Of a stretch of DNA of 38,483 bases, positions 1 to 38,483 are shown in pieces. This DNA is from a virus. Within the stretch, counting starts at the first letter, position 1, and every line of letters starts with the position of its first letter. The DNA lies in IMG/VR virus record IMGVR_UViG_3300044551_000008, positions 1 through 38,483 of that record, one strand, 5' to 3'. The translations under genes were made by a program, and so were the position numbers. The notes below the pieces were generated by a model. The model saw nothing but the letters and a program-made list of their open reading frames with translations. It made no database searches and was not told the origin of the DNA.

Positions 1-127
1 CAGGAGGCGGAGATACAGGATGGAATGGTCAATACCCACCAGAAGTCACAACTGATCGTGATAAACGCTACTGGCAAATATGGGCAATGGCAATTGGAGC
101 TGGTTTTTCTAAACAAGCTGCAGCTGC
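1..127. repeat. Terminal overlap, identical to 38357-38483 (circular assembly or terminal redundancy)
   Basis: Base-by-base comparison of the two window ends shows 127/127 identity. Confidence 0.97.
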
Positions 128-956
128 TTTACTCGGAAATGCACAGGGTGAATCTGATGCTAATCCAACGGCTGATGAGGGCGGCGGACGTCCTGGTTTC
201 GGTTATGGTGTTTGGCAATGGACGGATAGTTCTGGCGCTAGCTCTGGACGTGTTTATATGATTAACCTCATGACACGAGCAGGAGTCACTGACAATCCTG
301 ACACAATCACAGCCCAATTCAAGCTCTTGATGTGGCATGCACCAAATGGCCAATGGTTTGCGACAAGCTCTTATCCTTATTCTTGGACTCAATTCATGAC
401 ATTGACCGATATCAATACTGCAACGCAAGCTTTTGTAGCTAACTTTGAGCGTCCCTTAAACGGACACCCTGAACGTAGCACTTGGGCCCAAGAATGGTAT
501 AACAAATTTGTTAATCTTGGAATCCCAAGCGGTGGCGGAGGTTATATTGCTCCAATTTCAAGTCCTATTACCGTAACAAGTGAAATGGGTTGGAGAACGA
601 GTCCAATCACCGGAGCGCAAGAATTTCACAATGCTATGGACTTGGTTAATGGCAATCCAACAACTCCAATCTTAGCTTCTGGCGATGGTCAAGTGGTCCA
701 AGCGGGAAGTAATTATTATGACTGGTATGGAAATTACACGGTCATCAAGCATGCGGATGGACTTTATACAGGGTACGCACATCAAAGCAGAATCGATGTT
801 TCTGTGGGTCAAAATGTTAAAAAGGGCCAACAAATTGGACTTATGGGAGCGACTGGCCCAGTCACTGGCCCACATTTGCACTTCCAATTTATGGACCAAT
901 ACTGGCCATCATCATACGCTCACTTTAAGAATCCAAGGGATTATATCAAATTTTAG
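1..956 (+). CDS. tal: Tail-associated lysin Tal, C-terminal part: lysozyme-like tail-tip domain plus M23 peptidase. It continues the ORF that is open at the window end.
   Basis: The reading frame is continuous with 36370-38483 through the overlap (first full codon at 3). GNAQGESD..FGYGVWQW fits a tail-lysozyme-like domain. HxxxD-like ..HNAMDL.. and GPHLHFQF fit an M23 peptidase signature. Confidence 0.85.
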   Translation, partial: GGGDTGWNGQYPPEVTTDRDKRYWQIWAMAIGAGFSKQAAAALLGNAQGESDANPTADEGGGRPGFGYGVWQWTDSSGASSGRVYMINLMTRAGVTDNPDTITAQFKLLMWHAPNGQWFATSSYPYSWTQFMTLTDINTATQAFVANFERPLNGHPERSTWAQEWYNKFVNLGIPSGGGGYIAPISSPITVTSEMGWRTSPITGAQEFHNAMDLVNGNPTTPILASGDGQVVQAGSNYYDWYGNYTVIKHADGLYTGYAHQSRIDVSVGQNVKKGQQIGLMGATGPVTGPHLHFQFMDQYWPSSYAHFKNPRDYIKF

Positions 957-968
957 AAAGGGTCTATA

Positions 969-1868
969 ATGACAGAACATTTTATAACGCTGTCCACCAC
1001 GGAGCCTAACAACAATGTCGGTATTGTCAAATTAAGACATGCGGACGTGAACAGTCAAGCGATTGTTGCTCAGATTGTAGAGAACGGTCAGCCTAAAAAT
1101 TTTGAGGGCTTACAACCGTTCTTTTGTTTAATGGCACAAGAAATTACAGGTCAAGGGGTATCAGAAGAAAGTGTTGTCTCCTTTGATGCTAAAAATGGAA
1201 CACTGAAATATGTTGCCAGTGATAATGCTTTGCAAATGGTGGGACGAAATGAAGCATATTTTAGCTTTAGAAAACAAGAAGGCGAGCAATGGATTGAGCA
1301 ATTCTCCACTCGGACATTTCACTATATTGTTGAGAAATCCATTTATTCGCAACCCTTCAAAGACTCAAACTATTGGTGGACTTTCAAAGAGCTTTATCGA
1401 ATCTTTAATAAGTATATTGAAGATGGTAAAAATAGCTGGGAACAGTTTGTGGAAGCAAACCGTGAAATTCTAGAATCAATTGATCCTGGTGGAGTTCTTT
1501 TAGCAAAAGTTATTGACATTGAAAAAATTGTTAATGAAAAAGTTCCAGCTGGTTTCAAGTTTGTTCTAGAACATGATTCTGAATATCAACCAGAGGTTAA
1601 AGTGACCTCATATAAAAATGCAATTGGCACTGAAACTGATGGATTTGATTCTGGGCCGGTTTTTGGTGGGGGAACAATCTACAACGTCCCTGTAAGTTTG
1701 AGTTATGACCGACAAAAAGTCTACGTAGAAATGCCTAAATCTTATACGCTGGCTGGAGATATTATTCTAATTGATGATGGAACTTTGTTAGTCATCAAAG
1801 AAACGCAGGTTTTATGCTTTAAAATGTCGGACGCAAAAATAACAAAAGGCTATGTTTTTGTAGCTTAA
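969..1868 (+). CDS. bppU: Upper baseplate protein BppU
   Basis: The 299-aa product MTEHFITLSTTEPNN... matches my recollection of TP901-1 BppU (ORF48, 299 aa) almost along its length. It sits after tal. Confidence 0.85.
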   Translation: MTEHFITLSTTEPNNNVGIVKLRHADVNSQAIVAQIVENGQPKNFEGLQPFFCLMAQEITGQGVSEESVVSFDAKNGTLKYVASDNALQMVGRNEAYFSFRKQEGEQWIEQFSTRTFHYIVEKSIYSQPFKDSNYWWTFKELYRIFNKYIEDGKNSWEQFVEANREILESIDPGGVLLAKVIDIEKIVNEKVPAGFKFVLEHDSEYQPEVKVTSYKNAIGTETDGFDSGPVFGGGTIYNVPVSLSYDRQKVYVEMPKSYTLAGDIILIDDGTLLVIKETQVLCFKMSDAKITKGYVFVA

Positions 1869-1882
1869 AAAAAGGAGAAAAA

Positions 1883-2374
1883 ATGGCTAGTATAAAAAAA
1901 GTATATCGTGGCATGCAAAATGGAGCAGAAACGATTAATGATGATTTGGAAGCAATCAACTCTGAATTAACCAGTGGCGGAAATGTTGTTCATAAAACTG
2001 GTAACGAATCAATTGCTGGTAAAAAGACGTTTACTGGTGACGTTGAAGTAAATGGAAGCTTAACACTTCCAACCAAATCATGGTCTGGAGAACTCGGAGG
2101 TGGGATCACTCTTAGCTTACAGAAGAAAGGGAATACAGTTGAATATGCAATTGGTGGGGAAATAACCTCTAATATTCTTGCAAATTCCGATTTAGTAAAG
2201 CTCAGTGTTCCAAATGAATTTTGTCCCAAATATAGGCGTTCCCTTGTAGGTCATATTACTGGTACTTGGAATGCATTTCATATTGACATTCCATCAAGTG
2301 GAGTATGTCAGTGGTTTGGTCCAACTGCGAACAGTGGTACTCCTCGTGGGACTGGTACATATCCAATAGATTAA
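1883..2374 (+). CDS. bppL: Lower baseplate protein / receptor-binding protein BppL
   Basis: The 163-aa product MASIKKVYRGM..GTGTYPID matches the recalled TP901-1 RBP (ORF49, 163 aa). RBS AAGGAG lies upstream. Confidence 0.85.
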   Translation: MASIKKVYRGMQNGAETINDDLEAINSELTSGGNVVHKTGNESIAGKKTFTGDVEVNGSLTLPTKSWSGELGGGITLSLQKKGNTVEYAIGGEITSNILANSDLVKLSVPNEFCPKYRRSLVGHITGTWNAFHIDIPSSGVCQWFGPTANSGTPRGTGTYPID

Positions 2375-2387
2375 GAAAGCAGGGGGT

Positions 2388-2690
2388 ATGGATGCATTAG
2401 TACATGAAGGGTGGCTTTTTTTCAAACTTGTTATTGATAATTGGGCCGCTCTTCTTATAATTTCTGGTATTTTTGGTTGGATGTATCGAAGAATGACCAA
2501 GAAACAGGAGGAGCAATTAAAAATACTTTTAGTAGTAATTAAACGTGTTGAGCTTGGAGAAGCAATTAACCACGATTATGGCTTACAAATTGTCAGTGGT
2601 ATTTTTGATGAATATACAGCGTTAGGGGGCAATCATTATGCTCACGAAATTTATGAAAGATACAAGGAAGGAAAAGAAAATGATTTTTAA
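2388..2690 (+). CDS. Small membrane protein of the lysis module (function unknown)
   Basis: The N-terminal hydrophobic stretch WAALLIISGIFGWMY looks like a TM segment. RBS GCAGGGGG lies upstream. The gene sits directly before the holin. Confidence 0.5.
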   Translation: MDALVHEGWLFFKLVIDNWAALLIISGIFGWMYRRMTKKQEEQLKILLVVIKRVELGEAINHDYGLQIVSGIFDEYTALGGNHYAHEIYERYKEGKENDF

Positions 2691-2904
2691 CAACAAATTT
2701 TACAACGTTATCAAATGGGCTGTTTTAACAGCCTTGCCAGCACTTAGTGTATTTATTGGAGTAATTGGCAAAGCCTACGGTTGGGGTGGAACTGATTTAG
2801 CTATCATTACTTTGAATGCATTCACGGTATTCTTGGGAACATTGGCTGGAGTAAGTGCGGTTAAATATAACAATCAGCCAAATGATACGGAGGAAAACAA
2901 ATGA
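2680..2904 (+). CDS. Holin (two TM segments)
   Basis: An internal ATG at 2680 follows AAGGAAGG. The 74-aa product has two hydrophobic helices and a charged C-terminus, and its 3' end overlaps the endolysin start by 4 nt (2901-2904). The longer 2638 start has no RBS. Confidence 0.7.
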
Positions 2905-4190
2905 AAAAAGTAATTAAAAAAGCTGCCATTGGAATGGTAGCTTTCTTTGTTGTCGCAGCAAGTGGACCAGTATTTGCGGCAGTCGGTGACCAAGGGGTGG
3001 ACTGGTCAAAATATAATGGAGATTATGGGAACTTTGGTTATGCTCATGATAAATTTGCTTTTAGCCAAATCGGAGGGACTTACGGTGGAACCTTTGTAGA
3101 CCAAGCCACCTATGAAACGCAAGTAGCTTCAGCAATTGCTCAAGGTAAACGAGCGCACACTTATATTTGGTACCAAGTCGGAGGCTCTCAAGAAGTAGCA
3201 AAAGCAGCACTTGATCGTTACTTACCAAGAATTAAAACACCAAAGAATTCTATTGTAGCTTTGGACTATGAAGGTGGAGCAAGTGGAAATAAACAGGCCA
3301 ATACTGATGCGATTCTTTACGGAATGCGTCGAGTAAAAGCGGCTGGATATACTCCAATGTATTATTCAGATAAGCCTTACACTTTGGCTCATGTCAATTA
3401 TAAGCAAATCATCAAAGAGTTTCCTAACTCATTATGGATTGCGGCTTATCCAAATTATGAAGTAACACCAGTTCCAAACTATAGCTTCTTCCCAAGTATG
3501 GACGGAATTTCAGTATTCCAGTTCACATCAACTTATGTTGCTGGCGGACTTGATGGAAATGTTGATTTAACAGGAATCACAGATAATGGATACGGAAAAC
3601 AGCAAGGCCAAGAAGTTAAACCCGATACTGCTACACCGGCCATTGAAAATGGTAAAGAAGCCAATGAAGTTAAAGGAAACGATGTAGAAGTTGGAATGAC
3701 GGTTAAAGTAAACTTTGGCGCTAAGAATTATGCCACAGGAGAAACAATTCCTCAATGGGTAAAAGGTCAACCACATAAAATCATCCAGAAGAATGGAGAT
3801 ACTGTCTTGCTTGATGGTATTATGAGCTGGTTATCCGTTCATGATGTGGAAACTATTGATGCTTCTACAAGCCAGCCAACGACACCCGCAAAAAGTTATA
3901 TTGTAAAACAAGGTGATACACTTAGTGGGATTGCTTCAAATTGGGGCACAAACTGGCAAGAATTAGCACGTCAGAACAATTTATCCAATCCTAATATGAT
4001 TTACTCTGGTCAGGTTATCCGCTTCACAGGCGGTCAATCTGGGGCTACAGCACGAACTTACACCGTACGCTCAGGCGATAATCTTTCATCAATTGCCAGT
4101 CGCTTGGGAACAACAGTTCAAAACTTAGTTTCAATGAATGGTATTTCAAACCCTAATTTGATTTATGCTGGTCAAACATTAAACTATTAA
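2901..4190 (+). CDS. lys: Endolysin: Sec-type signal peptide + GH25-like muramidase + SH3-like linker + 2x LysM
   Basis: The N-terminus [26 protein letters not shown]|AV looks like a signal peptide. [17 protein letters not shown] fits GH25. Two LysM repeats are present ([13 protein letters not shown].., [13 protein letters not shown]..). Confidence 0.85.
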
Positions 4191-4196
4191 AATTAA

Positions 4197-4221
4197 ACCC
4201 CGCTTCGGCGGGTATTTTTTT
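4197..4221 (+). terminator. Intrinsic terminator after the endolysin
   Basis: Stem CCCCGC/GCGGGG with a TTCG loop (4199-4212), followed by a T7 run. Confidence 0.8.
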
Positions 4222-4231
4222 CTAATATTTA

Positions 4232-4240
4232 TGCTATAAT
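4232..4240 (+). promoter_or_regulatory. Extended -10 promoter TGCTATAAT driving a leaderless operon
   Basis: TGnTATAAT is present. The -10 ends 9 nt before the ATG at 4250, and there is no SD between them. Confidence 0.55.
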
Positions 4241-4249
4241 AACTTTAGT

Positions 4250-4771
4250 ATGAAAGAGAAAACCACTTTATATCATGTTAATACACATGCTAAGGTTAAT
4301 AATTTAATTGATAATAATGAGTTGAATATCAGTGTACATGAATCGGATAATCAATATACAGGAACTGGTATGTATTTTTGGGATAATAAGGGGAATGCGA
4401 ATTATTGGTTAGGTGAGAAGCTGAAACACGAAAGTAAGAAGAACCTATGTCTTTTAGTTATATCTGCTGAATATTCTACAGATGAATTATTAGATTTGAT
4501 GGATTATGCTCAGGAAAAAGAGTATCAAAATATTTTATCAAGGTTGTCAAAAATAGGTGTGTTCAGTGGTAAAACTCTTGGAGAAAAAGTAGATTATTTA
4601 TGTGACTATTTAGGATGTAAGCTTGTTAGATCCTTGACATACTATCCAGGTACCCCGCAGACGAATTTATTAGAACAGAGTAGAGTAACAAACAAGTCTA
4701 AGGTTATCTATTGTATAAAGCCTGGTCATTATGATATAATCAAGTCAAAGCATAAGGAGGTGTTTCAGTGA
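4250..4771 (+). CDS. Hypothetical 173-aa protein; possible ADP-ribosyltransferase-fold (PARP/DarT/Tpt1/DUF3990-like) candidate toxin
   Basis: Long ORF in the moron slot. The N-terminal TLYHVNT, then ISVHES and GTGMYFWD, resemble the beta1/beta2 motifs of H-Y-E / H-H-h ART enzymes. This is motif reading only. Confidence 0.6.
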   Translation: MKEKTTLYHVNTHAKVNNLIDNNELNISVHESDNQYTGTGMYFWDNKGNANYWLGEKLKHESKKNLCLLVISAEYSTDELLDLMDYAQEKEYQNILSRLSKIGVFSGKTLGEKVDYLCDYLGCKLVRSLTYYPGTPQTNLLEQSRVTNKSKVIYCIKPGHYDIIKSKHKEVFQ

Positions 4772-5034
4772 TGGACATGTTAACTAAATTGAAAATGCTA
4801 TCTGCTCAGTTAGACAATCCAAGCTTTGCTAAGGAATTCTCTGAAGGTTTTGAAGAGTTCCTAGGCGATAAATATGTGAGTGAATTTGATAAGACTATAT
4901 CTTTTGAAGTCGTGTGTAATTTTGATGACACATTTTCAAATGATGAAGATGTAAAAAACAAGGCAGGCCTTTTTGAACCTAAGCCACTTGTATTTTCCAA
5001 CATGTTTGATATCGAGATTGTTGAAGCTGCTTGA
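4771..5034 (+). CDS. Small acidic protein (87 aa from ATG 4771); candidate antitoxin/partner
   Basis: AAGGAGG lies 10 nt upstream of ATG 4771. The start overlaps the upstream stop (GTGATG), which suggests translational coupling. The product is rich in D/E with a hydrophobic C-terminal tail LVFSNMFDIEIV. Confidence 0.6.
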   Translation: MDMLTKLKMLSAQLDNPSFAKEFSEGFEEFLGDKYVSEFDKTISFEVVCNFDDTFSNDEDVKNKAGLFEPKPLVFSNMFDIEIVEAA

Positions 5035-5057
5035 TATAAGAATTATAGAGAGAAAAA

Positions 5058-5471
5058 ATGGAAGCTCCAGTTATTGAATTTAAAAGTTATGAAATAAAAA
5101 AAATAAATTATGTTCTTCTTACAGAAGAGGAAGGTGAAAAAGCCAAAATGAAGTTTTTGGTATCGGGCGCTTTATCTGATGATGCAGAAGCTGGCATAGT
5201 AACATTAGACATAAGTCTTCCGCAAAAAGAACAGAAGAGAAAAATCGACGTTATTCTTTCTGGATACTTTAGATTCAGAGAAGATTTGACATCAAACGAA
5301 GAAAAACATCAATATTTAAGCGTTAATGGGACTGCTATCTTGTTGCCTTACCTTAGAGCGACAGTATCAATGATATCAGTGTTAGATAAAAATGAAGCAA
5401 TAGTTTTTCCAACATTGAATATTGCAGAACTCATGAAAAAGTCTAAAGAAAATGGTGAAGATGAAAATTAG
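5058..5471 (+). CDS. SecB-like chaperone (137 aa)
   Basis: VNGTAILLPYLRATVSMISVL..FPTLNIAELM aligns by eye with the SecB hallmark [35 protein letters not shown]. The tail is acidic, as in SecB. Confidence 0.6.
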   Translation: MEAPVIEFKSYEIKKINYVLLTEEEGEKAKMKFLVSGALSDDAEAGIVTLDISLPQKEQKRKIDVILSGYFRFREDLTSNEEKHQYLSVNGTAILLPYLRATVSMISVLDKNEAIVFPTLNIAELMKKSKENGEDEN

Positions 5472-5477
5472 ATAATT

Positions 5478-5500
5478 CGCCCTCCGGGGCGTTTTTCTTT
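5478..5500 (+). terminator. Intrinsic terminator of the three-gene operon
   Basis: Stem CGCCC/GGGCG with a TCCG loop (5478-5491), then TTTTTCTTT. Confidence 0.8.
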
Positions 5501-5517
5501 GTACTCGTTAGGAAGTT

Positions 5518-5569
5518 TGCTATAATTAAACTTCTAACACTGATCCCCCTTAATTGGGGGTCTTTTTTT
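5518..5569 (+). ncRNA. Mini-cassette 1: promoter + ~37-nt hairpin RNA + terminator (candidate sRNA)
   Basis: TGCTATAAT at 5518-5526. Hairpin at 5542-5562 (CCCCC/GGGGG, loop TTAATT). T7 run at 5563-5569. No ORF. Confidence 0.4.
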
Positions 5570-5603
5570 GTTAACAAATGTTACTTCGTCATTTTATTGA
5601 TGT

Positions 5604-5705
5604 TGTTATAATAATGGAATCATGAATGCTATTCCAATTACAAATACAAATAGCTAAGTGTTTATGAAGAGATAAAGCGCCCTTTTCCAAAGCGAGGGCG
5701 TTTTT
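5604..5705 (+). ncRNA. Mini-cassette 2 (candidate ~85-nt sRNA)
   Basis: TGTTATAAT at 5604-5612. Internal hairpin TGGAAT/ATTCCA at 5615-5636. Terminator CGCCC..GGGCG at 5678-5700 plus T5. Confidence 0.4.
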
Positions 5706-5727
5706 CTTTACAACGGAAACAGTAAAT

Positions 5728-5806
5728 TGTATAATAATTTTATCCTTTTACATAAGGTTATAAATAACTCCGAGAACATCGTTTTGACTAAGTGACGGTG
5801 TTTTTT
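5728..5806 (+). ncRNA. Mini-cassette 3 (candidate ~65-nt sRNA)
   Basis: TTGTATAAT with TATAAT at 5730-5735. Hairpin at 5741-5760. Terminator stem at 5775-5802 plus T6. Confidence 0.4.
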
Positions 5807-5831
5807 ATTTGAAAACGAATACAAAAAGTAG

Positions 5832-5888
5832 TATAATGAATTCATCTTACCTATATAAGATAACGTCTGCCCTTAAACAGGGCTTTTT
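5832..5888 (+). ncRNA. Mini-cassette 4 (candidate ~45-nt sRNA)
   Basis: TATAAT at 5832-5837. Perfect hairpin ATCTTA/TAAGAT at 5844-5861. GCCC/GGGC hairpin at 5869-5883 plus T5. Confidence 0.35.
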
Positions 5889-5933
5889 GTTCTAGTTAAG
5901 GAAGTAGATATATACTATATTTACCCAAAAATA

Positions 5934-5991
5934 TATAATTTTTCATAAAGTTTACTCCGAGCGTCCCTCTCCTAACTGGGGCGATTTTTTT
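5934..5991 (+). ncRNA. Mini-cassette 5 (candidate sRNA; weakest promoter)
   Basis: TATAAT at 5934-5939 without a TG. Terminator at 5962-5983 plus T7. It shares ACTCCGAG before its terminator with cassette 3. Confidence 0.3.
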
Positions 5992-5992
5992 A

Positions 5993-6070
5993 TGCTATAA
6001 TATAGTCGGGATGTTTGTGAGATTTCATCCTATTCCTAGAGTCAAGCCATTCTTCGGAGTGGCTTTTTTT
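5993..6070 (+). ncRNA. Mini-cassette 6 (candidate ~63-nt sRNA)
   Basis: TGCTATAAT at 5993-6001. Hairpin GGATG/CATCC at 6009-6030. Terminator at 6045-6064 with a C(UUCG)G tetraloop plus T7. Confidence 0.4.
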
Positions 6071-6085
6071 ATTTATTAAAAAAGT

Positions 6086-6204
6086 TGTATAATAGTTTTA
6101 GTGGATGAGAAAAACATTCATTTACAAACACTTGATAATCTGCAGTTCCGTCCACATATATCTAATATAATAATCAAGATATGTGCTGCAGATTGTCATA
6201 TTTT
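6086..6204 (+). ncRNA. Mini-cassette 7: promoter + leader containing a long inverted repeat, reading into the tRNA-like element
   Basis: TGTATAAT at 6086-6093. A 12-bp inverted repeat lies at 6134-6145/6186-6197. There is no strong terminator before 6205. Confidence 0.35.
6134..6197. repeat. Inverted repeat GATAATCTGCAG ... CTGCAGATTGTC with inner CACATAT/ATATGTG arms
   Basis: 12 bp pair (one G-T) around a 40-nt interior that has a second 7-bp stem. The loop contains TATAAT (6166-6171). Confidence 0.75.
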
Positions 6205-6265
6205 GGTTCTTTAGCTCAGTTGGTAGCTAACCGTTCGGTCGCTGGTTCGAGTCCAGCAAGAACCA
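6205..6265 (+). ncRNA. tRNA-like element (61 nt) with perfect acceptor stem and T-arm, partial D-arm, and no anticodon arm
   Basis: GGTTCTT/AAGAACC forms a 7-bp acceptor stem. TAGCTCAGTTGGTAG is a D-arm consensus. GCTGG-TTCGAGT-CCAGC is a T-arm. Only about 11 nt (ACC-GUUC-GGU mini-hairpin) stand where 22-23 nt would be expected. Confidence 0.7.
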
Positions 6266-6278
6266 TAAATAAAATGTA

Positions 6279-6312
6279 TATAATAGTAGAAACTCCTTAA
6301 AAGGAGTTTTTT
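6279..6312 (+). terminator. Mini-cassette 8 / terminator hairpin abutting attP
   Basis: TATAAT at 6279-6284, then stem AACTCCTT/AAGGAGTT at 6291-6308 plus a T run. The resulting transcript would be little more than the hairpin. Confidence 0.5.
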
Positions 6313-6351
6313 AGTTACCTTAATTGAAATAAACGAAATAAAAACTCGCAA
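6296..6351. other. attP: attP of the TP901-1 serine integrase (core TCAATTAAGGTAA on the - strand at 6315-6327)
   Basis: AAAGGAGTTTTTTAGTTACCTTAATTGAAATAAACGAAATAAAAACTCGC matches my recollection of the minimal TP901-1 attP. It lies immediately 3' of int. Confidence 0.8.
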
Positions 6352-7809
6352 TTAAGCGAGTTGGAATTTAAATATGATATCTACATTATCAGCAGTAACA
6401 TCAACCTTTGATACAAGGTTGTTGACTATTTTCTTTTTATTATCATATGATAGTTCATTAATCGGAATTGAGCCCAACTGAGTTTTAACTAACTCAAAAA
6501 CATCAGTAGAGTCATTAAATTTATTTTCGCTAATCTTAGCTTTAAGCAGCTTTTTCTCAGCCTGAAGGGAATCAGTACGATCTTTCAACTCATCCATAGT
6601 GATAAAATCATTTAGGTACAAATCAGAGTTCTTTTGTATTTTTTTATCGATCTGTGAAATTTGCTTTTTAAATGACGAAGTATTAATAGTAGGTTGGTTG
6701 TTGCCATTGATAATTTTCAATAAGGAGTCATTATTTTCTTGAAATCCAATCAGGTTGTCAATAACAGTATTTTCTAAATTACTTAAATCATAAGTTCCTG
6801 AATCACACTTTTTATTGTCATTATATACTGTAATTCCTTTTGTTTTTCGAGGAAATCTATTTGCACAGTGATATTTCATAGTGCGGCTTCCATCTTTTCT
6901 TTTGTGGCCAAGAACAATTTTTAAAGGTGCTCCACAGTAACCGCACCTTGCCATCCCTGATAACATATATTTGGCTTGGAAAGGTCTAGGATTGTTGTTT
7001 CTTTCATAAGTCTGCTGTTGTCTTTCTTCTAGCTCTTTTTGAACTTTTAAATAAGTCTCATAAGGGATAATTGGTTTGTGCATACCTTCAAATAGGCTGT
7101 CCTTAAATTTGATATAACCACAGTAAACTGGATTATCAAGTGTTTGTCTTAGGGTACGATAAGACCATGGTATATCTTTACCGATGTGTCCAGCTTCATT
7201 GAGTTTATCTCTTAATTTTGTAAGTGATATTCCTGATAAATAATCAGTGAATATTTGTTCAACTATTGTAGCTTGTAAAGGAACAATTTCTAATATACCT
7301 GTCTTTCTGTTGTGGTAATACCCAAAAGCTGTCTTAGTCCACATCATAGACTTACCAGATTTCGCTCGCCCTAGTTTACCCATAGTCATGCGTTCTTTTA
7401 TATTCTCTCTTTCAAACTCATTAATTGCAGAAAGAATAGTGAGAAACAAGCTACCCATAGCAGAAGAAGTATCAATACTTTCATTAAGCGAGATAAAGTC
7501 TATTTTATTTTTTTTGAACACATCCTTAACAAGATAAAGAGTATCTCTTACACTACGGGAAAGGCGGTCTAGCTTATATACAAGAACTGTATCAAAAGCT
7601 TTATTCTCGATATCGTTGGTTAATCTTTGCATTGCTGGGCGTTCAAGTTTGGCCCCTGAAAAACCAGCATCAGTATAAGTATCAGATACTTGCCACCCCA
7701 TTGCTTCAGCATATTTTGTTAAACGGTCAATTTGCTCATCAATTGAGAACCCTTCCTCTGCTTGGTTAGTAGTGGATACTCGTGTATAGATTGCTACTTT
7801 CTTAGTCAT
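6352..7809 (-). CDS. int: Large serine recombinase (integrase), TP901-1 type, 485 aa
   Basis: MTKKVAIYTRVSTTNQAEEGFSIDEQ... contains the resolvase catalytic Ser motif. The length and sequence match the recalled TP901-1 Int. A C-terminal zinc ribbon (CGYCGAP..) and a coiled coil are present. Confidence 0.93.
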   Translation of the reverse strand: MTKKVAIYTRVSTTNQAEEGFSIDEQIDRLTKYAEAMGWQVSDTYTDAGFSGAKLERPAMQRLTNDIENKAFDTVLVYKLDRLSRSVRDTLYLVKDVFKKNKIDFISLNESIDTSSAMGSLFLTILSAINEFERENIKERMTMGKLGRAKSGKSMMWTKTAFGYYHNRKTGILEIVPLQATIVEQIFTDYLSGISLTKLRDKLNEAGHIGKDIPWSYRTLRQTLDNPVYCGYIKFKDSLFEGMHKPIIPYETYLKVQKELEERQQQTYERNNNPRPFQAKYMLSGMARCGYCGAPLKIVLGHKRKDGSRTMKYHCANRFPRKTKGITVYNDNKKCDSGTYDLSNLENTVIDNLIGFQENNDSLLKIINGNNQPTINTSSFKKQISQIDKKIQKNSDLYLNDFITMDELKDRTDSLQAEKKLLKAKISENKFNDSTDVFELVKTQLGSIPINELSYDNKKKIVNNLVSKVDVTADNVDIIFKFQLA

Positions 7810-7884
7810 TGTTTTTGTACCTCATTTCTGATAAAATGGTATAGTAAAAAGCTTGTTAAAAGCCTTTATACTATTTTATAGTTT

Positions 7885-7921
7885 AAAACCGCCCCTCGTC
7901 GCCAAACTTGGGCGGTTTTTT
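7885..7921. terminator. Bidirectional-looking terminator between the SHOCT gene and int
   Basis: AAAACCGCCC ... GGGCGGTTTT forms a 10-bp stem flanked by A and T runs. Confidence 0.7.
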
Positions 7922-7924
7922 ATT

Positions 7925-8503
7925 TTATTTAAGAAACTTTGCTTTTTGAATTTCAAATTCTTCTTGAGAAATAGCACCTGAATCAAGTAATTCTTTAAAT
8001 TTCTTTAATTCATCAGCTATACTGGTAGTTGATGAATTAATTTGCATTGATTTTGAATAAATCTTTGAATTAGTATTGACCTGATTAATGAACTTCATGG
8101 CTTTATCAATATCTTTTTTATCTCTTTTAACTTCAGCAGTCCAGACAAAATCAGGTCCTTCAATTGTTAGATATTTCTCTCCTCCTTTTTTCTTCTTTGC
8201 AGCAAAAGCAAAGACCCCGAGCGCAACAAGCCTTGTCATTGTCACTCGTGCTTGAAGTTCTGAACCAGATTCTAGTCTTGCAGTAACATCGTTAAGCGGC
8301 TTTTTTTCAAATCCTTTGCTAATAGAATCCTTACTCAATTTAAAACCAAAATTAGAAATTGAAGAAGGAATTAGTGATGCACCAGCGTTTTTTAGCACAT
8401 CGGTTTGTGTTCTGTTTTTTATTTCTTCCATTTTTTGATGGTCTTTTTTTGCATCAAAATATTCATTGAAAGATTTTGCTTTTAATAGTTCTTTAAATCC
8501 CAT
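7925..8503 (-). CDS. SHOCT-domain protein in the int-repressor (sie) slot
   Basis: The C-terminal LKKFKELLDSGAISQEEFEIQKAKFL fits the SHOCT consensus. There is a central hydrophobic segment, RLVALGVFAFAA. The position equals that of the superinfection-exclusion genes of P335 phages. Confidence 0.7.
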   Translation of the reverse strand: MGFKELLKAKSFNEYFDAKKDHQKMEEIKNRTQTDVLKNAGASLIPSSISNFGFKLSKDSISKGFEKKPLNDVTARLESGSELQARVTMTRLVALGVFAFAAKKKKGGEKYLTIEGPDFVWTAEVKRDKKDIDKAMKFINQVNTNSKIYSKSMQINSSTTSIADELKKFKELLDSGAISQEEFEIQKAKFLK

Positions 8504-8586
8504 AATTTCTCCTTGCCAGTTTTGTGATGGCGCACGTTATTTACTTACCTTTTTAACGAGGTTCAAGACATTGCTCGTATATTTAA

Positions 8587-9480
8587 TTATAAATCAATTT
8601 CTACTTTGACAGCTTGCCCAATTACAGCTGCTGGATTGTCTTGTGTAGCAAATTGGTCTTTAAATTCTTTGTTGATTGACACAAGTCTCAAGCAATCTAT
8701 TTCGTGATAAACTTTTTTTAATGTTGCCTGACAATCATCTTGGAAAAGAACAGCTCCAATAGTACCGTCAGTCACATCAGGAACAGCTTCAATTAATACA
8801 TAAGATCCAAACGGAATCTTTGGCTCCATGCTATGACCATCAACCATTAACCAATAATAATCACGGGCAGATGATAAGAAGTGCGCAGGTACTGGTCTTG
8901 TACCGTCGAAGTTTTCTACTGCATCAAGAGGAAGTCCGGCCGCTATCCTACCAAGAATAGGAACATCTATCATGTCTTCATCAGGTTCATATTCCATAGT
9001 ATTTGCAGGCATAACGAAATTCTCTAATATCTTTCTACTTATATATGGTGGTAAATCATCAGGTATTTTATTAATTGGAATCACTTTAGATTCTTTTTTC
9101 TTTTCCTGTTTTTGCTCATCTAATTGATTGGTTGCAGTGTTTAAAACAACTTTTTGTCGTGGCTCTTCAAGCTGTTTCATTGTATCGATGGTTTTTTCTA
9201 TAATAGGAAATTCTTTTTCATTTAACCATTCATCACTAAACCTTGGATCGATATCAGATTTTAAAATCCCGAAGAAACTAGCAATTTTTTCGACATTACC
9301 AGGATTAACTAATGTTTTTCCGCTAGTGTAATCACTAATAGTACTTTGAGCTATTCCAGTTCCTCGTTGCAAATCTGCAGGTTTCTTGTTAAATTTATTT
9401 AAATATTTTTTTATATTACCTGCAATAATAGGCTTTAATGCTTCTTCTCTTGGCGTTAATTTTGATCTTCCCATTTCCAT
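8587..9480 (-). CDS. Phage repressor, N-terminal XRE HTH + C-terminal S24 (LexA-like) autopeptidase
   Basis: QSTISDYTSGKTLVNPGNVEKIA fits an HTH. GHSMEP (Ser) and TLKKV (Lys) fit the S24 dyad. The gene is divergent from the lytic promoter. Confidence 0.88.
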   Translation of the reverse strand: MEMGRSKLTPREEALKPIIAGNIKKYLNKFNKKPADLQRGTGIAQSTISDYTSGKTLVNPGNVEKIASFFGILKSDIDPRFSDEWLNEKEFPIIEKTIDTMKQLEEPRQKVVLNTATNQLDEQKQEKKKESKVIPINKIPDDLPPYISRKILENFVMPANTMEYEPDEDMIDVPILGRIAAGLPLDAVENFDGTRPVPAHFLSSARDYYWLMVDGHSMEPKIPFGSYVLIEAVPDVTDGTIGAVLFQDDCQATLKKVYHEIDCLRLVSINKEFKDQFATQDNPAAVIGQAVKVEIDL

Positions 9481-9501
9481 CTCCCTTTAATATTTAAATA
9501 T

Positions 9502-9530
9502 ATTATACCGAAAAAAATCGGTAGTGTAAA
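9502..9530 (-). promoter_or_regulatory. Repressor promoter (PL-like): TTTACA-17-TATAAT
   Basis: On the - strand the -10 is at 9502-9507 and the -35 at 9525-9530. The spacer is filled by operator O1. Confidence 0.75.
9506..9523. promoter_or_regulatory. Operator palindrome O1: TACCGA-AAAAAA-TCGGTA
   Basis: Perfect 18-bp palindrome inside the PL spacer. Confidence 0.75.
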
Positions 9531-9547
9531 TAATAAAAACTAAAAAA

Positions 9548-9565
9548 TATCGAATAAAATCGTTT
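9548..9565. promoter_or_regulatory. Degenerate operator O2: TATCGA-ATAAAA-TCGTTT
   Basis: It has the same half-site spacing as O1 and O3, with imperfect half sites. Confidence 0.5.
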
Positions 9566-9571
9566 TTATAG

Positions 9572-9600
9572 TTGACACCGAATAAAATCGGTGTTATAAT
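9572..9600 (+). promoter_or_regulatory. Lytic promoter (PR-like): TTGACA-17-TATAAT with TGn
   Basis: Consensus -35 at 9572-9577 and consensus -10 at 9595-9600. The spacer is filled by operator O3. Confidence 0.8.
9576..9593. promoter_or_regulatory. Operator palindrome O3: CACCGA-ATAAAA-TCGGTG
   Basis: Perfect 18-bp palindrome inside the PR spacer. Confidence 0.75.
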
Positions 9601-9715
9601 TAACTCATAAAGTCAAACAAGCGAACAATCATGGAGCATTCAGTACGGCAGACGGAACGGGCTCAAATGACGGTACACGACGTATCCACCGCGACGTAAG
9701 TAGCAAGTTTGGCAA

Positions 9716-9858
9716 ATAAAAAGCCCCAGAGGGGCGGAAAGGATAATATATTAAATGATTAAACATCATATCACTAAGTATCGTGACGAAAAAGGAAACC
9801 GCAAGGCTGCTTCGTGGATACAGGTAAATATTTTAGGTAAATGTATTTGCATGTTCAA
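9716..9858 (-). ncRNA. Candidate ~108-nt - strand sRNA with its own promoter, antisense to the PR transcript
   Basis: - strand TTGAAC (9853-9858), 17-nt spacer, TAAAAT (9830-9835). Terminator GCCCC/GGGGC at 9723-9735 followed by T5 on the - strand. Confidence 0.4.
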
Positions 9859-9875
9859 GCGTGAAATTAGCGTAT

Positions 9876-9897
9876 AAAAAAGAATCCCGAAGGGTTC
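9876..9897 (-). terminator. Terminator of the zinc-ribbon gene
   Basis: - strand hairpin GAACCC..GGGATTC followed by T6. Confidence 0.65.
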
Positions 9898-9908
9898 TAG
9901 ATGAAATT

Positions 9909-10049
9909 TTAACCTTTGGTAAAGGAAATTCCAGAACAACGAGGGCATGGTGGTAAAGTGTCAGTAGTATCGTCAAGTACAACGCTTTGGCCGCATGCAG
10001 TGCAACGGTATGTTCCTTTGCCAGGTTTTTCTCCAGTTTTGTAAGCCAT
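9909..10049 (-). CDS. 46-aa CxxC...CxxC zinc-ribbon protein
   Basis: The ATG at 10049 lies 8 nt after AAGGAG. The product is MAYKTGEKPGKGTYRCTACGQ..PPCPRCSG. It has its own extended -10 promoter and a terminator. Confidence 0.65.
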   Translation of the reverse strand: MAYKTGEKPGKGTYRCTACGQSVVLDDTTDTLPPCPRCSGISFTKG

Positions 10050-10075
10050 AGTAAATTCTCCTTTCCATAGTATTG

Positions 10076-10116
10076 AGTCAATATCTAGTGAATATTTACT
10101 CAAACTCATTATATCA
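10076..10116 (-). promoter_or_regulatory. Promoter TGATATAAT (10108-10116) + 25-bp palindrome (10076-10100) of the zinc-ribbon gene
   Basis: Extended -10 on the - strand. AGTCAATAT-N7-ATATTTACT lies just downstream. The module is a paralogue of 10564-10602. Confidence 0.6.
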
Positions 10117-10145
10117 CAGAAGAATGATATCGCTCACAATGAGCA

Positions 10146-10183
10146 GGGAAGACTGGCGAACAGGTTCGATTCCTGAACTTCCC
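10146..10183 (+). ncRNA. tRNA minihelix-like element (acceptor-like stem + T-arm only)
   Basis: GGGAAG ... CAGG-TTCGATT-CCTG ... CTTCCC. The T-loop is canonical GGTTCGATTCC, enclosed by a 6-bp stem. Confidence 0.45.
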
Positions 10184-10226
10184 TTACTGCGTATGCAGAA
10201 ATTTAATAAACAGAAAGGAGAATGGA

Positions 10227-10358
10227 ATGGAAAATATTACTGTAAATCAAGCAGTTGCATATTTTATTATATCTGCTTTAATAGATTCAAAGACTAAAGA
10301 AAACCCAGCAATGGTCGCAGCCATCGCTGAGCTTTATACATCACTAGTTAAATACTAG
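10227..10358 (+). CDS. 43-aa hypothetical protein
   Basis: AGGAG lies 6 nt before ATG 10227. The product is MENITVNQAVAYFIISALIDSK.... It is below the cutoff of the ORF track. Confidence 0.4.
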   Translation: MENITVNQAVAYFIISALIDSKTKENPAMVAAIAELYTSLVKY

Positions 10359-10363
10359 AGCGC

Positions 10364-10531
10364 TTATTTGAAACTTTTTAAATTACCCTTTTCTTTCGGT
10401 AATAATTCATTGTGTTTTTGAGCGACCGACATCGCCTCAATGTACAAATTAAATAAAGCGGAAACATCAGTTTCACTCGAAGAAGAAACTACCGATTGGG
10501 CAAAAAGTTCTGGATTGACTTTACAATTCAT
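10364..10531 (-). CDS. 55-aa hypothetical protein
   Basis: The - strand ATG at 10531 follows GGAAAGGAGG. The product is MNCKVNPELFAQSVV.... It has its own promoter and is convergent with 10227-10358. Confidence 0.45.
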   Translation of the reverse strand: MNCKVNPELFAQSVVSSSSETDVSALFNLYIEAMSVAQKHNELLPKEKGNLKSFK

Positions 10532-10563
10532 AATTCACACATACCTCCTTTCCATAATGGTTA

Positions 10564-10602
10564 AGTAAATATCTGAGAAATATTTACTCAATCATTATAG
10601 CA
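10564..10602 (-). promoter_or_regulatory. Promoter TGCTATAAT (10594-10602) + perfect 25-bp palindrome (10564-10588)
   Basis: AGTAAATAT-N7-ATATTTACT. The leader aligns with 10050-10116 through to the shared SD ATGGAAAGGAG. Confidence 0.6.
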
Positions 10603-10640
10603 CTTGGAGGATTCAAATACACACACAGAAAGGAGCTAGT

Positions 10641-10880
10641 ATGGCAGAGAAAATACCACCAAAAATCAAGCTAAAAGCTGCAAGAACCAATGCTGACTTT
10701 TCAGCTAAAGAAGTTGCTGAAATTGTTGGAAAAAACTATCAAACTATTTTGAGTTATGAAAAAGATAGCACTGAAATTCCCATGAGTCTAGCAAGAAAAT
10801 TGGCAGAAATTTACGACTATCCTATTGATTTTATTTTTTTAGGAAAAACAACCGAATATAATCGGTTTAAAGCGAGTTAG
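10641..10880 (+). CDS. Cro-like XRE-family HTH regulator (79 aa)
   Basis: FSAKEVAEIVGKNYQTILSYEKD fits an HTH. RBS AAAGGAG is present. It is the first sizeable + strand gene after the switch. Confidence 0.8.
   Translation: MAEKIPPKIKLKAARTNADFSAKEVAEIVGKNYQTILSYEKDSTEIPMSLARKLAEIYDYPIDFIFLGKTTEYNRFKAS
10850..10867. promoter_or_regulatory. Distal operator-like palindrome: AACCGA-ATATAA-TCGGTT
   Basis: It has the same half sites and the same 6-bp spacer as O1 and O3. It lies inside the 3' end of the cro-like gene, 1.27 kb from O3. Confidence 0.6.
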
Positions 10881-10891
10881 AAAGGTGAAGC

Positions 10892-11683
10892 ATGAAAGAA
10901 TTACAAAATTTTAATTTTAACAATTTACCAGTAAGAACTGTACTTATTGATGATGAACCTTGGTTTGTTGCAAAAGATGTCGCTGATATTCTTGAATATT
11001 CCGATACTCAAGCAATGACACGTCGACTTGATAAAGAAGATATCATGACCGACAAATTGTCGGGTATGAATATGAAGTCAACAATCATCAACGAAAGCGG
11101 ACTTTATGAAGCAATCATCGGCAGTAAGAAAAAAGAGGTAAAACCATTCAAGCGTTGGATTACTCATGAAGTACTTCCGACAATCCGTAAACACGGAGCA
11201 TACATGACGGATGCGAAGCTTGAAGAAGTACTGCTTAATCCAGATACACTGATTAGCCTTGCTACACAGCTAAAAGAGGAACGACAAGCACGACTTGGAC
11301 TTGAGAAAGAAAATAGCCAGTTGAATCTAGAACTTGCTGCAGCTACTGAAAAAACAACTTACCTTGATTTAATTCTTGAAAGCCCTGATGATATTCTAAT
11401 TACTCAGATTGCACAGGATTATGGATTTAGTGCTGTGAAATTCAATCGAATTTTAAACGAGTTGCGTATTCAACGAAAAGTTAATAAGCAATGGGTACTG
11501 TACTCAAGATATATGGGTAAAGGTTACATTGGCAGTCGAACTCAAAACTATGTAGATAGTAAAGGTCAAGAGAGAACTTCAATTACTACTACATGGAAGC
11601 AAAAAGGGCGCAAGTTTCTATATGAAACACTCAAAAAACATGGTTATTTACCTCTTGTAGAACAAGATGACTTAGCTAGCTAG
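10892..11683 (+). CDS. Antirepressor (Bro-N/ANT N-terminal domain + KilA-C domain)
   Basis: VRTVLIDDEPWFVAKDVADILEY..GLYEAI..FKRWITHEVLPTIRKHGAY fits Bro-N. The C-terminal ITQIAQDYGFSAVKFNRIL fits KilA-C. Confidence 0.85.
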   Translation: MKELQNFNFNNLPVRTVLIDDEPWFVAKDVADILEYSDTQAMTRRLDKEDIMTDKLSGMNMKSTIINESGLYEAIIGSKKKEVKPFKRWITHEVLPTIRKHGAYMTDAKLEEVLLNPDTLISLATQLKEERQARLGLEKENSQLNLELAAATEKTTYLDLILESPDDILITQIAQDYGFSAVKFNRILNELRIQRKVNKQWVLYSRYMGKGYIGSRTQNYVDSKGQERTSITTTWKQKGRKFLYETLKKHGYLPLVEQDDLAS

Positions 11684-11695
11684 AAAGGAAAGCAC

Positions 11696-11890
11696 ATGGG
11701 GGATAAAAGAAGCCCAACAAAAACAGTTACTTCATGGCCAAATGTAACATTTTGGTCAGAGGGCAAAACAAATAGTATGAACAAAGAAGAGTTCGAGGAA
11801 TTCAAGTCACGTACAGTTTGGCCGAATGGAGTTGGTGAAATGCGAGTAAGGGATGCATACAACACAGTTATGGAAAGGCTAAAATCATGA
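11696..11890 (+). CDS. Hypothetical protein (64 aa)
   Basis: ORF with AAAGGA upstream, in the early operon. Confidence 0.5.
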   Translation: MGDKRSPTKTVTSWPNVTFWSEGKTNSMNKEEFEEFKSRTVWPNGVGEMRVRDAYNTVMERLKS

Positions 11891-12015
11891 CCTACACATA
11901 CATAGTCAACCCAGAAACGGGGGAAATCTTGTTTGACCTATTTCACGACTTAATCACACAAAACATTCGAGCGATTAAACTCATTGCCAAGAAATTAAAT
12001 GCGGTACTCCGCTAG
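11887..12015 (+). CDS. Hypothetical protein (42 aa)
   Basis: ATGA start/stop overlap with the upstream gene. The product is MTYTYIVNPETGEILFDLF.... Confidence 0.4.
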   Translation: MTYTYIVNPETGEILFDLFHDLITQNIRAIKLIAKKLNAVLR

Positions 12016-12030
12016 AAAAGAGAACTAATT

Positions 12031-12225
12031 ATGAAAACAAAAACATTATTTATAGATGAAGAAGTTCAAGGTGAAAAAATTGGAGATTTGAACACAGAAC
12101 AACTTATTAAACAAGTTGTAAAAAATATTGACGATGACGTCATCTCAGTAGAAATAAAAAAACGCCACAAAAGTGACGAATTTAAAACTACAAACATTCT
12201 CTCAGAACATCGCTATCATCAATAA
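12031..12225 (+). CDS. Hypothetical protein (64 aa)
   Basis: ORF with AGAGAA upstream. Its 3' end overlaps the convergent gene 12188-12454 by 38 nt. Confidence 0.5.
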   Translation: MKTKTLFIDEEVQGEKIGDLNTEQLIKQVVKNIDDDVISVEIKKRHKSDEFKTTNILSEHRYHQ

Positions 12226-12454
12226 TATTTCTCCAGGCAGCTACGCCAGTTAAGGTGGCAACAAATAAACTATCGTTACTGTCTGCGACAGTTTTTAAGT
12301 TATTCCTAATATCCGTTGCACTAGTATTAGATTTAACGACCCACACAGATTCGTTAACATGCGCCCATTTAGGATAATTTTTAATTTTATCAATGAGGTC
12401 ATCATAGTTCTTGCTCGAGTTTTTTAAATCGTATGTAATGATATAACTTTCCAT
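12188..12454 (-). CDS. 88-aa protein, reverse-oriented in the early region; possible Cas2/VapD-like ferredoxin fold
   Basis: The ATG at 12454 lies 5 nt after AAGGAG. MESYIITYDL..W.HVNESVWVV..D.LFVATL follows the beta-alpha-beta-beta pattern of Cas2/VapD (MYxIxxDL ... SVF). It has its own TTGACT-17-TACAAT promoter. Confidence 0.55.
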   Translation of the reverse strand: MESYIITYDLKNSSKNYDDLIDKIKNYPKWAHVNESVWVVKSNTSATDIRNNLKTVADSNDSLFVATLTGVAAWRNIIDDSDVLRECL

Positions 12455-12514
12455 AATCACTCCTTTCACTAATATTTTGAATAAATACACCGGTGACGTA
12501 TATCATTCTACCCC

Positions 12515-12543
12515 ATTGTACTGCTAAAAATTATTTTAGTCAA
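12515..12543 (-). promoter_or_regulatory. Promoter TTGACT-17-TACAAT for 12188-12454
   Basis: On the - strand the -35 is at 12538-12543 and the -10 at 12515-12520. Confidence 0.6.
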
Positions 12544-12598
12544 CATAAAATACTATATATCGTGTTTAATTATGTAAAAAACAAGAAAGGAACACTAG

Positions 12599-12799
12599 AT
12601 GTTGTGGTCAAAGATAAAAACTAAACTTGTTGAGAAAAATATGACCGAGTATGAACTTGGAAAAGTTACAGGACTTGGTGCTCAACAAATTCATCAATTT
12701 AAAAAAAGAAATTCTGAAAATCCTCGTTGGCTAACAATGGTCAAAATAGCTGATGCACTAGACATCAGCTTAGATGAATTCAGAGAGAAAGGCAAATAA
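12599..12799 (+). CDS. XRE-family HTH protein (66 aa)
   Basis: MTEYELGKVTGLGAQQIHQFKK..WLTMVKIADALDISLDEF fits an HTH_XRE pattern. Confidence 0.7.
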   Translation: MLWSKIKTKLVEKNMTEYELGKVTGLGAQQIHQFKKRNSENPRWLTMVKIADALDISLDEFREKGK

Positions 12800-13014
12800 T
12801 GCATACACAAATTATGAATGGACGAGAAGTCCTCACAGTTCCAACAGTCACTGGATATAAGCATTATGACTTAGAAAAAAGAGAAGTAGTTGGAGAAGTT
12901 ATTGAATCTACTTATCGAAGAAAAGACGGAACAATGTACATTATCCGCAGATCACGAACAGAACGAGAAAAAGCTGCTATGCTCAATTCGTGCTTGTCTG
13001 ACTGGGGATATTAG
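12799..13014 (+). CDS. Hypothetical protein (71 aa)
   Basis: The start is coupled to the upstream stop (TAATG). Confidence 0.5.
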   Translation: MHTQIMNGREVLTVPTVTGYKHYDLEKREVVGEVIESTYRRKDGTMYIIRRSRTEREKAAMLNSCLSDWGY

Positions 13015-13128
13015 TATGAGCAAACAACAAAAAAGCCCTGCATGGCACGCAGAGCAAGTAGGAAATTCGCCAAAACTTCTACTTAAATTATACCACGAAT
13101 GCCTAAAAATTTGAAATGGAGAATTGAA

Positions 13129-13518
13129 ATGGACTTACAACTTATACCAGTAGATGGCGATGGACAAAGGGTTGACTTGAATCCATCAGCTATAAAAGAT
13201 ATGGACAATATCACACTTACAGAATTTTTAGCTCAGGCAAAGATTATAGCTGACCTTTATAAAAAGGGCGAAACTGAGGTTAAAAAACGGCTTGATGAAG
13301 GTCAACAATTCAATCGTTTGAGTTATGGCGAACCAGCCAAGCGAAGAGTGTTAAAAATGAATAATAAACAGAAGCGTGATTTAGTAATTTCTCGCGGTTG
13401 GGATTGTGTAGAACCTATTCCATTAGGCAAACTAATAGAAAAGTTTGGAAAAGATATAGAAAACGAATTACCAGTAGTAATTACTGAAAATAAAGCACCT
13501 CTTAAATGGGATGCGTGA
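13129..13518 (+). CDS. Hypothetical protein of the recombination module (129 aa)
   Basis: The ATG at 13129 follows TGGAG. It precedes the Sak4-like ATPase. Confidence 0.55.
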   Translation: MDLQLIPVDGDGQRVDLNPSAIKDMDNITLTEFLAQAKIIADLYKKGETEVKKRLDEGQQFNRLSYGEPAKRRVLKMNNKQKRDLVISRGWDCVEPIPLGKLIEKFGKDIENELPVVITENKAPLKWDA

Positions 13519-13526
13519 GGTAAATT

Positions 13527-14246
13527 ATGGCTATAAAAATAACTAAAGCAACTGATATTAATCGAACAGAAAACTGGAGAGTATTATTATACGGCAAGCC
13601 AGGTCTTGGTAAGACAAGTGCAATTAAAGGATTATCTGGAAAAACTTTGGTTCTTGATTTAGACGGCTCGAGTCGTGTCCTTGCAGGCTTAAAAAATGTA
13701 GATGTCATTTCATTTAATAGAGAAGAACCGATTCAATCAATGAAAGAATTCCTCAACGAGTCAAAGAACTTGATTAATGGCTACAATACCCTAGTAATTG
13801 ATAATCTCACAGCATTTGAGAAAGATTGGTTTGTTGCTCGAGGGCTGAATAGTAAGAATGGAATTCGAAATGAAATTCAAGACTATGGAGATTATACAAA
13901 CTATTTTCTAAGACTTATCTCAAAGATATATTCTCTACCAATCAACATTTATGCTACAGCATGGGAATCTAAAAGAGATGTTGATTTAGAGGATGGAACC
14001 AAGCTGACAGAATATATCCCCGATGTCCGCAATCAAGTCTTAAATCAATTACTTGGACTTACTGATGTGGTAGGAAGAATCCAGGTTAACCCAGCAACTC
14101 ACGGAAGAGGGGCAATACTTGAAGGAAGTGACGGTGTCTATGCAAAGAATCGTTTAGATGAGCGGATAGCATGCAAAATCGAAAACTTATTTAAGTTTGG
14201 TCAACAATCAAAACAAGAAAACACAGAAAACGGAGAACAAAAATAA
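13527..14246 (+). CDS. Sak4-like RecA/RadA-fold ATPase (single-strand annealing/recombination protein)
   Basis: Walker A GKPGLGKTS is present, and LVIDNL is Walker B-like. The gene sits before the SSB as in P335 phages. Confidence 0.75.
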   Translation: MAIKITKATDINRTENWRVLLYGKPGLGKTSAIKGLSGKTLVLDLDGSSRVLAGLKNVDVISFNREEPIQSMKEFLNESKNLINGYNTLVIDNLTAFEKDWFVARGLNSKNGIRNEIQDYGDYTNYFLRLISKIYSLPINIYATAWESKRDVDLEDGTKLTEYIPDVRNQVLNQLLGLTDVVGRIQVNPATHGRGAILEGSDGVYAKNRLDERIACKIENLFKFGQQSKQENTENGEQK

Positions 14247-14749
14247 TGAAATTTAACAGAAACGAAATGAGTGCACTTTCAGGACAACAATTCACAGTGG
14301 GAGCGCATCTTGCAACAATTACTGATGTTAAAAATCAACAATCTAAAAATGGCGATCCAATGTTCAAGTTTGATATTGAAGGTAATAATGGAGAAACTGC
14401 AAATAATTGGTTTTTGTTTGGTAAACCTTGGTCAGACGGCAACTTGCAAAGAATCCTTGTAAGCATTGAAGATAACAACCAAACTATTGCGCCGATTGAT
14501 TATGGACACAACGAACAAACACTTAACTTCTTGAAAAATAAACGTGTATTTATTTTAGTAAAAGAACGAACTGGGACATATATTGATAAAAACGGAGATG
14601 AGAAAGCTGCGACAGGTACTGAAATTAAATCTTTCTTGTCACGACCAGAATTTGCTTCTTTCGGTGGAGGTCAGCAAACACAGCAAAAAGCTAATGACCA
14701 ATTTGGTGGGTCACCAATGGAAATTTCAGACGACCAACTACCATTCTAA
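14246..14749 (+). CDS. ssb: Single-stranded DNA-binding protein
   Basis: A Gly/Gln-rich linker and the C-terminal acidic tip DDQLPF are typical SSB features. Confidence 0.75.
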   Translation: MKFNRNEMSALSGQQFTVGAHLATITDVKNQQSKNGDPMFKFDIEGNNGETANNWFLFGKPWSDGNLQRILVSIEDNNQTIAPIDYGHNEQTLNFLKNKRVFILVKERTGTYIDKNGDEKAATGTEIKSFLSRPEFASFGGGQQTQQKANDQFGGSPMEISDDQLPF

Positions 14750-14882
14750 CTAAGTTAGTGCTGGAGGGTGGCGGAACGAGCCGTAAAGTCAATGAGTATT
14801 TAGTGTTTACACATAACCACTCATCGCCAGCTTTTAATTTGAAAAATAAAACTTGAAATAAATATAGAAGAAAGGAGTATTC

Positions 14883-15671
14883 GTGGCACAAAAAAATAAA
14901 ACAAAAATCTATTTTTGGATAAAACTAGATGAAAATTTCTTTAAAAATCTAGCCATTAAAAATTTGAGAAAAACAGTAACTGGTGGAGATACTTTAGTGA
15001 TAATTTACCAGCAAATGTTGTTATCTTCTTTACCTAATAATGGAGTTATCTATTATGAGGGTACTTTACAAGATATAGCTCAAGAAATTGCATTAAATCT
15101 TGATGAAAAGCTTGATGATGTCAGATTGGCTATAGATTATTTCCAAAAAGCAGGTTTGTTGCAAATAGGAGATGACGGAAGTGCAGAAATGCTTCAAGTT
15201 CCAATGCTTATAGGACAAGAAACAAATTGGAACAAATATAAAAGGGATAAAAAGTTGGAAAATTTCCAACCAACTTCCAACCAACTTCCAACTAGTTCCA
15301 ACCAAGCTCCAACAGAGATAGAGTTAGAGAAAGAGAAAGATATAGAGTTAAAGAAAGATATAGAGATTAGAGATATAGATTCAAACTCTTTACTTTCAAA
15401 ATTTCTAGATACTTTCATTAATTTTTCAAGTAAAAACCGTTCAAAACGTGCTGTAGCAACTGCTGAGTTTATAAAACTCCCTTCTTTTCAAAGAGAACAG
15501 GCAGTTATTGGGGCCATGAACTACATACAGTCTTATAAAAACGAACATCCTGATGATGAAATTGGTCAATATAGTGTAAATGCAGTTAATTTCTTGTCCA
15601 ACATGATGTTCATGGATTACCAAGAAGAAGTCAAAGCAGATACAGGATATGATGAGGATTTGGGCTTTTAG
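14883..15671 (+). CDS. rep: Replisome organizer / replication initiator (GTG start)
   Basis: YFWIKLDENFFKN..IIYQQMLL fits the N-terminal domain of phage replisome organizers. The gene contains ori-like repeats internally. Confidence 0.8.
   Translation: MAQKNKTKIYFWIKLDENFFKNLAIKNLRKTVTGGDTLVIIYQQMLLSSLPNNGVIYYEGTLQDIAQEIALNLDEKLDDVRLAIDYFQKAGLLQIGDDGSAEMLQVPMLIGQETNWNKYKRDKKLENFQPTSNQLPTSSNQAPTEIELEKEKDIELKKDIEIRDIDSNSLLSKFLDTFINFSSKNRSKRAVATAEFIKLPSFQREQAVIGAMNYIQSYKNEHPDDEIGQYSVNAVNFLSNMMFMDYQEEVKADTGYDEDLGF
15264..15382. repeat. ori: Origin-like direct repeats inside rep: about 5x 11-bp TTCCAACCAAC, then about 4x GATATAGAG-type repeats
   Basis: Tandem copies of TTCCAAC(C/T)A(A/G) lie at 15264-15317. 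GAGATAGAG/GATATAGAG/GATATAGAT occur at 15315, 15339, 15357 and 15372. Confidence 0.7.
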
Positions 15672-15680
15672 GAGAAATAT

Positions 15681-16565
15681 ATGCAGTCAATGGCAGATGG
15701 AATCCGAGAGTTCCATAAAAAGAGAGAAGTTAAAACAGGTCTATTTTGTGAAAAACATCAACAAACCGAACTTGTTAGATATAAACATCCAGTAAGTATA
15801 GATTATGATCCGTTGATTCATGGCGAGTTAGTTGATGGTTTGCAGGTAACCTCAATGAGTTATTGTACAGAATGTGCTAAAGAGGGAATATACCAACATC
15901 ACCAACAATCAAGTGCTGAGCGAAGAGCAAATGAAGATTTCTTGAATAAAAGTAAGTATGGAAAATATAGCTTGCTTAAAACACAAAGCCTTGTAGGCAA
16001 GAAATCACTCTGGTTTGCACGTTTCAATACTTTTAAGGCAAATGGCTTAGAAGAGCAAAACGTGTTAAATCAAGCCCAAAGAATAGCCAGAGAGTACACT
16101 CAAGGTCAGAGGTTTAACACTGTGTTTGTTGGCGGAGCTGGTAGAGGGAAATCTCACTTAGCAATGGCCATCTTGCAAGAAGTAAATGAAAACCTTAAAG
16201 ATAATAAATTCTCAACATTGTTTATCAATATTAGTGAATTAATTCGAGAAATTAAAAATAGTTGGAATTACTCTGATACCAAAGCAGAAGAAGAACGACT
16301 GACAACATTAATGCGAACAGTTGATTTGCTTGTTATTGATGATTTAGGAACTGAAAGCACGTTTTCTAAAGATAATAGTTGGGTACAGGGTGTTATTTAC
16401 AATATTTACAACGCAAGAGAAGGTAATACGATTATCACATCAAATCTTACTGGTAAAGAAATGCGTTCATCTTATGACGATAAAATAGTTTCTCGAATCA
16501 TGGAAGGCTCAAAAAATAGCGTTATTAAATTTGAGGGAATTACTGACAAGAGGAAAAGTAAATGA
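15681..16565 (+). CDS. DnaC/IstB-like AAA+ helicase loader
   Basis: Walker A GGAGRGKSHLAMAI, Walker B LLVIDDLG, and an N-terminal Cys-rich region. Confidence 0.8.
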   Translation: MQSMADGIREFHKKREVKTGLFCEKHQQTELVRYKHPVSIDYDPLIHGELVDGLQVTSMSYCTECAKEGIYQHHQQSSAERRANEDFLNKSKYGKYSLLKTQSLVGKKSLWFARFNTFKANGLEEQNVLNQAQRIAREYTQGQRFNTVFVGGAGRGKSHLAMAILQEVNENLKDNKFSTLFINISELIREIKNSWNYSDTKAEEERLTTLMRTVDLLVIDDLGTESTFSKDNSWVQGVIYNIYNAREGNTIITSNLTGKEMRSSYDDKIVSRIMEGSKNSVIKFEGITDKRKSK

Positions 16566-16729
16566 AAACAATAATCATTGAGCAGTGGGAAAACGAGCAT
16601 TACCCACTCGGAAGAATTAAAAAGCAGAAGCTGGCAGAGAAAACTGAGCATGAGATTATTTTTATCCTTAATCGTATGGCTCAGATGCCTGCAATTGCTA
16701 GATTTGGAGAAGCAAGTGAAATTTCTTGA
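16562..16729 (+). CDS. Hypothetical protein (55 aa)
   Basis: ATGA overlap with the DnaC-like stop. The product is MKTIIIEQWENEHYPLGR.... It explains the region better than the 16578 N-terminal extension of the MTase ORF. Confidence 0.45.
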   Translation: MKTIIIEQWENEHYPLGRIKKQKLAEKTEHEIIFILNRMAQMPAIARFGEASEIS

Positions 16730-18176
16730 TTTATTTGCCGGAATTGGTGGATTTAGACTTGGACTTGAGCAAGCCGGACATGAATGTGTAGGATTTTGCG
16801 AAATCGATAAGTTTGCCCGGCAGAGTTACAAAGCAATTCACAACACAGAAGGAGAACGAGAATATCATGACATTACAACAGTCAGCAATGAAGAGTGGAG
16901 AACCTTACGCGGAACAGTTGAGCTTATTTGCGGAGGATTCCCTTGCCAAGCTTTCTCCATCGCAGGTAAAAGAAAAGGATTCCTTGATGAAACTCGTGGA
17001 ACGCTATTCTTCGAGATTGCCAGAGCGGCTGAACAAATCAAACCACGGACTTTATTCCTTGAAAACGTTAGAGGGCTTTTATCTCACGACAAAGGGCGAA
17101 CTTTTAGAACTATCATATCCACCCTTGATGAATTGGGGTACGATGCAGAATGGCAGATACTTAACAGCAAAAATTTCGGAGTTCCACAAAACCGAGAACG
17201 GGTGTTCATTATCGGACATCTTAGAGGAGAACGTGGACGAGAAGTATTTCCTATCAGAGGAAAAGACGAATACCTTGATTCAAAAATAATGGTTTTAAAC
17301 AAAGAAAACGGAATGCCTCGTGAAACTAATCGTGTTTATTCGCCAGAAGGATTAAGCCCAACTTTAAATACAATGCAAGGCGGAGGACGAGAACCAAAGA
17401 TAATGGTAGAAGGAAATATTTATCCTTCTAATGGGCAAAATGGCAACGTATATAACCCAAAAGGCTTATCTCCTACATTGTCTAGTGGGACTACTGGAAA
17501 CAGCAAGAATAGAGGTATAGGTAGTAACAATGCACCAAAAATATTAGTAAATGTAAATCCAAGTGGGAATGGTATGAATGGAAATGTTTATGATTCAAAT
17601 GCTTTAGCACCTACCTTGACAACTAATAAAGGCGAAGGGCCTAAGATTGCAATTCCAGTTTTAACTCCTGACAGAGCAGAAAAAAGGCAAAACGGTAGAA
17701 GATTTAAAGAAGATGGTGACCCAATGTTTACTTTAACCGCTCAAGATAGACATGGTGTAGCAGTTAAAGAAGCGACAAAGCAAGGATTTGCAATTGCTAA
17801 CCTTGGAGATAGTATCAATCTTTCAGTTCCCAACTCAAAAACAAGACGTGGCAGAGTTGGCAAACAGGTTGCTCAAACCTTAGATACCTCTTGTAACCAA
17901 GCAGTTATTGTTCAAAAACCAAGAGGATTTAACAAAGGTGGAGAACATGAAGTTGCCCCGACATTATCGTCTAATTCTTGGCACGAAAATAATTTGCTGA
18001 AATCAGGCATAAGAATTAGAAAGCTGACACCTCGTGAATGTTGGCGACTGCAAGGTTTTCCTGATTGGGCTTTTGATAAAGCACAAGAAGTAAATTCAAA
18101 TAGTCAGTTATACAAACAAGCTGGAAATAGTGTGACGGTACCAGTGATTTACGAAATAGCAAGGAGATTTGAATGA
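16716..18176 (+). CDS. DNA (cytosine-5)-methyltransferase with an enlarged, internally repeated target-recognition region (likely multispecific)
   Basis: The GTG at 16716 follows GGAG. Motifs present: I DLFAGIGG, IV GFPCQAFS, VI ENV, VIII QNRERVF, IX RKLTPRE, X GNSV. The variable region carries four xPTLxx repeats. Confidence 0.85.
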   Translation: MKFLDLFAGIGGFRLGLEQAGHECVGFCEIDKFARQSYKAIHNTEGEREYHDITTVSNEEWRTLRGTVELICGGFPCQAFSIAGKRKGFLDETRGTLFFEIARAAEQIKPRTLFLENVRGLLSHDKGRTFRTIISTLDELGYDAEWQILNSKNFGVPQNRERVFIIGHLRGERGREVFPIRGKDEYLDSKIMVLNKENGMPRETNRVYSPEGLSPTLNTMQGGGREPKIMVEGNIYPSNGQNGNVYNPKGLSPTLSSGTTGNSKNRGIGSNNAPKILVNVNPSGNGMNGNVYDSNALAPTLTTNKGEGPKIAIPVLTPDRAEKRQNGRRFKEDGDPMFTLTAQDRHGVAVKEATKQGFAIANLGDSINLSVPNSKTRRGRVGKQVAQTLDTSCNQAVIVQKPRGFNKGGEHEVAPTLSSNSWHENNLLKSGIRIRKLTPRECWRLQGFPDWAFDKAQEVNSNSQLYKQAGNSVTVPVIYEIARRFE

Positions 18177-18562
18177 AGTTTGAATTTGAATTGGATAAAA
18201 TGCCAACTACTCAGCAGCAAAAAGGCATTAAAAAAGTGAAAGGGAAACTTCAATTCTATGACCGTAGAGGGACAAAAAACTACAGCCTTAAAGCTCAACT
18301 CATGAAAAATAAACCGAAAGAGTGCTTTGAAAAAAACGTTCCTTTGAAGCTATCCGTTACTTTCTTCTACGCTATCAAGCAAAAAAAGCGTTGGTGGCAA
18401 TGGAAAACAAGCAGACCTGACTTAGACAATCTTATGAAGAACTTACAAGATTATATGACTAAGTTGCGTTATTACAGTGACGACAGCCAGATTGTATGGC
18501 TTGAAGCTAAAAAGGTTAATGACGAGAAAAACAGAATAGAAATTGAAATTACAGAGGTGTAA
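18173..18562 (+). CDS. rusA: RusA-family Holliday junction resolvase
   Basis: PDLDNLMKNLQDYMT..YSDDSQIV matches the RusA signature. Confidence 0.8.
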   Translation: MKFEFELDKMPTTQQQKGIKKVKGKLQFYDRRGTKNYSLKAQLMKNKPKECFEKNVPLKLSVTFFYAIKQKKRWWQWKTSRPDLDNLMKNLQDYMTKLRYYSDDSQIVWLEAKKVNDEKNRIEIEITEV

Positions 18563-18565
18563 ACC

Positions 18566-18814
18566 ATGATTAACATGATTAAAACAAATTTTGGCACTTT
18601 GAAAAAGATGTATGGATTGGCAAGAAATAATAATTTCAACGCTAACCACAAAGAATTGTCTGTGAAAATCAGCGGTCGAACTAAGCACAATCACGAACTT
18701 TCTCAGCTTTACTTAGATATTTGCAATAAATACAACCATTCAAAGCAAATGAAATGGAAAGATTTATACAAAATACTTGAAGAATTGACCAAAGATAAAC
18801 AAATAGAACTGTAA
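18566..18814 (+). CDS. Hypothetical protein (82 aa)
   Basis: ORF in the early operon, with GAGGTG upstream. Confidence 0.5.
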   Translation: MINMIKTNFGTLKKMYGLARNNNFNANHKELSVKISGRTKHNHELSQLYLDICNKYNHSKQMKWKDLYKILEELTKDKQIEL

Positions 18815-18926
18815 TAGCTCTAATTCATGAAAATTACGGTTACATTGAGCGCTTAAACCACTTCATGGATAATTTAATCACGAACAAGCTAAAAGCGCTT
18901 AGAAGCTAAAATATGAGGTATAAGTT

Positions 18927-19217
18927 ATGTCAATGGAAGACTATGAAATGTTTGAAATGCCGCCTACTGAGCGAAGAATCGTTCATCGAATTACAGAAAA
19001 AGAAAAACAGGAATTCGGAGAAGAACATTCCAAACGTTATGGTTTTGGTTCAGTAAAACAATGGCGAACTGTAATGATGATTGAAGCCAACCTTGGTTAT
19101 AAATTCAGTGGTTCAAGCTATTGGGATTTAAAATATTTTATCAGTAAATATTTTGAGAGTGCTAAACGTGAGACTTTTGAATTAAGTGGCGGGAGTCTTG
19201 GTGGTGATTTTTATTAA
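18927..19217 (+). CDS. Hypothetical protein (96 aa)
   Basis: ORF with TGAGGT upstream. Confidence 0.5.
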   Translation: MSMEDYEMFEMPPTERRIVHRITEKEKQEFGEEHSKRYGFGSVKQWRTVMMIEANLGYKFSGSSYWDLKYFISKYFESAKRETFELSGGSLGGDFY

Positions 19218-19238
19218 TAAATTTGAAAGGCTTTAATT

Positions 19239-19403
19239 ATGGGATATTACGACACAAGAAATGAAGCTAGGCGAATCAGTAAGCTTGCTAGTCAAAATAT
19301 ATCGAGTGAGCAAACCAAAAAAGAATTTGAATTAGATAGACAAAGCAAGTTTAATCAGGAAATGCAAGCTGAGTTTCACGAAAAAATTAAAAAATTAGGA
19401 TAA
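19239..19403 (+). CDS. Hypothetical protein (54 aa)
   Basis: It fills the gap between neighbouring genes and is below the ORF-track cutoff. The RBS is weak. Confidence 0.35.
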   Translation: MGYYDTRNEARRISKLASQNISSEQTKKEFELDRQSKFNQEMQAEFHEKIKKLG

Positions 19404-19407
19404 AAAA

Positions 19408-19977
19408 ATGGTAGTTAAAGTCTTTGATGCTTATATTGAAGGCGAAAAAAAAGCAACCGGAACAATTGACGAGATAGCCGATTACTTTGATATTTCCCGC
19501 AACTCTATCTCATTATGGATAAAGAATGGGAAAGACCCTAAAAAAGCTAACCCTAAATATAAGCACGCTATTTTAAATAAAGAAAAAACTAAAGAGCTTA
19601 TGGAACAAAAGAAAAAAGAAGAGCGCAAACTTCCCGCTTCTGTTTATGATTATTATGACAAAGGGGAATTCATAATGACAGGAACTGCTCGAGAAATTTC
19701 TCAATTTTTAAAGATTGGCAAACATAACGTATATTCATATATCCAAGTTGGTAAGCACGCTTTTGATTACAGAAAAACAAGAAAACATGCGATTTTAAAC
19801 GAAGCAGAAACTAGAAAAAGATTTCCATTGCTTTCAGTCTCATCAGAAGAAGAACTTATTGAAACAAAAGAAAAAGAACGTAGAAAGCACGAAACAAAAG
19901 AAGAACGTAGGTTGCGAAGAAATATCAGAGCGCAAATGGCAATCGAAAACTCAAGAAAAGAAGAATTAGGATTATAG
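19408..19977 (+). CDS. Putative DNA-binding protein with a tandemly duplicated HTH-like module
   Basis: Two roughly 75-aa halves share TGT..EI..(Y/F)..I..(I/V)...I..GK...(K/R)KHAILN. The C-terminal tail is basic. Confidence 0.55.
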   Translation: MVVKVFDAYIEGEKKATGTIDEIADYFDISRNSISLWIKNGKDPKKANPKYKHAILNKEKTKELMEQKKKEERKLPASVYDYYDKGEFIMTGTAREISQFLKIGKHNVYSYIQVGKHAFDYRKTRKHAILNEAETRKRFPLLSVSSEEELIETKEKERRKHETKEERRLRRNIRAQMAIENSRKEELGL

Positions 19978-19987
19978 GAGCAGCTAG

Positions 19988-20248
19988 ATGAAACTAAGCG
20001 AATTTGAATCAGTCGGAGAAGTTGTTTTGGTTAAAGAGCCAGCTTGGAGCACAGTACAGGCAAACCTCAACCAGTTTTGTGACTCAAAAGACGGAGATTT
20101 ATTATACACAAAGAAAGTTGCTCAAGAGTACGCAAAAGCAAATTGTTGGGAGTTGATTAACTGGTATGTTGAAACTACTGGTGACGTTAACCACGCAGCA
20201 GAAATGAAAATATGGATGGATGATGAATTTGGAGGACACGAAAAATGA
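19988..20248 (+). CDS. Hypothetical protein (86 aa)
   Basis: ORF with GGAGCAG upstream. Confidence 0.5.
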   Translation: MKLSEFESVGEVVLVKEPAWSTVQANLNQFCDSKDGDLLYTKKVAQEYAKANCWELINWYVETTGDVNHAAEMKIWMDDEFGGHEK

Positions 20249-20769
20249 CTAAGTTTGAAGAAGAATTTAACTACTTGATTGAATTATCAGGAAAAGTATT
20301 ACTTGGACAAGTAGATGCTGAAACATTTAAAAAAAACAGAATTGCATTTTTTGAAAAGTATGAAACAGACCAACAGCAAGCCCTGCCAGTCTTGCCTGAA
20401 GATGTTGCTGAGTGGATAGAAATATTAAAAACTAAAGGCCTTAAACCACTAAAAAATCCAGAAACATACGGAGAAACTGGCTTTACAGAAGAAACACTAC
20501 AAAATATTGTATTTTGGATTTCTGAACACCAAGAAGATTATATGCGTGCATGGCTAGACGGCTACACAGTCGAAAAACCGCAGCTGTTCTATTTGAAGGC
20601 TAAAGAGTTGCTAGTAGTCGGTGATTATGATCATGTTGAGGATTTATGGCTTGATTGTAATAAAAATTTTACTCCTAAAAAACAAGATGCTCATAAATTC
20701 ACCCAGCAAGAAATCGACAGCATGCAAACTGGAAGCTATGAGCTTGTGCCTGTGGAGGACGGAGAATGA
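20245..20769 (+). CDS. DUF1642-like phage protein
   Basis: LPVLPEDVAEWIEILK resembles the conserved core I recall for DUF1642 of lactococcal and streptococcal phages. Confidence 0.5.
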   Translation: MTKFEEEFNYLIELSGKVLLGQVDAETFKKNRIAFFEKYETDQQQALPVLPEDVAEWIEILKTKGLKPLKNPETYGETGFTEETLQNIVFWISEHQEDYMRAWLDGYTVEKPQLFYLKAKELLVVGDYDHVEDLWLDCNKNFTPKKQDAHKFTQQEIDSMQTGSYELVPVEDGE

Positions 20770-21458
20770 CAATTACTGAGCAGCAATTCTATGACATGCT
20801 CAATGTTGATGAACATATGAATTTCACAAATCGAATTCAAGAACTTGTTTTTGATAAAAAAGGGCGTGAAGAATTTTACTCTAAAATCTTAAATATCCAC
20901 CATGACATGGGAGTTGATTTCTTTAGGGACTATTTTATGGCTCATTCAGCTGTTTCAGCAAAAGGTCAGCATTATACACCAGATGAACTTGGTAAGCTCA
21001 CAGCGTTGCTTGTAGGTGGTTCTGGAGGTGCTGATTTAACTGGAGCAGGAACAGGAACTCTAATCATTCAAAAATGGCAAGATGACCGAATGAATACAGA
21101 CTTTTTTAACTATTTACCGAGTAACTATTGGTATCAGGCATTAGAATTATCAGATGAAGCTATTTCATTCTTGATTCATGCTTTTGCAATTCGAGGAATG
21201 AATGGTGTAATCATTCATGGTGATGCATTGGAAATGGCCGTGAAACAAGTTTATTTCATTCAAAACAGTGCTAATAATCCGATTGGTTTCTCAGAGATAA
21301 ATGTTATCCCTCACAGCAAAGATGCAATGGAATTTTTAGGGATTCATGAATGGACGGAACAGGCAATTGAACATATTGAAAGTAAATTTCCTGACTGGAT
21401 TCCACTCACAGAAGAAAGGGAAAGTCAAATTAGCCTGTTTGATGAGTTCTCAAAATGA
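20766..21458 (+). CDS. N6-adenine methyltransferase-like protein (SAM-binding region present, catalytic motif IV atypical)
   Basis: GQHYTPDELGKL (motif X-like), DLTGAGTGTL (motif I) and ..IHGDAL are present. NNPIGF stands where (D/N)PP(Y/F) is expected. The product is only 230 aa. Confidence 0.55.
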   Translation: MTITEQQFYDMLNVDEHMNFTNRIQELVFDKKGREEFYSKILNIHHDMGVDFFRDYFMAHSAVSAKGQHYTPDELGKLTALLVGGSGGADLTGAGTGTLIIQKWQDDRMNTDFFNYLPSNYWYQALELSDEAISFLIHAFAIRGMNGVIIHGDALEMAVKQVYFIQNSANNPIGFSEINVIPHSKDAMEFLGIHEWTEQAIEHIESKFPDWIPLTEERESQISLFDEFSK

Positions 21459-21507
21459 CAGACAAACTAATATCGCTGGTCAATGACTAGTGGGGAGGGA
21501 TTGAATG

Positions 21508-21587
21508 AAAAAAAAGCCCAAGCTGACCAAGCTTGAGCGGTTGTTGTAAAAATTATTAGTTACTATTGAATGGTCACATTCATTATA
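21508..21587 (-). ncRNA. - strand mini-cassette A: TATAAT promoter + ~67-nt RNA + terminator
   Basis: - strand TATAAT at 21582-21587. Hairpin at 21516-21538 followed on the - strand by T8 (21508-21515). Confidence 0.45.
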
Positions 21588-21644
21588 CTACTGATTAATT
21601 GATGACTATAAAATTTGATTTATTAAAAAATCTTTAACTATAAC

Positions 21645-21726
21645 AAAAAAAGCCCGAATTGACCAAATTCGAGCTTAATAGAACAAAGTTTTATGGATAA
21701 TTTTTGTGGTCACACGTATTATATCA
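21645..21726 (-). ncRNA. - strand mini-cassette B, a paralogue of A
   Basis: - strand TGATATAAT at 21718-21726. Hairpin at 21652-21674 plus T7. Compared with A it has the same GACCA loop, the same 32-nt spacing to TGGTCACA, and covarying stems. Confidence 0.5.
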
Positions 21727-21770
21727 TACTGAGCTAGGAACTCGCTAAACTCAACTAGGAGAAATAAATA

Positions 21771-21965
21771 ATGAGTAATAAATCATCGAATAGTGGGGGC
21801 ATAGGCTTCTTCGGATTATTGCAAATTGTATTTATTGTACTTAAATTGATAAATGCAATTAATTGGAGTTGGTTCTGGGTTCTGTCGCCAGCTATTTTCG
21901 GGATAGCAATTTTATTAATTTTATTTTTGATACTTTGTTACTTGAAATATCAAGAACTAAAATAG
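21771..21965 (+). CDS. Small membrane protein (64 aa, two TM segments)
   Basis: GIGFFGLLQIVFIVLKLI and FWVLSPAIFGIAILLILFLIL are hydrophobic. RBS AGGAG is present. Confidence 0.6.
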   Translation: MSNKSSNSGGIGFFGLLQIVFIVLKLINAINWSWFWVLSPAIFGIAILLILFLILCYLKYQELK

Positions 21966-21969
21966 ACAG

Positions 21970-22023
21970 AAAAAGCCCACTGCAATGGGCTTCGGCAAGA
22001 AGTTTTCTAACTTAATTATACCA
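21970..22023 (-). ncRNA. - strand mini-cassette C: TGGTATAAT + ~39-nt RNA + terminator
   Basis: - strand extended -10 at 22015-22023. Hairpin GCCCA/TGGGC at 21975-21990 plus T5 on the - strand. Confidence 0.4.
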
Positions 22024-22042
22024 CAAAAGGAGAATTTGATTA

Positions 22043-22465
22043 ATGGCAGATAAGTTAGATAGAATTATTGGAGATTACGTTAATGGCAGACTTGAAGCCA
22101 GAATAAAATCAATTGAAAGTAGATATCTTTATAAGCAAAAAGTAGATAACTTAGGCATCCGCACAGCTTATTCCGGTGGTTCGGAGCCTGAAAGTCATGT
22201 TTTAAATAAAGAAGCGCTTGAAAATGATGAGGAATTAATCAGATTAAGAGAATTGATAAGACAAATCGACATCTGGTATCTACCTTTGATTCAAGTTGAA
22301 AAGGAGGTAATAAGACTAAAATGTGAAGGATATAATGGCAGATACTGGTATCAAGTAATGCAAGAATTGGATGTTCAAGGATTTGAAGTTCCACAGAAGA
22401 AAGCTAAAGCTGCTTATTATAAATTTAGGAATGACATCTATTCTTTTGTTATTCACTTAATTTGA
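22043..22465 (+). CDS. alt: ArpU-family late transcription regulator (Alt-like)
   Basis: The 140-aa product is the last gene before the packaging module, as in TP901-1. The size and position fit Alt/ArpU. Confidence 0.6.
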   Translation: MADKLDRIIGDYVNGRLEARIKSIESRYLYKQKVDNLGIRTAYSGGSEPESHVLNKEALENDEELIRLRELIRQIDIWYLPLIQVEKEVIRLKCEGYNGRYWYQVMQELDVQGFEVPQKKAKAAYYKFRNDIYSFVIHLI

Positions 22466-22607
22466 GAGGGACAAAATAGGCAAAAAAAGAATCGAAATTG
22501 CCTAAAATTGGCACCTCAACCCTTGTTTTTGCTGATATACTTGTATTATGAAGTAAAAGGCAAAAGCACAAATTTCGGAAAAGTAAGGTTGAATTTGCTT
22601 CATATTA

Positions 22608-22682
22608 GTGGCTGCATGGTCAAGGGGTTAAGATACTGCACTTTTAGTGCAGAGGCGTGAGTTCGAATCTCACTCAGTCACA
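22608..22682 (+). tRNA. tRNA-Lys(UUU)-like gene with non-canonical junctions
   Basis: 7-bp acceptor stem GTGGCTG/CAGTCAC (one G-T). Anticodon arm CTGCA-CTTTTAG-TGCAG. T-arm GTGAG-TTCGAAT-CTCAC. GG is present in the D-loop. There is one extra nt at the T-stem/acceptor junction and the D-stem is weak. Confidence 0.55.
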
Positions 22683-22840
22683 TAATGGGTTGATAATAAT
22701 ATTCCCTTGGTTTGAATCCATAAAAACAGCTTGGCAACTTGCGACTGTACAGTGATTGTCGTTACATTCACAACAGGGTTATTTAATTTGTTGTCTATCT
22801 CGTCATAGACTTTGCTGACTAACCCATAGGACTTTCTAGG

Positions 22841-22913
22841 AGTCAAGGGCTTACAGCGTAGTAAGCATGGTACGGAAACGTAGGCGCTCAGGGTTCGACT
22901 CCCTGACTTGCTA
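22841..22913 (+). pseudogene. Degenerate tRNA-like element
   Basis: Perfect T-arm CAGGG-TTCGACT-CCCTG. Possible D-arm CTTA/TAAG. Instead of an anticodon arm there is a TACG-GAAA-CGTA mini-hairpin. An alternative 7-bp acceptor is TAGTAAG/CTTGCTA. Confidence 0.45.
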
Positions 22914-22988
22914 TTCGATTGCATTGCTTAATACCGATGCATGGAAAAATATTTAAATTATTTATTAGTCAGTTTACGCTGGCTATTT

Positions 22989-22997
22989 TTGATATAC
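22989..22997 (+). promoter_or_regulatory. Extended -10 TGATATACT upstream of the 276-aa moron
   Basis: TGnTATACT lies 33 nt upstream of ATG 23030. Confidence 0.4.
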
Positions 22998-23029
22998 TAT
23001 ACTTGATTAAATTTCAAGGAGAGTATGTT

Positions 23030-23860
23030 ATGAACAAAGAGATTAAAGAAGGTTTTGTTGAAGGGTTAATAGAAACTGGAAAAGATTTTGCCAAAGAACA
23101 GTTAGGGGAGTTGATCCCTAAAGTAGTTTCTGAAAGCTCTTTGCAATTCGGACTAGAAGTGGTAGGAGGCACGGCTATAGAAATGGTTCCATTTGTAGGA
23201 CATATAGCATCAAGCTATTTCACAAAAAGAAAAATAAAAAATGAGCATGAATTTATATCTGAAATTGCAAAGCGAGTAGAAGATATTGAAAAAAATATGT
23301 CTAGCAAAACGATTGAACAAAAAGAAATTTTAGACGATTTAGCTGTTTATGCTTATGAGAAGGCTATTCAAACAAATCAAGAAGAAAAAATTTCATATAT
23401 TGTCAATGGTTTTGTAAACATGACAAAGATTGATACTGTATCCGAAGATATAGCATACATTTATTATGATACATTGGAACAGTTAACCATCTTAGATATA
23501 AGTGTTCTCAAACTCTATGGAAAAGCTTATCTTGAAATAGATTCGGCAGCTAATTATTCAGAGATACTCGAACAGTTTGGGATAGAATATCATCAATATG
23601 ATGCAGTAAGAAAGAATCTCCAAAGAATTTCCTTATTGGAAGACTCGGAAGAAGAAAAATTTGATAAGCATTTTAAGGATTTTGTGAAAGTATTCAATGG
23701 TAATATGAAACTTCTCGCTTCTTTTAAAAATCCCAGAAAGTTTGATACCAAAGAGTTTGGGAAACTAAAAGATATCAAAGAATATCGACCAAGAGAAAAT
23801 CTAAGAATTTCAAAATTTGGTAAAGACTTTCTTAGATTCTTTGCTGAAGAGAATCAATAA
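23030..23860 (+). CDS. 276-aa hypothetical protein inserted between alt and terS; faint resemblance to Abi-alpha/DUF4393
   Basis: The ATG at 23030 follows AAGGAG. The 22919 extension overlaps the tRNA-like element and has no RBS. The gene has its own promoter and terminator. The family assignment is from memory only. Confidence 0.65.
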   Translation: MNKEIKEGFVEGLIETGKDFAKEQLGELIPKVVSESSLQFGLEVVGGTAIEMVPFVGHIASSYFTKRKIKNEHEFISEIAKRVEDIEKNMSSKTIEQKEILDDLAVYAYEKAIQTNQEEKISYIVNGFVNMTKIDTVSEDIAYIYYDTLEQLTILDISVLKLYGKAYLEIDSAANYSEILEQFGIEYHQYDAVRKNLQRISLLEDSEEEKFDKHFKDFVKVFNGNMKLLASFKNPRKFDTKEFGKLKDIKEYRPRENLRISKFGKDFLRFFAEENQ

Positions 23861-23888
23861 TACTATATGTGAAATTCATTTATATTAC

Positions 23889-23912
23889 AGGTTGTCCAAT
23901 GGGCAGCCTTTT
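23889..23912 (+). terminator. Terminator of the 276-aa gene
   Basis: 9-bp stem AGGTTGTCC/GGGCAGCCT (two G-T pairs), loop AAT, then TTTT. Confidence 0.6.
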
Positions 23913-23934
23913 ATTGTTGATGAAAGGAGGAGAA

Positions 23935-24402
23935 ATGGCAAAAGCTAAATATGAGGAATGGATTTTAGAAGAAGGATTGCTCAAAATTCAAGGTTGGGCA
24001 AGAGACGGCTTAACAGAGGAGCAAATCGCTCATAATATGGGGATTGCTGTTTCAACTCTGGGTAATTGGAAAAAAAGTCATCTGGAGATTTTGGAGTCCC
24101 TAAAAAAGGGTAAAGAAGTTGTTGACATTCAAGTCGAAAATGCTTTGTTAAAACGTGCTTTAGGTTATGAATTTGTTGAAATCACAAAAGAATTAACGGA
24201 TGCTGGTTTATTGGTAACAAAAGAAGTTACTAAACAACAAGCGCCAGATACAACTGCGGCAATTTTCTGGCTCAAGAACCGAAAGCCTAACGAATGGCGG
24301 GATAAAAGTCAAACGGAGCTGTCTGGAGGAATAAAGGTTTCAAACCCTTATGAAGGCTTGACAGAAGAAGAGCTTAGAAAGTTGGCGAGTCGTGATGGAT
24401 AA
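23935..24402 (+). CDS. terS: Terminase small subunit
   Basis: The ATG at 23935 follows GAAAGGAGGAG. The N-terminal HTH is GLTEEQIAHNMGIAVSTLGNWKK. It precedes terL. Confidence 0.8.
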   Translation: MAKAKYEEWILEEGLLKIQGWARDGLTEEQIAHNMGIAVSTLGNWKKSHLEILESLKKGKEVVDIQVENALLKRALGYEFVEITKELTDAGLLVTKEVTKQQAPDTTAAIFWLKNRKPNEWRDKSQTELSGGIKVSNPYEGLTEEELRKLASRDG

Positions 24403-25783
24403 AATAGCGCTAGGGGCAAAAATTGAGCTGTCTAAGCGCTTTTTCTTTGATTACTGTAATCTCATCATGCCAAGCTTTTATAAACGTGATAGGGCTTATT
24501 TAATGACGATGTGCGAAGAATTTCAGTCATTTCTAAATGATGATGAACACGATATTTTAGTTTTGAATCTTCCGCCACGTCACGGAAAGTCTCTCACGCT
24601 CGGTAAATTTGTAGAGTGGGTGCTTGGTAATGACCACACTAAGAAAATCATGACTGGTTCATATAACGAAATTCTATCAACAGTTTTCTCTAAAAATGTT
24701 CGTAATACTATTCAACAAAATAAAGCGGATGTGGATAAGATTGTTTACTCCGATATTTTTGATTCCAAGATTAAAGACGGAGATGCTGCGAAAAACCTTT
24801 GGAGTTTGTCAGACGGCTATAATAACTATCTGGCAACCTCTCCAACAGGGACTGCAACAGGTTTTGGTGCTGACATTATTATTATTGATGATGTTATCAA
24901 GAATGCTGAGGAAGCTAACAATGCGACTGTCTTAGAGAAACATTGGGATTGGTTTGTTAATACTATGCTTTCACGTTTGGAATCAGGCGGAAAAATCATA
25001 ATCAATATGACTCGTTGGCATAGTGAAGATTTAGCTGGACGTGCTTTGCGTGAATTGCCTAAGAATGGGTATCGAGTAAAGCATATTAATTTTAAAGCAT
25101 TTAACGAAGAAACAAATAAAATGCTTTGTGATGATATCCTAAATATTGAAGATTATAAGCGCAAAGTAAAAACAATGGGTGCTGATATCGCTAGCGCAAA
25201 CTACCAACAAGAACCAATTGATATCAAAGGGCGACTATACGGAGAGTTTCAAACTTACAACGCTCGTTCAGATTATAAAAAGATATGGAACTATTGCGAT
25301 ACTGCAGACACTGGGAAAGACTATCTCTGTTCGATTGTGTGGGGTGAAACCTCAGACGGCTTTGCGGATGTGTTGGATATTATTTACACTCAAAAGCCGA
25401 TGGAGTACACAGAAAACGCAGTGGCCAATCAATTAATTAATAACAGAGTAAATGCATCAAGAATCGAGCGCAACAATGGCGGTCGGTCTTTTGCTCGTTC
25501 TGTCAGGGATAAGATTCAAGGTAAAGTTGCTTGTGCTGTGGAAGATTTCTTCCAAGGAAATAATAAAGAAGCTCGGATTTATTCCAATAGTTACTGGATA
25601 GAGCAGCATGTTCGCTTTCCTAACGATTGGAGAACGAGGTTTCCAGAATACTATCAAGCAATGACGACTTATCAACGTGAAGGTAAAAATAAACACGATG
25701 ATGCGCCAGATGCAACAACCGGGATTGCTGAGACAATGAGTGGTAAGCGAATAAAAGCCGGATTAAAATCATTTAAAATATAA
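24395..25783 (+). CDS. terL: Terminase large subunit
   Basis: Walker A-like LPPRHGKS is present, and DIIIIDD is Walker B-like. The C-terminal nuclease region contains HDDAPDA. The start overlaps the terS stop. Confidence 0.88.
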   Translation: MDKIALGAKIELSKRFFFDYCNLIMPSFYKRDRAYLMTMCEEFQSFLNDDEHDILVLNLPPRHGKSLTLGKFVEWVLGNDHTKKIMTGSYNEILSTVFSKNVRNTIQQNKADVDKIVYSDIFDSKIKDGDAAKNLWSLSDGYNNYLATSPTGTATGFGADIIIIDDVIKNAEEANNATVLEKHWDWFVNTMLSRLESGGKIIINMTRWHSEDLAGRALRELPKNGYRVKHINFKAFNEETNKMLCDDILNIEDYKRKVKTMGADIASANYQQEPIDIKGRLYGEFQTYNARSDYKKIWNYCDTADTGKDYLCSIVWGETSDGFADVLDIIYTQKPMEYTENAVANQLINNRVNASRIERNNGGRSFARSVRDKIQGKVACAVEDFFQGNNKEARIYSNSYWIEQHVRFPNDWRTRFPEYYQAMTTYQREGKNKHDDAPDATTGIAETMSGKRIKAGLKSFKI

Positions 25784-25797
25784 AAGGAGATTTCTAA

Positions 25798-27174
25798 TTG
25801 AAATACAAACCACCTAAATTAATGACATTTTCAAAAGATGAGCCAATCACAGTTGAAGTGGTTAACAAGTTCATGGAAAAACATAAATTAGAGGTTGCTC
25901 GGTATGAGTACTTGAAAAATATGTATCTTGGAATCATGGATATTGATGATGAACCAAAAAAAGATTCTTGGAAGCCTGACAATCGTTTAACTAATAACTT
26001 CACTAAATATATCGTTGATACTTTCACAGGTTACTTTAATGGGATTCCAGTTAAAAAGTCTCATTCAGATAAAGAAATACTTTCTAAACTACAAGAATTT
26101 GATAACCTGAATGACATGGAAGATGAAGAGTCAGAGCTTGCAAAGATGGCTTGTATTTATGGTCGAGCATTTGAACTCTTGTATCAAGACGAAGAGACAC
26201 AAACTAATGTTGTTTATAATAGTCCAGAAAATATGTTTATGGTCTATGACGATACAGTCAAACAAGAGCCTTTATTTGCCGTGAGATATGGTATTGACGA
26301 GGACAAAAAACTTCATGGAGAAGTTTATACTCTACTTGAAACTATTAAAATCAGCGGAGAAAATGATGAGATTAGCTTTGGAGAAAAGACTTACAACCCA
26401 TATCCAGATTTGCCAGTTGTAGAGTTCTATTTCAACGAAGAACGAATGAGTATTTTTGAATCTGTTATTTCATTAGTCAACGCTTTTAATAAAGCTATTA
26501 GTGAAAAAGCAAATGACGTTGATTATTTCAGTGATCAGTATTTGGTTTTCATGGGAGCAGAAATAGACGAAGAAGATGCTAAAAATATCAAAGATAATCG
26601 TCTAATTAATTATTATGATAAGAATCAAAATAATCAAAGTGGTTCTGCTTCAAAAGTAGATGTTAAATTCTTAGAAAAGCCTGATAGTGATTCTGAGACA
26701 GAAAATCTATTGGACCGACTGACTAAATTAATTTTCCAAACAACAATGGTTGCGAATATCTCCGATGAATCTTTCGGGTCATCAAGTGGTATCTCGTTAG
26801 CCTACAAACTTCAAGCAATGAGCAACTTAGCTTTGTCATTTCAACGTAAGTTCCAATCTTCTTTGAATGGTCGATACAAACTATTTTGTGAGTTAAGTAC
26901 GAATGTTTCAAATAAAGATGCTTGGAAAGATATTGAGTATACCTTTACTCGTAATGAGCCAAAAGACCTCAAGGAGCAAGCAGAAACTGCTAATATTCTA
27001 AAAGGTATTACTAGTGAAGAAACTGCTTTAAGTGTCATCTCTGTTATCCCAGATGTCCAAGCTGAAATGGAGAAAATTAAAAAAGAAGATTCTTCTATAC
27101 CTATCTTTGACCAGGACAAGCAATCTAGTGAAAAAGGAACAGATCCAGCAGTTTCTGAAACAAATGAGGAGTAA
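25798..27174 (+). CDS. Portal protein (SPP1 gp6-like), TTG start
   Basis: The 458-aa gene follows terL. AGGAG lies 8 nt before TTG 25798. Confidence 0.8.
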   Translation: MKYKPPKLMTFSKDEPITVEVVNKFMEKHKLEVARYEYLKNMYLGIMDIDDEPKKDSWKPDNRLTNNFTKYIVDTFTGYFNGIPVKKSHSDKEILSKLQEFDNLNDMEDEESELAKMACIYGRAFELLYQDEETQTNVVYNSPENMFMVYDDTVKQEPLFAVRYGIDEDKKLHGEVYTLLETIKISGENDEISFGEKTYNPYPDLPVVEFYFNEERMSIFESVISLVNAFNKAISEKANDVDYFSDQYLVFMGAEIDEEDAKNIKDNRLINYYDKNQNNQSGSASKVDVKFLEKPDSDSETENLLDRLTKLIFQTTMVANISDESFGSSSGISLAYKLQAMSNLALSFQRKFQSSLNGRYKLFCELSTNVSNKDAWKDIEYTFTRNEPKDLKEQAETANILKGITSEETALSVISVIPDVQAEMEKIKKEDSSIPIFDQDKQSSEKGTDPAVSETNEE

Positions 27175-27177
27175 CCT

Positions 27178-28218
27178 ATGAATTCATCTGATTACTGGAT
27201 AAAACGTGAGCAAGCGTGGCAGGCGCAACAAATCAAAGATGACACTAAACGCATGAATCAAATCAGGGATAAATTATTTGAATCTCAAGAGGCTATTCAA
27301 AAAGAAATCAACGCCAACTGGCAGAACTTTGCGAACGGTCAAGGGATTTCTATTAGTGAAGCCATGAAACGTGCGGATAAAATGGATGTCGAAGCATTCG
27401 CCAATAAAGCTAAGAAATACGTTCAAGAAAAAGACTTTTCGCCCCAAGCAAATCAATCGTTGAAACTTTATAACTTGACCATGAGAGTGAATCGTTTAGA
27501 ACTCCTGAAAGCAAATATTGGTTTAGAATTGATTGCTGTATTTGACGATTTGGACAAATATTTCTCAAAGAATTTGACTGGCGTAGCTCTCACAGAATTT
27601 GAAAGACAAGCCGGAATTCTTGGTCTAAGTGTTCCAAAGAAAGGATATAACAGTTTAGTTGAATCAGTTCTTAATGGAAGTTATAAAGTCGAAGGATTCG
27701 CCAGTTTCTCTGACAAGCTTTGGCAATATCAATTTGAATTAAAAGCTGATATTGAAAAACTTCTTATTCGTTCAGTAACTGGCGGAATCAATCCAAAAGC
27801 ATTGGCCCCACAACTTAAAAGGCTGATGACTGAACAAGGAAAGCTTAATGCGACTTACAACGCACAACGATTGCTTGTGTCAGAAACAACGAGAATTCAA
27901 ACGGCTATTCAAGAAGAAAGCTATAAAAAAGCGGATATTGAAAGTTATGAATATATTGCTGAACCGTCAGCTTGTCCTATCTGTGGGGCATTGAATGGTA
28001 AAATATTCAAATTAAAAGATATGCCGCCTGGTATTAATGCACCAAACATGCATCCGTTTTGTAGATGTAGCACCGCACCGCATGTTGATGATAAAGGTTT
28101 CTGGGATGATTTACTTGATAGGAAAGTAATCAGTCAAGATGAGTACAAGCAAGCTTTTGACGATAGGGCAGAAGCTGACAAAGCGATTGAAGAATTGCGC
28201 AATAAAAGAAAAGGATAG
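27178..28218 (+). CDS. Minor head protein (Mu F / SPP1 gp7-like)
   Basis: It sits after the portal gene. The C-terminal CPICGALNGK..HPFCRC motif is typical of the F-like family. Confidence 0.75.
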   Translation: MNSSDYWIKREQAWQAQQIKDDTKRMNQIRDKLFESQEAIQKEINANWQNFANGQGISISEAMKRADKMDVEAFANKAKKYVQEKDFSPQANQSLKLYNLTMRVNRLELLKANIGLELIAVFDDLDKYFSKNLTGVALTEFERQAGILGLSVPKKGYNSLVESVLNGSYKVEGFASFSDKLWQYQFELKADIEKLLIRSVTGGINPKALAPQLKRLMTEQGKLNATYNAQRLLVSETTRIQTAIQEESYKKADIESYEYIAEPSACPICGALNGKIFKLKDMPPGINAPNMHPFCRCSTAPHVDDKGFWDDLLDRKVISQDEYKQAFDDRAEADKAIEELRNKRKG

Positions 28219-28224
28219 ATTTCA

Positions 28225-28479
28225 ATGAATAAAAATGATAAAAAATTATTTATTATTGCAAATGAGCTATTGGGAGATGTAGCTAATCAAAAAATTACTG
28301 GTGTTTCTGTAGATAATACGAATTACGAAGATGGCTCAAAACATTTGTCTATTGTTATTGATTATGTAGAAACATCAGGGACTAATTTTAAAATAAAAAC
28401 AGATAGTCTTAAAAATAGTAATTTGGGTGATGTTGCTGGGGATATTATAAAAGCAGGAAAGCTGAATATTCAAAACTAA
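28225..28479 (+). CDS. Hypothetical protein (84 aa)
   Basis: ORF between the MuF-like and scaffold genes. Confidence 0.5.
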   Translation: MNKNDKKLFIIANELLGDVANQKITGVSVDNTNYEDGSKHLSIVIDYVETSGTNFKIKTDSLKNSNLGDVAGDIIKAGKLNIQN

Positions 28480-28593
28480 GCGTTTGTCACTGACAGGCGC
28501 TTTTCTTGTCCGTTTCCGAACGTTGTGGACACTAAATAAAACACGAGAAAATCAGACTCCCAAGTCTTTAAATGCGAGTAGGAGGAACCAGAA

Positions 28594-29256
28594 ATGGAAC
28601 AAACAGAACTTTTACCCCTTAATTTGCAACTGTTCGCAGAAGAAGCAGTCGATGAGACGTCTGAAGCTGGTTCAGAAACTGAAACAGAAACGAATGAAGA
28701 AGAGCAACAAGAACAATCAACTGACAATGACAAAATTGTCGAAAAGCTGCAAAAACGAATCGGTAAAGAGCAGGCTGAAAAAAATGAAACAAAAACACAG
28801 CTTGACCAAGCGCTGGCTCGTATTGAAGAACTTGAAAAAGGTGGCAAAAAGTCAGTTAAAGAAAAATCTGACGAAGAAAAAGCTGCTGAACTTCAAAAAG
28901 CTAAAGACGATGAAATCGCAAGCCTTAAAGCACAAATCAAAATTTCAAACATTACCAGTCAAGCTGATGAAGTGTTGAAAGAAAGTGGAATTGCTTTGAG
29001 TGCTGCGGAGTTAGGATTGTTAGTTGATGTTGATGAAGAAAAAACTTACAGCAATGTAAAAACTTTCCTCAATTTGCTTGATAATCAACGCTCACAATGG
29101 GAAAAAGCACGAAACACAGGGACAACGCCTAAACGTGTTCCTGGCAATGTAGTATCAGTCGATAAAGATAAATTTGATTCAATGACTTATGCTGAAAAAG
29201 CTGAATTAGCAAAATCTAATCCAGATGAATTTAAAAAAATAACAGGAGGCTATTAA
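28594..29256 (+). CDS. Scaffolding protein
   Basis: Acidic, coiled-coil-rich 220-aa product immediately upstream of the capsid gene. RBS AGGAGG is present. Confidence 0.75.
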
Positions 29257-29257
29257 A

Positions 29258-30079
29258 ATGTCAAAAACAAAAACAACACTTGCAGACTTAGTAAATCCAG
29301 AGGTGCTTGCACCAATTATTTCATACGAATTGAATAAAGCACTTCGGTTTGCACCCCTTGCACAAGTTGACACAACACTTCAAGGACAACCAGGTAATAC
29401 TTTGAAATTCCCAGCTTTTACTTATATTGGAGATGCTTCTGATGTTGCAGAAGGCGAAGCTATTTCGTTAGATAAAATCGGAACTACTACTAAGTCAGTA
29501 ACAATTAAAAAAGCTGCAAAAGGTACAGAAATCACGGATGAAGCCGCATTATCTGGTTATGGTGATCCAATTGGAGAATCTAATAAACAACTTGGGCTAT
29601 CTCTTGCAAATAAAGTCGATGACGACTTATTGAGCGCAGCTAAGACTACCTCTCAAACTGTTTCTACTAAAGCAAACGTTGACGGGGTTCAAGCTGCATT
29701 GGATATCTTTAATGATGAGGATGCACAAGCCTATGTTCTTATCGTCAATCCTAAAGATGCGGCAAAAATTCGTAAAGATGCAAACGCACAAAAAATTGGT
29801 TCAGAAGTAGGAGCAAATGCTTTTATCAATGGAACTTACGCTGATGTTTTAGGCGCTCAAATTGTACGATCTAAAAAACTAGCTGAGGGTTCAGCTCTAA
29901 TGTTCAAGATTGTTTCAAATAGCCCAGCTTTGAAATTAGTTTTAAAACGTGGAGTTCAGGTAGAAACTGACCGTGATATTGTTACTAAAACAACTGTAAT
30001 TACTGCAGATGAACATTACGCAGAATATCTCTATGATTTAACAAAAGTTGTTAATATCACATTTACGCCTGGTGTATAA
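29258..30079 (+). CDS. Major capsid protein
   Basis: 273-aa product following the scaffold gene, in the typical position. Confidence 0.75.
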
Positions 30080-30276
30080 TGGGACGGCTACTAAGTCGCC
30101 ACTTGCATAAATATGAAAACATAAATGCGACCAAGCAAGTGAAAAATGATGAACTAACGACGCTTACCGTTAATCAGCTAAAAGAGCTTCTTGAAACTAA
30201 AGGGATAGAATATACAAAAAACGATAAGAAAGAAGATTTGATTTCAAAATTAGGAGTTGCTTATGGCTATCACTGA
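30079..30276 (+). CDS. Small HeH/SAP-domain protein
   Basis: LTVNQLKELLETKGIEYTKNDKKEDLISKL fits the SAP/HeH helix-extension-helix pattern. Confidence 0.55.
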   Translation: MGRLLSRHLHKYENINATKQVKNDELTTLTVNQLKELLETKGIEYTKNDKKEDLISKLGVAYGYH

Positions 30277-30595
30277 TGATATAAAAAAGCTTTTGGGCGG
30301 TTCATCGGATGAGCGCTTGGAAGTAATCGAAAAACGCACTCGTGAACGTCTATTGCTTATTCTTGGTTCTGACCTTAAAGAAGTACCATCAGAACTAGAA
30401 TATGTTGTTTTGGACGTTTCCTTGAAGCATTTTAATCGTATCGGTCAAGAAGGCATGCAGTCCTACTCACAAGAAGGATTAAGCATGACCTTTTCAGAAT
30501 CTGATTTTGATGAGTATGCCGATGAAATTGAATCATGGCGAAAATCAAAAGAAACTGAGGGCGATAAGAAGATAGGTAGGTTCAGATTGTATTGA
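30263..30595 (+). CDS. Head-tail connector protein (gp6-like)
   Basis: The ATG at 30263 lies 6 nt after AGGAG. The position in the connector module fits. Confidence 0.6.
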   Translation: MAITDDIKKLLGGSSDERLEVIEKRTRERLLLILGSDLKEVPSELEYVVLDVSLKHFNRIGQEGMQSYSQEGLSMTFSESDFDEYADEIESWRKSKETEGDKKIGRFRLY

Positions 30596-30903
30596 GATAT
30601 TTAGATGAAGTTACTTTTATCAAAGAATCGCCCGACTCCCACTATGACCCCGATTTAGGCGAATGGGTTGAAAAAGAACCAACTCGATCAGTATTTAGTG
30701 CAAACATCACTGATATTGGAACTGACAGAAGTGTAGAAGTTTTTGGAGATATTAAAAAAGGGGCAAAAGTCATGCGAATGATGCCCCTTTTTACTATGCC
30801 AGAATATGATTACATTGAGTTTGATAATAAAAAGTGGGCTTTAATGACTTACCGCAATCCAAGCGAGCGCAATACTTTTATTTTGCAGGAGGTAAGTCAA
30901 TGA
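30592..30903 (+). CDS. Head closure / head-tail adaptor protein (TTG start)
   Basis: Start overlaps the upstream gene. The position fits. Confidence 0.55.
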   Translation: MRYLDEVTFIKESPDSHYDPDLGEWVEKEPTRSVFSANITDIGTDRSVEVFGDIKKGAKVMRMMPLFTMPEYDYIEFDNKKWALMTYRNPSERNTFILQEVSQ

Positions 30904-31238
30904 AATCTAGCTTATCTTTTAAAGGGATTGACCAACTTGTAAAGCATTTGGATAAAGCAGCATCTTTAAAGGGTGTTCAACAAGTTGTAAAGTCTAACAC
31001 TTCAAATATGACAGCGAATATGCAGAAACTTGTTCCAGTTGATACCGGATATATGAAACGATCCATAAAAATGGAGTTGACAGAAGGTGGATTCAGCGGA
31101 CAAGCTGGACCACACACAGATTATTCCGCATACGTTGAATACGGAACACGTTTTCAATCTGCTCAACCCTTTGTAAAGCCTGCTTATAATGAGCAAAAAG
31201 GTCTTTTCATTAAAGATTTAGAAAGGTTGCTGAAATGA
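30900..31238 (+). CDS. Tail-component protein (HK97 gp10-like)
   Basis: The ATG at 30900 follows AGGAGG with an ATGA overlap. [14 protein letters not shown] resembles the gp10 family. Confidence 0.6.
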
Positions 31239-31630
31239 TTAAAACTCGAGACCAATCTATTTTTGACGAATTGTTCAAACGAATACAAGCCTTAGGATAT
31301 ACCGTTTATGATTATAAGCAAATGAATGAAGTGGGCTATCCGTTTGTTGAAATGGAAAGTATTCAGATAATTCATGAACCAAATAAAACAGATATCAAAG
31401 GCACAGTAAGTCTTTCGCTGTCTGTTTGGAATAAAGCCGAAAAAGCAGGCCGTGTACTAGCTTCAAAAATGGCAAGCAATATATTTAATCAAGCATTGAA
31501 TATAAGTGCCACAGATGGCTATTCTTGGGCTTTGAATTCACAAGCAAGTACCATTCAAATGCTGGACGATACAACAACAAATACACCGCTTAAAAGAGCG
31601 TTGATTAACTTAGAATTTAGACTAAGATAG
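31235..31630 (+). CDS. Tail completion / tail terminator protein
   Basis: ATGA overlap with the upstream gene. It sits immediately before the major tail protein. Confidence 0.55.
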
Positions 31631-31640
31631 GAGATTTAAT

Positions 31641-32159
31641 ATGGCAGAATTAACAGCTAAACAGGGTAAAGATATTATCTTGCTCTATCGTGTGCTTAGT
31701 AAAGCATCAAAAGAAGCGGCTTGGAAACTTGCATTCCAAACAGAACACTCGAATGAAAAAACTCGAGATTACAACACTACAGCAACTAAAGATGGACCAG
31801 TTGGTGCTCTTGCAGAAGTTGAATATAGTTTGTCTGCCACATCTATTGCAGCAAATGGTGACCCACATCTTGACGAAATGGACAAAGCGTTTGATGATGC
31901 AGAAATTATTGAAGTGTGGGAAATTGATAAAGCTGAAAAAGCAACTCTCGGATTAGACACAGGCAAGTACAAAGCGAAATATCTTCGTGCTTATCTTACA
32001 AGTTTCTCTTATGAACCTAACTCAGAAGATGCGCTTGAATTGAGTTTAGAATTTGGAGTGTTCGGTAAACCTCAAAAGGGCTATGCCACACTAACTGAAG
32101 AACAAGCTAATGTTGTTCAGTATGTCTTCAAAGATACAGCAAAAGAGACTACACCCTAA
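31641..32159 (+). CDS. mtp: Major tail protein
   Basis: 172-aa product, with RBS AGGAG, followed by a terminator and the chaperone pair. Confidence 0.7.
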   Translation: MAELTAKQGKDIILLYRVLSKASKEAAWKLAFQTEHSNEKTRDYNTTATKDGPVGALAEVEYSLSATSIAANGDPHLDEMDKAFDDAEIIEVWEIDKAEKATLGLDTGKYKAKYLRAYLTSFSYEPNSEDALELSLEFGVFGKPQKGYATLTEEQANVVQYVFKDTAKETTP

Positions 32160-32215
32160 TACCCCCGTAGTCGGTCAAGCGACCGTAGGGGACGCTGAAT
32201 AATAAAAAACGAGTT

Positions 32216-32247
32216 AAAAGAGAGCTTAGTCTCTCTTTTATTTTTTT
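32216..32247 (+). terminator. Terminator/attenuator after the major tail protein
   Basis: AAAAGAGAG/CTCTCTTTT forms a 9-bp stem, followed by a long T run. Confidence 0.7.
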
Positions 32248-32261
32248 AAGGAGAAATCAAA

Positions 32262-32612
32262 ATGGAATTAACAATTAATGAAAAACAGTATGTTTTTATC
32301 TTTGGTTACCGATTCATTAAGGAATTGAATAAAAAAAATGAAGTCACAGAGCGTGGGATGACTTTAAAAGCCGGCTTAGATAATGCTTTGATGAACTTCT
32401 TTAGCGGAGATATCGAAACACTTGTTGAAATGCTAAAAACTGCGAATGCAACAGAAAATCCTCGTGTCTCTGAGAAAGGGATAGTTGAATGGATTGAAGA
32501 AAATGGTATTGATGCGCTTTTTGATTTAGTACTCGAAGAGTTAAAAAAGTCGGAATTTACCAAGAAAAAAACGTTGAACTTCGAGAAAGAAGTCAGCAAA
32601 AATCTACAATAA
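32262..32612 (+). CDS. Tail assembly chaperone (G-like)
   Basis: 116-aa acidic protein upstream of the tape measure protein gene. Confidence 0.7.
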   Translation: MELTINEKQYVFIFGYRFIKELNKKNEVTERGMTLKAGLDNALMNFFSGDIETLVEMLKTANATENPRVSEKGIVEWIEENGIDALFDLVLEELKKSEFTKKKTLNFEKEVSKNLQ

Positions 32613-32965
32613 CAGATTTTGACAAACTCTATGAGCAAGTTCAGTTAAATTGTTTGCGTTATCTCGAAATTGCTAATCTAAGAGATATAGAGCGCATGAC
32701 CATTTCGGAGTATGAATTAAGACTGAAAGCTTATAGGCTAAAAAGACTTGATGAGCAAGAATTTATTTACCAACAAGCATGGGCAAATTGGCAAGTTCAA
32801 TCAACTAAGCAACAAGGTAAGAAGCAAGTTCCAGTTTATTCGACCTTCAAGAAGTTTTTTGATAAAGAAAAATTTGAAAATGATATTTTAGGAATTGAAA
32901 CTTCGGACAGTACTTTTAAAAAGGACAACAAACTAATTAACCTCATGAAAAAAGCAAATAAGTAA
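32262..32965 (+). CDS. Tail assembly chaperone GT-like fusion made by a -1 frameshift at 32543-32549
   Basis: The -1 frame is open from 32525 to 32965. The A_AAA_AAG heptamer is in phase with the G frame. The 32654 ORF has no ATG or RBS of its own. Confidence 0.6.
32543..32549 (+). promoter_or_regulatory. Slippery heptamer A AAA AAG (-1 programmed frameshift site)
   Basis: Codons AAA (32544) and AAG (32547) are in the zero frame. This is the same motif type as in dnaX. Confidence 0.6.
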
Positions 32966-32980
32966 GAAAGGAGGAAAAAC

Positions 32981-35599
32981 ATGGAATCTTATAGTGTAGA
33001 AGCAGTTCTGAGTGCTGTTGATAAAAATTTCACTTCAACCATGAATAAAGCAGATAGTTCAATGGGAACATTGGACAAGAACTCACAAAATACAAATACT
33101 TCTATCCTAGATATTGCTAAAGGGGTTGGAGTTTTTAAACTTGTTGATTCTGCGATTGGTGTGGTAAAAAGTTCATTGGATGGTGCAATTAACCGTTTTG
33201 ATACGTTAAACGCCTATCCGAAAGTAATGGCTCAAATGGGCTATTCTACTGATGATGTTGCTAAGTCAACCGAATTACTAAAAAAAGGTGTTGATGGTTT
33301 ACCTACTTCACTTCAAGAACTGACGAAAAGCTCTCAAAGCTTTGCGATTTTAGAGAAAAGCGCAACGAGTGGTGCTAAAACAGCAACAGCTCTTAACGAT
33401 GCTTTTCTAGCTTCTGGCGCAAGTGCTGCAGATGCAAGCCGAGGAGTTCAGCAATATAGTCAAATGTTATCTAGTGGTAAAGTTGATTTAATGTCATGGC
33501 GAACACTTCAAGAAACTATGCCCTACGCTTTGACACAAGTTGCTAAATCATTTGGTCTCACGGGTAAAAGTGCTGAACGTGATTTATACGCCAAGCTTCA
33601 GTCTGGTGACATTACCATGGAACAATTGAATAAGCGATTTGTAGAGTTAGATGGTGGGGCGAATGGATTTGCGAAAACTGCGAGAACAGCATCTGGTGGG
33701 ATTGGTACATCATTCACTAATATGCGTAATGCCGTAGTAAATGGTATGGCAAATACAGTTGAAACGATTAACAACGCTTTGAAAGATGCAGGGTTAAAAA
33801 ATGGTATCTCTACACTTTTTGATGAAGGTAAACAAGCAATTATCAAAGGTTTTGCGGTATTTAATCAAATTGTAGCTACTGCGATTCCAAAGATAGTTGG
33901 GGCGTTTAAAACTCTTTTTGATTTTGTTAATCAAAATAAAGATTGGATTGGACCTTTAGTAGCTGGAATAACAGCTGGTGTGGCAGCATATAAACTATGG
34001 AAAGGCGCGATTACAGCTTGGAACACTGTCACTAAGATAGCTACTGCAGTTCAAGTGGCCTTTAATGCAGTTATGGATGCAAATCCAATCATGTTGATAG
34101 TTATTGCAATTGCGGCTATTGTAGCAGGGTTAGTCTATTTCTTTACGCAAACAAAAACAGGTCAGAAAATATGGTCAAATTTTGTAAAATTTCTAGGTTC
34201 TGCATGGCAATCTCTAGTTAAAATTTCCAAAGATGTTTGGGATAATATTACTAAAGCTTGGGACAGCGCAGTCAAATGGTTCAGTGATACCTGGAACAAC
34301 ATCAAAAGCGGAGCGAAAGGGCTTTGGGATGGAACAATCCAAGGTGCTAAAGATGCCGTTGATAGTGTGAAAATTGCTTGGAACGGCATCAAGGAGTGGT
34401 TCGCTAATCTTTGGAAAGGCACGACAAGCGGCTTAGCTAGTGCTTGGGATAGTGTTACAACAACCTTAGCTCCATTTGTTGAAACAATCAAAACAATCTT
34501 TCAACCAATGCTTGATTTCTTTAGCGGATTATGGGGGCAAGTCCAAACTATCTTTGGTTCAGCTTGGGAGATTATTAAGACGGTTGTTATGGGACCAGTT
34601 TTGTTACTCATTGATTTAATCACTGGGGACTTTAACCAATTTAAAGAAGATTTATCAACACTTTGGCAAACGCTGTGTACTAATATCCAAACATTGGTTT
34701 CAACATTTGTTCAAATTGTAGTTGGTTTCTTTACCGCTTGGGGACAAACTGTTTCTAATATATGGTCAACAGTTGTAAACACAGTTCAAAGCCTTTGGGG
34801 AGCTTTCACAACATGGGTCGTTAATATGGCCAAGTCTATTGTTGACGGAATTGTTAATGGTTGGAATTCATTTAAGCAAGGTACCGTTGATTTATGGAAT
34901 GCTACTATTCAATGGGTCAAAGATACATGGGCTTCATTTAAACAGTGGGTCGTTGACTCTGCCAATGCTATTGTTGATGGAGTCAAACAAGGTTGGGAAA
35001 ACCTCAAACAAGGCACAATTGACTTGTGGAACGGAATGATTAACGGACTCAAAGGAATTTGGGATGGTTTGAAACAAAGTGTTGGTGATTTGATTGATAA
35101 TGTAAAAACGACATTTAACAATCTAAAAAATATAAATTTGCTAGATATTGGTAAAGCCATCATTGATGGACTTGTAAAAGGATTAAAACAAAAGTGGGAA
35201 GATGGGATGAAATTTATAAGTGGAATTGGAGATTGGATTCGGAAGCATAAAGGGCCAATCCGTGTCGACAGAAAACTTTTAATTCCTGCTGGTGATGCCA
35301 TTATGAATGGTTTGAATTCTGGTTTAACCGGAGGTTTCCGTGATGTTCAATCTAACGTTTCAGGAATGGGGGATATGATTGCCAACGCAATTAATTCTGA
35401 CTATTCTGTGGATATTGGGGCAAATGTTGCGGCTGCTAATCGCTCAATCAGTAGTCAAGTTTCTCATGATGTGAATCTTAACCAAGGCAAACAGCCGGCT
35501 TCATTTACTGTGAAGCTTGGGAATCAAATCTTTAAAGCCTTTGTGGATGATATTTCAAATGAACAAGGTCAAGCAATTAACTTAAATATGGGATTTTAG
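32981..35599 (+). CDS. tmp: Tape measure protein
   Basis: 872-aa product with central TM-like helices and a W/F-rich periodic repeat region (..W..hK..W...). The position fits. Confidence 0.88.
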   Translation: MESYSVEAVLSAVDKNFTSTMNKADSSMGTLDKNSQNTNTSILDIAKGVGVFKLVDSAIGVVKSSLDGAINRFDTLNAYPKVMAQMGYSTDDVAKSTELLKKGVDGLPTSLQELTKSSQSFAILEKSATSGAKTATALNDAFLASGASAADASRGVQQYSQMLSSGKVDLMSWRTLQETMPYALTQVAKSFGLTGKSAERDLYAKLQSGDITMEQLNKRFVELDGGANGFAKTARTASGGIGTSFTNMRNAVVNGMANTVETINNALKDAGLKNGISTLFDEGKQAIIKGFAVFNQIVATAIPKIVGAFKTLFDFVNQNKDWIGPLVAGITAGVAAYKLWKGAITAWNTVTKIATAVQVAFNAVMDANPIMLIVIAIAAIVAGLVYFFTQTKTGQKIWSNFVKFLGSAWQSLVKISKDVWDNITKAWDSAVKWFSDTWNNIKSGAKGLWDGTIQGAKDAVDSVKIAWNGIKEWFANLWKGTTSGLASAWDSVTTTLAPFVETIKTIFQPMLDFFSGLWGQVQTIFGSAWEIIKTVVMGPVLLLIDLITGDFNQFKEDLSTLWQTLCTNIQTLVSTFVQIVVGFFTAWGQTVSNIWSTVVNTVQSLWGAFTTWVVNMAKSIVDGIVNGWNSFKQGTVDLWNATIQWVKDTWASFKQWVVDSANAIVDGVKQGWENLKQGTIDLWNGMINGLKGIWDGLKQSVGDLIDNVKTTFNNLKNINLLDIGKAIIDGLVKGLKQKWEDGMKFISGIGDWIRKHKGPIRVDRKLLIPAGDAIMNGLNSGLTGGFRDVQSNVSGMGDMIANAINSDYSVDIGANVAAANRSISSQVSHDVNLNQGKQPASFTVKLGNQIFKAFVDDISNEQGQAINLNMGF

Positions 35600-35608
35600 G
35601 AGGTAGAA

Positions 35609-36370
35609 ATGTACAAGTTTAGAGATACGACAAAACAGAAGCATTATCGCAACCTTCCTTTTATTCCAACCAGTGCCATGAGTTATGATGGGACTTGGTT
35701 AGAGGAACTCATAGAAGGTTATCAGACATTGACTGTAGAGGGACGAGAAATGTATTCTCTCAGCTTTGAGTCACAAGAAATGCAAGTAGGAGGAGTGATA
35801 ACCAATGTTAAATATCCTCCTCGGGAGTTGACGATAAAATATAAGCTTGAGGATAGGGACCCTCGAGCTTTACAAGAAAAGTTTGATACTTTAAAAGCAT
35901 TCTTGATTCGTCAAGAAGATGTTCCCATTATTTTTAATGATGATCTGGAATATACGTTTTATGGTCGTTTCAAGACTGCAGACAATGTGGCTGGAGATAC
36001 TAATTCAATCATTTCAAGTTTTACTGTCCTTTGTAGTAATCCATTTAAACACGGAAAAACTCAAAGTGTAAAAAATAAAGTGATTGAAGTTTTACCCTAT
36101 CCAGTTAAACCAGATAGGCTGTCATTTAAATTACTGACAGATGGTTTACTTGCAACTGACGGAATTTATCGCTTGAAATCATCACAGGCTAAAAAAGGTG
36201 ACCTTTTGGAATTTGATTTCCAATCAGGCAATACTTTTCTTAATGGAAAAGTAAACAATAATCTCTTAAACCTTGATTCTGATTTTAAAAATATCAGATT
36301 GACAACTGGAACAGATTTTTCAAGTTCAAACTATGAGTTAACGATTCAATATAGAAAGGCGGTGCTTTAG
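35609..36370 (+). CDS. dit: Distal tail protein Dit
   Basis: 253-aa product between tmp and tal, the same size as recalled for TP901-1 Dit. Confidence 0.75.
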   Translation: MYKFRDTTKQKHYRNLPFIPTSAMSYDGTWLEELIEGYQTLTVEGREMYSLSFESQEMQVGGVITNVKYPPRELTIKYKLEDRDPRALQEKFDTLKAFLIRQEDVPIIFNDDLEYTFYGRFKTADNVAGDTNSIISSFTVLCSNPFKHGKTQSVKNKVIEVLPYPVKPDRLSFKLLTDGLLATDGIYRLKSSQAKKGDLLEFDFQSGNTFLNGKVNNNLLNLDSDFKNIRLTTGTDFSSSNYELTIQYRKAVL

Positions 36371-38483
36371 TGAGTAATATCTTATTTTTAGATAAGATGC
36401 AACAAGTTATCAAAAGTTATGATTCCAACGAGTTCATAGAATGTGTTCAGACAAAAGAAATCACAACCAACGCTTCTGAATTAATGAATGACACACTTTC
36501 AGTTTCTTTACCTTTTGATGAAACAATTAAAGATGCCAGCTATATTGCAGTCAATGATACGAAAGAACAAGAGTTTTCTTTATATCGAATTTTAACCGCA
36601 AAAGATGAAGATAATTTACTTTCATTTGAAGCGATAAATTTTGCCGTCGATGAACTGGATAATTTTATCATCAAAGATATAAGACCTAAAAATAGGTCTT
36701 TTTCTTATGTGATTAATCAGCTTTTATCTGATTCAGGTTGTGACTGGGTATTGGGTGTCTGTGAACCGACTAAAACAGTTTCCAGCACCTTCTACTATAC
36801 TTCCATGCGTGAAGCTCTAAAAGCTCTACAAGAGTTAGGTGCAGAGTTTACCTTTTCAATTGAAATTACAGGAAATAAGATTACTAAAAAAATCATTCAC
36901 TGCTATAACCAAATTGGGAAAATAACCAATAAGCGATTTGAATATGGCGATGAAGTTTTGAAAATTGTTCACCAACAAGACCGCACAAATATTGTTACTG
37001 CCCTAATTGGACGTGGAAAAGGTGAAGAAGTTGGGGACGGCTACGGACGAAGAATTGAGTTTTCAGATGTCGAGTGGCGAAAGTCAAATGGTAAACCACT
37101 TGATAAACCTAAAGGTCAAAATTGGATTGAATATCCAGAAATGACGAAAGAATATGGCATTCCATCAAACGGAAAAATGTTACCACGTAAAACGGTTGTT
37201 GTCTTTGATGATGTGGAAGATGCAGGCGAGCTTTTACAAAAGACTTATGACCAACTGGCTTATTACTGCCGGCCACTCGTTCAGTTTAGTACTGAGATAT
37301 TGGGTAGTGATTCAATTGGAAATACTGTTTCAATCCACAGAGGAGACCGAAATTATCACTATCAGACAAGAGTCTTTAAAGTAGTTACTGACCATGTTAA
37401 TGGGCGAGTGCAAGCTAGTCTAGGCGATAATTTAAGTGGAAACTCAATTAATCGACAACTGTCACAAGTTCAAAGCAATATCTCTGACCTTGATAACAAC
37501 AAAATGACTTGGTATGACTCCACAGAAATTGGAAAGTATCAAGACGATATTATGCGAGGTGCTGGTGCGAACGGTGGCTCGATTTACATGGTCAACGGAA
37601 TTGAAGCTGGCGTTTCTCAATCAAGAGAAACTTATGAGCAAGTCTTTATGGATGGTCCAAAGATTCAAGATTCACAGTATTTCATGATTCAAAATAATGC
37701 TGGAATATCTTTTAAGCAATGCAAAAAAGGTCAATGGACGACAATCCAAGATGTCCATAATGGAAAAAGTACAACTGCTTGGACTTTAGACGGAACGTTT
37801 AATGCATCCTTTATTCTAGCCGGTATCTTATCAGGGATTCTTGTTCAAGGTAATGTAATTAAGTCTATTGGTGATGGCTCATATTATCAATCTGTTATGT
37901 CAAACGGTAAGTTCATGATTGAGCAGTATAAAAAGACAACTAGTGTAGATTATTCTAATCAAAATTGGGAACAAACTGTTCATGGAGCAAAAATTGGAGG
38001 ATTTGTTGGGACTTATGATGGGATTACAAATAAGGCGAACGGTTCAGCTTTAATTAATTACCCAGGTTATATTTTTTCAATAAACCAAGATAACGGGAAT
38101 GGTTCTTCTAATCCGGTTTTCCAAGTTCCGTCTGATTCAACTTTTGATAAACCTAAGTTTAAATTATTTGGAGATGGAACACTTCAGGGCGATATTAATA
38201 TCAAGGGTAGCCTTACTATTAATGGCGTTAAGATTGATAAAAACGGATTCTCTGGTGGAGCACTTGAAGTTGATAGTCTTAAAGTTAACGGTAGAACTGA
38301 TACTAATGAACTTTACGTCAATGGCGTTAAGATTGATAAAAACGGTGGAGGAAATACAGGAGGCGGAGATACAGGATGGAATGGTCAATACCCACCAGAA
38401 GTCACAACTGATCGTGATAAACGCTACTGGCAAATATGGGCAATGGCAATTGGAGCTGGTTTTTCTAAACAAGCTGCAGCTGC
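36370..38483 (+). CDS. tal: Tail-associated lysin Tal, N-terminal and central part. It is open at the window end and continues at 128-956; the full product is about 980 aa.
   Basis: GTG at 36370 overlaps the dit stop (TAGTG). There is no stop codon up to the window end. It is in frame with 3-956 through the 127-bp overlap. The ORF track misses it because it is open-ended. Confidence 0.85.
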   Translation, partial: MSNILFLDKMQQVIKSYDSNEFIECVQTKEITTNASELMNDTLSVSLPFDETIKDASYIAVNDTKEQEFSLYRILTAKDEDNLLSFEAINFAVDELDNFIIKDIRPKNRSFSYVINQLLSDSGCDWVLGVCEPTKTVSSTFYYTSMREALKALQELGAEFTFSIEITGNKITKKIIHCYNQIGKITNKRFEYGDEVLKIVHQQDRTNIVTALIGRGKGEEVGDGYGRRIEFSDVEWRKSNGKPLDKPKGQNWIEYPEMTKEYGIPSNGKMLPRKTVVVFDDVEDAGELLQKTYDQLAYYCRPLVQFSTEILGSDSIGNTVSIHRGDRNYHYQTRVFKVVTDHVNGRVQASLGDNLSGNSINRQLSQVQSNISDLDNNKMTWYDSTEIGKYQDDIMRGAGANGGSIYMVNGIEAGVSQSRETYEQVFMDGPKIQDSQYFMIQNNAGISFKQCKKGQWTTIQDVHNGKSTTAWTLDGTFNASFILAGILSGILVQGNVIKSIGDGSYYQSVMSNGKFMIEQYKKTTSVDYSNQNWEQTVHGAKIGGFVGTYDGITNKANGSALINYPGYIFSINQDNGNGSSNPVFQVPSDSTFDKPKFKLFGDGTLQGDINIKGSLTINGVKIDKNGFSGGALEVDSLKVNGRTDTNELYVNGVKIDKNGGGNTGGGDTGWNGQYPPEVTTDRDKRYWQIWAMAIGAGFSKQAAA
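38357..38483. repeat. Terminal overlap, identical to 1-127
   Basis: Same comparison as for 1-127. Confidence 0.97.

Follow-up and report, generated by a model that had tools for sequence, protein, structure and literature searches.

A Lactococcus prophage cassette related by sequence profiles to the CmdTAC (PD-T4-9) toxin-antitoxin-chaperone system

A compact three-gene cassette carried by a temperate phage of Lactococcus is, judging from sequence profiles, a distant and divergent, prophage-borne relative of the Escherichia coli toxin-antitoxin-chaperone (TAC) system CmdTAC. That system, identical with PD-T4-9, was described in 2022 from E. coli ECOR22 (Vassallo et al. 2022, PMC9519451) and its mechanism was characterised in 2024 (Vassallo, Doering & Laub 2024, PMC11618068; also bioRxiv 10.1101/2024.02.24.581848). 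Its toxin modifies RNA, its antitoxin is short-lived and its third component is a SecB-like chaperone. The cassette lies in a stretch of viral DNA of 38,483 nucleotides (IMG/VR record IMGVR_UViG_3300044551_000008), analysed as a whole and here called the window. Membership of the family is indicated by profile matches of gene 1 to PD-T4-9_A, over part of the model, and of gene 3 to PD-T4-9_C, the two genes being close neighbours in the same orientation, separated by a single ORF. The membership criterion does not require CmdA (PMC9519451; PMC11618068), since that protein is too variable.

An earlier note on this DNA, made by eye from the sequence, had read the region as a prophage moron encoding a toxin of the ADP-ribosyltransferase (ART) fold, an antitoxin with a C-terminal addiction segment and a SecB-like chaperone. 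That reading is essentially correct. Its claim of a new toxin type does not stand, as gene 1 belongs to the CmdT family of the already described CmdTAC. Given this kinship, the cassette would add a Gram-positive member to a system already known, without bringing in a novel kind of toxin.

Layout, setting and expression signals

The cassette contains three co-oriented ORFs of 173, 87 and 137 aa, spanning 4250-5471 and bracketed by two intrinsic terminators. Its features are as follows.

4194..5489, plus strand: whole inserted cassette (moron), with bounds from comparison with an 'empty site' phage
4199..4222, plus strand: intrinsic terminator after the endolysin gene, inside the cassette (hairpin 4199-4212), CCCGCTTCGGCGGG followed by a T-run
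4232-4240, plus strand: extended -10 promoter TGCTATAAT, read directly from the sequence
4250..4771, plus strand: gene 1, predicted CmdT-like ADP-ribosyltransferase toxin, 173 aa (from PADLOC, hhalign and AF2/Foldseek)
4754-4760, plus strand: strong SD of the antitoxin gene (AAGGAGG), within the 3' end of the toxin gene and kept in all four lactococcal cassettes compared
4771..5034, plus strand: gene 2, predicted CmdA-like antitoxin, 87 aa from its ATG, pI 4.1 (from position, terminal Ala-Ala and conservation pattern)
5058..5471, plus strand: gene 3, CmdC-like SecB-family chaperone, 137 aa with an acidic C-terminal tail (from PADLOC, PDB profile and hhalign)
5478..5500, plus strand: the operon's intrinsic terminator (hairpin 5478-5491), CGCCCTCCGGGGCG followed by TTTTTCTTTG

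The features reported earlier from the sequence, namely the ORFs, the extended -10, the lack of an SD before gene 1 and the terminators, were all found in place.

The cassette is a discrete insertion in a variable slot. The flanks that border it in the window (up to 4193 and from 5490) lie only 28 bp apart in the related phage LT985574, compared with 1,296 bp in the window, and in phage 38502 the same slot is occupied by two unrelated genes instead. GC content is 30-34% in the cassette against 39-42% in the endolysin gene. A cassette 99.8% identical to that of the window was seen in other contigs, where it lies downstream of an acetyltransferase gene. Among 50,697 deposited phage genomes, searches by megablast with the cassette and by tblastn with gene 1 found no copy, the flanks alone being matched.

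The carrier is a P335-group (TP901-1/Tuc2009-like) Lactococcus temperate phage and the cassette occupies the accessory slot between its lysis genes and attP. Upstream is a GH25/LysM endolysin gene (2901-4190); downstream are an attP core of the TP901-1 type (6303-6327) and, on the minus strand, a large serine integrase gene (6352-7809). The slot had been described as running from the endolysin terminator to attP. The neighbours were named rightly, but the operon is not directly adjacent to attP, because some 800 bp of non-coding DNA with promoter- and terminator-like units intervene.

The extended -10 element TGCTATAAT is separated from the ATG of gene 1 by a 9-nt spacer, AACTTTAGT, and an SD-like sequence is absent. 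A generic promoter scan missed the element for the sole reason that a -35 box is absent. Four diverged lactococcal cassettes, whose upstream DNA otherwise differs, share invariantly the pattern TTT-TG-n-TATAAT, the 9-nt spacing to the ATG and A4247. Transcription is likely to start at about this invariant A, at ~4247, which would leave a predicted leader of ~3 nt before the ATG. A leaderless toxin start is a plausible prediction that agrees with the sequence; the arrangement is shared within the lactococcal clade and is specific to it. We also considered it as a family-wide trait and found it to be absent outside that clade, where an SD-like element accompanies 41 of 61 toxin genes.

The stop codon of gene 1 and the ATG of gene 2 overlap in TGATG (4769-4773), with an in-frame GTG at 4768. 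The overlap of these genes, read earlier as translational coupling, was borne out, and gene 2 has in addition its own strong SD. Terminator-like hairpins are frequent in the region, with 10 sites against 0.7 expected. The hairpin at 4199..4222 is predicted to insulate the cassette from late transcription, and the diverged cassettes are each closed by their own, different terminator. From these signals, the promoter and terminator make the cassette a predicted autonomous unit.

The three-ORF unit is kept in other lactococcal prophages, with toxin identities of 55-74%, and these diverged copies always lie beside prophage lysis or integrase genes. Comparison of their sequences indicates that the design of promoter, SD and overlap is conserved among the lactococcal cassettes. 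More widely, 53 of 64 related loci, from Firmicutes, Bacteroidota and Spirochaetes, keep the T-A-C layout. Because the unit, its layout and the promoter spacing are all conserved, the three-gene arrangement is more than chance.

The three proteins

Gene 1 matches the PADLOC profile PD-T4-9_A with an E-value of 1.8e-06 and 26 bits, a partial match over 82 of 187 model positions, whereas E. coli N2250 CmdT itself scores 4.4e-97 on that model. The match is a property of the family as a whole: an exhaustive search gathered 581 representative clusters related to gene 1, and all 59 sampled members hit PD-T4-9_A. Alignment with hhalign of this 59-sequence family to N2250 CmdT gave 91.5% and an E-value of 8.8e-07 over 86 columns, covering residues ~30-120 only and leaving the C-terminal ~50 residues unaligned. 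By BLASTP, gene 1 and E. coli CmdT are 27% identical over 79 aa (E 0.003). The window clade and the E. coli protein match different PADLOC sub-profiles. Gene 1 obtained nothing significant in Pfam or NCBIfam, and its family profile matched nothing among PDB sequences.

Motifs known from CmdT can be recognised in the alignment, where GTGMYFWD pairs with TQGYYFWTD and DELLDLMD with DELLDLVG. The catalytic Y41 of CmdT, which we located through the Y41A primers CV109/110, is the second Y of Q-G-Y-Y-F-W, and in the profile alignment Y42 of gene 1 (G-M-Y-F-W) falls on it. Residues H9, G38, Y42, W44 and W53 are invariant in the 59 family sequences, while D82, paired in the alignment with the D of E. 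coli DELLDL, is kept in >90% of them. Near the N-terminus of E. coli CmdT there is likewise a His (VVH7), placed similarly to H9 but in a stretch outside the hhalign alignment. We regard H9, Y42 (with W53 as Y-x10-W) and D82 as candidate active-site residues. A further stretch, ISVHES, had been put forward as an ART motif; this it is not, since its His is unconserved, S28 alone being conserved in the close family. On these alignments we consider gene 1 to be homologous to CmdT, with the catalytic-Tyr motif.

Structural modelling agrees, in that gene 1 is confidently modelled as an ART fold. Its AF2 model has a pLDDT of 91 and a pTM of 0.86, and the top ~23 Foldseek matches in the PDB are all of this fold (RES toxins, PARP-2, diphtheria toxin, ParT, MbcT and Tpt1). 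The suspicion of an ART-fold toxin, raised from the sequence by eye, thus gains support both from the PD-T4-9_A match and from a model that matches ART-fold enzymes only. The TM-scores are modest, at 0.4-0.5, and are comparable in this respect with the rmsd of 6.9 A between CmdT and exotoxin A (PMC11618068).

The evidence for gene 3 extends over the whole protein. It matches PADLOC PD-T4-9_C at full length with an E-value of 2e-19 and phrog_21664 with 2e-23, and its family profile aligns at full length with SecB structures (4.5e-09 for 1fx3/1ozb, 6e-08 for 1qyn). With hhalign the comparison to E. coli CmdC reached 97.8% and E 1.3e-12; pairwise BLASTP between the two was not significant, the similarity being detectable by profiles only. 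The SecB hallmark that had been picked out by eye (ILLPYLR...FPTLN) reappears in the profile alignment to SecB at 4.5e-09. All of the top 17 Foldseek matches belong to the SecB family, the best being the Mycobacterium tuberculosis TAC chaperone 5mtw, although this model is of low confidence (pLDDT 57) and serves as support only; its poor quality arises because the alignment had only 9 close sequences. These profile comparisons indicate that gene 3 is homologous to both CmdC and SecB. We considered whether it is a housekeeping SecB and rejected this. The Pfam comparison suggested earlier does show a match to SecB (PF02556), but at 15.5 bits this lies under the cut-off of 26, the score for TIGR00809 is 15.2 against 102.8, and the context is a prophage toxin operon.

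Gene 2 is the most divergent of the three. We found no relatives beyond three close, near-identical homologues, no sequence similarity to E. coli CmdA or PD-T4-9_B, and nothing significant in Pfam or NCBIfam; with jackhmmer, the related loci yielded a single marginal match, a streptococcal one (E 0.005). It is without a recognisable DNA-binding domain. Its N-terminal ~32 aa are conserved and its C-terminal half is hypervariable and rich in aromatic residues, ending in IVEAA. The last two residues recall CmdA, in which a helical N-terminal part is followed by a disordered ChAD at the C-terminus and a terminal Ala-Ala acts as a ClpXP degron (bioRxiv 10.1101/2024.02.24.581848). When the middle proteins of 50 related loci were compared together with those of the window and E. 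coli, 52 proteins that are otherwise not alignable, 41 ended in -AA, both the window protein and CmdA among them, and 5 more in -VA (46/52). We therefore predict that gene 2 has the CmdA design of a conserved N-terminus, a hypervariable aromatic tail and a terminal Ala-Ala degron of the ClpXP type. The 'hydrophobic tail' noticed earlier is thus a real C-terminal feature, more precisely described as this predicted degron.

Proposed mechanism and alternatives

The cassette most probably represents a prophage-borne CmdTAC-family system working as in E. coli, the mechanism being drawn by analogy. In E. coli the toxin, antitoxin and chaperone form a 1:1:4 complex, and chaperone loss leads to toxin release and ClpXP-dependent degradation of the antitoxin; CmdT then ADP-ribosylates the N6-adenine at GA in single-stranded RNA, and abortive infection is triggered by a phage structural protein (PMC11618068; bioRxiv 10.1101/2024.02.24.581848). 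On this model, the lactococcal operon would be transcribed constitutively in the lysogen. The toxin would be translated poorly from its (nearly) leaderless start and the antitoxin strongly, by coupling, from AAGGAGG, so that the antitoxin is, we propose, kept in excess. The SecB-like chaperone, as a tetramer, would hold the disordered C-terminal tail of the antitoxin, hiding its Ala-Ala degron from ClpXP. An abundant structural protein of a superinfecting phage (the major capsid protein in the E. coli case) would compete for the chaperone; the antitoxin, once freed, would be degraded and the toxin released. The latter would then ADP-ribosylate single-stranded RNA (mRNA), stopping translation and aborting the infection. 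Expressed by itself in E. coli, CmdT had no toxic effect.

The last step is the one at which an alternative fares best. The same TAC architecture could deliver another toxin chemistry or target: NAD+ depletion, as by the RES toxins MbcT and NatT, or ADP-ribosylation of DNA, tRNA/rRNA or protein. The four best Foldseek matches of gene 1 in the PDB (8gug, 8qnl, 8qnq and 9r35) are RES toxins, ahead of PARP and diphtheria toxin, and because these best matches, with TM-scores of 0.42-0.48, are to NAD+-consuming toxins of the RES type, mRNA GA sites can be called no more than a putative substrate in the lactococcal clade. The alignment with CmdT is, moreover, limited to the N-terminal two-thirds, so that the unaligned C-terminal residues could shape substrate binding, and the sub-profile matched by the window clade is not that of the tested E. 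coli protein. Against this, the RES-toxin scores are equally low as those for other ARTs, the conserved H, Y and D fit the H-Y-[E/D/Q] of CmdT and diphtheria-toxin ARTs and not the R-E-S triad, and profile homology links gene 1 with CmdT but with none of the other PADLOC or Pfam families. We consider a different chemistry unlikely.

A second alternative is that the cassette serves mainly as an addiction or stabilisation module of the prophage, through post-segregational killing or control of its own induction, and does not exclude other phages. It is indeed a TA-type module on a mobile element beside attP and int, and the capsid and tail proteins that the prophage itself produces in bulk when induced might interact with the chaperone. 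Yet both characterised CmdTAC systems act in anti-phage abortive infection and both lie in prophage accessory hotspots (PMC9519451; bioRxiv 10.1101/2024.02.24.581848), and PD-T4-9 is enriched in phage genomes according to a survey (bioRxiv 10.1101/2024.10.26.620412). Related phages carry other accessory cargo in the slot, as is expected of exchangeable defence morons. Such a role thus seems quite improbable.

The remaining possibility, raised in the earlier note, is that of an anti-defence (counter-defence) operon whose ART inactivates a component of host immunity. [quoted passage not shown]

Within the preferred reading of a CmdTAC-family system, one tentative extension, itself unlikely, is that the lactococcal clade forms a functionally distinct variant. 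Its conserved leaderless toxin mRNA is absent elsewhere in the family, the unaligned C-terminal third may direct the toxin to another substrate, a different RNA or something else, and the chaperone might respond to a structural protein from dairy phages (936/Skunavirus, c2 or P335) but not to the capsid of its own phage. The switch could also involve the leaderless translation of the toxin, for instance if infection were to favour the translation of leaderless mRNAs.

CmdTAC has so far been characterised in E. coli only, and the literature on TAC or PD-T4-9 in Lactococcus prophages yielded generic survey mentions only. If the proposal is true, the lactococcal version extends defence by mRNA ADP-ribosylation to Gram-positive dairy bacteria, in which phage resistance is economically important and abortive-infection systems have a long history. 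As a unit the cassette is compact and defined, 1.3 kb long, and brings along a promoter and a terminator. Among antitoxins that otherwise cannot be aligned, the family-wide terminal Ala-Ala offers a simple marker for unannotated cmdA genes. More generally, reading by eye can recover a real system, while claims of novelty need to be checked against defence-system profile libraries.

Comparison with known systems

The HigBA1-SecB(TA) TAC of M. tuberculosis (Rv1955-Rv1957; 5mtw) likewise combines a toxin, an antitoxin with a C-terminal chaperone-addiction tail and a SecB-like chaperone, and its antitoxin carries an aliphatic C-terminal ClpXP degron, Val-Ala. It differs in that the toxin is the HigB ribonuclease and not an ART, and the antitoxin is a DNA-binding protein of the HigA type. 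Assignment of the cassette to the canonical TAC systems (HigBAC, MqsRAC and HicAB-SecB) was rejected: genes 1 and 2 are without Pfam, NCBIfam or PADLOC matches to HigB/HigA, MqsR/MqsA or HicA/HicB, and the toxin is an ART.

RES-Xre, MbcTA/NatRT and DarTG resemble the cassette in that their toxins, too, have a fold of the ART superfamily and serve in TA or defence; they are among the top Foldseek matches of gene 1. They are two-gene systems without a chaperone, with other catalytic residues (the R-E-S triad) and other substrates (NAD+ degradation, or thymidine of ssDNA for DarT), and no sequence-profile similarity to gene 1 was detected in Pfam or PADLOC. An assignment to RES-Xre/MbcTA was rejected on the invariants H9, G38, Y42, W44 and W53, the lack of a RES Pfam match and the partners, a small acidic and a SecB-like protein; the likeness is one of fold only.

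The housekeeping SecB of Proteobacteria (1qyn, 1fx3) has the fold of gene 3 and matches it by profile over the full length (E ~1e-08 to 1e-09); gene 3 differs in sitting in the prophage toxin operon of a Firmicute. Firmicutes, to our knowledge, do not use SecB for export.

The closest comparisons are with CmdTAC itself. The system of E. coli O112ab:H26 (Mets et al., bioRxiv 10.1101/2024.02.24.581848), compared by description, is prophage-encoded like that of the window, with a ChAD that ends in Ala-Ala, ClpXP-dependent activation and an mRNA-modifying ART toxin, but is enterobacterial and active against Tevenvirinae. With the CmdTAC of E. coli ECOR22 and its close N2250 homologue, the cassette shares the T-A-C order and nearly the same total length (1,222 bp in the window, 1,214 bp in E. 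coli), a toxin of the ART type, ~170-190 aa long, that has a His near the N-terminus, the catalytic Tyr of G-x-Y-F-W and the acidic residue of LLDL, a small acidic antitoxin ending in Ala-Ala, and a SecB-like third protein of ~130 aa. Both lie in a prophage accessory hotspot, that of N2250 belonging to a P2-like prophage. The toxins are ~27% identical over half their length, the chaperones are related by profiles only and the antitoxins are unrelated in sequence; the window differs further in its Gram-positive host, its siphovirus prophage carrier and its toxin gene, predicted to be (nearly) leaderless.

The operon and its transcription signals

Three co-oriented genes occupy the slot between the lysis genes and attP. 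ORF calls and sequence reading give the following features.

2901-4190, GH25/LysM endolysin gene, upstream of the operon
4199-4212, hairpin terminator after the endolysin gene
4232-4240, extended -10 element TGCTATAAT (sequence reading)
4250-4771, gene 1, predicted toxin, 173 aa (ORF call)
4754-4760, strong Shine-Dalgarno sequence AAGGAGG of gene 2, within the 3' end of gene 1
4771-5034, gene 2, predicted antitoxin, 87 aa counted from its ATG; GTG in the same frame at 4768 (ORF call)
5058-5471, gene 3, predicted chaperone, 137 aa (ORF call)
5478-5491, hairpin terminator closing the operon

Terminator-like sites number 10 in 4000-6400, against 0.7 expected. The extended -10 described in the earlier note is present, with 9 nt to the ATG that hold no Shine-Dalgarno-like sequence. 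Among the lactococcal cassettes compared, the motif TTT-TG-n-TATAAT, the 9-nt distance and an A at 4247, 7 nt past the -10, are invariant, while the surrounding upstream DNA varies. This invariance amid differing DNA supports a predicted transcription start about 3 nt before the ATG; with so short a leader the toxin mRNA would be functionally leaderless. The antitoxin ATG overlaps the toxin stop codon, and the near-leaderless toxin start set against the strong antitoxin Shine-Dalgarno sequence would hold toxin levels low and antitoxin levels high. Leaderless toxin starts are not family-wide, since 41 of 61 other toxin genes have a Shine-Dalgarno-like element upstream.

Relationship to CmdTAC

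The decisive lead came from PADLOC profiles: gene 3 matched PD-T4-9_C over its full length (E 2e-19) and gene 1 matched PD-T4-9_A over residues 31-114 (E 1.8e-06). Gene 2 had no match in that profile library. PD-T4-9, from E. coli ECOR22, was renamed CmdTAC by its discoverers, for 'chaperone-mediated defence' (PMC9519451). It comprises an ADP-ribosyltransferase (ART) toxin, CmdT, with an H-Y-[E/D/Q] triad and an inactive Y41A variant; an antitoxin, CmdA, in which two N-terminal helices are followed by a long, disordered chaperone-addiction domain (ChAD) at the C-terminus; and a tetrameric SecB-like chaperone, CmdC (PMC11618068).

For comparison, the CmdT sequence contained in the Y41A primers of the Nature paper's supplement (...V-T-Q-G-Y-[Y->A]-F-W-T-D-D-P-Y-W; PMC11618068) was used as a probe, by which the full locus of E. 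coli N2250 was recovered (NZ_CP189474.1, 3125353-3126566). Its 1,214 bp equal the ECOR22 interval in length. Its three proteins match PD-T4-9_A, B and C at 4e-97, 3e-38 and 7e-61, respectively, so this locus is a true CmdTAC that differs from that of ECOR22. It lies in a P2-like prophage hotspot, between replication endonuclease/DinI-like genes and the portal gene, and RefSeq labels its CmdT and CmdA 'hypothetical protein' and its CmdC 'protein-export chaperone SecB'. The 60-nt cmdT probe matched in 3 of 5,426 complete E. coli genomes.

An exhaustive profile search placed 581 representative clusters in the gene 1 family (E<=0.001), nearly all of 160-200 aa and matching end to end; all 59 sampled members matched PD-T4-9_A. 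Five residues are invariant in these 59 sequences (H9, G38, Y42, W44 and W53) and seven more are over 90% conserved (G40, F43, D45, D82, G111, Y132 and Y154). Two of the motifs singled out in the earlier note, TLYH and GTGMYFWD, are thus real, whereas its third, ISVHES, is not a conserved histidine motif in the family alignment. Aligned with N2250 CmdT (profile to sequence, 91.5% probability, E 8.8e-07), the family pairs GTGM-Y42-FWD with TQGY-Y-FWTD, placing Y42 on the catalytic tyrosine, and DELL-D82-LMD with DELL-D-LVG; BLASTP finds 27% identity over 79 residues. The Y-x10-Y spacing is a motif of diphtheria-toxin-type ARTs, and the distance from Y42 to W53 reads the same. The ART fold that had been suspected from the sequence was borne out by a confident AlphaFold2 model (pLDDT 91, pTM 0.86), whose top 23 or so Foldseek matches in the PDB are all ART-fold proteins: RES toxins, NatT, PARP-2, diphtheria toxin, ParT, MbcT, Tpt1 and DarT. 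Its best viral structural matches are ART-type domains too.

The gene 3 family profile (36 sequences) matched the solved SecB structures of Haemophilus influenzae (4.5e-09) and E. coli (6e-08) along the whole of each structure, and this alignment reproduced the ILLPYLR...FPTLN correspondence previously drawn by eye. Gene 3 also aligned with E. coli CmdC in hhalign (97.8%, E 1.3e-12), although pairwise BLASTP found no match between them. AlphaFold2 modelled it poorly (pLDDT 57), yet the model shows four strands and a long helix, as in SecB. The top 17 Foldseek matches of this weak model are all of the SecB family, the first being the Mycobacterium tuberculosis TAC chaperone Rv1957 with bound ChAD peptide. 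The SecB-fold matches also include two PDB entries from structural genomics, 2o2a and 2hng (Streptococcus agalactiae and S. pneumoniae), described as 'proteins of unknown function'; judging from the model, they may be chaperones of similar streptococcal TAC systems.

Gene 2 evolves very fast: sequence comparison found no similarity between it and E. coli CmdA, and a search of 5.8 billion proteins gave three close relatives. Lactococcal and streptococcal copies share about 32 conserved N-terminal residues, followed by a hypervariable C-terminal half. Both CmdTAC papers likewise state fast evolution of CmdA and omit it from their calling rules (PMC9519451; PMC11618068). Despite this divergence the design seems conserved: gene 2 encodes a protein that is acidic (pI 4.1), aromatic-rich (12 of 87 residues) and variable in the tail, with a terminal Ala-Ala. 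Among 52 middle proteins (50 related loci, the window and N2250) 41 end in -AA, including gene 2 (...IVEAA) and CmdA (...LDLAA), and 5 more in -VA. In the CmdA ChAD the terminal Ala-Ala is an SsrA-like ClpXP degron, and ClpX and ClpP are needed for CmdTA toxicity and CmdTAC defence (Mets et al., bioRxiv 10.1101/2024.02.24.581848).

When one genome per species was scanned, gene 1 relatives turned up at 64 loci. Firmicutes account for most of them (Streptococcus mitis/oralis, Ligilactobacillus, Enterococcus, Lachnospiraceae, Clostridia), and some are from Bacteroidota and Spirochaetes. A gene 3 homologue follows on the same strand in 55, and 53 have the full toxin-antitoxin-chaperone layout, with a mostly acidic middle ORF of 80-130 aa. 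Two loci, L016 (uncultured Lactobacillus MAG, 3507-5634) and L068, carry a larger basic ORF between the toxin and chaperone genes (388 aa, pI 9.8 in L016), perhaps an inserted gene such as a transposase that disrupts the cassette.

A mobile insertion near attP

The cassette is a discrete mobile insertion, a moron. In the related phage LT985574, 28 bp separate the endolysin end from the region beginning at 5490, against 1,296 bp in the window, which sets the cassette limits at 4194-5489; in Lactococcus phage 38502 this slot is filled by two unrelated hypothetical genes. GC content is 30-34% in the cassette and 39-42% in the endolysin gene. Nine contigs, each of a different origin among the sequencing runs, encode the identical toxin protein; in some of them a 99.8% identical cassette follows an acetyltransferase gene rather than the endolysin gene. 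In the Logan contigs L003-L005 (cassette at 908-2224 in L003) the acetyltransferase is of the GNAT type and is accompanied by an ORF of 57 aa, and L004 retains 85 bp that resemble the 3' end of the endolysin gene. These arrangements suggest that the cassette moves from one setting to another by recombination at its left edge, near 4190. Other Lactococcus prophage backbones carry copies with toxins 55-67% identical, placed downstream of lysis genes or next to a tyrosine integrase gene; one of these copies comes from a Lactococcus plantarum MAG, where the baseplate is Mu-like. Nucleotide and protein searches found the cassette in none of 50,697 deposited phage genome records. The backbone is a mosaic P335-group phage: of the 24.7 kb queried, 40-45% aligns with proPhi1, Tuc2009 and TP901-1 at 93-95% identity.

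Downstream of the operon, about 800 bp of non-coding DNA lead to the attP core.

~5519-5527, ~5707-5735, ~5809-5837 and ~5993-6001, plus strand, mini-unit promoters
5542-5562, ~5678-5694, 5869-5883 and 6044-6065, plus strand, mini-unit terminators
6205-6265, plus strand, tRNA-like element, 61 nt
6303-6327, minus strand, TP901-1-type attP core TCAATTAAGGTAACTAAAAAACTCC
6352-7809, minus strand, serine integrase gene, 485 aa
22608-22682, plus strand, tRNA-Lys gene, anticodon TTT, within the phage genome (ARAGORN)

The attP core, an exact match to the TP901-1-type sequence, lies directly downstream of the integrase gene, and the TP901-1 genome record starts at about this point. About five mini-units stand in a row in 5500-6200, each with a TGnTATAAT-like or near-consensus promoter and an intrinsic terminator 30-70 nt on. 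Parts of the region, which related P335 phages conserve, appear similar to one another. The mini-units may be small RNA genes; Rfam gave no significant match in 5500-6200. The tRNA-like element scores 37.8 bits with the Rfam tRNA model (gathering score 29, E 8e-06) and was not called by ARAGORN. The anticodon arm is shortened, whereas the acceptor, D and T arms appear intact. A promoter-like TTGTATAAT at ~6087 precedes the element and a terminator at ~6291-6312, overlapping the attP core, follows it; in LT985574 the element is about 91% conserved.

Probable mechanism and comparison with the E. coli system

The analysis shows that the gene 1 and gene 3 products are homologous to CmdT and CmdC, catalytic tyrosine motif included, and that they have the ART and SecB folds. 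It also shows a conserved operon with predicted autonomous transcription signals, a variable antitoxin with a putative degron, and the cassette's status as a moron. We consider the toxin's substrate the main uncertainty, because the clade is far from the tested proteins, the C-terminal third of gene 1 is unaligned to tested CmdT and the structures nearest its model include NAD+-consuming RES toxins. The last two points would suit a toxin of different chemistry or target, such as NAD+ consumption as in RES toxins, but the conserved residues form an H-Y-D pattern, not R-E-S, and we think this improbable.

T4 sets off the E. coli system through its major capsid protein, which displaces CmdC; ClpP then degrades CmdA, and freed CmdT ADP-ribosylates adenine N6 at GA sites in single-stranded RNA, blocking translation (PMC11618068). 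By extension from the E. coli work, a CmdT-like gene 1 toxin would be released through ClpXP once a structural protein of an incoming phage engaged the chaperone that otherwise protects the antitoxin, and would ADP-ribosylate RNA with abortive infection as the outcome. The prophage's own capsid protein would then have to be kept from triggering the system at induction.

The earlier note was right about the toxin-antitoxin-chaperone architecture and both folds, but the toxin is not of a new type: it belongs to the CmdT family of a known and mechanistically understood system. Gram-positive homologues have been reported by the CmdTAC authors (PMC11618068), one survey found PD-T4-9 over-represented in phage genomes (bioRxiv 10.1101/2024.10.26.620412) and another detected it in lactic-fermentation MAGs. 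The literature searched contained no description of the lactococcal clade. The new part is a divergent, prophage-borne lactococcal clade of CmdTAC with a conserved, predicted leaderless toxin start.

Follow-up and report, generated by a model that had tools for sequence, protein, structure and literature searches.

The window analysed here, the whole 38,483-nt stretch of IMG/VR record IMGVR_UViG_3300044551_000008, belongs to a Lactococcus P335-type phage, and the 841 nt that run from its lysis genes and last accessory operon to its integration site are best read as six small promoter-to-terminator RNA units (U1 to U6) plus one tRNA-gene cassette (U7) (Table 1). The left border is the terminator of the upstream operon, designated U0, which is conserved as the same 23-29 nt (96-100% identical) after ORFs of differing size (145-319 aa) in bIL311, D6890, 38502, TP712, and D4840, and as a 35-nt match (91% identical) in bIL312. 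On the right, positions 6288-6420 are 100% identical to the TP901-1 sequence X85213, and the site is assigned to the TP901-1 type on this identity to a characterised attP with its core and on the adjoining large serine recombinase gene.

Table 1. Features of the array and its borders, with positions in the window
Feature	Position	Strand	Detail
Candidate small-RNA array with degenerate tRNA gene	5472-6312	+	
U0, terminator of the three-gene (PD-T4-9/CmdTAC-like) operon	5478..5499	+	strict terminator scan; conserved left boundary
U1	5507..5569	+	extended -10 TGCTATAAT at 5518-5526, inside inverted repeat arms 5507-5518 / 5527-5538
U2	5604..5706	+	TGTTATAAT at 5604-5612; terminator 5674-5704
U3	5707..5808	+	TTTACA-17-TATAAT at 5707-5735, 11/12 promoter consensus match
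U4	5809..5890	+	TTGAAA-17-TATAAT at 5809-5837, 11/12 promoter consensus match; strict terminator
U5	5911..5991	+	TATAAT at 5934-5939; ancestral -10 position 5911-5916 reads TATACT here
U6	5993..6072	+	TGCTATAAT at 5993-6001; 5' hairpin 6008-6031; terminator 6044-6065 and T-run
U7 promoter and 105-nt leader	6086..6204	+	TGTATAAT at 6086-6093; small hairpin 6101-6125, long hairpin 6133-6198
61-nt tRNA-like element	6205..6265	+	Rfam RF00005, 37.8 bits (gathering 29)
Hairpin and T-run (formerly "unit 8")	6291..6314	+	fold; in attP flank
attP core, TP901-1-type serine integrase	6322..6327		"core, attP" feature of X85213, placed by the 100% alignment; right boundary
Integrase gene	6352-7809	-	Resolvase, Recombinase, and Zn_ribbon_recom domains

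The hexamer TATAAT occurs nine times on the plus strand of these 841 nt and never on the minus strand, against an expectation of 1.15 +/- 1.04 and a maximum of 5 in 500 dinucleotide-preserving shuffles, and 9 of the 22 plus-strand copies in the entire window fall here. A first-pass annotation made from the sequence had listed eight promoter boxes, whose hexamers lie at 5521, 5607, 5730, 5832, 5934, 5996, 6088, and 6279; the ninth, at 6166, was absent from its list and is in the loop of the U7 leader hairpin. The predicted promoters are of the sigma-70 type, most with a TG-extended -10, and match the housekeeping consensus. Between 4000 and 8000 there are 11 terminator-like sites where 1.8 +/- 1.3 are expected, and eight plus-strand terminators stand within 0.85 kb upstream of the minus-strand integrase gene. 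A strict scan passed those at 5542, 5869, and 6044 together with the operon terminator at 5478. The hairpin and T-run that were said to follow every box are present at all of the listed boxes, but those of units 2, 3, 5, and 8 qualify under relaxed rules only (their loops have 9-12 nt, or G-C pairs are few). Units 1, 5, and 8 are a promoter and then essentially the terminator hairpin alone, and the predicted RNAs of U1, U5, and the last hairpin would measure 25-45 nt with little beyond the terminator.

The first-pass count of about eight autonomous units is kept for U1 to U6 and given up for the last two, one of which is a tRNA cassette while the other is not independent. The TATAAT at 6279, taken as the box of an eighth unit, is not conserved in relatives of the same attP type (L023, L040, L049, and L058), and the hairpin after it, within the sequence flanking the TP901-1-type attP, is probably the terminator of U7.

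Each of the six remaining units is predicted to yield one short RNA. That of U1 would consist of a 9-nt 5' tail, the terminator (5542-5562), and its T-run, about 35 nt in all; homologues occur at 14 or more loci, and all 15 unique ones keep both TATAAT and TGn. The U2 RNA (5619-5706) would be about 88 nt long, its 5' part poor in G and without structure. The TATAAT of U2 is found in 22/23 homologues, which in the spacer share an identity of 0.43 with the window and in +1..+12 one of 0.49, and in its terminator the stem is kept by C-to-U wobble substitutions together with a single compensatory pair. The predicted U3 RNA (about 67 nt) comprises a small hairpin (5744-5757), ACUCCGAG, and a terminator (5772-5805); TATAAT is present in 8/9 homologues, and the unit is 98-100% identical in bIL311, bIL312, ul36.t1, and CHPC1175. 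For U4 we predict about 47 nt, with a hairpin at 5844-5861 and a terminator at 5869-5883 plus T-run, and among its eight homologues the -35 is kept in all and the -10 reads TAGAAT in six. The roughly 45-nt RNA predicted for U5, the most widespread cassette (37/52 regions), starts with AAAGUUUACUCCGAG and ends in a terminator (5962-5983) whose 10-nt loop, UCUCCUAACU, is identical in 22/25 unique homologues, with one compensatory change in the stem in L068. TATAAT occupies the window's site in 8 of these 25 and a site 23 nt upstream in 15, a case of promoter turnover. U6, finally, would be transcribed as about 65 nt, with a 5' stem that is preserved around a variable loop, and its homologues hold TATAAT in 27/29 and TGn in 29/29. 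Pair changes in its terminator are CG to UG (9), AU to GU (6) or GC (2), and UG to CG (9), and the alignment has four broken cells only, each in one sequence.

The plus strand of the array was found to contain no SD-preceded ORF, which bears out for that strand what had been proposed. A type I toxin-antitoxin system was rejected, as its sole SD-bearing candidates are minus-strand ORFs of 12 and 16 aa, neither of them conserved; by our own reading of both sequences, the frame of the 16-aa ORF is lost via a 1-nt indel in D6890. The first-pass annotation was also right that this is neither a CRISPR nor a ToxI-like array, there being no repeated unit of any period and no sequence relationship between the units. 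TRF finds no tandem repeats in the array, the direct repeats are of at most 25 nt and all are promoter or terminator strings, and the short string reported as common to units 3 and 5 is ACTCCGAG, found in both. A cmscan against all Rfam families, at gathering thresholds and at E<=10, returned the tRNA model and otherwise noise far under the thresholds, and on this outcome a Y-RNA-like tRNA mimic was rejected.

U7 had been described as one more hairpin unit, a description that overlooked the tRNA-like element inside it and must be replaced by that of a degenerate tRNA cassette. The element folds as a mini-cloverleaf with a 7-bp acceptor stem, a D arm, and a T arm, in which a 3-bp stub with a GUUC loop replaces the anticodon arm, and in the RF00005 alignment 11 anticodon-arm positions are reduced to 1. 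ARAGORN calls no tRNA here, and with the anticodon arm missing the element is a tRNA-like relic and no true tRNA. Compared with the 74-nt tRNA of D6890 it lacks CAG and CGGCTCATAA, and on this alignment it is derived from a 74-nt phage tRNA(CAU) by two small deletions and is probably a pseudogene. The intact 74-nt tRNA(CAU) is present in D6890 and about eight other phage loci. The U7 leader, which also sits 5' of intact tRNAs in D6890 and others, has a minimum free energy of -31.3 kcal/mol (z -6.0). TATAAT stands ahead of it in 28/31 homologues, and the outer stem of its hairpin is conserved, with 4 pairs showing double changes that come from just one or two divergent sequences. A host origin of the tRNA was rejected after a single scan of genome contigs for the 74-nt form, which was found in one MAG contig (again a P335-like array) and had no chromosomal copy in species representatives.

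The array units recur as independently assorting modules in more than 50 related P335 loci. Points where homology breaks off cluster at terminator/promoter junctions (5477, 5559-64, 5695-6, 5879, 5991, 6084/6088, and 6202), and the terminator tails at 5487-5500 and 5696-5709, 14 nt each and identical, fit the direct U0-to-U3 junction of bIL312, CHPC1175, and L046. Other P335 phages have more cassettes of the same build, some on the minus strand, and at least 12 cassette families can be distinguished when those in two or more loci or in the window are counted. Across unique homologues of U1, U2, U6, and U7 the -10 hexamers are nearly invariant despite diverging flanks. Substitutions in the terminator stems keep the pairing of the plus-strand RNA (C to U opposite G, A to G opposite U, with a few compensatory pairs), and this preservation is strand specific because the same changes would be A.C mismatches in a minus-strand RNA. 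Payload 5' parts (0.92) and terminator loops (0.98) are conserved at least as well as promoter spacers (0.87), a contrast of limited power because the divergence of the homologues is low (majority fraction 0.87-0.98). Covariation lies nearly all in the terminators, where every explanation considered below predicts it as well. The earlier expectation that hairpins other than terminators would be conserved stood for the U6 5' hairpin and the U7 leader hairpin and failed for the 5' hairpin of U2, which is not conserved among homologues. In the homologous slots of relatives no payload is replaced by an ORF, so the intact ORFs of which the units might have been remnants are not found there; the small CDSs annotated in relatives' arrays span promoters and terminators and look spurious.

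We lean towards reading the 0.8-kb stretch as a modular array of RNA genes, each very small and autonomous, that are built like morons and have non-coding payloads. If this is so, U1 to U6 would each be transcribed into one RNA of 35-90 nt ending at an intrinsic terminator, and U7 would use the same build for the expression of a structured leader and a phage tRNA(CAU), the anticodon loop of which is deleted in the present phage. After integration the array would come to lie at the attR end of the prophage, and from this position and the housekeeping-consensus promoters we infer that the RNAs are made constitutively in the lysogen. P335 phages would gain, lose, and exchange the units by recombination at the common promoter and terminator strings, a process visible in part in the loci compared here. 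The candidate sRNA battery of the first-pass annotation thus gains from the comparative conservation of the -10 boxes, the terminators, and some hairpins, and loses unit 7 to the tRNA relic, unit 8, and the U2 hairpin. One slot does hold an RNA gene, the intact tRNA in D6890 and others, which is in keeping with an sRNA reading. A bolder version, which we think unlikely, is that P335 phages keep a shared "cassette library" of functional RNA genes (regulators, decoys, or anti-phage antisense RNAs) in which the mini-tRNA is selected as a processing handle or acceptor-stem decoy; this would be the RNA counterpart of moron and defence islands, with combinatorial recombination via common promoter and terminator joints.

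The units could instead be empty expression slots or moron scars, either promoter-terminator shells left after payload deletion or insertion slots for morons, with short RNAs that do nothing. This would fit the defence operon at 4250-5471, which occupies such a slot, starting from the same promoter string as U6 (TTTATGCTATAATA) and ending in U0, a terminator that stands behind different ORFs in different phages; it would also fit U1 and U5, nearly bare between promoter and terminator, and the frequent microhomology deletions in this region (L037, L019, L050, and the 61-nt relic). We nevertheless judge it improbable, because relatives have neither an ORF nor a recognisable ORF remnant at any payload, because the -10 boxes are kept or, in U5, replaced, which is not required of neutral scars, and because conservation extends to the U6 hairpin, the terminator loops, and the 5' parts of the payloads. 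A different function for the same strings would be to serve as homology for swapping accessory and integration modules, with the terminators stopping late-operon read-through across attP and antisense to the integrase. The gathering of breakpoints at unit borders, the terminator stack ahead of the integrase, the at least seven different att/int modules that begin directly after the 3' end of the tRNA or tRNA-like element, and the published attR sequence of phiKW2, which corresponds to the GGGGCA repeats lying just 3' of the tRNA-like element in loci of that att type, are all consistent with this. A single strong terminator would suffice for insulation, however, and neither seven conserved promoters nor plus-strand-specific stem preservation would be necessary, so as the whole account we find it very unlikely; linkers and a terminator stack are compatible with the sRNA reading.

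A separate matter is whether the 61-nt element is itself functional, being processed by RNase P and RNase Z, perhaps with CCA added, and either freeing the leader RNA or serving, uncharged, as a decoy whose acceptor and T arms occupy host enzymes or toxins directed at tRNAs. With about 37 of the 53 copies, the 61-nt form is the majority (13 are intact); it is 97-100% identical among phages with differing leaders and att modules, has perfect acceptor and T arms within its mini-cloverleaf, and is still preceded by a conserved promoter and leader in the phages that carry it. Against this stand other, independent truncations of the same tRNA (L037, L019, and L050), acceptor-stem mismatches (G1 to A, G2 to A) in some 61-nt copies, and the mixture of intact and deleted forms in every att type, as for a neutral allele spread by recombination. 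The apparent conservation is moreover biased by the 3'-half search pattern with which most copies were retrieved, and a leader-based scan of IMG/VR made against this bias added one usable locus and four chance matches. We regard a function as doubtful. tRNA-dependent lysogeny, or complementation of a disrupted host tRNA, found no support as a general role, since the att types each hold a mixture of both forms, intact and deleted.

Morons of temperate phages, a concept from HK97 and HK022 genomics, are promoter-gene-terminator units expressed from the prophage. The array resembles them in having units that are autonomous by predicted promoter and terminator, variably present between lysis genes and att, and provided with the same promoter and terminator strings as the adjoining coding moron; it differs in payloads of 9-105 nt without an ORF, none of them protein coding, and in the head-to-tail order of seven units in 0.8 kb. 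Small genes that each have a promoter and a terminator, in part arranged head to tail and in part carried by prophages, are familiar from LhrC1-4 of Listeria, which are tandem sRNA genes, and from DicF, IsrK, and AgvB/AsxR, which are prophage sRNAs of enterobacteria. These share with the array exposed C/U-rich motifs that might pair with Shine-Dalgarno regions, but the LhrC copies are paralogues whereas the array units are unrelated in sequence and have no Rfam sRNA match. Type III antitoxin (ToxI/antiQ) and CRISPR arrays are likewise non-coding RNA loci in a phage or defence context, but they are built of repeats. Phage-encoded tRNA genes are known from tRNA-dependent lysogeny (PMC10865867), and for prophage phiKW2 a "predicted unspecified tRNA" was drawn beside attR (PMC3757294). 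Many P335 phages similarly have a tRNA(CAU) with its own promoter immediately beside att, but in the present phage its anticodon loop is gone, and the presence of the intact or the deleted form does not follow the type of integrase. The closest comparison is with the sRNAs of L. lactis MG1363, of which the dRNA-seq study by van der Meulen et al. (2016, PMC4829306) reported 28 uncharacterised ones from the intergenic regions of prophages. Host genus and phage group are the same, and the MG1363 prophage t712/TP712 (PMC4829306, PMC3757294) has, in its GenBank record, homologues of U1, U2, U5, U6, and U7; the array, its modular shuffling, and the tRNA relic are not described in that paper.

If the units are real sRNA genes, they would constitute an unrecognised layer of lysogen-expressed RNA in the best-studied group of dairy temperate phages, one encoded beside the defence cargo of the prophage and passed on in cassette form, and they would offer short, concrete candidates for the uncharacterised MG1363 prophage sRNAs. 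Several annotations of small proteins (bIL312 orf26, TP712 orf58, Tuc2009 orf58, and proPhi1 ORF62) would be corrected as spurious. The conserved joints mark swap points of accessory and integration modules, which bears on the origin of new lytic P335 variants in starter cultures.

How such RNAs might act can be suggested only tentatively. Exposed C/U-rich segments, for example ACUCC and the conserved UCUCCU loop of U5, might pair in trans with mRNAs, and the targets might be those of the host or of competing phages rather than the translation start regions of the phage itself. Against the 61 translation start regions of this phage, the best predicted duplexes were no better than those of shuffled sRNAs. 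Perfect complementarity of at least 12 nt is at chance level except for two matches in the ORF at 5058-5471; U1 and U2 occur commonly in phages where that ORF is absent, so we take these matches for probable coincidences. The conserved single-stranded stretches are the 5' part of U2, the 5' part of U5, and the U5 loop.

The window is a mosaic temperate phage of the Lactococcus P335 group, and the array considered here (5472–6312, + strand) lies between its three-gene accessory operon and attP. The sequence at 6288–6420 is 100% identical to the TP901-1 record X85213, whose 'core, attP' annotation falls at about 6322–6327, and because this TP901-1-type attP is intact, we infer that the window represents the excised form. 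After integration the array would come to lie at the attR end and would read outward, as the first-pass annotation had proposed. The best-supported interpretation of the array is a modular set of small RNA genes with a decayed tRNA gene among them.

Features of the region, -10 conservation in unique homologues, and features at related phage loci (L numbers)
Feature	Position	Strand	Details
Endolysin	2901–4190	+	
Three-gene accessory operon	4250–5471	+	
Stretch without long ORFs	between operon and integrase		0.88 kb
U0, operon terminator	5478–5499	+	
U1		+	TATAAT 15/15; TGn 15/15
U2		+	TATAAT 22/23; identity to window 0.43 in spacer, 0.49 just downstream
U3		+	TATAAT 8/9
U4		+	TATAAT 2/8, TAGAAT 6/8; -35 TTGAAA 8/8
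U5		+	TATAAT 8/25 at window site, 15/25 at site 23 nt upstream (TATACT in window)
U6		+	TATAAT 27/29; TGn 29/29
U7, promoter	6086–6093	+	TATAAT 28/31
Large serine recombinase	6352–7809	-	485 aa; Resolvase, Recombinase, Zn_ribbon_recom
tRNA-Lys(UUU)	22608–22682	+	intact; ARAGORN and Rfam agree
Suspect CDS, L007	1796–1978		
Suspect CDS, L008	1418–1654		
Suspect CDS, L070	885–1070		
Suspect CDS, L011	1755–1892		
Suspect CDS, L003	1563–2011		
Cassette, L003	1815–2000	-	
Cassette, L007	1960–2080	-	
Cassette, L049	3940–4110	-	
Cassette, L068	3650–3810	-	

Every promoter box listed for the array in the first-pass annotation is present where it was placed. TATAAT occurs 9 times on the + strand of 5472–6312 and 0 times on the - strand, against 1.15 ± 1.04 (maximum 5) in 500 dinucleotide-preserving shuffles of the same stretch. 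The promoters of U1, U2 and U6 read TGnTATAAT, and those of U3 and U4 have -35/-10 pairs near consensus (11/12). Terminator-like sites number 11 in 4000–8000, where 1.8 ± 1.3 are expected; of the terminators claimed for each unit, folding supports a hairpin followed by a U-run in units 2, 3, 5 and 8, all four of which fail strict terminator rules. The + strand of the array carries no SD-preceded ORF, and the array is indeed not a repeat array, as searches for tandem and long direct repeats came back empty and the common strings are pieces of promoters and terminators only. The U1 -10 box is flanked by 8–11-bp inverted repeat arms, GTTAGGAAGTTT ... AAACTTCTAAC (5507–5538), which look operator-like and have an equivalent repeat in related phages.

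Among unique homologues, the -10 hexamers are nearly invariant while the surrounding sequence diverges. Substitutions in terminator stems preserve pairing specifically in the + strand RNA: U6 shows CG to UG (n = 9), AU to GU (n = 6), AU to GC (n = 2) and UG to CG (n = 9), with only four cells broken, in one sequence each, and U2 has pairing-keeping changes of the same kind plus one compensatory pair. A C-G pair in the U5 stem has become U-A in L068 with the 10-nt loop unaltered, and the U5 loop UCUCCUAACU is unaltered in 22 of 25 unique sequences. Hairpins other than the terminators are conserved in part: U6 retains its 5′ stem with a variable loop, and divergent variants of the strongly structured U7 leader hairpin (6133–6198; z -6.0) keep its outer stem, both partners having changed in four of its pairs, but relatives do not preserve the 5′ hairpin of U2. 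Overall divergence is low, and conservation is 0.92 in the 5′ parts of payloads (between promoter and terminator), 0.98 in terminator loops and 0.87 in promoter spacers; the payloads do not resemble junk.

The comparison covered more than 50 related loci, drawn from GenBank phages and from IMG/VR, and the subset and order of units differ from phage to phage. Homology breakpoints cluster at unit borders, with starts at 5477, 5559–64, 5695–6, 5879, 5991, 6088 and 6202 and ends at 5500, 5742–5, 5990, 6084 and 6268–74. The U0 terminator stands downstream of ORFs of 145–319 aa in six phages, and the identical 14-nt terminator tails at 5487–5500 and 5696–5709 match the U0–U3 junction in bIL312, CHPC1175 and L046. 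Directly 3′ of the tRNA or tRNA-like element, loci switch among at least seven att/int modules. For one att type, GGGGCA repeats just 3′ of the tRNA-like element correspond to the published attR of phiKW2, whose prophage map legend marks a 'predicted unspecified tRNA' (PMC3757294). Homologues occur in BK5-T (annotated there as two putative terminators only), Tuc2009, phiLC3, 4268, phi31, Q33 and the L. garvieae phage PLgT-1.

Unit borders and terminators would also be accounted for if the units were empty moron slots or scars, or recombination linkers with a terminator stack shielding attP and the convergent integrase. Neither reading explains the retention or replacement of -10 boxes or the conservation of payloads and loops, and neither fully excludes small RNA genes. 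The architecture, its strand bias, its pattern of conservation, its modular assortment and the lack of ORFs are shown by the sequences compared here. If the array does consist of small RNA genes, its promoters would fire in the lysogen, and their products would be discrete RNAs that may act through base pairing; no targets were found for them within the window phage. The only external support is indirect and comes from MG1363, where dRNA-seq found 28 sRNAs of unassigned function in prophage intergenic regions (PMC4829306), reported as a group; this strain carries t712 (PMC4829306, PMC3757294), and the TP712 record contains five of the window's units. Prophage-borne sRNAs and morons are already known, as are lactococcal prophage intergenic sRNAs in bulk, but we found no description in the literature of a head-to-tail array of unrelated mini-cassettes, of its reassortment as cassettes among P335 phages or of a widespread anticodon-less tRNA derivative.

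U7, first described as a promoter-hairpin-terminator mini-cassette, is instead a tRNA cassette. The 61-nt element at 6205–6265 matches the Rfam tRNA model at 37.8 bits (gathering 29), the only Rfam family matched by the array units, with 11 model positions of the anticodon arm reduced to 1; ARAGORN calls no tRNA there. It folds into a mini-cloverleaf: the acceptor stem has 7 bp, both the D and the T arm are formed, and between these two arms sits a 3-bp stub with a GUUC loop. At the same position, behind the same promoter and 105-nt leader, phage D6890 has an annotated intact 74-nt tRNA-Met(CAT), relative to which the window copy lacks CAG in the D loop and CGGCTCATAA, a deletion flanked by TAAC direct repeats that takes out the anticodon loop. 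Among 53 copies compared, about 37 have the exact 61-nt form (the 5′ end is intact in 35 and, among the remainder, carries a substitution in three), and 13 are complete 74-nt genes, of which about nine follow a U7-type leader or adjoin an att module; those in L037, L019 and L050 are truncated in other ways. A second intact tRNA type, in bIL312 and L047, has the compensatory anticodon stem CCCCG/CGGGG. Rather than a relic, the 61-nt element might be a functional, processed tRNA-like RNA. The proposed eighth unit does not stand as an autonomous one: its TATAAT at 6279 is missing from four loci with the same attP type (L023, L040, L049, L058), and its hairpin (6291–6308) lies inside the TP901-1 homology and is probably the U7 terminator.

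In L019 (about 4190–4232) and L050 (- strand, about 2590–2627), the tRNA 3′ half alone, from the anticodon loop onward, is fused directly to an upstream ORF with the att module next, resembling a classical tRNA-3′-half attP. Seventeen nucleotides of the U7 leader, ACAAACACTTGATAATC (6124–6140, +), recur in the integrase coding strand (7131–7147, -; codons QTLDN; blastn-short E 0.002) as an inverted repeat across attP, and the leader variant with this string is also found beside other integrase types.

The adjacent operon resembles, by profile matches, the PD-T4-9 (CmdTAC) toxin-antitoxin-chaperone anti-phage system, two names given together in PMC9519451. PADLOC assigns its 173-aa protein to PD-T4-9_A (E 1.8e-6) and its 137-aa protein to PD-T4-9_C (E 2e-19), with no match for the 88-aa middle protein. 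The operon mRNA may be leaderless, since only 9 nt separate the end of the promoter TGCTATAAT from the ATG. Two segments of the array, the 12 nt at the 5′ end of U1 and 13 nt within U2, are perfect complements of the sense strand of the 137-aa ORF (5165–5177 and 5375–5386, +), 2 of about 14 such sites of at least 12 nt in the whole window. The match is probably fortuitous, as phages that lack this ORF commonly carry U1 and U2.

Other P335 phages hold extra cassettes of the same build, some on the - strand. A crude screen requiring a strict TATAAT gave 32 payload clusters, at least 12 of them either shared by two or more loci or present in the window. The bIL312 'orf26' region has TTGACA-17-TATAAT, then about 110 nt, then a terminator like that of U6, and orf26 is probably spurious because its annotated start lies upstream of the -35. 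The same probably applies to other small GenBank CDSs covering promoters, terminators or the tRNA-like element (TP712 orf58, Tuc2009 orf58, proPhi1 ORF62 'DNA-methylase' and two D7138 hypothetical proteins). The - strand cassettes consist of a TTGACA promoter, about 100 nt and a terminator, and their promoter regions contain a palindrome, (G)ACAATTGTC, that is absent from the window and may be an operator.

Follow-up and report, generated by a model that had tools for sequence, protein, structure and literature searches.

An anticodon-less tRNA-like element beside attP in lactococcal P335 phages, which looks more like a tolerated relic of a tRNA-Ile2-type gene than a proven new RNA tool

The sequence analysed here, hereafter the window, is a virus sequence of 38,483 nt (IMG/VR record IMGVR_UViG_3300044551_000008, positions 1 to 38,483) from a TP901-1-like phage closest to phage CAP. 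The last unit of its variable lysin-to-attP region is a small cassette composed of a promoter element, a leader with a long inverted repeat and a tRNA-like element of 61 nt. We use the name T61 for this 61-nt form and F74 for its intact 74-nt sister allele. The features of the locus are as follows.

6086-6093, plus strand: TGTATAAT, a -10-type promoter element recognised from the sequence, with predicted activity
6098-6204, plus strand: conserved 5' leader of about 105 nt (alignments of 26 copies and of 20 distinct leaders)
6133-6198, plus strand: leader hairpin formed by the inverted repeat, with outer arms 6134-6145/6186-6197 and inner stem 6155-6163/6177-6185
6205-6265, plus strand: T61, a tRNA-like element derived from tRNA-Ile2(CAU), assigned from Rfam, the fold and the identity to F74 apart from two deletions
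6205-6211/6258-6264, plus strand: acceptor stem GGTTCTT/AAGAACC
6214-6216/6225-6227, plus strand: D arm with an 8-nt loop retaining GG (from the fold)
6224-6232, plus strand: deletion junctions relative to F74, CAG being gone between 6224 and 6225 and GGCTCATAAC within 6229-6232
6230-6232/6237-6239, plus strand: stub hairpin ACC/GGU with a GUUC loop (RNAfold), which replaces the anticodon arm
6241-6257, plus strand: T arm, with T stem 6241-6245/6253-6257 and T loop 6246-6252
6265, plus strand: discriminator A (from the sequence)
6290-6315, plus strand: terminator-like hairpin AAACTCCTT/AAGGAGTTT with a run of T behind it, found by repeat search, on the left side of attP
6322-6326, no strand assigned: attP core of the TP901-1-type serine integrase, placed by mapping the 5-bp 'core, attP' of X85213 on the window
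6352-7809, minus strand: large serine integrase (Pfam Resolvase, Recombinase and Zn_ribbon_recom domains, and 99% identity with the int region of TP901-1)

The window bases 6205-6265 on the plus strand read GGTTCTTTAGCTCAGTTGGTAGCTAACCGTTCGGTCGCTGGTTCGAGTCCAGCAAGAACCA. The preliminary description of this DNA saw in them a tRNA-like element that has kept both of its ends but not its anticodon arm, and this is borne out by Rfam, by the fold and by comparison with F74. The parts that it listed are also there: the 7-bp acceptor stem is paired at 7 of 7 positions, the D-arm consensus TAGCTCAGTTGGTAG and the variable/T-arm segment GGTC-GCTGG-TTCGAGT-CCAGC are found as stated, and the discriminator A is confirmed at 6265, with no CCA encoded after it. 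When the proposed Rfam search was run, the tRNA model RF00005 matched the full 6205-6265 at 37.8 bits, above the gathering score of 29 (E = 1.4e-4 for the window). In this alignment a single nucleotide stands for eleven anticodon-arm positions of the model, and the canonical 5-bp stem, 7-nt loop and anticodon are absent, as is seen also from the comparison with F74. The D stem, having lost 3 nt, is left with three canonical pairs (G10-C25, C11-G24 and U12-A23) and not 4 bp, and RNAfold adds U8-A and A9-U beside them. The predicted fold is that of a compact cloverleaf built on a four-way junction (-21.4 kcal/mol, z = -3.0), and the tertiary-core nucleotides U8, A14, G15, G18, G19 and C48 are retained. 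ARAGORN did not call T61, its sole call on the window being tRNA-Lys(UUU) at 22608-22682, and a permissive Rfam search of 5700-6700 found no credible RNA family other than tRNA.

Upstream, the promoter named in the preliminary description is present: TATAAT or a one-mismatch variant stands at the TGTATAAT position in 26 of 26 aligned copies of the window-type leader. There is no recognisable -35 box upstream of it, and for this reason a two-hexamer promoter scan did not list it. The inverted repeat, described earlier as 12 bp long, has its outer arms and inner stem where they had been placed, with CTGCAG in each outer arm, but the arms form 11 Watson-Crick pairs and have one T/G position; they can be extended at 77% complementarity to 6124-6145/6186-6207. 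The leader (nucleotide diversity about 0.13) is common to T61 and F74, and the inverted repeat is therefore not specific to the truncated form. In an RNAalifold consensus of the 20 distinct leaders the hairpin has 16 pairs, none with a compensatory change, and 99% of cells are paired; covariation in the leader structure did not exceed that of shuffled alignments, 49 of 500 of which reached the observed score. A long-range helix, 6101-6107/6149-6155, was considered and rejected: one pair has double changes, the candidate pair 6106-6150 occurring as U-A, U-G and C-G, and the helix as a whole was not above shuffles. Other copies of the element follow other leaders, namely a bIL309-type leader of about 35 nt with a TCTCCG/CGGAGA hairpin, two further types of about 70 and 95 nt (all read off the sequence) and others. 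Every readable leader type has a TGnTATAAT-like -10, and a -10-type promoter stands ahead of the element in at least five unrelated leader contexts.

On the other side, the terminator-like hairpin at 6290-6315 is the first sequence common to TP901-1, with which homology begins at about 6288; it was missed by the terminator scan because its loop has just 2 nt. The element had been placed 30 bp from attP. The attP core lies 57 nt past T61, and the shorter distance is right only when measured to the border of the minimal attP. The three ORFs upstream of the element form a CmdTAC/PD-T4-9-like defence operon; we propose no functional tie between it and T61, because T61 occurs without those ORFs in most phages.

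The origin of T61 becomes clear from phage D6890, in which the leader type of the window is followed by an annotated 74-nt 'tRNA-Met' (CAT), GGTTCTTTAGCTCAGTTGGTCAGAGCTAACGGCTCATAACCGTTCGGTCGCTGGTTCGAGTCCAGCAAGAACCA, which is F74. T61 equals F74 without CAG (3 nt of the D loop and D stem) and without GGCTCATAAC (10 nt, from the end of the 5' strand of the anticodon stem through the entire loop to one nucleotide past it), and the other 61 positions are identical. Since all 61 nt agree with the matching positions of the D6890 allele at the same locus, the tRNA likeness of T61 is not due to chance. The exact point of the GGCTCATAAC deletion within 6229-6232 is ambiguous owing to an AAC repeat. 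Among 69 copies of the element the length is either 61 nt (60 nt in three copies) or 74 nt, with no intermediates; no copy carries the CAG or the GGCTCATAAC deletion alone, from which we conclude that T61 arose once. A disabling change from a functional tRNA gene, namely the loss of 3 and 10 nt at an orthologous position, is thus present. The preliminary description had allowed that the element might be only a recent deletion derivative of a phage tRNA gene with no conservation, and the deletion-derivative part of this is correct.

F74 scores 70.9 bits on the Rfam tRNA model, against 37.8 for T61. ARAGORN labels every intact copy tRNA-Met, as does the GenBank annotation of D6890. However, the best E. 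coli matches of F74 are annotated as tRNA-Ile. With one of them, a prophage tRNA labelled tRNA-Ile by PGAP, F74 shares 87% identity over 69 nt; this tRNA has a CAT anticodon and lies in a prophage tRNA cluster. These matches, together with the CAT anticodon, assign F74 to the tRNA-Ile2 type and not to elongator tRNA-Met. In tRNA-Ile2 the CAU anticodon is modified with lysidine and then reads AUA. These tRNA-Ile2 features (CAU anticodon, closest relationship to tRNA-Ile(CAT)) are true of F74 and not of the anticodon-less T61. AUA codons make up 12.2 per 1000 codons and 18% of Ile codons in the window phage, figures for the phage alone without a host baseline. A scan of bacterial contigs with a T-arm pattern, which bears on a host origin of F74, gave no Lactococcus among the matches listed; the pattern is generic across bacteria and is met in Met/Ile2, Asn, Arg, Lys and other tRNAs.

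T61 is widespread. Full T61 is found in 34 of 40 matching GenBank phage records, and is annotated in none of the 34; the remaining six (D6890, 98101-98104 and 49801) match the 3' 38 nt only, and D6890, the one examined among them, has F74. T61 is commoner than F74 both in IMG/VR (30 copies of T61, 13 of F74 and 7 of other forms) and among the leader-anchored metagenome copies (16 of T61, 6 of F74 and 2 of a third type). The recurrence in other lactococcal phages, which was to be searched for according to the preliminary description, is thereby confirmed. Carriers include lytic phages (P335, ul36 and P335ev), the D-series whey isolates and the temperate TP712, bIL286, bIL309, CAP, 63301 and proPhi2/4/7. 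Absence from close relatives, mentioned in advance as an argument against the element, is found in part: TP901-1 lacks the cassette and has ORF54, ORF55 and a Fic protein before attP instead, several loci that retain the upstream unit miss it, and about half of the P335 records that match the region are without it (40 of 86). In our literature search we found no paper on an anticodon-less phage tRNA; the only trace is in a drawing of prophage phiKW2 (PMC3757294), where a 'predicted unspecified tRNA' stands between the lysin gene and attR; it is probably a T61-type element.

The flanks of the element have been exchanged extensively. T61 and F74 have the same leader and promoter types upstream, and the sequences downstream, of at least 10 different kinds and belonging to different attP-int modules or to host flanks, are likewise common to both. 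Because both alleles share these leader and downstream types, alleles and flanks must have been reshuffled by recombination many times. A T-stem variant, GCTAG, occurs in T61 and F74 copies alike and points to recombination within the gene as well. Other tRNA bodies are also found at this position. L033b, L182, L184, L234 and L250 carry a second tRNA(CAT), whose D and anticodon stems differ (CCCCG/CGGGG; 60.5 bits), and one contig (L183) has a tRNA with anticodon TTA (ARAGORN 'tRNA-Stop', 67.9 bits) and a body like phage tRNA-Lys; the acceptor stem and T arm of both are the same as in F74 and T61. Patchy gene conversion between tRNA genes at universal motifs may account for this sharing, as may selection acting on the constant acceptor/T-arm half.

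Rearranged copies raise the question of att sites. In L005 the element is joined to other sequence at TCATAACCG, and a 374-aa ORF ends in the former anticodon loop; in L036 the junction is at AACCGTTC; L023 has lost the 5' part. Prompted by L005 and L036, which keep the 3' half only, we considered this half as the att core of phages integrating into a tRNA(CAU) gene, and rejected the idea because the half is followed there by the published phiKW2-type att core or a bIL309-type attP arm, and because the integration sites known for P335 phages are seven in number and a tRNA(CAU) gene is not among them (PMC3757294). L005 and L036 are copies in which the 5' part has been replaced by other genes. 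An att-site remnant consists of a 3' segment only, lies at the recombination core and accompanies an integrase targeting that tRNA, and none of this applies to T61. The earlier statement that T61 is not such a remnant therefore stands: both tRNA ends are present, and the att cores of the carrier phages, the phiKW2-type core included, are located downstream of the element.

The pattern of variation was examined mainly in a leader-anchored sample, whose copies were retrieved through the leader and are thus unbiased for the element. T61 (22-25 haplotypes) has 13 segregating sites in 61 positions, 7 of them singletons, against 27 in 82 positions of the leader (p = 0.14), and F74 (n = 9) has 2 in 74 against 29 in 82 (p = 1e-7), the copies in these counts being phylogenetically non-independent. 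When T61 was subsampled to n = 9, the mean number of segregating sites was 7.4, and none of 5000 draws gave 2 or fewer. With all contexts pooled, theta_W in the unbiased 5' part was 0.060 per site for T61 and 0.038 for F74, so that the gap between the alleles, strong in the leader-anchored sample, is modest in the pooled one; here too the copies are phylogenetically non-independent. T61 is somewhat, though not clearly, less variable than its leader, and the founder sequence accounts for 57% of T61 copies.

Variable sites of T61 are spread evenly, with 8 in 31 acceptor/T-arm positions and 5 in 30 elsewhere (hand tally). Six independent mutations break pairs of the acceptor or T stem, namely G1A, G2A, G56A, C38A, G40A (T61 numbering) and a 1-nt T-stem deletion, and such mutations are carried by 9 of 49 T61 copies (about 18%); three further mutations lead to wobble pairs, and no compensatory change was found in the 49 copies. 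Both stems are fully paired in 82% of T61 copies and in 85% of F74 copies. An apparently invariant 3' half, with zero diversity in the 3' 29 nt, was discarded as a finding: that invariance is at least partly an artefact of ascertainment with a 29-mer search pattern, and the 3' block differs in 6 of the 16 leader-anchored metagenome copies of T61. In our reading, the constraint on T61 is weaker than that on the intact tRNA and not demonstrably above that on the neighbouring leader, while neutrality is unproven.

Starting from the derivation, distribution, flank reshuffling and polymorphism pattern described above, we consider as the best explanation, held at slightly under even confidence, that T61 is a non-decoding pseudo-tRNA allele of an accessory P335 tRNA cassette, probably still transcribed and spread by recombination. 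The ancestral gene F74 is of the tRNA-Ile2 type, has its own promoter and leader, and forms the final cassette after the lysin gene and ahead of attP. Two internal deletions in a single ancestor took away C20a-G22 of the D arm and G30-C39 with the whole anticodon loop; what was left is the acceptor stem, a D arm of 3 bp, the T arm and nucleotides of the variable region. Because the promoter, the leader and both tRNA ends are intact, we infer that the T61 RNA is probably still made, and it may be trimmed by RNase P and RNase Z and tailed with CCA. It can read no codon, and the anticodon needed by IleRS, MetRS and TilS is gone. Through the highly recombining P335 pool T61 has spread onto many leader and attP-int backgrounds and is now commoner than F74, and it would at present evolve, presumably with no selected function, under weaker constraint than F74.

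The alternative that survives best is that T61 is a selected non-decoding tRNA-like RNA acting through its acceptor/T-arm half, which we judge unlikely but deserving of serious attention. Such an RNA would be produced from its own promoter, be matured by RNase P, RNase Z and the CCA-adding enzyme, accumulate uncharged, and soak up a factor that reads the acceptor end or the elbow of tRNAs; candidate targets are a nucleotidyltransferase toxin of the AbiEii/MenT type, which modifies the acceptor end, or a tRNA-processing or tRNA-modifying enzyme. Consistent with this are the dominance of T61 in three collections, its occurrence in lytic and temperate phages, and the reuse of its acceptor stem and T arm with the second CAU tRNA and the UUA tRNA bodies. 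The retention of a -10 promoter across five or more unrelated leaders and the stable compact fold with tertiary-core nucleotides that the two deletions leave behind also argue for it, and both run counter to the relic explanation. Likewise counter to a relic, strictly lytic P335 and ul36 retain T61, and a single loss-of-function haplotype, not several different broken alleles, dominates three independent collections; this dominance is more easily explained by a sweep or a benefit than by drift alone. On the same side we count the share of founder copies (57%), the full pairing of both stems at a rate close to that of F74 (82% and 85%), the modest pooled gap in polymorphism between the alleles and the somewhat lower variability of T61 relative to its leader.

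As to possible targets, the tRNA-targeting defences AbiE, PARIS and Hesat exist in lactococci. The toxin of AbiE is from a family that extends tRNA 3' ends with nucleotides, and AbiE is reported to be inactive on P335 phages (PMC13064643). This link, however, is only a correlation at the level of entire phage groups, and c2-type phages, too, are AbiE-insensitive. For MG1363, a dRNA-seq study reports 28 sRNAs from intergenic regions of prophages. Against a selected RNA stands the polymorphism of T61 itself: acceptor and T-arm positions are as variable as the remnant positions, six pair-breaking mutations arose independently, and compensatory changes number zero; in addition, many P335 phages, TP901-1 included, do without the cassette. 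The earlier proposal of an acceptor/T-arm decoy or sensor is not upheld, pair-breakers being as frequent as in F74 or more so and the variable sites being even. More doubtful still is its stronger form, in which the anticodon-less T61 spread preferentially as a decoy or competitor RNA, the loss of the arm was adaptive and the reuse of the constant half with other bodies reflects selection on that half.

The element might alternatively matter as DNA, its 3' 29-37 nt being a short homology block at the attP-int border that aids module exchange, with the RNA irrelevant. Homology between phages indeed stops within a few nucleotides of the 3' end of the element, at least 10 downstream modules follow it, and the rearrangement junctions of T61, L005 and L036, which are independent of one another, lie in or beside the anticodon region; it is also known that integrase type is not linked to phage group and that integrase modules are shuffled among P335 phages (PMC3757294). 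Yet the modules are shuffled even though about half of the matching P335 records (40 of 86) have no cassette, the 3' invariance is partly an ascertainment artefact (6 of 16 leader-anchored T61 copies differ), and a linker role would be a by-product and not a selected function, so that we find this improbable. Least probable of all, and to be given very little credence, is that the tRNA-like part is a processing signal at which RNase P 5' cleavage, for which the anticodon arm would be dispensable, frees the leader of about 105 nt as a functional small RNA of the MALAT1/mascRNA type: the conserved leader, its hairpin paired in 99% of cells across 20 variants, the possible long-range pair 6106-6150 and the apparently relaxed constraint on T61, which a looser demand on the tRNA-like part would fit, speak for it, but at least four other unrelated leaders, estimated at about 35-95 nt, precede T61 and F74, and leader covariation is insignificant.

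T61 is of practical importance for annotation, because about 34 lactococcal phage genomes, including those of P335, ul36, TP712, bIL286, bIL309 and CAP, carry it unmarked and F74 is marked as tRNA-Met though it is of the tRNA-Ile2 type. The locus shows an accessory tRNA cassette evolving beside attP in a mosaic phage population, in which one loss-of-function allele became the majority form and moved onto many backgrounds. If the functional reading were true, T61 would be the first functional tRNA mimic without an anticodon to be encoded by a phage, and it would be relevant because several lactococcal defences (AbiE, PARIS, Hesat and Septu) act on tRNAs.

We finally compare T61 with known systems. 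In tmRNA, which has the alanine identity pair G3-U70, pseudoknots and an mRNA-like domain with a tag reading frame, the tRNA-like domain consists of acceptor stem, T arm and what remains of a D loop, the anticodon arm being absent. T61 mimics a tRNA with these same parts, but it has U3-A70 instead of G3-U70 and neither an mRNA-like domain nor a tag, and a tmRNA search of the window with ARAGORN and Rfam gave no match. Among mammalian RNAs, mascRNA (61 nt) and the MEN-beta tRNA-like small RNA are tRNA-like small RNAs. T61 has the same size as mascRNA, and likewise an acceptor stem, a T arm, a reduced anticodon arm and a position at the 3' end of a longer structured transcript; by analogy, maturation of T61 by RNase P, RNase Z and CCA addition is plausible. 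The two are, however, not homologous and belong to different domains of life, and the leaders upstream of T61 vary between contexts.

The tRNA-Other of Bacillus cereus retains a full cloverleaf, unlike T61, which lacks the anticodon arm. It is described as a pseudo-tRNA with a regulatory role (PMC3399842), and it resembles T61 in being a tRNA-derived gene outside translation that adjoins the integration region of a mobile element. Another known system is the phage tRNA-Ile2 of E. coli lambdoid prophage clusters, to which F74 is 87% identical and whose likeness T61 shares in every F74 nucleotide that it retains; without an anticodon stem-loop and with just a 3-bp D stem, however, T61 can neither decode nor be recognised via an anticodon. 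With the tRNA pseudogenes of phages and prophages it has in common the origin from a functional tRNA through disabling deletions, and probably a relaxed constraint. It differs from them in outnumbering the intact allele, in occurring on many recombinant backgrounds and in keeping its ends, T arm and promoter, and it is best filed as a widespread, unannotated member of the phage tRNA pseudogenes and tRNA-like remnants.

Acceptor stem and T arm of the 61-nt tRNA-like element lacking an anticodon arm (T61), and of its intact 74-nt tRNA(CAU) sister allele (F74), are also carried by tRNA genes with other bodies:

L183 (IMG/VR contig IMGVR_UViG_2878865731_000001), 3137-3210, minus strand: tRNA with anticodon TTA, called "tRNA-Stop" by ARAGORN; Rfam 67.9 bits
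L033, 8634-8707 and 12813-12886: two tRNA(CAT) types, one F74-type and one second type, 4.2 kb apart

The TTA tRNA is well formed, is preceded by a short leader of the bIL309 type, and joins a tRNA-Lys-like body to the F74/T61 acceptor stem and T arm; judging from its anticodon, it would read the UAA stop codon. The same contig has one F74 copy (L045, 916-989). The second tRNA(CAT) type, also found in L182, L184, L234 and L250, has the shared acceptor stem and T arm and differs in its D and anticodon stems (CCCCG/CGGGG), and the F74-type copy of L033 is damaged (G10A, G31T).

A rearranged copy and a pair of copies were found in two further loci. In one of these, an ORF has taken the place of the leader together with the tRNA's 5' half:

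L005, 3073-4197, plus strand: 374-aa ORF

The TAA stop codon of this ORF is part of a CATAA that belonged to the former anticodon loop. Downstream lie an att core of the phiKW2 type and a host gene of the NMO family; the ORF had no match in Pfam, PHROG or PADLOC. The other locus, a metagenome contig of 2580 nt (L213, OMJG01008449.1), contains two T61 copies spaced about 2.4 kb apart; the first is truncated where the contig begins, and the second is the T20A variant.

T61 is easily overlooked in scans, as is seen from an Rfam gathering-threshold scan of five loci, which did not report the copy of bIL309 (L003, 1853-1913), although it reported the identical 61-nt sequence in L002; this is presumably a filter effect close to the threshold.

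Upstream of the tRNA-like cassette in the window, three mini-units stand in tandem, each with a -10 element or a full promoter and, 40-70 nt further on, an intrinsic-terminator hairpin:

5809-5883, plus strand: mini-unit 1
about 5925-5990, plus strand: mini-unit 2
about 5993-6072, plus strand: mini-unit 3, whose terminator is present in 27 IMG/VR loci

From their sequence layout these units look like small-RNA genes, and the MG1363 transcriptome paper gives 28 sRNAs for prophage intergenic regions.

Two other features of the window may relate to defence or counter-defence:

4250-4771, 4768-5034 and 5058-5471, plus strand: genes 1, 2 and 3 of an operon between the lysin gene (2901-4190) and the small-RNA region
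22608-22682, plus strand: intact tRNA-Lys(UUU) gene, called by ARAGORN; Rfam 48.9 bits

A counter-defence role of the tRNA-Lys(UUU) is conceivable, because PARIS systems, which cleave tRNA-Lys, are reported to be active in lactococci (PMC13064643). The operon (4250-5471) has PADLOC matches to PD-T4-9_A (1.8e-6) and PD-T4-9_C (2e-19) and is likely a defence operon borne by a lactococcal phage; PD-T4-9 is the toxin-antitoxin-chaperone system CmdTAC, whose toxin is an ADP-ribosyltransferase targeting mRNA (bioRxiv 10.1101/2024.02.24.581848).

Follow-up and report, generated by a model that had tools for sequence, protein, structure and literature searches.

The early operon of a temperate Lactococcus phage contains, upstream of its late transcription activator gene (alt), two units, A and B, which read on the opposite strand as small-RNA genes: each has a predicted promoter, a predicted RNA of about 66 nt and an intrinsic terminator. 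Here we establish the anatomy, conservation, strand preference and position of these units, together with the expression in a lysogen of other units of the same design. We propose, at somewhat better than even odds (a probability of roughly 0.55), that they specify constitutive cis-antisense RNAs which, with their head-on promoters, would gate read-through toward alt while doubling as recombination joints.

The window is the whole stretch of 38,483 nt that was analysed (IMG/VR record IMGVR_UViG_3300044551_000008). BLAST against phage records (ul36, TP901-1, r1t, BK5-T and TP712) identifies it as a P335/TP901-1-type temperate Lactococcus phage, and it matches TP901-1 in gene order and in its 485-aa integrase. 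Units A and B sit inside the plus-strand early operon, between a methyltransferase-like open reading frame (ORF) and the gene for Alt (Table 1). The ALT protein of TP901-1 carries an ‘experimental’ annotation, and Alt is the presumed downstream target of any gating by the units. The small cassette gene between unit B and alt encodes a 64-aa protein with a sub-threshold Pfam match only and no PADLOC match. The conserved leader in front of this gene doubles as the upstream region of the minus-strand promoter of unit B; on the plus strand, a fold check of the leader found no notable structure that would hide the ribosome-binding site. The linker between the two units contains a weak minus-strand TGTTATAGT and comes after A-type units in the related phages sampled.

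Table 1. Positions of units A and B, their neighbours and two further minus-strand units in the window
Feature	Position	Strand	Basis or remark
Sibling mini-unit, further up the early operon	13095-13030	-	Mini-unit scan
230-aa ORF	20766-21458	+	DNA methyltransferase per annotation of related records; 5' neighbour of unit A
Unit A, predicted small-RNA gene	21508-21590	-	Sequence, terminator scan, mini-unit scan, fold
AT-rich 57-bp linker between units A and B	21588-21644	.	Sequence, terminator scan
Unit B, predicted small-RNA gene	21645-21726	-	Sequence, terminator scan, mini-unit scan, fold
Conserved leader CATACTGAGCTAGGAACTCGCTAAACTCAAC..GGAG with ribosome-binding site of next cassette gene	21727-21770	+	
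64-aa predicted membrane protein, cassette gene	21771-21965	+	ORF list; unit B upstream, activator-proximal unit downstream
Activator-proximal mini-unit	22023-21970	-	Sequence, terminator scan, mini-unit scan
Alt-like late transcription activator	22043-22465	+	Pfam DUF722, E = 2e-58

Anatomy of units A and B

Read on the minus strand, both units present the same succession: TATAAT, 6 nt, GACC, an AT-rich body, a 9-bp hairpin with the loop UGGUC, and a U7-8 tract. The original prediction had described them on the plus strand, and every element that it listed is present at the position given there. In unit A, an A8 run (21508-21515) is followed by GCCC-AAGCT-GACCA-AGCTT-GAGC (21516-21538), a 32-nt spacer, TGGTCACA (21571-21578), ttc and ATTATA (21582-21587). 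In unit B, an A7 run (21645-21651) leads into GCCC-GAATT-GACCA-AATTC-GAGC (21652-21674), a 32-nt spacer, TGGTCACA (21707-21714), cgt, ATTATA (21718-21723) and TCA. The two spacers agree in length and are unrelated in sequence. The three differences between the stems are indeed compensatory, as had been claimed (A-T to G-C, G-C to A-T and C-G to T-A). The window contains two matches to the hairpin pattern, where 0.05 would be expected (two matches in 0 of 100 shuffles), and two to TGGTCACA-N3-ATTATA, where 0.34 would be expected (two matches in 3 of 100 shuffles); a chance origin of both patterns is unlikely.

The putative promoter of unit B has the extended -10 element TGATATAAT at 21726-21718. 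That of unit A has TATAAT at 21587-21582 with TAG, a degenerate TGn, before it, giving TAGTATAAT and not TGnTATAAT; the closest relatives of unit A have TGG at this point. With transcription starting at the seventh nucleotide after the -10 element, starts are predicted at G 21575 (unit A) and G 21711 (unit B), and each predicted RNA is about 66 nt long. The unit A terminator is GCUCAAGCU-UGGUC-AGCUUGGGC (21538-21516) followed by U8 (21515-21508), and the unit B terminator is GCUCGAAUU-UGGUC-AAUUCGGGC (21674-21652) followed by U7 (21651-21645). The full 9-bp stem (GCUC...GGGC) of both units includes one U.G pair on the minus strand, which is a C.A mismatch on the plus strand. A terminator scan reported the hairpins and T runs of both units on the minus strand only, and on the plus strand no U tract lies 3' of the hairpin in either window unit.

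Both predicted RNAs fold as the terminator hairpin alone with the 5' end left free (-13.4 kcal/mol for unit A). They cover intergenic DNA only, overlapping no ribosome-binding site or coding region. The -10 elements, their spacing and the terminator scan agree with the initial reading of the units as cassettes of promoter, short RNA and terminator on the minus strand, antisense to the plus-strand genes around them.

Conservation, strand preference and covariation of the family

At least 93 phage records contain the unit. In IMG/VR, at least 119 loci match its pattern, and at least 119 were also recovered by a second scan that was anchored on the promoter and downstream leader and was blind to the hairpin. 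When one genome per species was searched (185,579 species), the hairpin pattern together with the rest of the unit was confined to Lactococcus (L. cremoris HP) and to two low-GC contigs, evidently contaminants, that are catalogued as Streptomyces and Lentzea. The remaining 48 matches in the species genomes are without stem complementarity. Most belong to genomes of much higher GC content, and many have the same sequence downstream and appear to represent a single conserved stretch unrelated to the units.

Each phage carries one to five copies. TP901-1 and BK5-T have two each, plus a third minus-strand unit with a different hairpin just 5' of alt, and the 35-nt body of unit B is 100% identical to that of the second TP901-1 unit (TP901-1 positions 12252-12286). 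With the RNA starting at the G of GACC, the predicted starts of the TP901-1 units are record positions 11871 and 12289. The GACC/UGGUC class is absent from prophage t712 of strain MG1363. The virulent P335 phages ul36, 4268 and P335 retain units, which makes a purely lysogenic role unlikely. The related phages also keep the placement before the late activator that the original prediction had noted: in 105 of 138 loci, 223-1855 bp (median 435) separate the last unit from the activator-proximal unit downstream of it.

Among 164 distinct copies from related phages, ATTATA (in the plus-strand reading) is invariant, TGnTATAAT, with TG at -15/-14, is present in 161, and 163 have exactly 6 nt between TATAAT and GACC. 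The body, measured from GACC to the stem, takes the form of at least 11 unrelated AT-rich alleles of 34-63 nt in these copies. A spacer of exactly 32 nt and a shared TGGTCACA, both of which had been put forward as parts of the layout, are therefore correct for the two window units and fail as family rules, body length being variable and GGTC alone being conserved family-wide. The loop reads GGTCA in 95 of 96 distinct upstream sequences of the hairpin-blind sample and GGTAA in one, among the matches listed, and the 5' GACC is as fixed as this loop. Each body allele occurs with many different upstream and downstream neighbours, and assortment is independent for body, stem, -10-proximal hexamer and both flanks.

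Covariation across homologous loci had been suggested as a check on the hairpin. We aligned 100 distinct units and compared them with 500 shuffles and with slid controls. The terminator helix is 91% paired, and in 4 of its 9 stem pairs both partners have changed: three alternate between G-C and A-U and one between C-G and U-A. The covariation score was 0.196 against 0.134 ± 0.006, a value reached by none of the 500 shuffles and above every slid control. Over the aligned family copies, the terminator stem does covary.

The stem also carries a strand signal. Stem pair 3 is U.G on the minus strand in 89 of the 100 aligned units and U-A in 10, and U.G would read C.A on the plus strand. Of 42 distinct hairpins, 29 are more stable in the minus-strand form than in the complementary one. 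Not every feature agrees on the strand, since C.A mismatches on the minus strand, equivalent to G.U on the plus strand, are common in the upper stem. Taken as a whole, the conserved extended -10 element with its constant distance to the start, the wobble pair in the lower stem and the U tract make a minus-strand RNA the probable product. A plus-strand promoter within the unit was considered and rejected: the TATTAT register is found in just 92 of 164 copies (56%), and a -10-like hexamer 6 nt before GGTC is found in 23 of 87 bodies and is not a family feature.

The 5' GACC(A) is complementary to the UGGUC loop over 5-9 nt, compared with 3-4 nt in other mini-unit classes. The predicted duplex between 5' end and loop averages -8.0 kcal/mol, whereas shuffled 5' ends give -2.3 kcal/mol; in 97 of 124 RNAs, the minimum free energy fold leaves the 5' end unpaired. 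A second hairpin class, found in the same region of some phages, has the 5' sequence UUGGUCA and the loop UGACCAA, and so preserves the complementarity with its polarity swapped. In the 5'/loop helix itself, no pair has changed in both partners, 12 of 100 aligned sequences cannot form the fifth pair, and the flanks of GACC and of the loop show no covariation with each other. The complementarity on which a pseudoknot had been proposed is thus conserved and energetically favourable, but the pairing lacks any both-side change, and we regard an interaction of 5' GACC with loop GGUC as plausible but unproven.

In related phages, some 30 unrelated families of small ORFs come after a unit and the conserved leader, lying between copies. 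Many of these cassette ORFs encode membrane peptides of 31-84 aa, and others encode soluble proteins; among the cassette proteins, the only Pfam matches are DUF1359 and DUF6275, and PADLOC gave no match. In the window, units A and B stand back to back with no gene between them, and unit A is fused to another repeated boundary element through GGATTGAA microhomology. The mosaic assortment of body, stems and flanks in related phages fits recombination between copies, and we infer that near-identical units and a shared leader supply homologous joints for the exchange of accessory cassettes between phages.

Related minus-strand units and published small RNAs

Two further minus-strand units in the window follow a similar plan (Table 1). 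The activator-proximal unit comprises TGGTATAAT (22023-22015), a predicted start at 22008, the hairpin GCCCAUUGCAGUGGGC and U5 (21974-21970), for a predicted RNA of about 39 nt. Its -10 element lies 23 nt before the alt start codon, and the region upstream of its promoter overlaps the start of alt, ribosome-binding site and initiation codon alike, so that bound polymerase would cover both. The same unit precedes the activator gene in TP901-1, BK5-T and TP712, and its hairpin variants include GCGCAU/GUGCGC. The sibling unit in the upper part of the operon has TGGTATAAT, a body of about 31 nt, the hairpin GCUCUGCGU-GCC-AUGCAGGGC and U6, and its counterpart in TP901-1 is at 5110-5048.

Units of this design are represented among published transcripts. 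The prophages of MG1363 have 28 small RNAs and 19 antisense RNAs (PMC4829306). One small RNA, sLLM786-, is listed as a 56-nt ‘antisense’ RNA running from 785928 to 785873 on the minus strand, present in all 7 libraries at 42-104 CPM (PMC13109727, Table T1). The offset between the MG1363 and TP712 records, calculated from gene coordinates, is constant at 778,852, which places sLLM786- at TP712 7076 to 7021. Its 5' end is the first base after TGATATAAT-CTAGAT, and its 3' end falls inside the U tract, directly at the orf13 stop codon. The prophage t712 unit analogous to the sibling unit at 13095-13030 is thus sLLM786-, with ends exactly as predicted, and it is expressed from the minus strand within a plus-strand early operon.

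Three other RNAs from the same study, sLLM820+, sLLM821.6+ and sLLM821.7+, map to the lysin-att end of the prophage, start at the seventh nucleotide after TATAAT and end in U tracts; sLLM820+ is Northern-verified (PMC13109727). With its flanks, sLLM821.7+ is identical to window positions 5996-6071 (100% over 76 nt), part of an array near attP. This bears out the early remark that units A and B share the design of that array, and all four published small RNAs obey the seventh-nucleotide start.

The published MG1363 RNAs of the same design measure 56-66 nt. The t712 activator-proximal unit, identical to window positions 21970-22023, is not among the 193 published small RNAs (PMC13109727); at about 39 nt, its RNA may be too short. 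We discarded as-ps118, a 75-nt Northern-confirmed RNA of MG1363, as evidence, because it adjoins the primase and primase-polymerase genes of prophage MG-1 and not a P335 early operon. The MG1363 prophage RNAs (PMC4829306, PMC13109727) resemble units A and B in host genus, phage group, TGnTATAAT, seventh-nucleotide start and 3' end in a U tract, but sLLM786-, sLLM820+, sLLM821.6+ and sLLM821.7+ differ from them in sequence and hairpin, and none is of the GACC/UGGUC class. Units of the same design are expressed in the lysogen, as published, and by analogy we infer that the GACC/UGGUC class is probably expressed as well.

Candidate function and alternatives

In the arrangement that we favour, each promoter would be a -35-independent extended -10 element (TGnTATAAT), with the RNA starting at the G of the invariant GACC, 7 nt after the -10. 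The body, AT-rich and predicted to be unstructured, is free to vary: as an antisense RNA it matches the opposite strand in every case and so needs no set sequence. The terminator stem covaries around a nearly invariant (U/C)UGGUCA loop. P335-group phages hold one to five such units among their accessory cassettes, the last of them 0.2-2 kb before the antisense mini-unit that abuts the late-activator gene.

Host RNA polymerase would make the unit RNAs constitutively, in the lysogen and straight after infection, and these RNAs of 60-90 nt would be perfectly complementary to intergenic parts of the early transcripts heading for alt. Since the predicted RNAs lie in intergenic DNA only, any effect needs RNA cleavage or polymerase collision. 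The RNA duplexes could be cut or destabilised, as with lambda OOP on cII mRNA, and the head-on promoters could hinder plus-strand polymerases. The combined outcome would be a threshold or timer, with Alt, and hence the late genes, kept off until early transcription is strong. Finally, the 5' GACC and the loop GGUC may pair, protecting the 5' end or displaying a recognition loop.

The closest precedent for such antisense gating is lambda OOP, with P22 sar and P1/P7 c4 as looser parallels; these antisense RNAs, about 70 nt in length, have their own constitutive promoter opposite the early operon and an intrinsic terminator. Each is complementary to a transcript that leads to a key regulator, either at the 3' end of that transcript or in an intergenic part. 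The units resemble OOP in having a predicted promoter of their own opposite the early operon (TGnTATAAT in 161/164 copies and the fixed GACC spacing, both sequence signals). They also share with it an intrinsic terminator, here a 9-bp GC-rich covarying stem with U7-8 on the minus strand only. Their predicted RNAs would be antisense to intergenic parts of any transcript reading through toward alt. Unlike OOP, they occur as several paralogous copies per genome, cover intergenic DNA only, and combine a hypervariable body with an invariant loop and 5' tetramer; there is no sequence or Rfam relationship between the two.

A different precedent is offered by the PeSLs (promoter-early stem-loops) of T4-type phages, composite terminator/promoter motifs that are associated with flanking genes and mediate modular shuffling (PMC2839356, PMC4122927). 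Like PeSLs, the units are short motifs of promoter and stem-loop that recur where variable ORFs of a hyperplastic region adjoin one another, and they may serve as shuffling joints there. It is possible, though we would not bet on it, that the units are primarily recombination linkers of this kind, kept for cassette swapping, with their transcripts a by-product or a form of insulation. The roughly 30 small ORF families that they flank, the independent assortment of body, stem, -10-proximal hexamer and flanks, and the joining of unit A to a repeated boundary element by microhomology all favour such a role. Yet homology alone would not maintain TGnTATAAT, an exact 6-nt gap, a U tract and compensatory stems. 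Both signals of the units are antisense, not oriented with the flanking genes, and the promoter comes before the terminator, making a free-standing small RNA, in a different phage group and host; given this orientation, the motif cannot act as the terminator and promoter of flanking genes, as PeSLs do. A linker role is in any case compatible with antisense gating and not exclusive of it.

An action of the RNAs in trans, or a part as scaffold for protein binding, through a GACC/UGGUCA pseudoknot, a factor-recognised loop or pairing with the intergenic regions of superinfecting relatives, seems to us rather unlikely. The loop and 5' tetramer are invariant while stems and bodies vary, the second hairpin class keeps the complementarity with swapped polarity, the body alleles are discrete and unrelated, and same-design units are expressed in a lysogen whose flanking genes are silent, all of which such a role would accommodate. 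Against it, the pairing is without covariation; unit A has no complementary site of 12 nt or more elsewhere in the window; the single 12-nt window match of unit B falls in the hairpin and not in the body; and body sequences match homologous units only among 50,697 phage records. A special case, which we hold to be improbable, is allele-specific superinfection control, in which prophage antisense RNAs on a constant scaffold (5' GACC, loop UGGUCA and terminator) would carry bodies matching the joints of incoming relatives. If so, the early transcripts of incoming phages would be cut before Alt and their late genes blocked, and frequency-dependent selection would account for the many unrelated body alleles and their reshuffling.

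Type I antitoxin systems are common in prophages of Gram-positive bacteria, and their RNAs are common beside small membrane peptides in mobile elements. In Enterococcus par (Fst) RNA II and other type I antitoxins, which are small antisense RNAs, the terminator loop and 5' sequences are the proposed interaction sites. Control of small hydrophobic peptides from adjacent cassettes by the units would suit the many membrane peptides of 31-84 aa, including the 64-aa product next to unit B, but it is a long shot: unlike Fst RNA II and its kin, the units neither overlap nor share a terminator with a toxin mRNA. Their predicted RNAs do not overlap the neighbouring ORF, its ribosome-binding site or its 5' leader; many neighbours are not hydrophobic, encoding soluble proteins (DUF1359, DUF6275); and some units, A and B among them, follow one another directly without an intervening gene.

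It is also improbable that the element works on the plus strand or as DNA, whether as a GACCA pentaloop hairpin in early mRNA (resembling nut boxB) or as inverted TGACCA/TGGTCA protein sites. An invariant loop on a covarying stem is typical of protein-recognised hairpins, the upper-stem mismatches become G.U on the plus strand, and the window contains 35 copies of the hexamer TGGTCA where 15.4 would be expected. However, stem pair 3 is a C.A mismatch on the plus strand in most copies, the conserved U tract and TGnTATAAT are meaningless there, the spacing between hexamers (34-63 nt) shows no helical phasing, and the other TGGTCA sites are mostly in coding DNA.

We give almost no credence to a guide-RNA-like (CRISPR-like) element, in which a 32-nt spacer would lie between a conserved 5' handle and a hairpin at the 3' end, even though the window layout of 8 + 32 + 23 nt recalls one and Rfam CRISPR-DR44 scores 22 bits, below its 35-bit cutoff. 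The variable body length and the absence of targets contradict it, no body having a match in the rest of the window or, homologous units excepted, in other phages (50,697 phage records). Of the ‘handle’, GACC alone is conserved; each unit has its own promoter and terminator; and no cas-like gene is present among the family-scanned ORFs around units A and B.

Rfam, at gathering and permissive thresholds, gave two tRNA matches in the whole window only and none above threshold in 21400-22100; no tRNA or tmRNA was found in the region of the units, and phage records annotate no RNA at them. In our literature searches the repeat family was not described. The kind of element is known, as short phage antisense RNAs and as composite promoter-terminator boundary motifs; the units combine both and add an invariant loop with a complementary 5' tetramer, a variant that appears to be undescribed. 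Their minimal promoter with a predicted start, free body and strong terminator could serve as a reusable scaffold for small-RNA expression in Lactococcus.

Phages of the P335 group are among the main causes of failure in dairy fermentations, and TP901-1 serves as a model of lysogeny switching. Antisense RNA genes stacked before alt are a concrete, mutable candidate for control over the amount or timing of the late activator, beyond the CI/MOR switch, and such control would assign a role to some of the prophage small RNAs of Lactococcus transcriptomes. The units probably mark the exact joints of accessory-gene exchange and may also help to trace the origin of new virulent variants.

Mini-units elsewhere in the phage and its relatives

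Mini-units, each comprising a TATAAT promoter, a short RNA and a hairpin with a U-run terminator, also occur away from units A and B, the two predicted - strand small-RNA genes before the late activator gene. Their coordinates, together with those of a tRNA gene, are listed in the table below.

Mini-units at other positions, and the tRNA gene
Feature	Position	Strand	Location or counterpart
Array of about 8 mini-units (each TATAAT, 30-90 nt, terminator)	5471-6350	+	Between lysin gene and integrase/attP side
Further mini-unit	13030-13095	-	Within + strand early operon; counterpart in TP901-1, 5048-5110
Distinct class (5' UUGGUCAAA, 8-nt terminator loop ACUGACCA)	L009 (a related locus), about 8720-8800, reverse strand	-	
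tRNA-Lys (UUU) gene	22608-22682		Just downstream of late activator gene

Within the + strand array, positions 5996-6071 match sLLM821.7+, a small RNA published for MG1363, and its flanking sequence at 100% identity; for the terminator of the preceding unit, the match to sLLM821.6+ is 97% over 33 nt. A very abundant, Northern-verified small RNA, sLLM820+, lies at the same end of t712, a prophage of L. cremoris MG1363 (PMC13109727 Table T1). The array also contains a tRNA-like sequence at 6205-6265 (37.8 bits with the Rfam tRNA model), for which ARAGORN made no call and which lies inside a longer mini-unit starting with a TATAAT near 6088.

The mini-unit in the early operon has the same lower stem (GCUC.../...GGGC) as the main class, to which units A and B belong, and a different top and loop. 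Its t712 analogue is a published 56-nt small RNA, sLLM786- (PMC13109727 Table T1). The distinct class is present in L009 and 12 other loci, where its neighbours are a gene for a 40-aa membrane peptide on one side and, on the other, the activator-proximal unit, the mini-unit abutting the activator gene; the class is absent from the window.

The junction before unit A and the hexamer

At 21456-21507 the window has the element ATGACAGACAAACTAATATCGCTGGTCAATGA, a repeat_region in the BK5-T annotation, with GGGGAGGGATTGAATG after it; in BK5-T, GGGGAGGGATTGAATG is the start of ORF57. In the window it runs directly into unit A via a shared GGATTGAA. This junction, seen in the window only, looks like a deletion joint; it leaves a 14-codon + strand mini-ORF (21506-21550) spanning the unit A hairpin.

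The hexamer TGGTCA/TGACCA occurs 35 times in the whole window, against 15.4 ± 3.9 in dinucleotide shuffles. Away from the units, the majority of its occurrences fall within coding DNA, so codon usage may explain this excess.

Related contigs and the region before the activator

Two contigs carrying the Lactococcus phage unit are filed under other genera, NZ_JBEOXS010000121.1 as Streptomyces sp. and NZ_JBEXJN010000165.1 as Lentzea sp.; their GC content is 32-36%, and the most likely explanation is that both assemblies are contaminated.

In related loci, about 30 unrelated families of orphan small ORFs are concentrated in one hot spot, which lies downstream of the shared leader (the + strand sequence after each unit) and ahead of the late activator. 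Two neighbouring ORFs are tied to the abiN operon by the TP901-1 annotation. Many of the orphan families are single-pass or double-pass membrane peptides.

Follow-up and report, generated by a model that had tools for sequence, protein, structure and literature searches.

A tRNA gene that combines a tRNA-Glu-type body with the anticodon loop of tRNA-Lys(UUU) lies at positions 22608–22682 (plus strand) of a P335-group Lactococcus phage genome, and it is followed by a 55-nt tRNA-like module without an anticodon arm (22859–22913, plus strand). The genome is the window analysed here, a complete virus record of 38,483 nt (38.5 kb) with terminal repeats, and the phage stands near TP901-1, Tuc2009 and PLgT-1. 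The reading we favour, with a probability of roughly 0.45, is that the gene (element 1) provides a late-expressed Lys tRNA unlike that of the host and that the module (element 2) is a tRNA-shaped processing signal or a relic. The existence of the element 1 tRNA is already known at the level of annotation, and we found no study in the literature on its nature or function. As far as we could find, four observations are new: the Glu/Lys hybrid nature of the tRNA, the fixed bulge in its acceptor stem, the fact that TP901-1 carries it too, and the family of anticodon-less, covarying modules to which element 2 belongs.

Both elements are located inside a 565-bp non-coding stretch downstream of the gene for an Alt-type late transcription activator (DUF722; 22043–22465, plus strand; PHROG 2198, E 1e-59; Pfam PF05263, E 2e-58). 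An 84-aa minus-strand ORF across 22670–22924 gave no PHROG match and was taken as non-coding. Between the tRNA-like block and terS lies a 276-aa gene (23030–23860, plus strand; phrog_11520, E 1e-124), directly after which terS starts at 23869, with terL next. The 276-aa gene had no match in Pfam or PADLOC, and thus no functional link to the tRNA could be drawn.

The late promoter of TP901-1 has been located between alt and terS (PMC3753634). In the window, a block that precedes the tRNA at most loci contains a conserved extended −10 motif, TG-A-TATACT (22533–22541, plus strand), which is probably that of the Alt-dependent late promoter; transcription would start near A22548, about 60 nt ahead of the tRNA. 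Other loci carry a second promoter type, TG-C-GATAAT, aligned in register. Since it lies ~60 nt downstream of this putative promoter, element 1 would be transcribed at the head of the late transcript. A weak T-arm-like hairpin, UGG-UUUGAAU-CCA (22707–22719, plus strand), is found inside a conserved block of 43 nt directly after the tRNA. Its stem is UGG/CCA in the window and CGG/CCG in TP901-1, and it is possibly the relic of another tRNA, although the folding of 22683–22730 was no better than that of shuffled sequences. The tRNA-like block is closed by a terminator-like hairpin with a T-run (22966–22985, plus strand; consensus scan), and TP901-1-type loci have a different hairpin and U-run at the equivalent place (GGUUGUCC...GGGCAGCC UUUUAUUG). 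By inspection, the extended −10 motif TG-A-TATACT recurs at 22990–22998 (plus strand), ahead of the 276-aa ORF, as part of a module common to Tuc2009.

The only tRNA that ARAGORN called in the entire window was tRNA-Lys(ttt), at exactly 22608–22682, and Rfam RF00005 matched 22610–22680 over its full length with 48.9 bits (cut-off: 29 bits; E 1e-7 for the whole window). These calls agree with an earlier sequence-only reading of this DNA, which had proposed a tRNA-Lys(UUU)-like gene with the same bounds and had correctly described its anticodon arm (CUGCA-CUUUUAG-UGCAG, anticodon UUU at 22643–22645) and T-arm (GUGAG-UUCGAAU-CUCAC). The D-stem had been regarded as weak in that reading. With the tRNAs of L. 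fujiensis, a carrier of a prophage copy, as host reference, it proved instead to be the D-arm of host tRNA-Glu, with 3 bp and an A.A pair and identical in sequence. The tertiary partners U8, A14, G15-C48, G18G19, U54-A58 and G53-C61 are all readable.

The acceptor stem departs from the canonical form. What had been taken for an extra nucleotide at the junction of T-stem and acceptor is better read as the loss of one nucleotide (position 67) from the 3' acceptor strand, which leaves C22615 (C6) bulged. The leader bases G22608 and U22609 pair with A22680 and C22681, which accounts for the 7-bp stem of ARAGORN, shifted by two. Nucleotide 67 is missing in the window and in all L. lactis-phage copies, none of which has an uninterrupted 7-bp acceptor stem; with 48.9 bits, the window copy stands near the bottom among these phage copies (48.6–55.3 bits). 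Phage Bacchus has lost a different base of the 3' strand, so that A5 is bulged. Two contigs of the L. garvieae-type clade, L034 and L217, have a fully canonical tRNA (67.1 bits; 48.6–67.1 bits for the relatives overall) with the unbroken 7-bp stem ACCGACA/UGUCGGU. The bulged stem of the L. lactis-phage copies may impair the action of RNase P, LysRS or EF-Tu, a point against the preferred reading.

Two further changes are specific to the window copy: C25U (U22634), giving G10.U25, and A38G (G22647). In the family consensus, CUUUUAA, the anticodon loop is regular: it has 7 nt, with U33 and with a purine at 37, and positions 32 and 38 form no Watson-Crick pair. In the window's CUUUUAG, A38G makes a C32-G38 pair possible, with which RNAfold narrows the loop to 3 nt. 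In this model A38G could pinch the anticodon loop, and the window copy with its two extra changes may be weakened.

Genes for tRNAs without an encoded CCA mature by RNase Z cleavage plus CCA addition. No CCA is encoded in element 1 or in the host genes for tRNA-Lys and tRNA-Glu, and a U follows the discriminator in all three, so the phage gene fits the same route as the host genes. In the L. lactis-phage copies the discriminator is A whichever of the two registers applies, and in the canonical register of L034 it is U73. In the preferred reading, element 1 would be excised from the late transcript by RNase P and RNase Z, and CCA would then be added.

The body of element 1 is of the tRNA-Glu type. 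Nucleotides 8–26 were identical to host tRNA-Glu at 19/19 positions, and the D-arm motif belongs, in cellular genomes, to tRNA-Glu, in other bacteria too. The T-loop matches the host tRNA-Glu type and the variable loop has 4 nt in element 1 and in host tRNA-Glu (no residue 47) versus 5 nt in host tRNA-Lys. Comparison of the anticodon loop with that of host tRNA-Lys, suggested in the sequence-only reading, gave a divided picture: the consensus loop with its closing pair, A31-CUUUUAA-U39, is identical to host tRNA-Lys(UUU) at 9/9 positions, whereas 3/5 anticodon-stem pairs differ, including 29-41 and 30-40. At the same place host tRNA-Glu reads C31-UUUUCAC-G39. Overall identity of element 1 was 0.64–0.66 to host Lys and 0.68–0.71 to host Glu, and the tRNA-Glu template was invariant in 20/20 genomes of the genus Lactococcus. 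The tRNA-Glu origin of the body had not been noticed in the earlier reading.

We propose that element 1 descends from a Lactococcus-type tRNA-Glu in which the anticodon loop and the pair that closes it were remade to the exact pattern of host tRNA-Lys(UUU). Five stem-loop positions were switched from the Glu to the Lys pattern, among them 31, 32, 38 and 39 beyond the anticodon, which points to earlier selection for decoding or recognition of the Lys type. A relaxed-pattern search of viral contigs for chimeras of a Glu D-arm and a Lys loop returned nothing beyond the same Lactococcus set. Recruitment of tRNA genes, or alloacceptor remoulding, in which identity is switched by an anticodon change, is known from bacteria and organelles. 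Element 1 resembles such cases in that a tRNA-Glu-type gene now reads Lys codons, and in one contig (L012), where U36C is the sole departure from the common form, the anticodon reads UUC, that is, again Glu. Unlike in known remoulding, the gene is in a phage and positions 31, 32, 38 and 39 were converted besides the anticodon. Given the fully conserved Glu D-arm, the tRNA might be charged by host GluRS, which would count against the preferred reading. The hybrid design offers a direct handle on which parts of tRNA-Lys are read by host enzymes and defence nucleases.

The element is not confined to the window. TP901-1 carries the same 75-nt block (AF304433, 13134–13208), unannotated there, and further copies are present in PLgT-1, CAP, D7138, D7893, D6867, Bacchus and others, with a tRNA-Lys annotation in four records (CAP, D7138, D7893 and D6867). 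The sequence-only reading, which did not count tRNA genes among the features of TP901-1-like phages, was mistaken on this point. A 'predicted unspecified tRNA' has been mentioned for prophage phiKW2 (PMC3757294). Our motif scan of viral contigs found about 35 copies, and prophage copies occurred in 4/20 Lactococcus species genomes, with three copies in one genome; all copies but L012 have the anticodon UUU. The tRNA is absent from Tuc2009 and P335, and that these phages do without it speaks against the preferred reading. An Alt homologue (47–100% identity) is located 145–322 nt ahead of the tRNA in about 30 of 43 loci, and other genes lie upstream in about 10 of the 43. We conclude that element 1 is a true tRNA gene of phages, from a lineage that is limited, in the collections searched, to Lactococcus phages and prophages.

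Sequence diversity, calculated as the per-site mean over 13 loci with the window's arrangement, identified both elements as islands of low diversity. It was 0.203 in the leader, 0.018 in the tRNA, 0.026 in the 43 nt directly after it, 0.113 in the spacer, 0.032 in element 2 and 0.362 in the downstream region; thus 0.018 and 0.032 in the two elements contrast with 0.11–0.36 in their flanks. Among 16 distinct copies of element 1, 97% of the cloverleaf cells were paired, compared with 24–45% in slid controls, and six pairs had changed on both sides, mostly via a single split between two clades. By manual count, variant sites made up 7/17 positions of the anticodon stem-loop and 8/58 elsewhere. 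This excess could reflect relaxed or diversifying pressure on the stem-loop; if relaxed, constraint on decoding itself could have loosened.

Element 2 was identified by sequence reading, family anatomy and pair counts. It consists of a 7-bp acceptor, UAGUAAG (22859–22865) with CUUGCUA (22907–22913), a mini-hairpin UACG-GAAA-CGUA (22871–22882) and a T-arm with a 6-bp stem, UCAGGG-UUCGACU-CCCUGA (22888–22906). The wobble U22862.G22910 in the acceptor is unique to the window. A tRNA-like element with a GAAA hairpin in place of the anticodon arm had been described here before, and both the hairpin and the T-arm are present; of the bounds then given, 22841–22913, the 3' end holds and the 5' end does not, since relatives place the 5' acceptor strand at 22859–22865 and the unit is thus 55 nt long, not 73. 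Its folding energy did not differ significantly from that of shuffled sequences (z −1.05), and its sole Rfam match was a sub-threshold one to mascRNA (15.7 bits, E 3.1; cut-off of mascRNA-menRNA, RF01684: 42.5 bits). The support for this tRNA-like unit comes from conservation and covariation.

Relatives of element 2 form a family with a common acceptor pair, UAGCAAG/CUUGCUA, and a T-arm. The acceptor has 6–8 bp and the T-stem 5–6 bp (7 and 6 bp in the window), and the centre is variable: a mini-hairpin, a 5-bp/7-nt arm (in modules of TP901-1, Tuc2009 and P335), a long composite arm, or nothing. An 88-nt 'tRNA-Ala(CGC)' called by ARAGORN in TP901-1 had no Rfam match at E≤1 and was reassigned to the module type with the long composite arm. 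In 14 diverse modules the T-stem was 100% paired, with 4/6 pairs changed on both sides, and six acceptor pairs were kept in all 14. A degenerate scan followed by filtering yielded 83 bona fide modules in at least 71 viral contigs, of which only 19 also have the element 1 tRNA nearby. In different phages, modules and tRNA precede the same downstream sequence, as if they occupied one slot. Other viral contigs contain genuine tRNA(CAU) genes with the acceptor sequence of the modules and an encoded CCA; judged by this shared sequence, they are a possible ancestor of the modules. A third tRNA-shaped element of the window phage, at 6205–6265, is an anticodon-less tRNA relic.

Small phage RNAs with tRNA-like ends and no decoding function are known in the species 1 and 2 RNAs of T4. 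The modules likewise keep tRNA-like ends and cannot decode; unlike the T4 RNAs, they belong to another lineage, lie in a late-operon leader and swap with an adjacent, possibly functional tRNA. Acceptor/T-arm look-alikes without a decoding arm inside a longer transcript, as in element 2, are also found in MALAT1 mascRNA (RF01684) and in the t-elements of plant mitochondria, where RNase P and RNase Z cut and form RNA ends (Forner et al. 2007, PMC1920247). The resemblance to mascRNA is one of design and not of sequence homology, as the score far below the cut-off indicates. In contrast to both systems, the host of element 2 is bacterial, all module types have one and the same acceptor sequence and the cleavage is putative. 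Element 2, a tRNA 'top half', most likely marks a site in the late leader for cleavage by RNase P/Z; alternatively, it would be the tolerated relic of such a signal. The family offers a tractable case for why many phages retain such top halves.

These data can also be read, somewhat less probably, as the result of selection on tRNA shape (acceptor/T minihelix and elbow) and not on decoding in all three tRNA-shaped elements of the window. As RNase P/Z punctuation, the shapes might trim the late leader and set it apart from read-through that comes from upstream; alternatively, as look-alikes, they might occupy a tRNA-binding factor of the host or a toxin directed at acceptor ends. The window fits this explanation: acceptor and T arms are intact in all three elements, two of which lack an anticodon arm, and a stable hairpin follows the tRNA-like block. 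So do the higher frequency of modules than of tRNAs, the covarying T-stem around a centre that is freely swapped or deleted, the common slot and the clustering of element 1 variation in the anticodon stem-loop. Yet a pure processing signal would have no need of five directed changes towards the tRNA-Lys loop, which is kept in about 90% of copies, and phages exist that have only the tRNA (CAP type) or neither full element. Cleavage by RNase Z would, moreover, leave a 5'-monophosphate mRNA, and such ends are exposed to RNase J in Firmicutes. On balance we consider selection on shape without decoding less likely than the preferred reading, but a serious rival to it.

For element 1, the preferred reading is that it would most likely serve as an extra decoder of Lys codons (AAA/AAG) while late proteins are made. 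Its stem and body differ from those of host tRNA-Lys, so that decoding could continue after cleavage or depletion of the latter. Phage tRNAs have been proposed as a means of escape from anticodon nucleases (van den Berg et al. 2023, PMC10264068), and phage T5's tRNA-Lys neutralises PARIS (Burman et al. 2024, PMC11464382). Recognition by the PARIS nuclease AriB is through the anticodon stem-loop, cleavage falls at 40/41, and the swap of one stem pair confers resistance (PMC11464382). The 40/41 region is among the anticodon-stem differences between element 1 and host tRNA-Lys. Counter-defence is thus plausible from the anatomy, in which a Lys loop is joined to a stem and body of another type. 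Like the T5 tRNA, element 1 is a phage tRNA-Lys(UUU) that differs from the host in the stem-loop region read by the nuclease and keeps the decoding anticodon. It is unlike T5-type tRNAs in that its body is wholly of the Glu type and not a mutated tRNA-Lys, its loop is identical to that of the host and not altered, its acceptor stem is bulged, and it is a single tRNA of a temperate 38-kb phage, in which rescue from a nuclease is hypothetical.

We searched 20 Lactococcus species genomes, in which plasmids are under-sampled, for the corresponding defence systems. The AriB domain of PARIS (PF14491) was found in none (0/20), and there was no clear PrrC or RloC. The single strong PF13166 (AAA_13) match was PADLOC PDC-S06 adjoining a restriction enzyme and was discarded as not being an anticodon nuclease. 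These results leave a common known target system unsupported, though with plasmids under-sampled. PARIS has been reported on lactococcal plasmids (PMC11381338, PMC13064643); tests on P335 phages are not reported in these two studies. A stronger version of counter-defence, in which a nuclease-proof or decoy Lys tRNA and the anticodon-less top halves together form a late kit that guards translation or soaks up attackers, appears doubtful to us. The attackers may be systems of the host or of rival prophages that hit anticodon stem-loops or acceptor ends, such as PARIS-like nucleases or AbiEii-type nucleotidyltransferases. Recent demonstrations that phage tRNAs overcome defences which cut tRNAs come mainly from large virulent phages whose tRNAs are numerous, whereas element 1 is a single tRNA in a small temperate group of dairy phages, the model phage TP901-1 among them. 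In cheese making, P335 phages cause industrial problems, and counter-defence, if true, would matter when phage-resistance systems are chosen for starter strains. The roles of element 1 and of the modules are testable in the well-studied TP901-1.

A decaying tRNA cluster, as the sequence-only reading had also considered, would mean that an ancestral set is eroding, with element 1 of the window a pseudogene and element 2 a relic, and that both persist only through linkage to the late promoter and recent recombinational spread. Damage of this kind does exist. The acceptor deletion affects all L. lactis-phage copies, the window copy adds A38G and C25U with a score at the low end of the range, disruptive changes occur in L006, L008, L017, L020, L026 and L036, a module without hairpin is found in L035 and a 5'-truncated one in phage P335, and Tuc2009 and P335 have no tRNA. 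The disruptive variants of element 1 are singletons, however, whereas variants common to several contigs of the L. lactis clade preserve pairing (G.U to A-U, G-C to G.U and U-A to U.G). Both elements, furthermore, show compensatory stem changes and low diversity relative to their flanks, the exact 75-nt block is retained across differing flanks and activator types, and one genome holds the tRNA in triplicate. Some copies may well be damaged, but erosion of the whole set is improbable.

Supply of additional tRNA-Lys(UUU) for Lys-rich late proteins was a further explanation, raised in part by the sequence-only reading as codon supply for AAA-rich phage genes. Lys accounts for 8.2–8.8% of phage codons compared with 6.7% in a sample of host ORFs, and the position of the gene would imply late-timed expression, both of which would suit a dosage effect. 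The AAA share among Lys codons, on the other hand, was 0.77 in early and late phage genes alike and 0.81 in host ORFs, where AAA is already the preferred Lys codon. With equal shares in phage and host, codon supply is not supported, and compensation for codon usage was rejected. Dosage would also leave the Glu-type body unexplained, and we regard it as very unlikely.

The tail chaperone genes of the window contain an in-frame A_AAA_AAG at 32543–32549, from which the −1 frame continues without a stop into the downstream ORF, and the host carries a tRNA-Lys(CUU), which would otherwise hold AAG firmly. That the phage tRNA tunes −1 frameshifting at this site or, with its fully kept tRNA-Glu D-arm identity elements, is charged with Glu and inserts it at Lys codons is the least credible explanation, because Tuc2009 and P335 do without the tRNA, Lys-to-Glu errors across the proteome would be costly, the correlation between tRNA and frameshift site found no support in the four usable loci that reach the tail genes, and the same A_AAA_AAG site is present in a contig whose fetched part lacks the tRNA.

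The tail-chaperone ORF (32262–32612) carries, in-frame and close to its 3′ end, the slippery heptamer A_AAA_AAG (32543–32549). From this site, the −1 frame is open into the ORF at 32654–32965, which lies ahead of the tape-measure gene. Judged from the sequence, A_AAA_AAG is the expected G/GT frameshift site, at which tRNA-Lys would be both slipping tRNAs.

The hybrid tRNA, with its tRNA-Glu-type body and Lys-type anticodon loop, varies among phages. In viral contig L012 (4184–4258) the common phage tRNA is present with a single difference, U36C; this copy reads as tRNA-Glu(UUC), and the Lys-type positions 31, 32, 38 and 39 are kept together with the acceptor bulge. In the Lactococcus species genome G014 the hybrid tRNA occurs at three separate places, presumably in three prophages.

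The approximately 100 nt directly 3′ of the tRNA (22683–22790) are conserved almost as well as the tRNA itself and contain the T-loop-like hairpin GGUUUGAAUCC, which shows covariation in its 3-bp stem when compared with TP901-1. Further downstream, a single spot (22795–22820) is occupied by either of two unrelated hairpins depending on the phage: GUCUAU...AUAGAC in the window and GGGAG...CUCCC at the equivalent position of PLgT-1-type loci. UUUGCUGA follows both alternatives on the 3′ side. One structure has here been swapped for another.

Upstream of the 276-aa gene, at 22966–22998, a terminator-like hairpin is followed by the extended −10 motif TG-A-TATACT in its second copy. The window and Tuc2009 have this module in common; TP901-1-type loci have in its place a different hairpin and a U-run before terS.

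Two viral contigs (L127 and L200) harbour genuine 77-nt tRNA(CAU) genes with encoded CCA. These genes are possible ancestors of the anticodon-less module family to which element 2 belongs, because the invariant acceptor of that family is matched by the stem AGCAAGG/CCUUGCU at their own acceptor end. The canonical phage copy of the hybrid tRNA (L034:727–798) has the acceptor ACCGACA/UGUCGGU, compared with ACCGACU/GGUCGGU in a host tRNA-Glu (L082:1891–1962). Each acceptor strand of the phage copy is identical to the opposite strand of the host tRNA at 6/7 positions, a likeness that may be coincidence.

Another tRNA match in the window (Rfam, 37.8 bits) adjoins the serine integrase gene at 6205–6265. 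This tRNA-like element has the acceptor GGUUCUU/AAGAACC and the T-arm GCUGG/CCAGC, and an anticodon arm is absent. It shares the 'top half only' design with element 2 but is of a different lineage.
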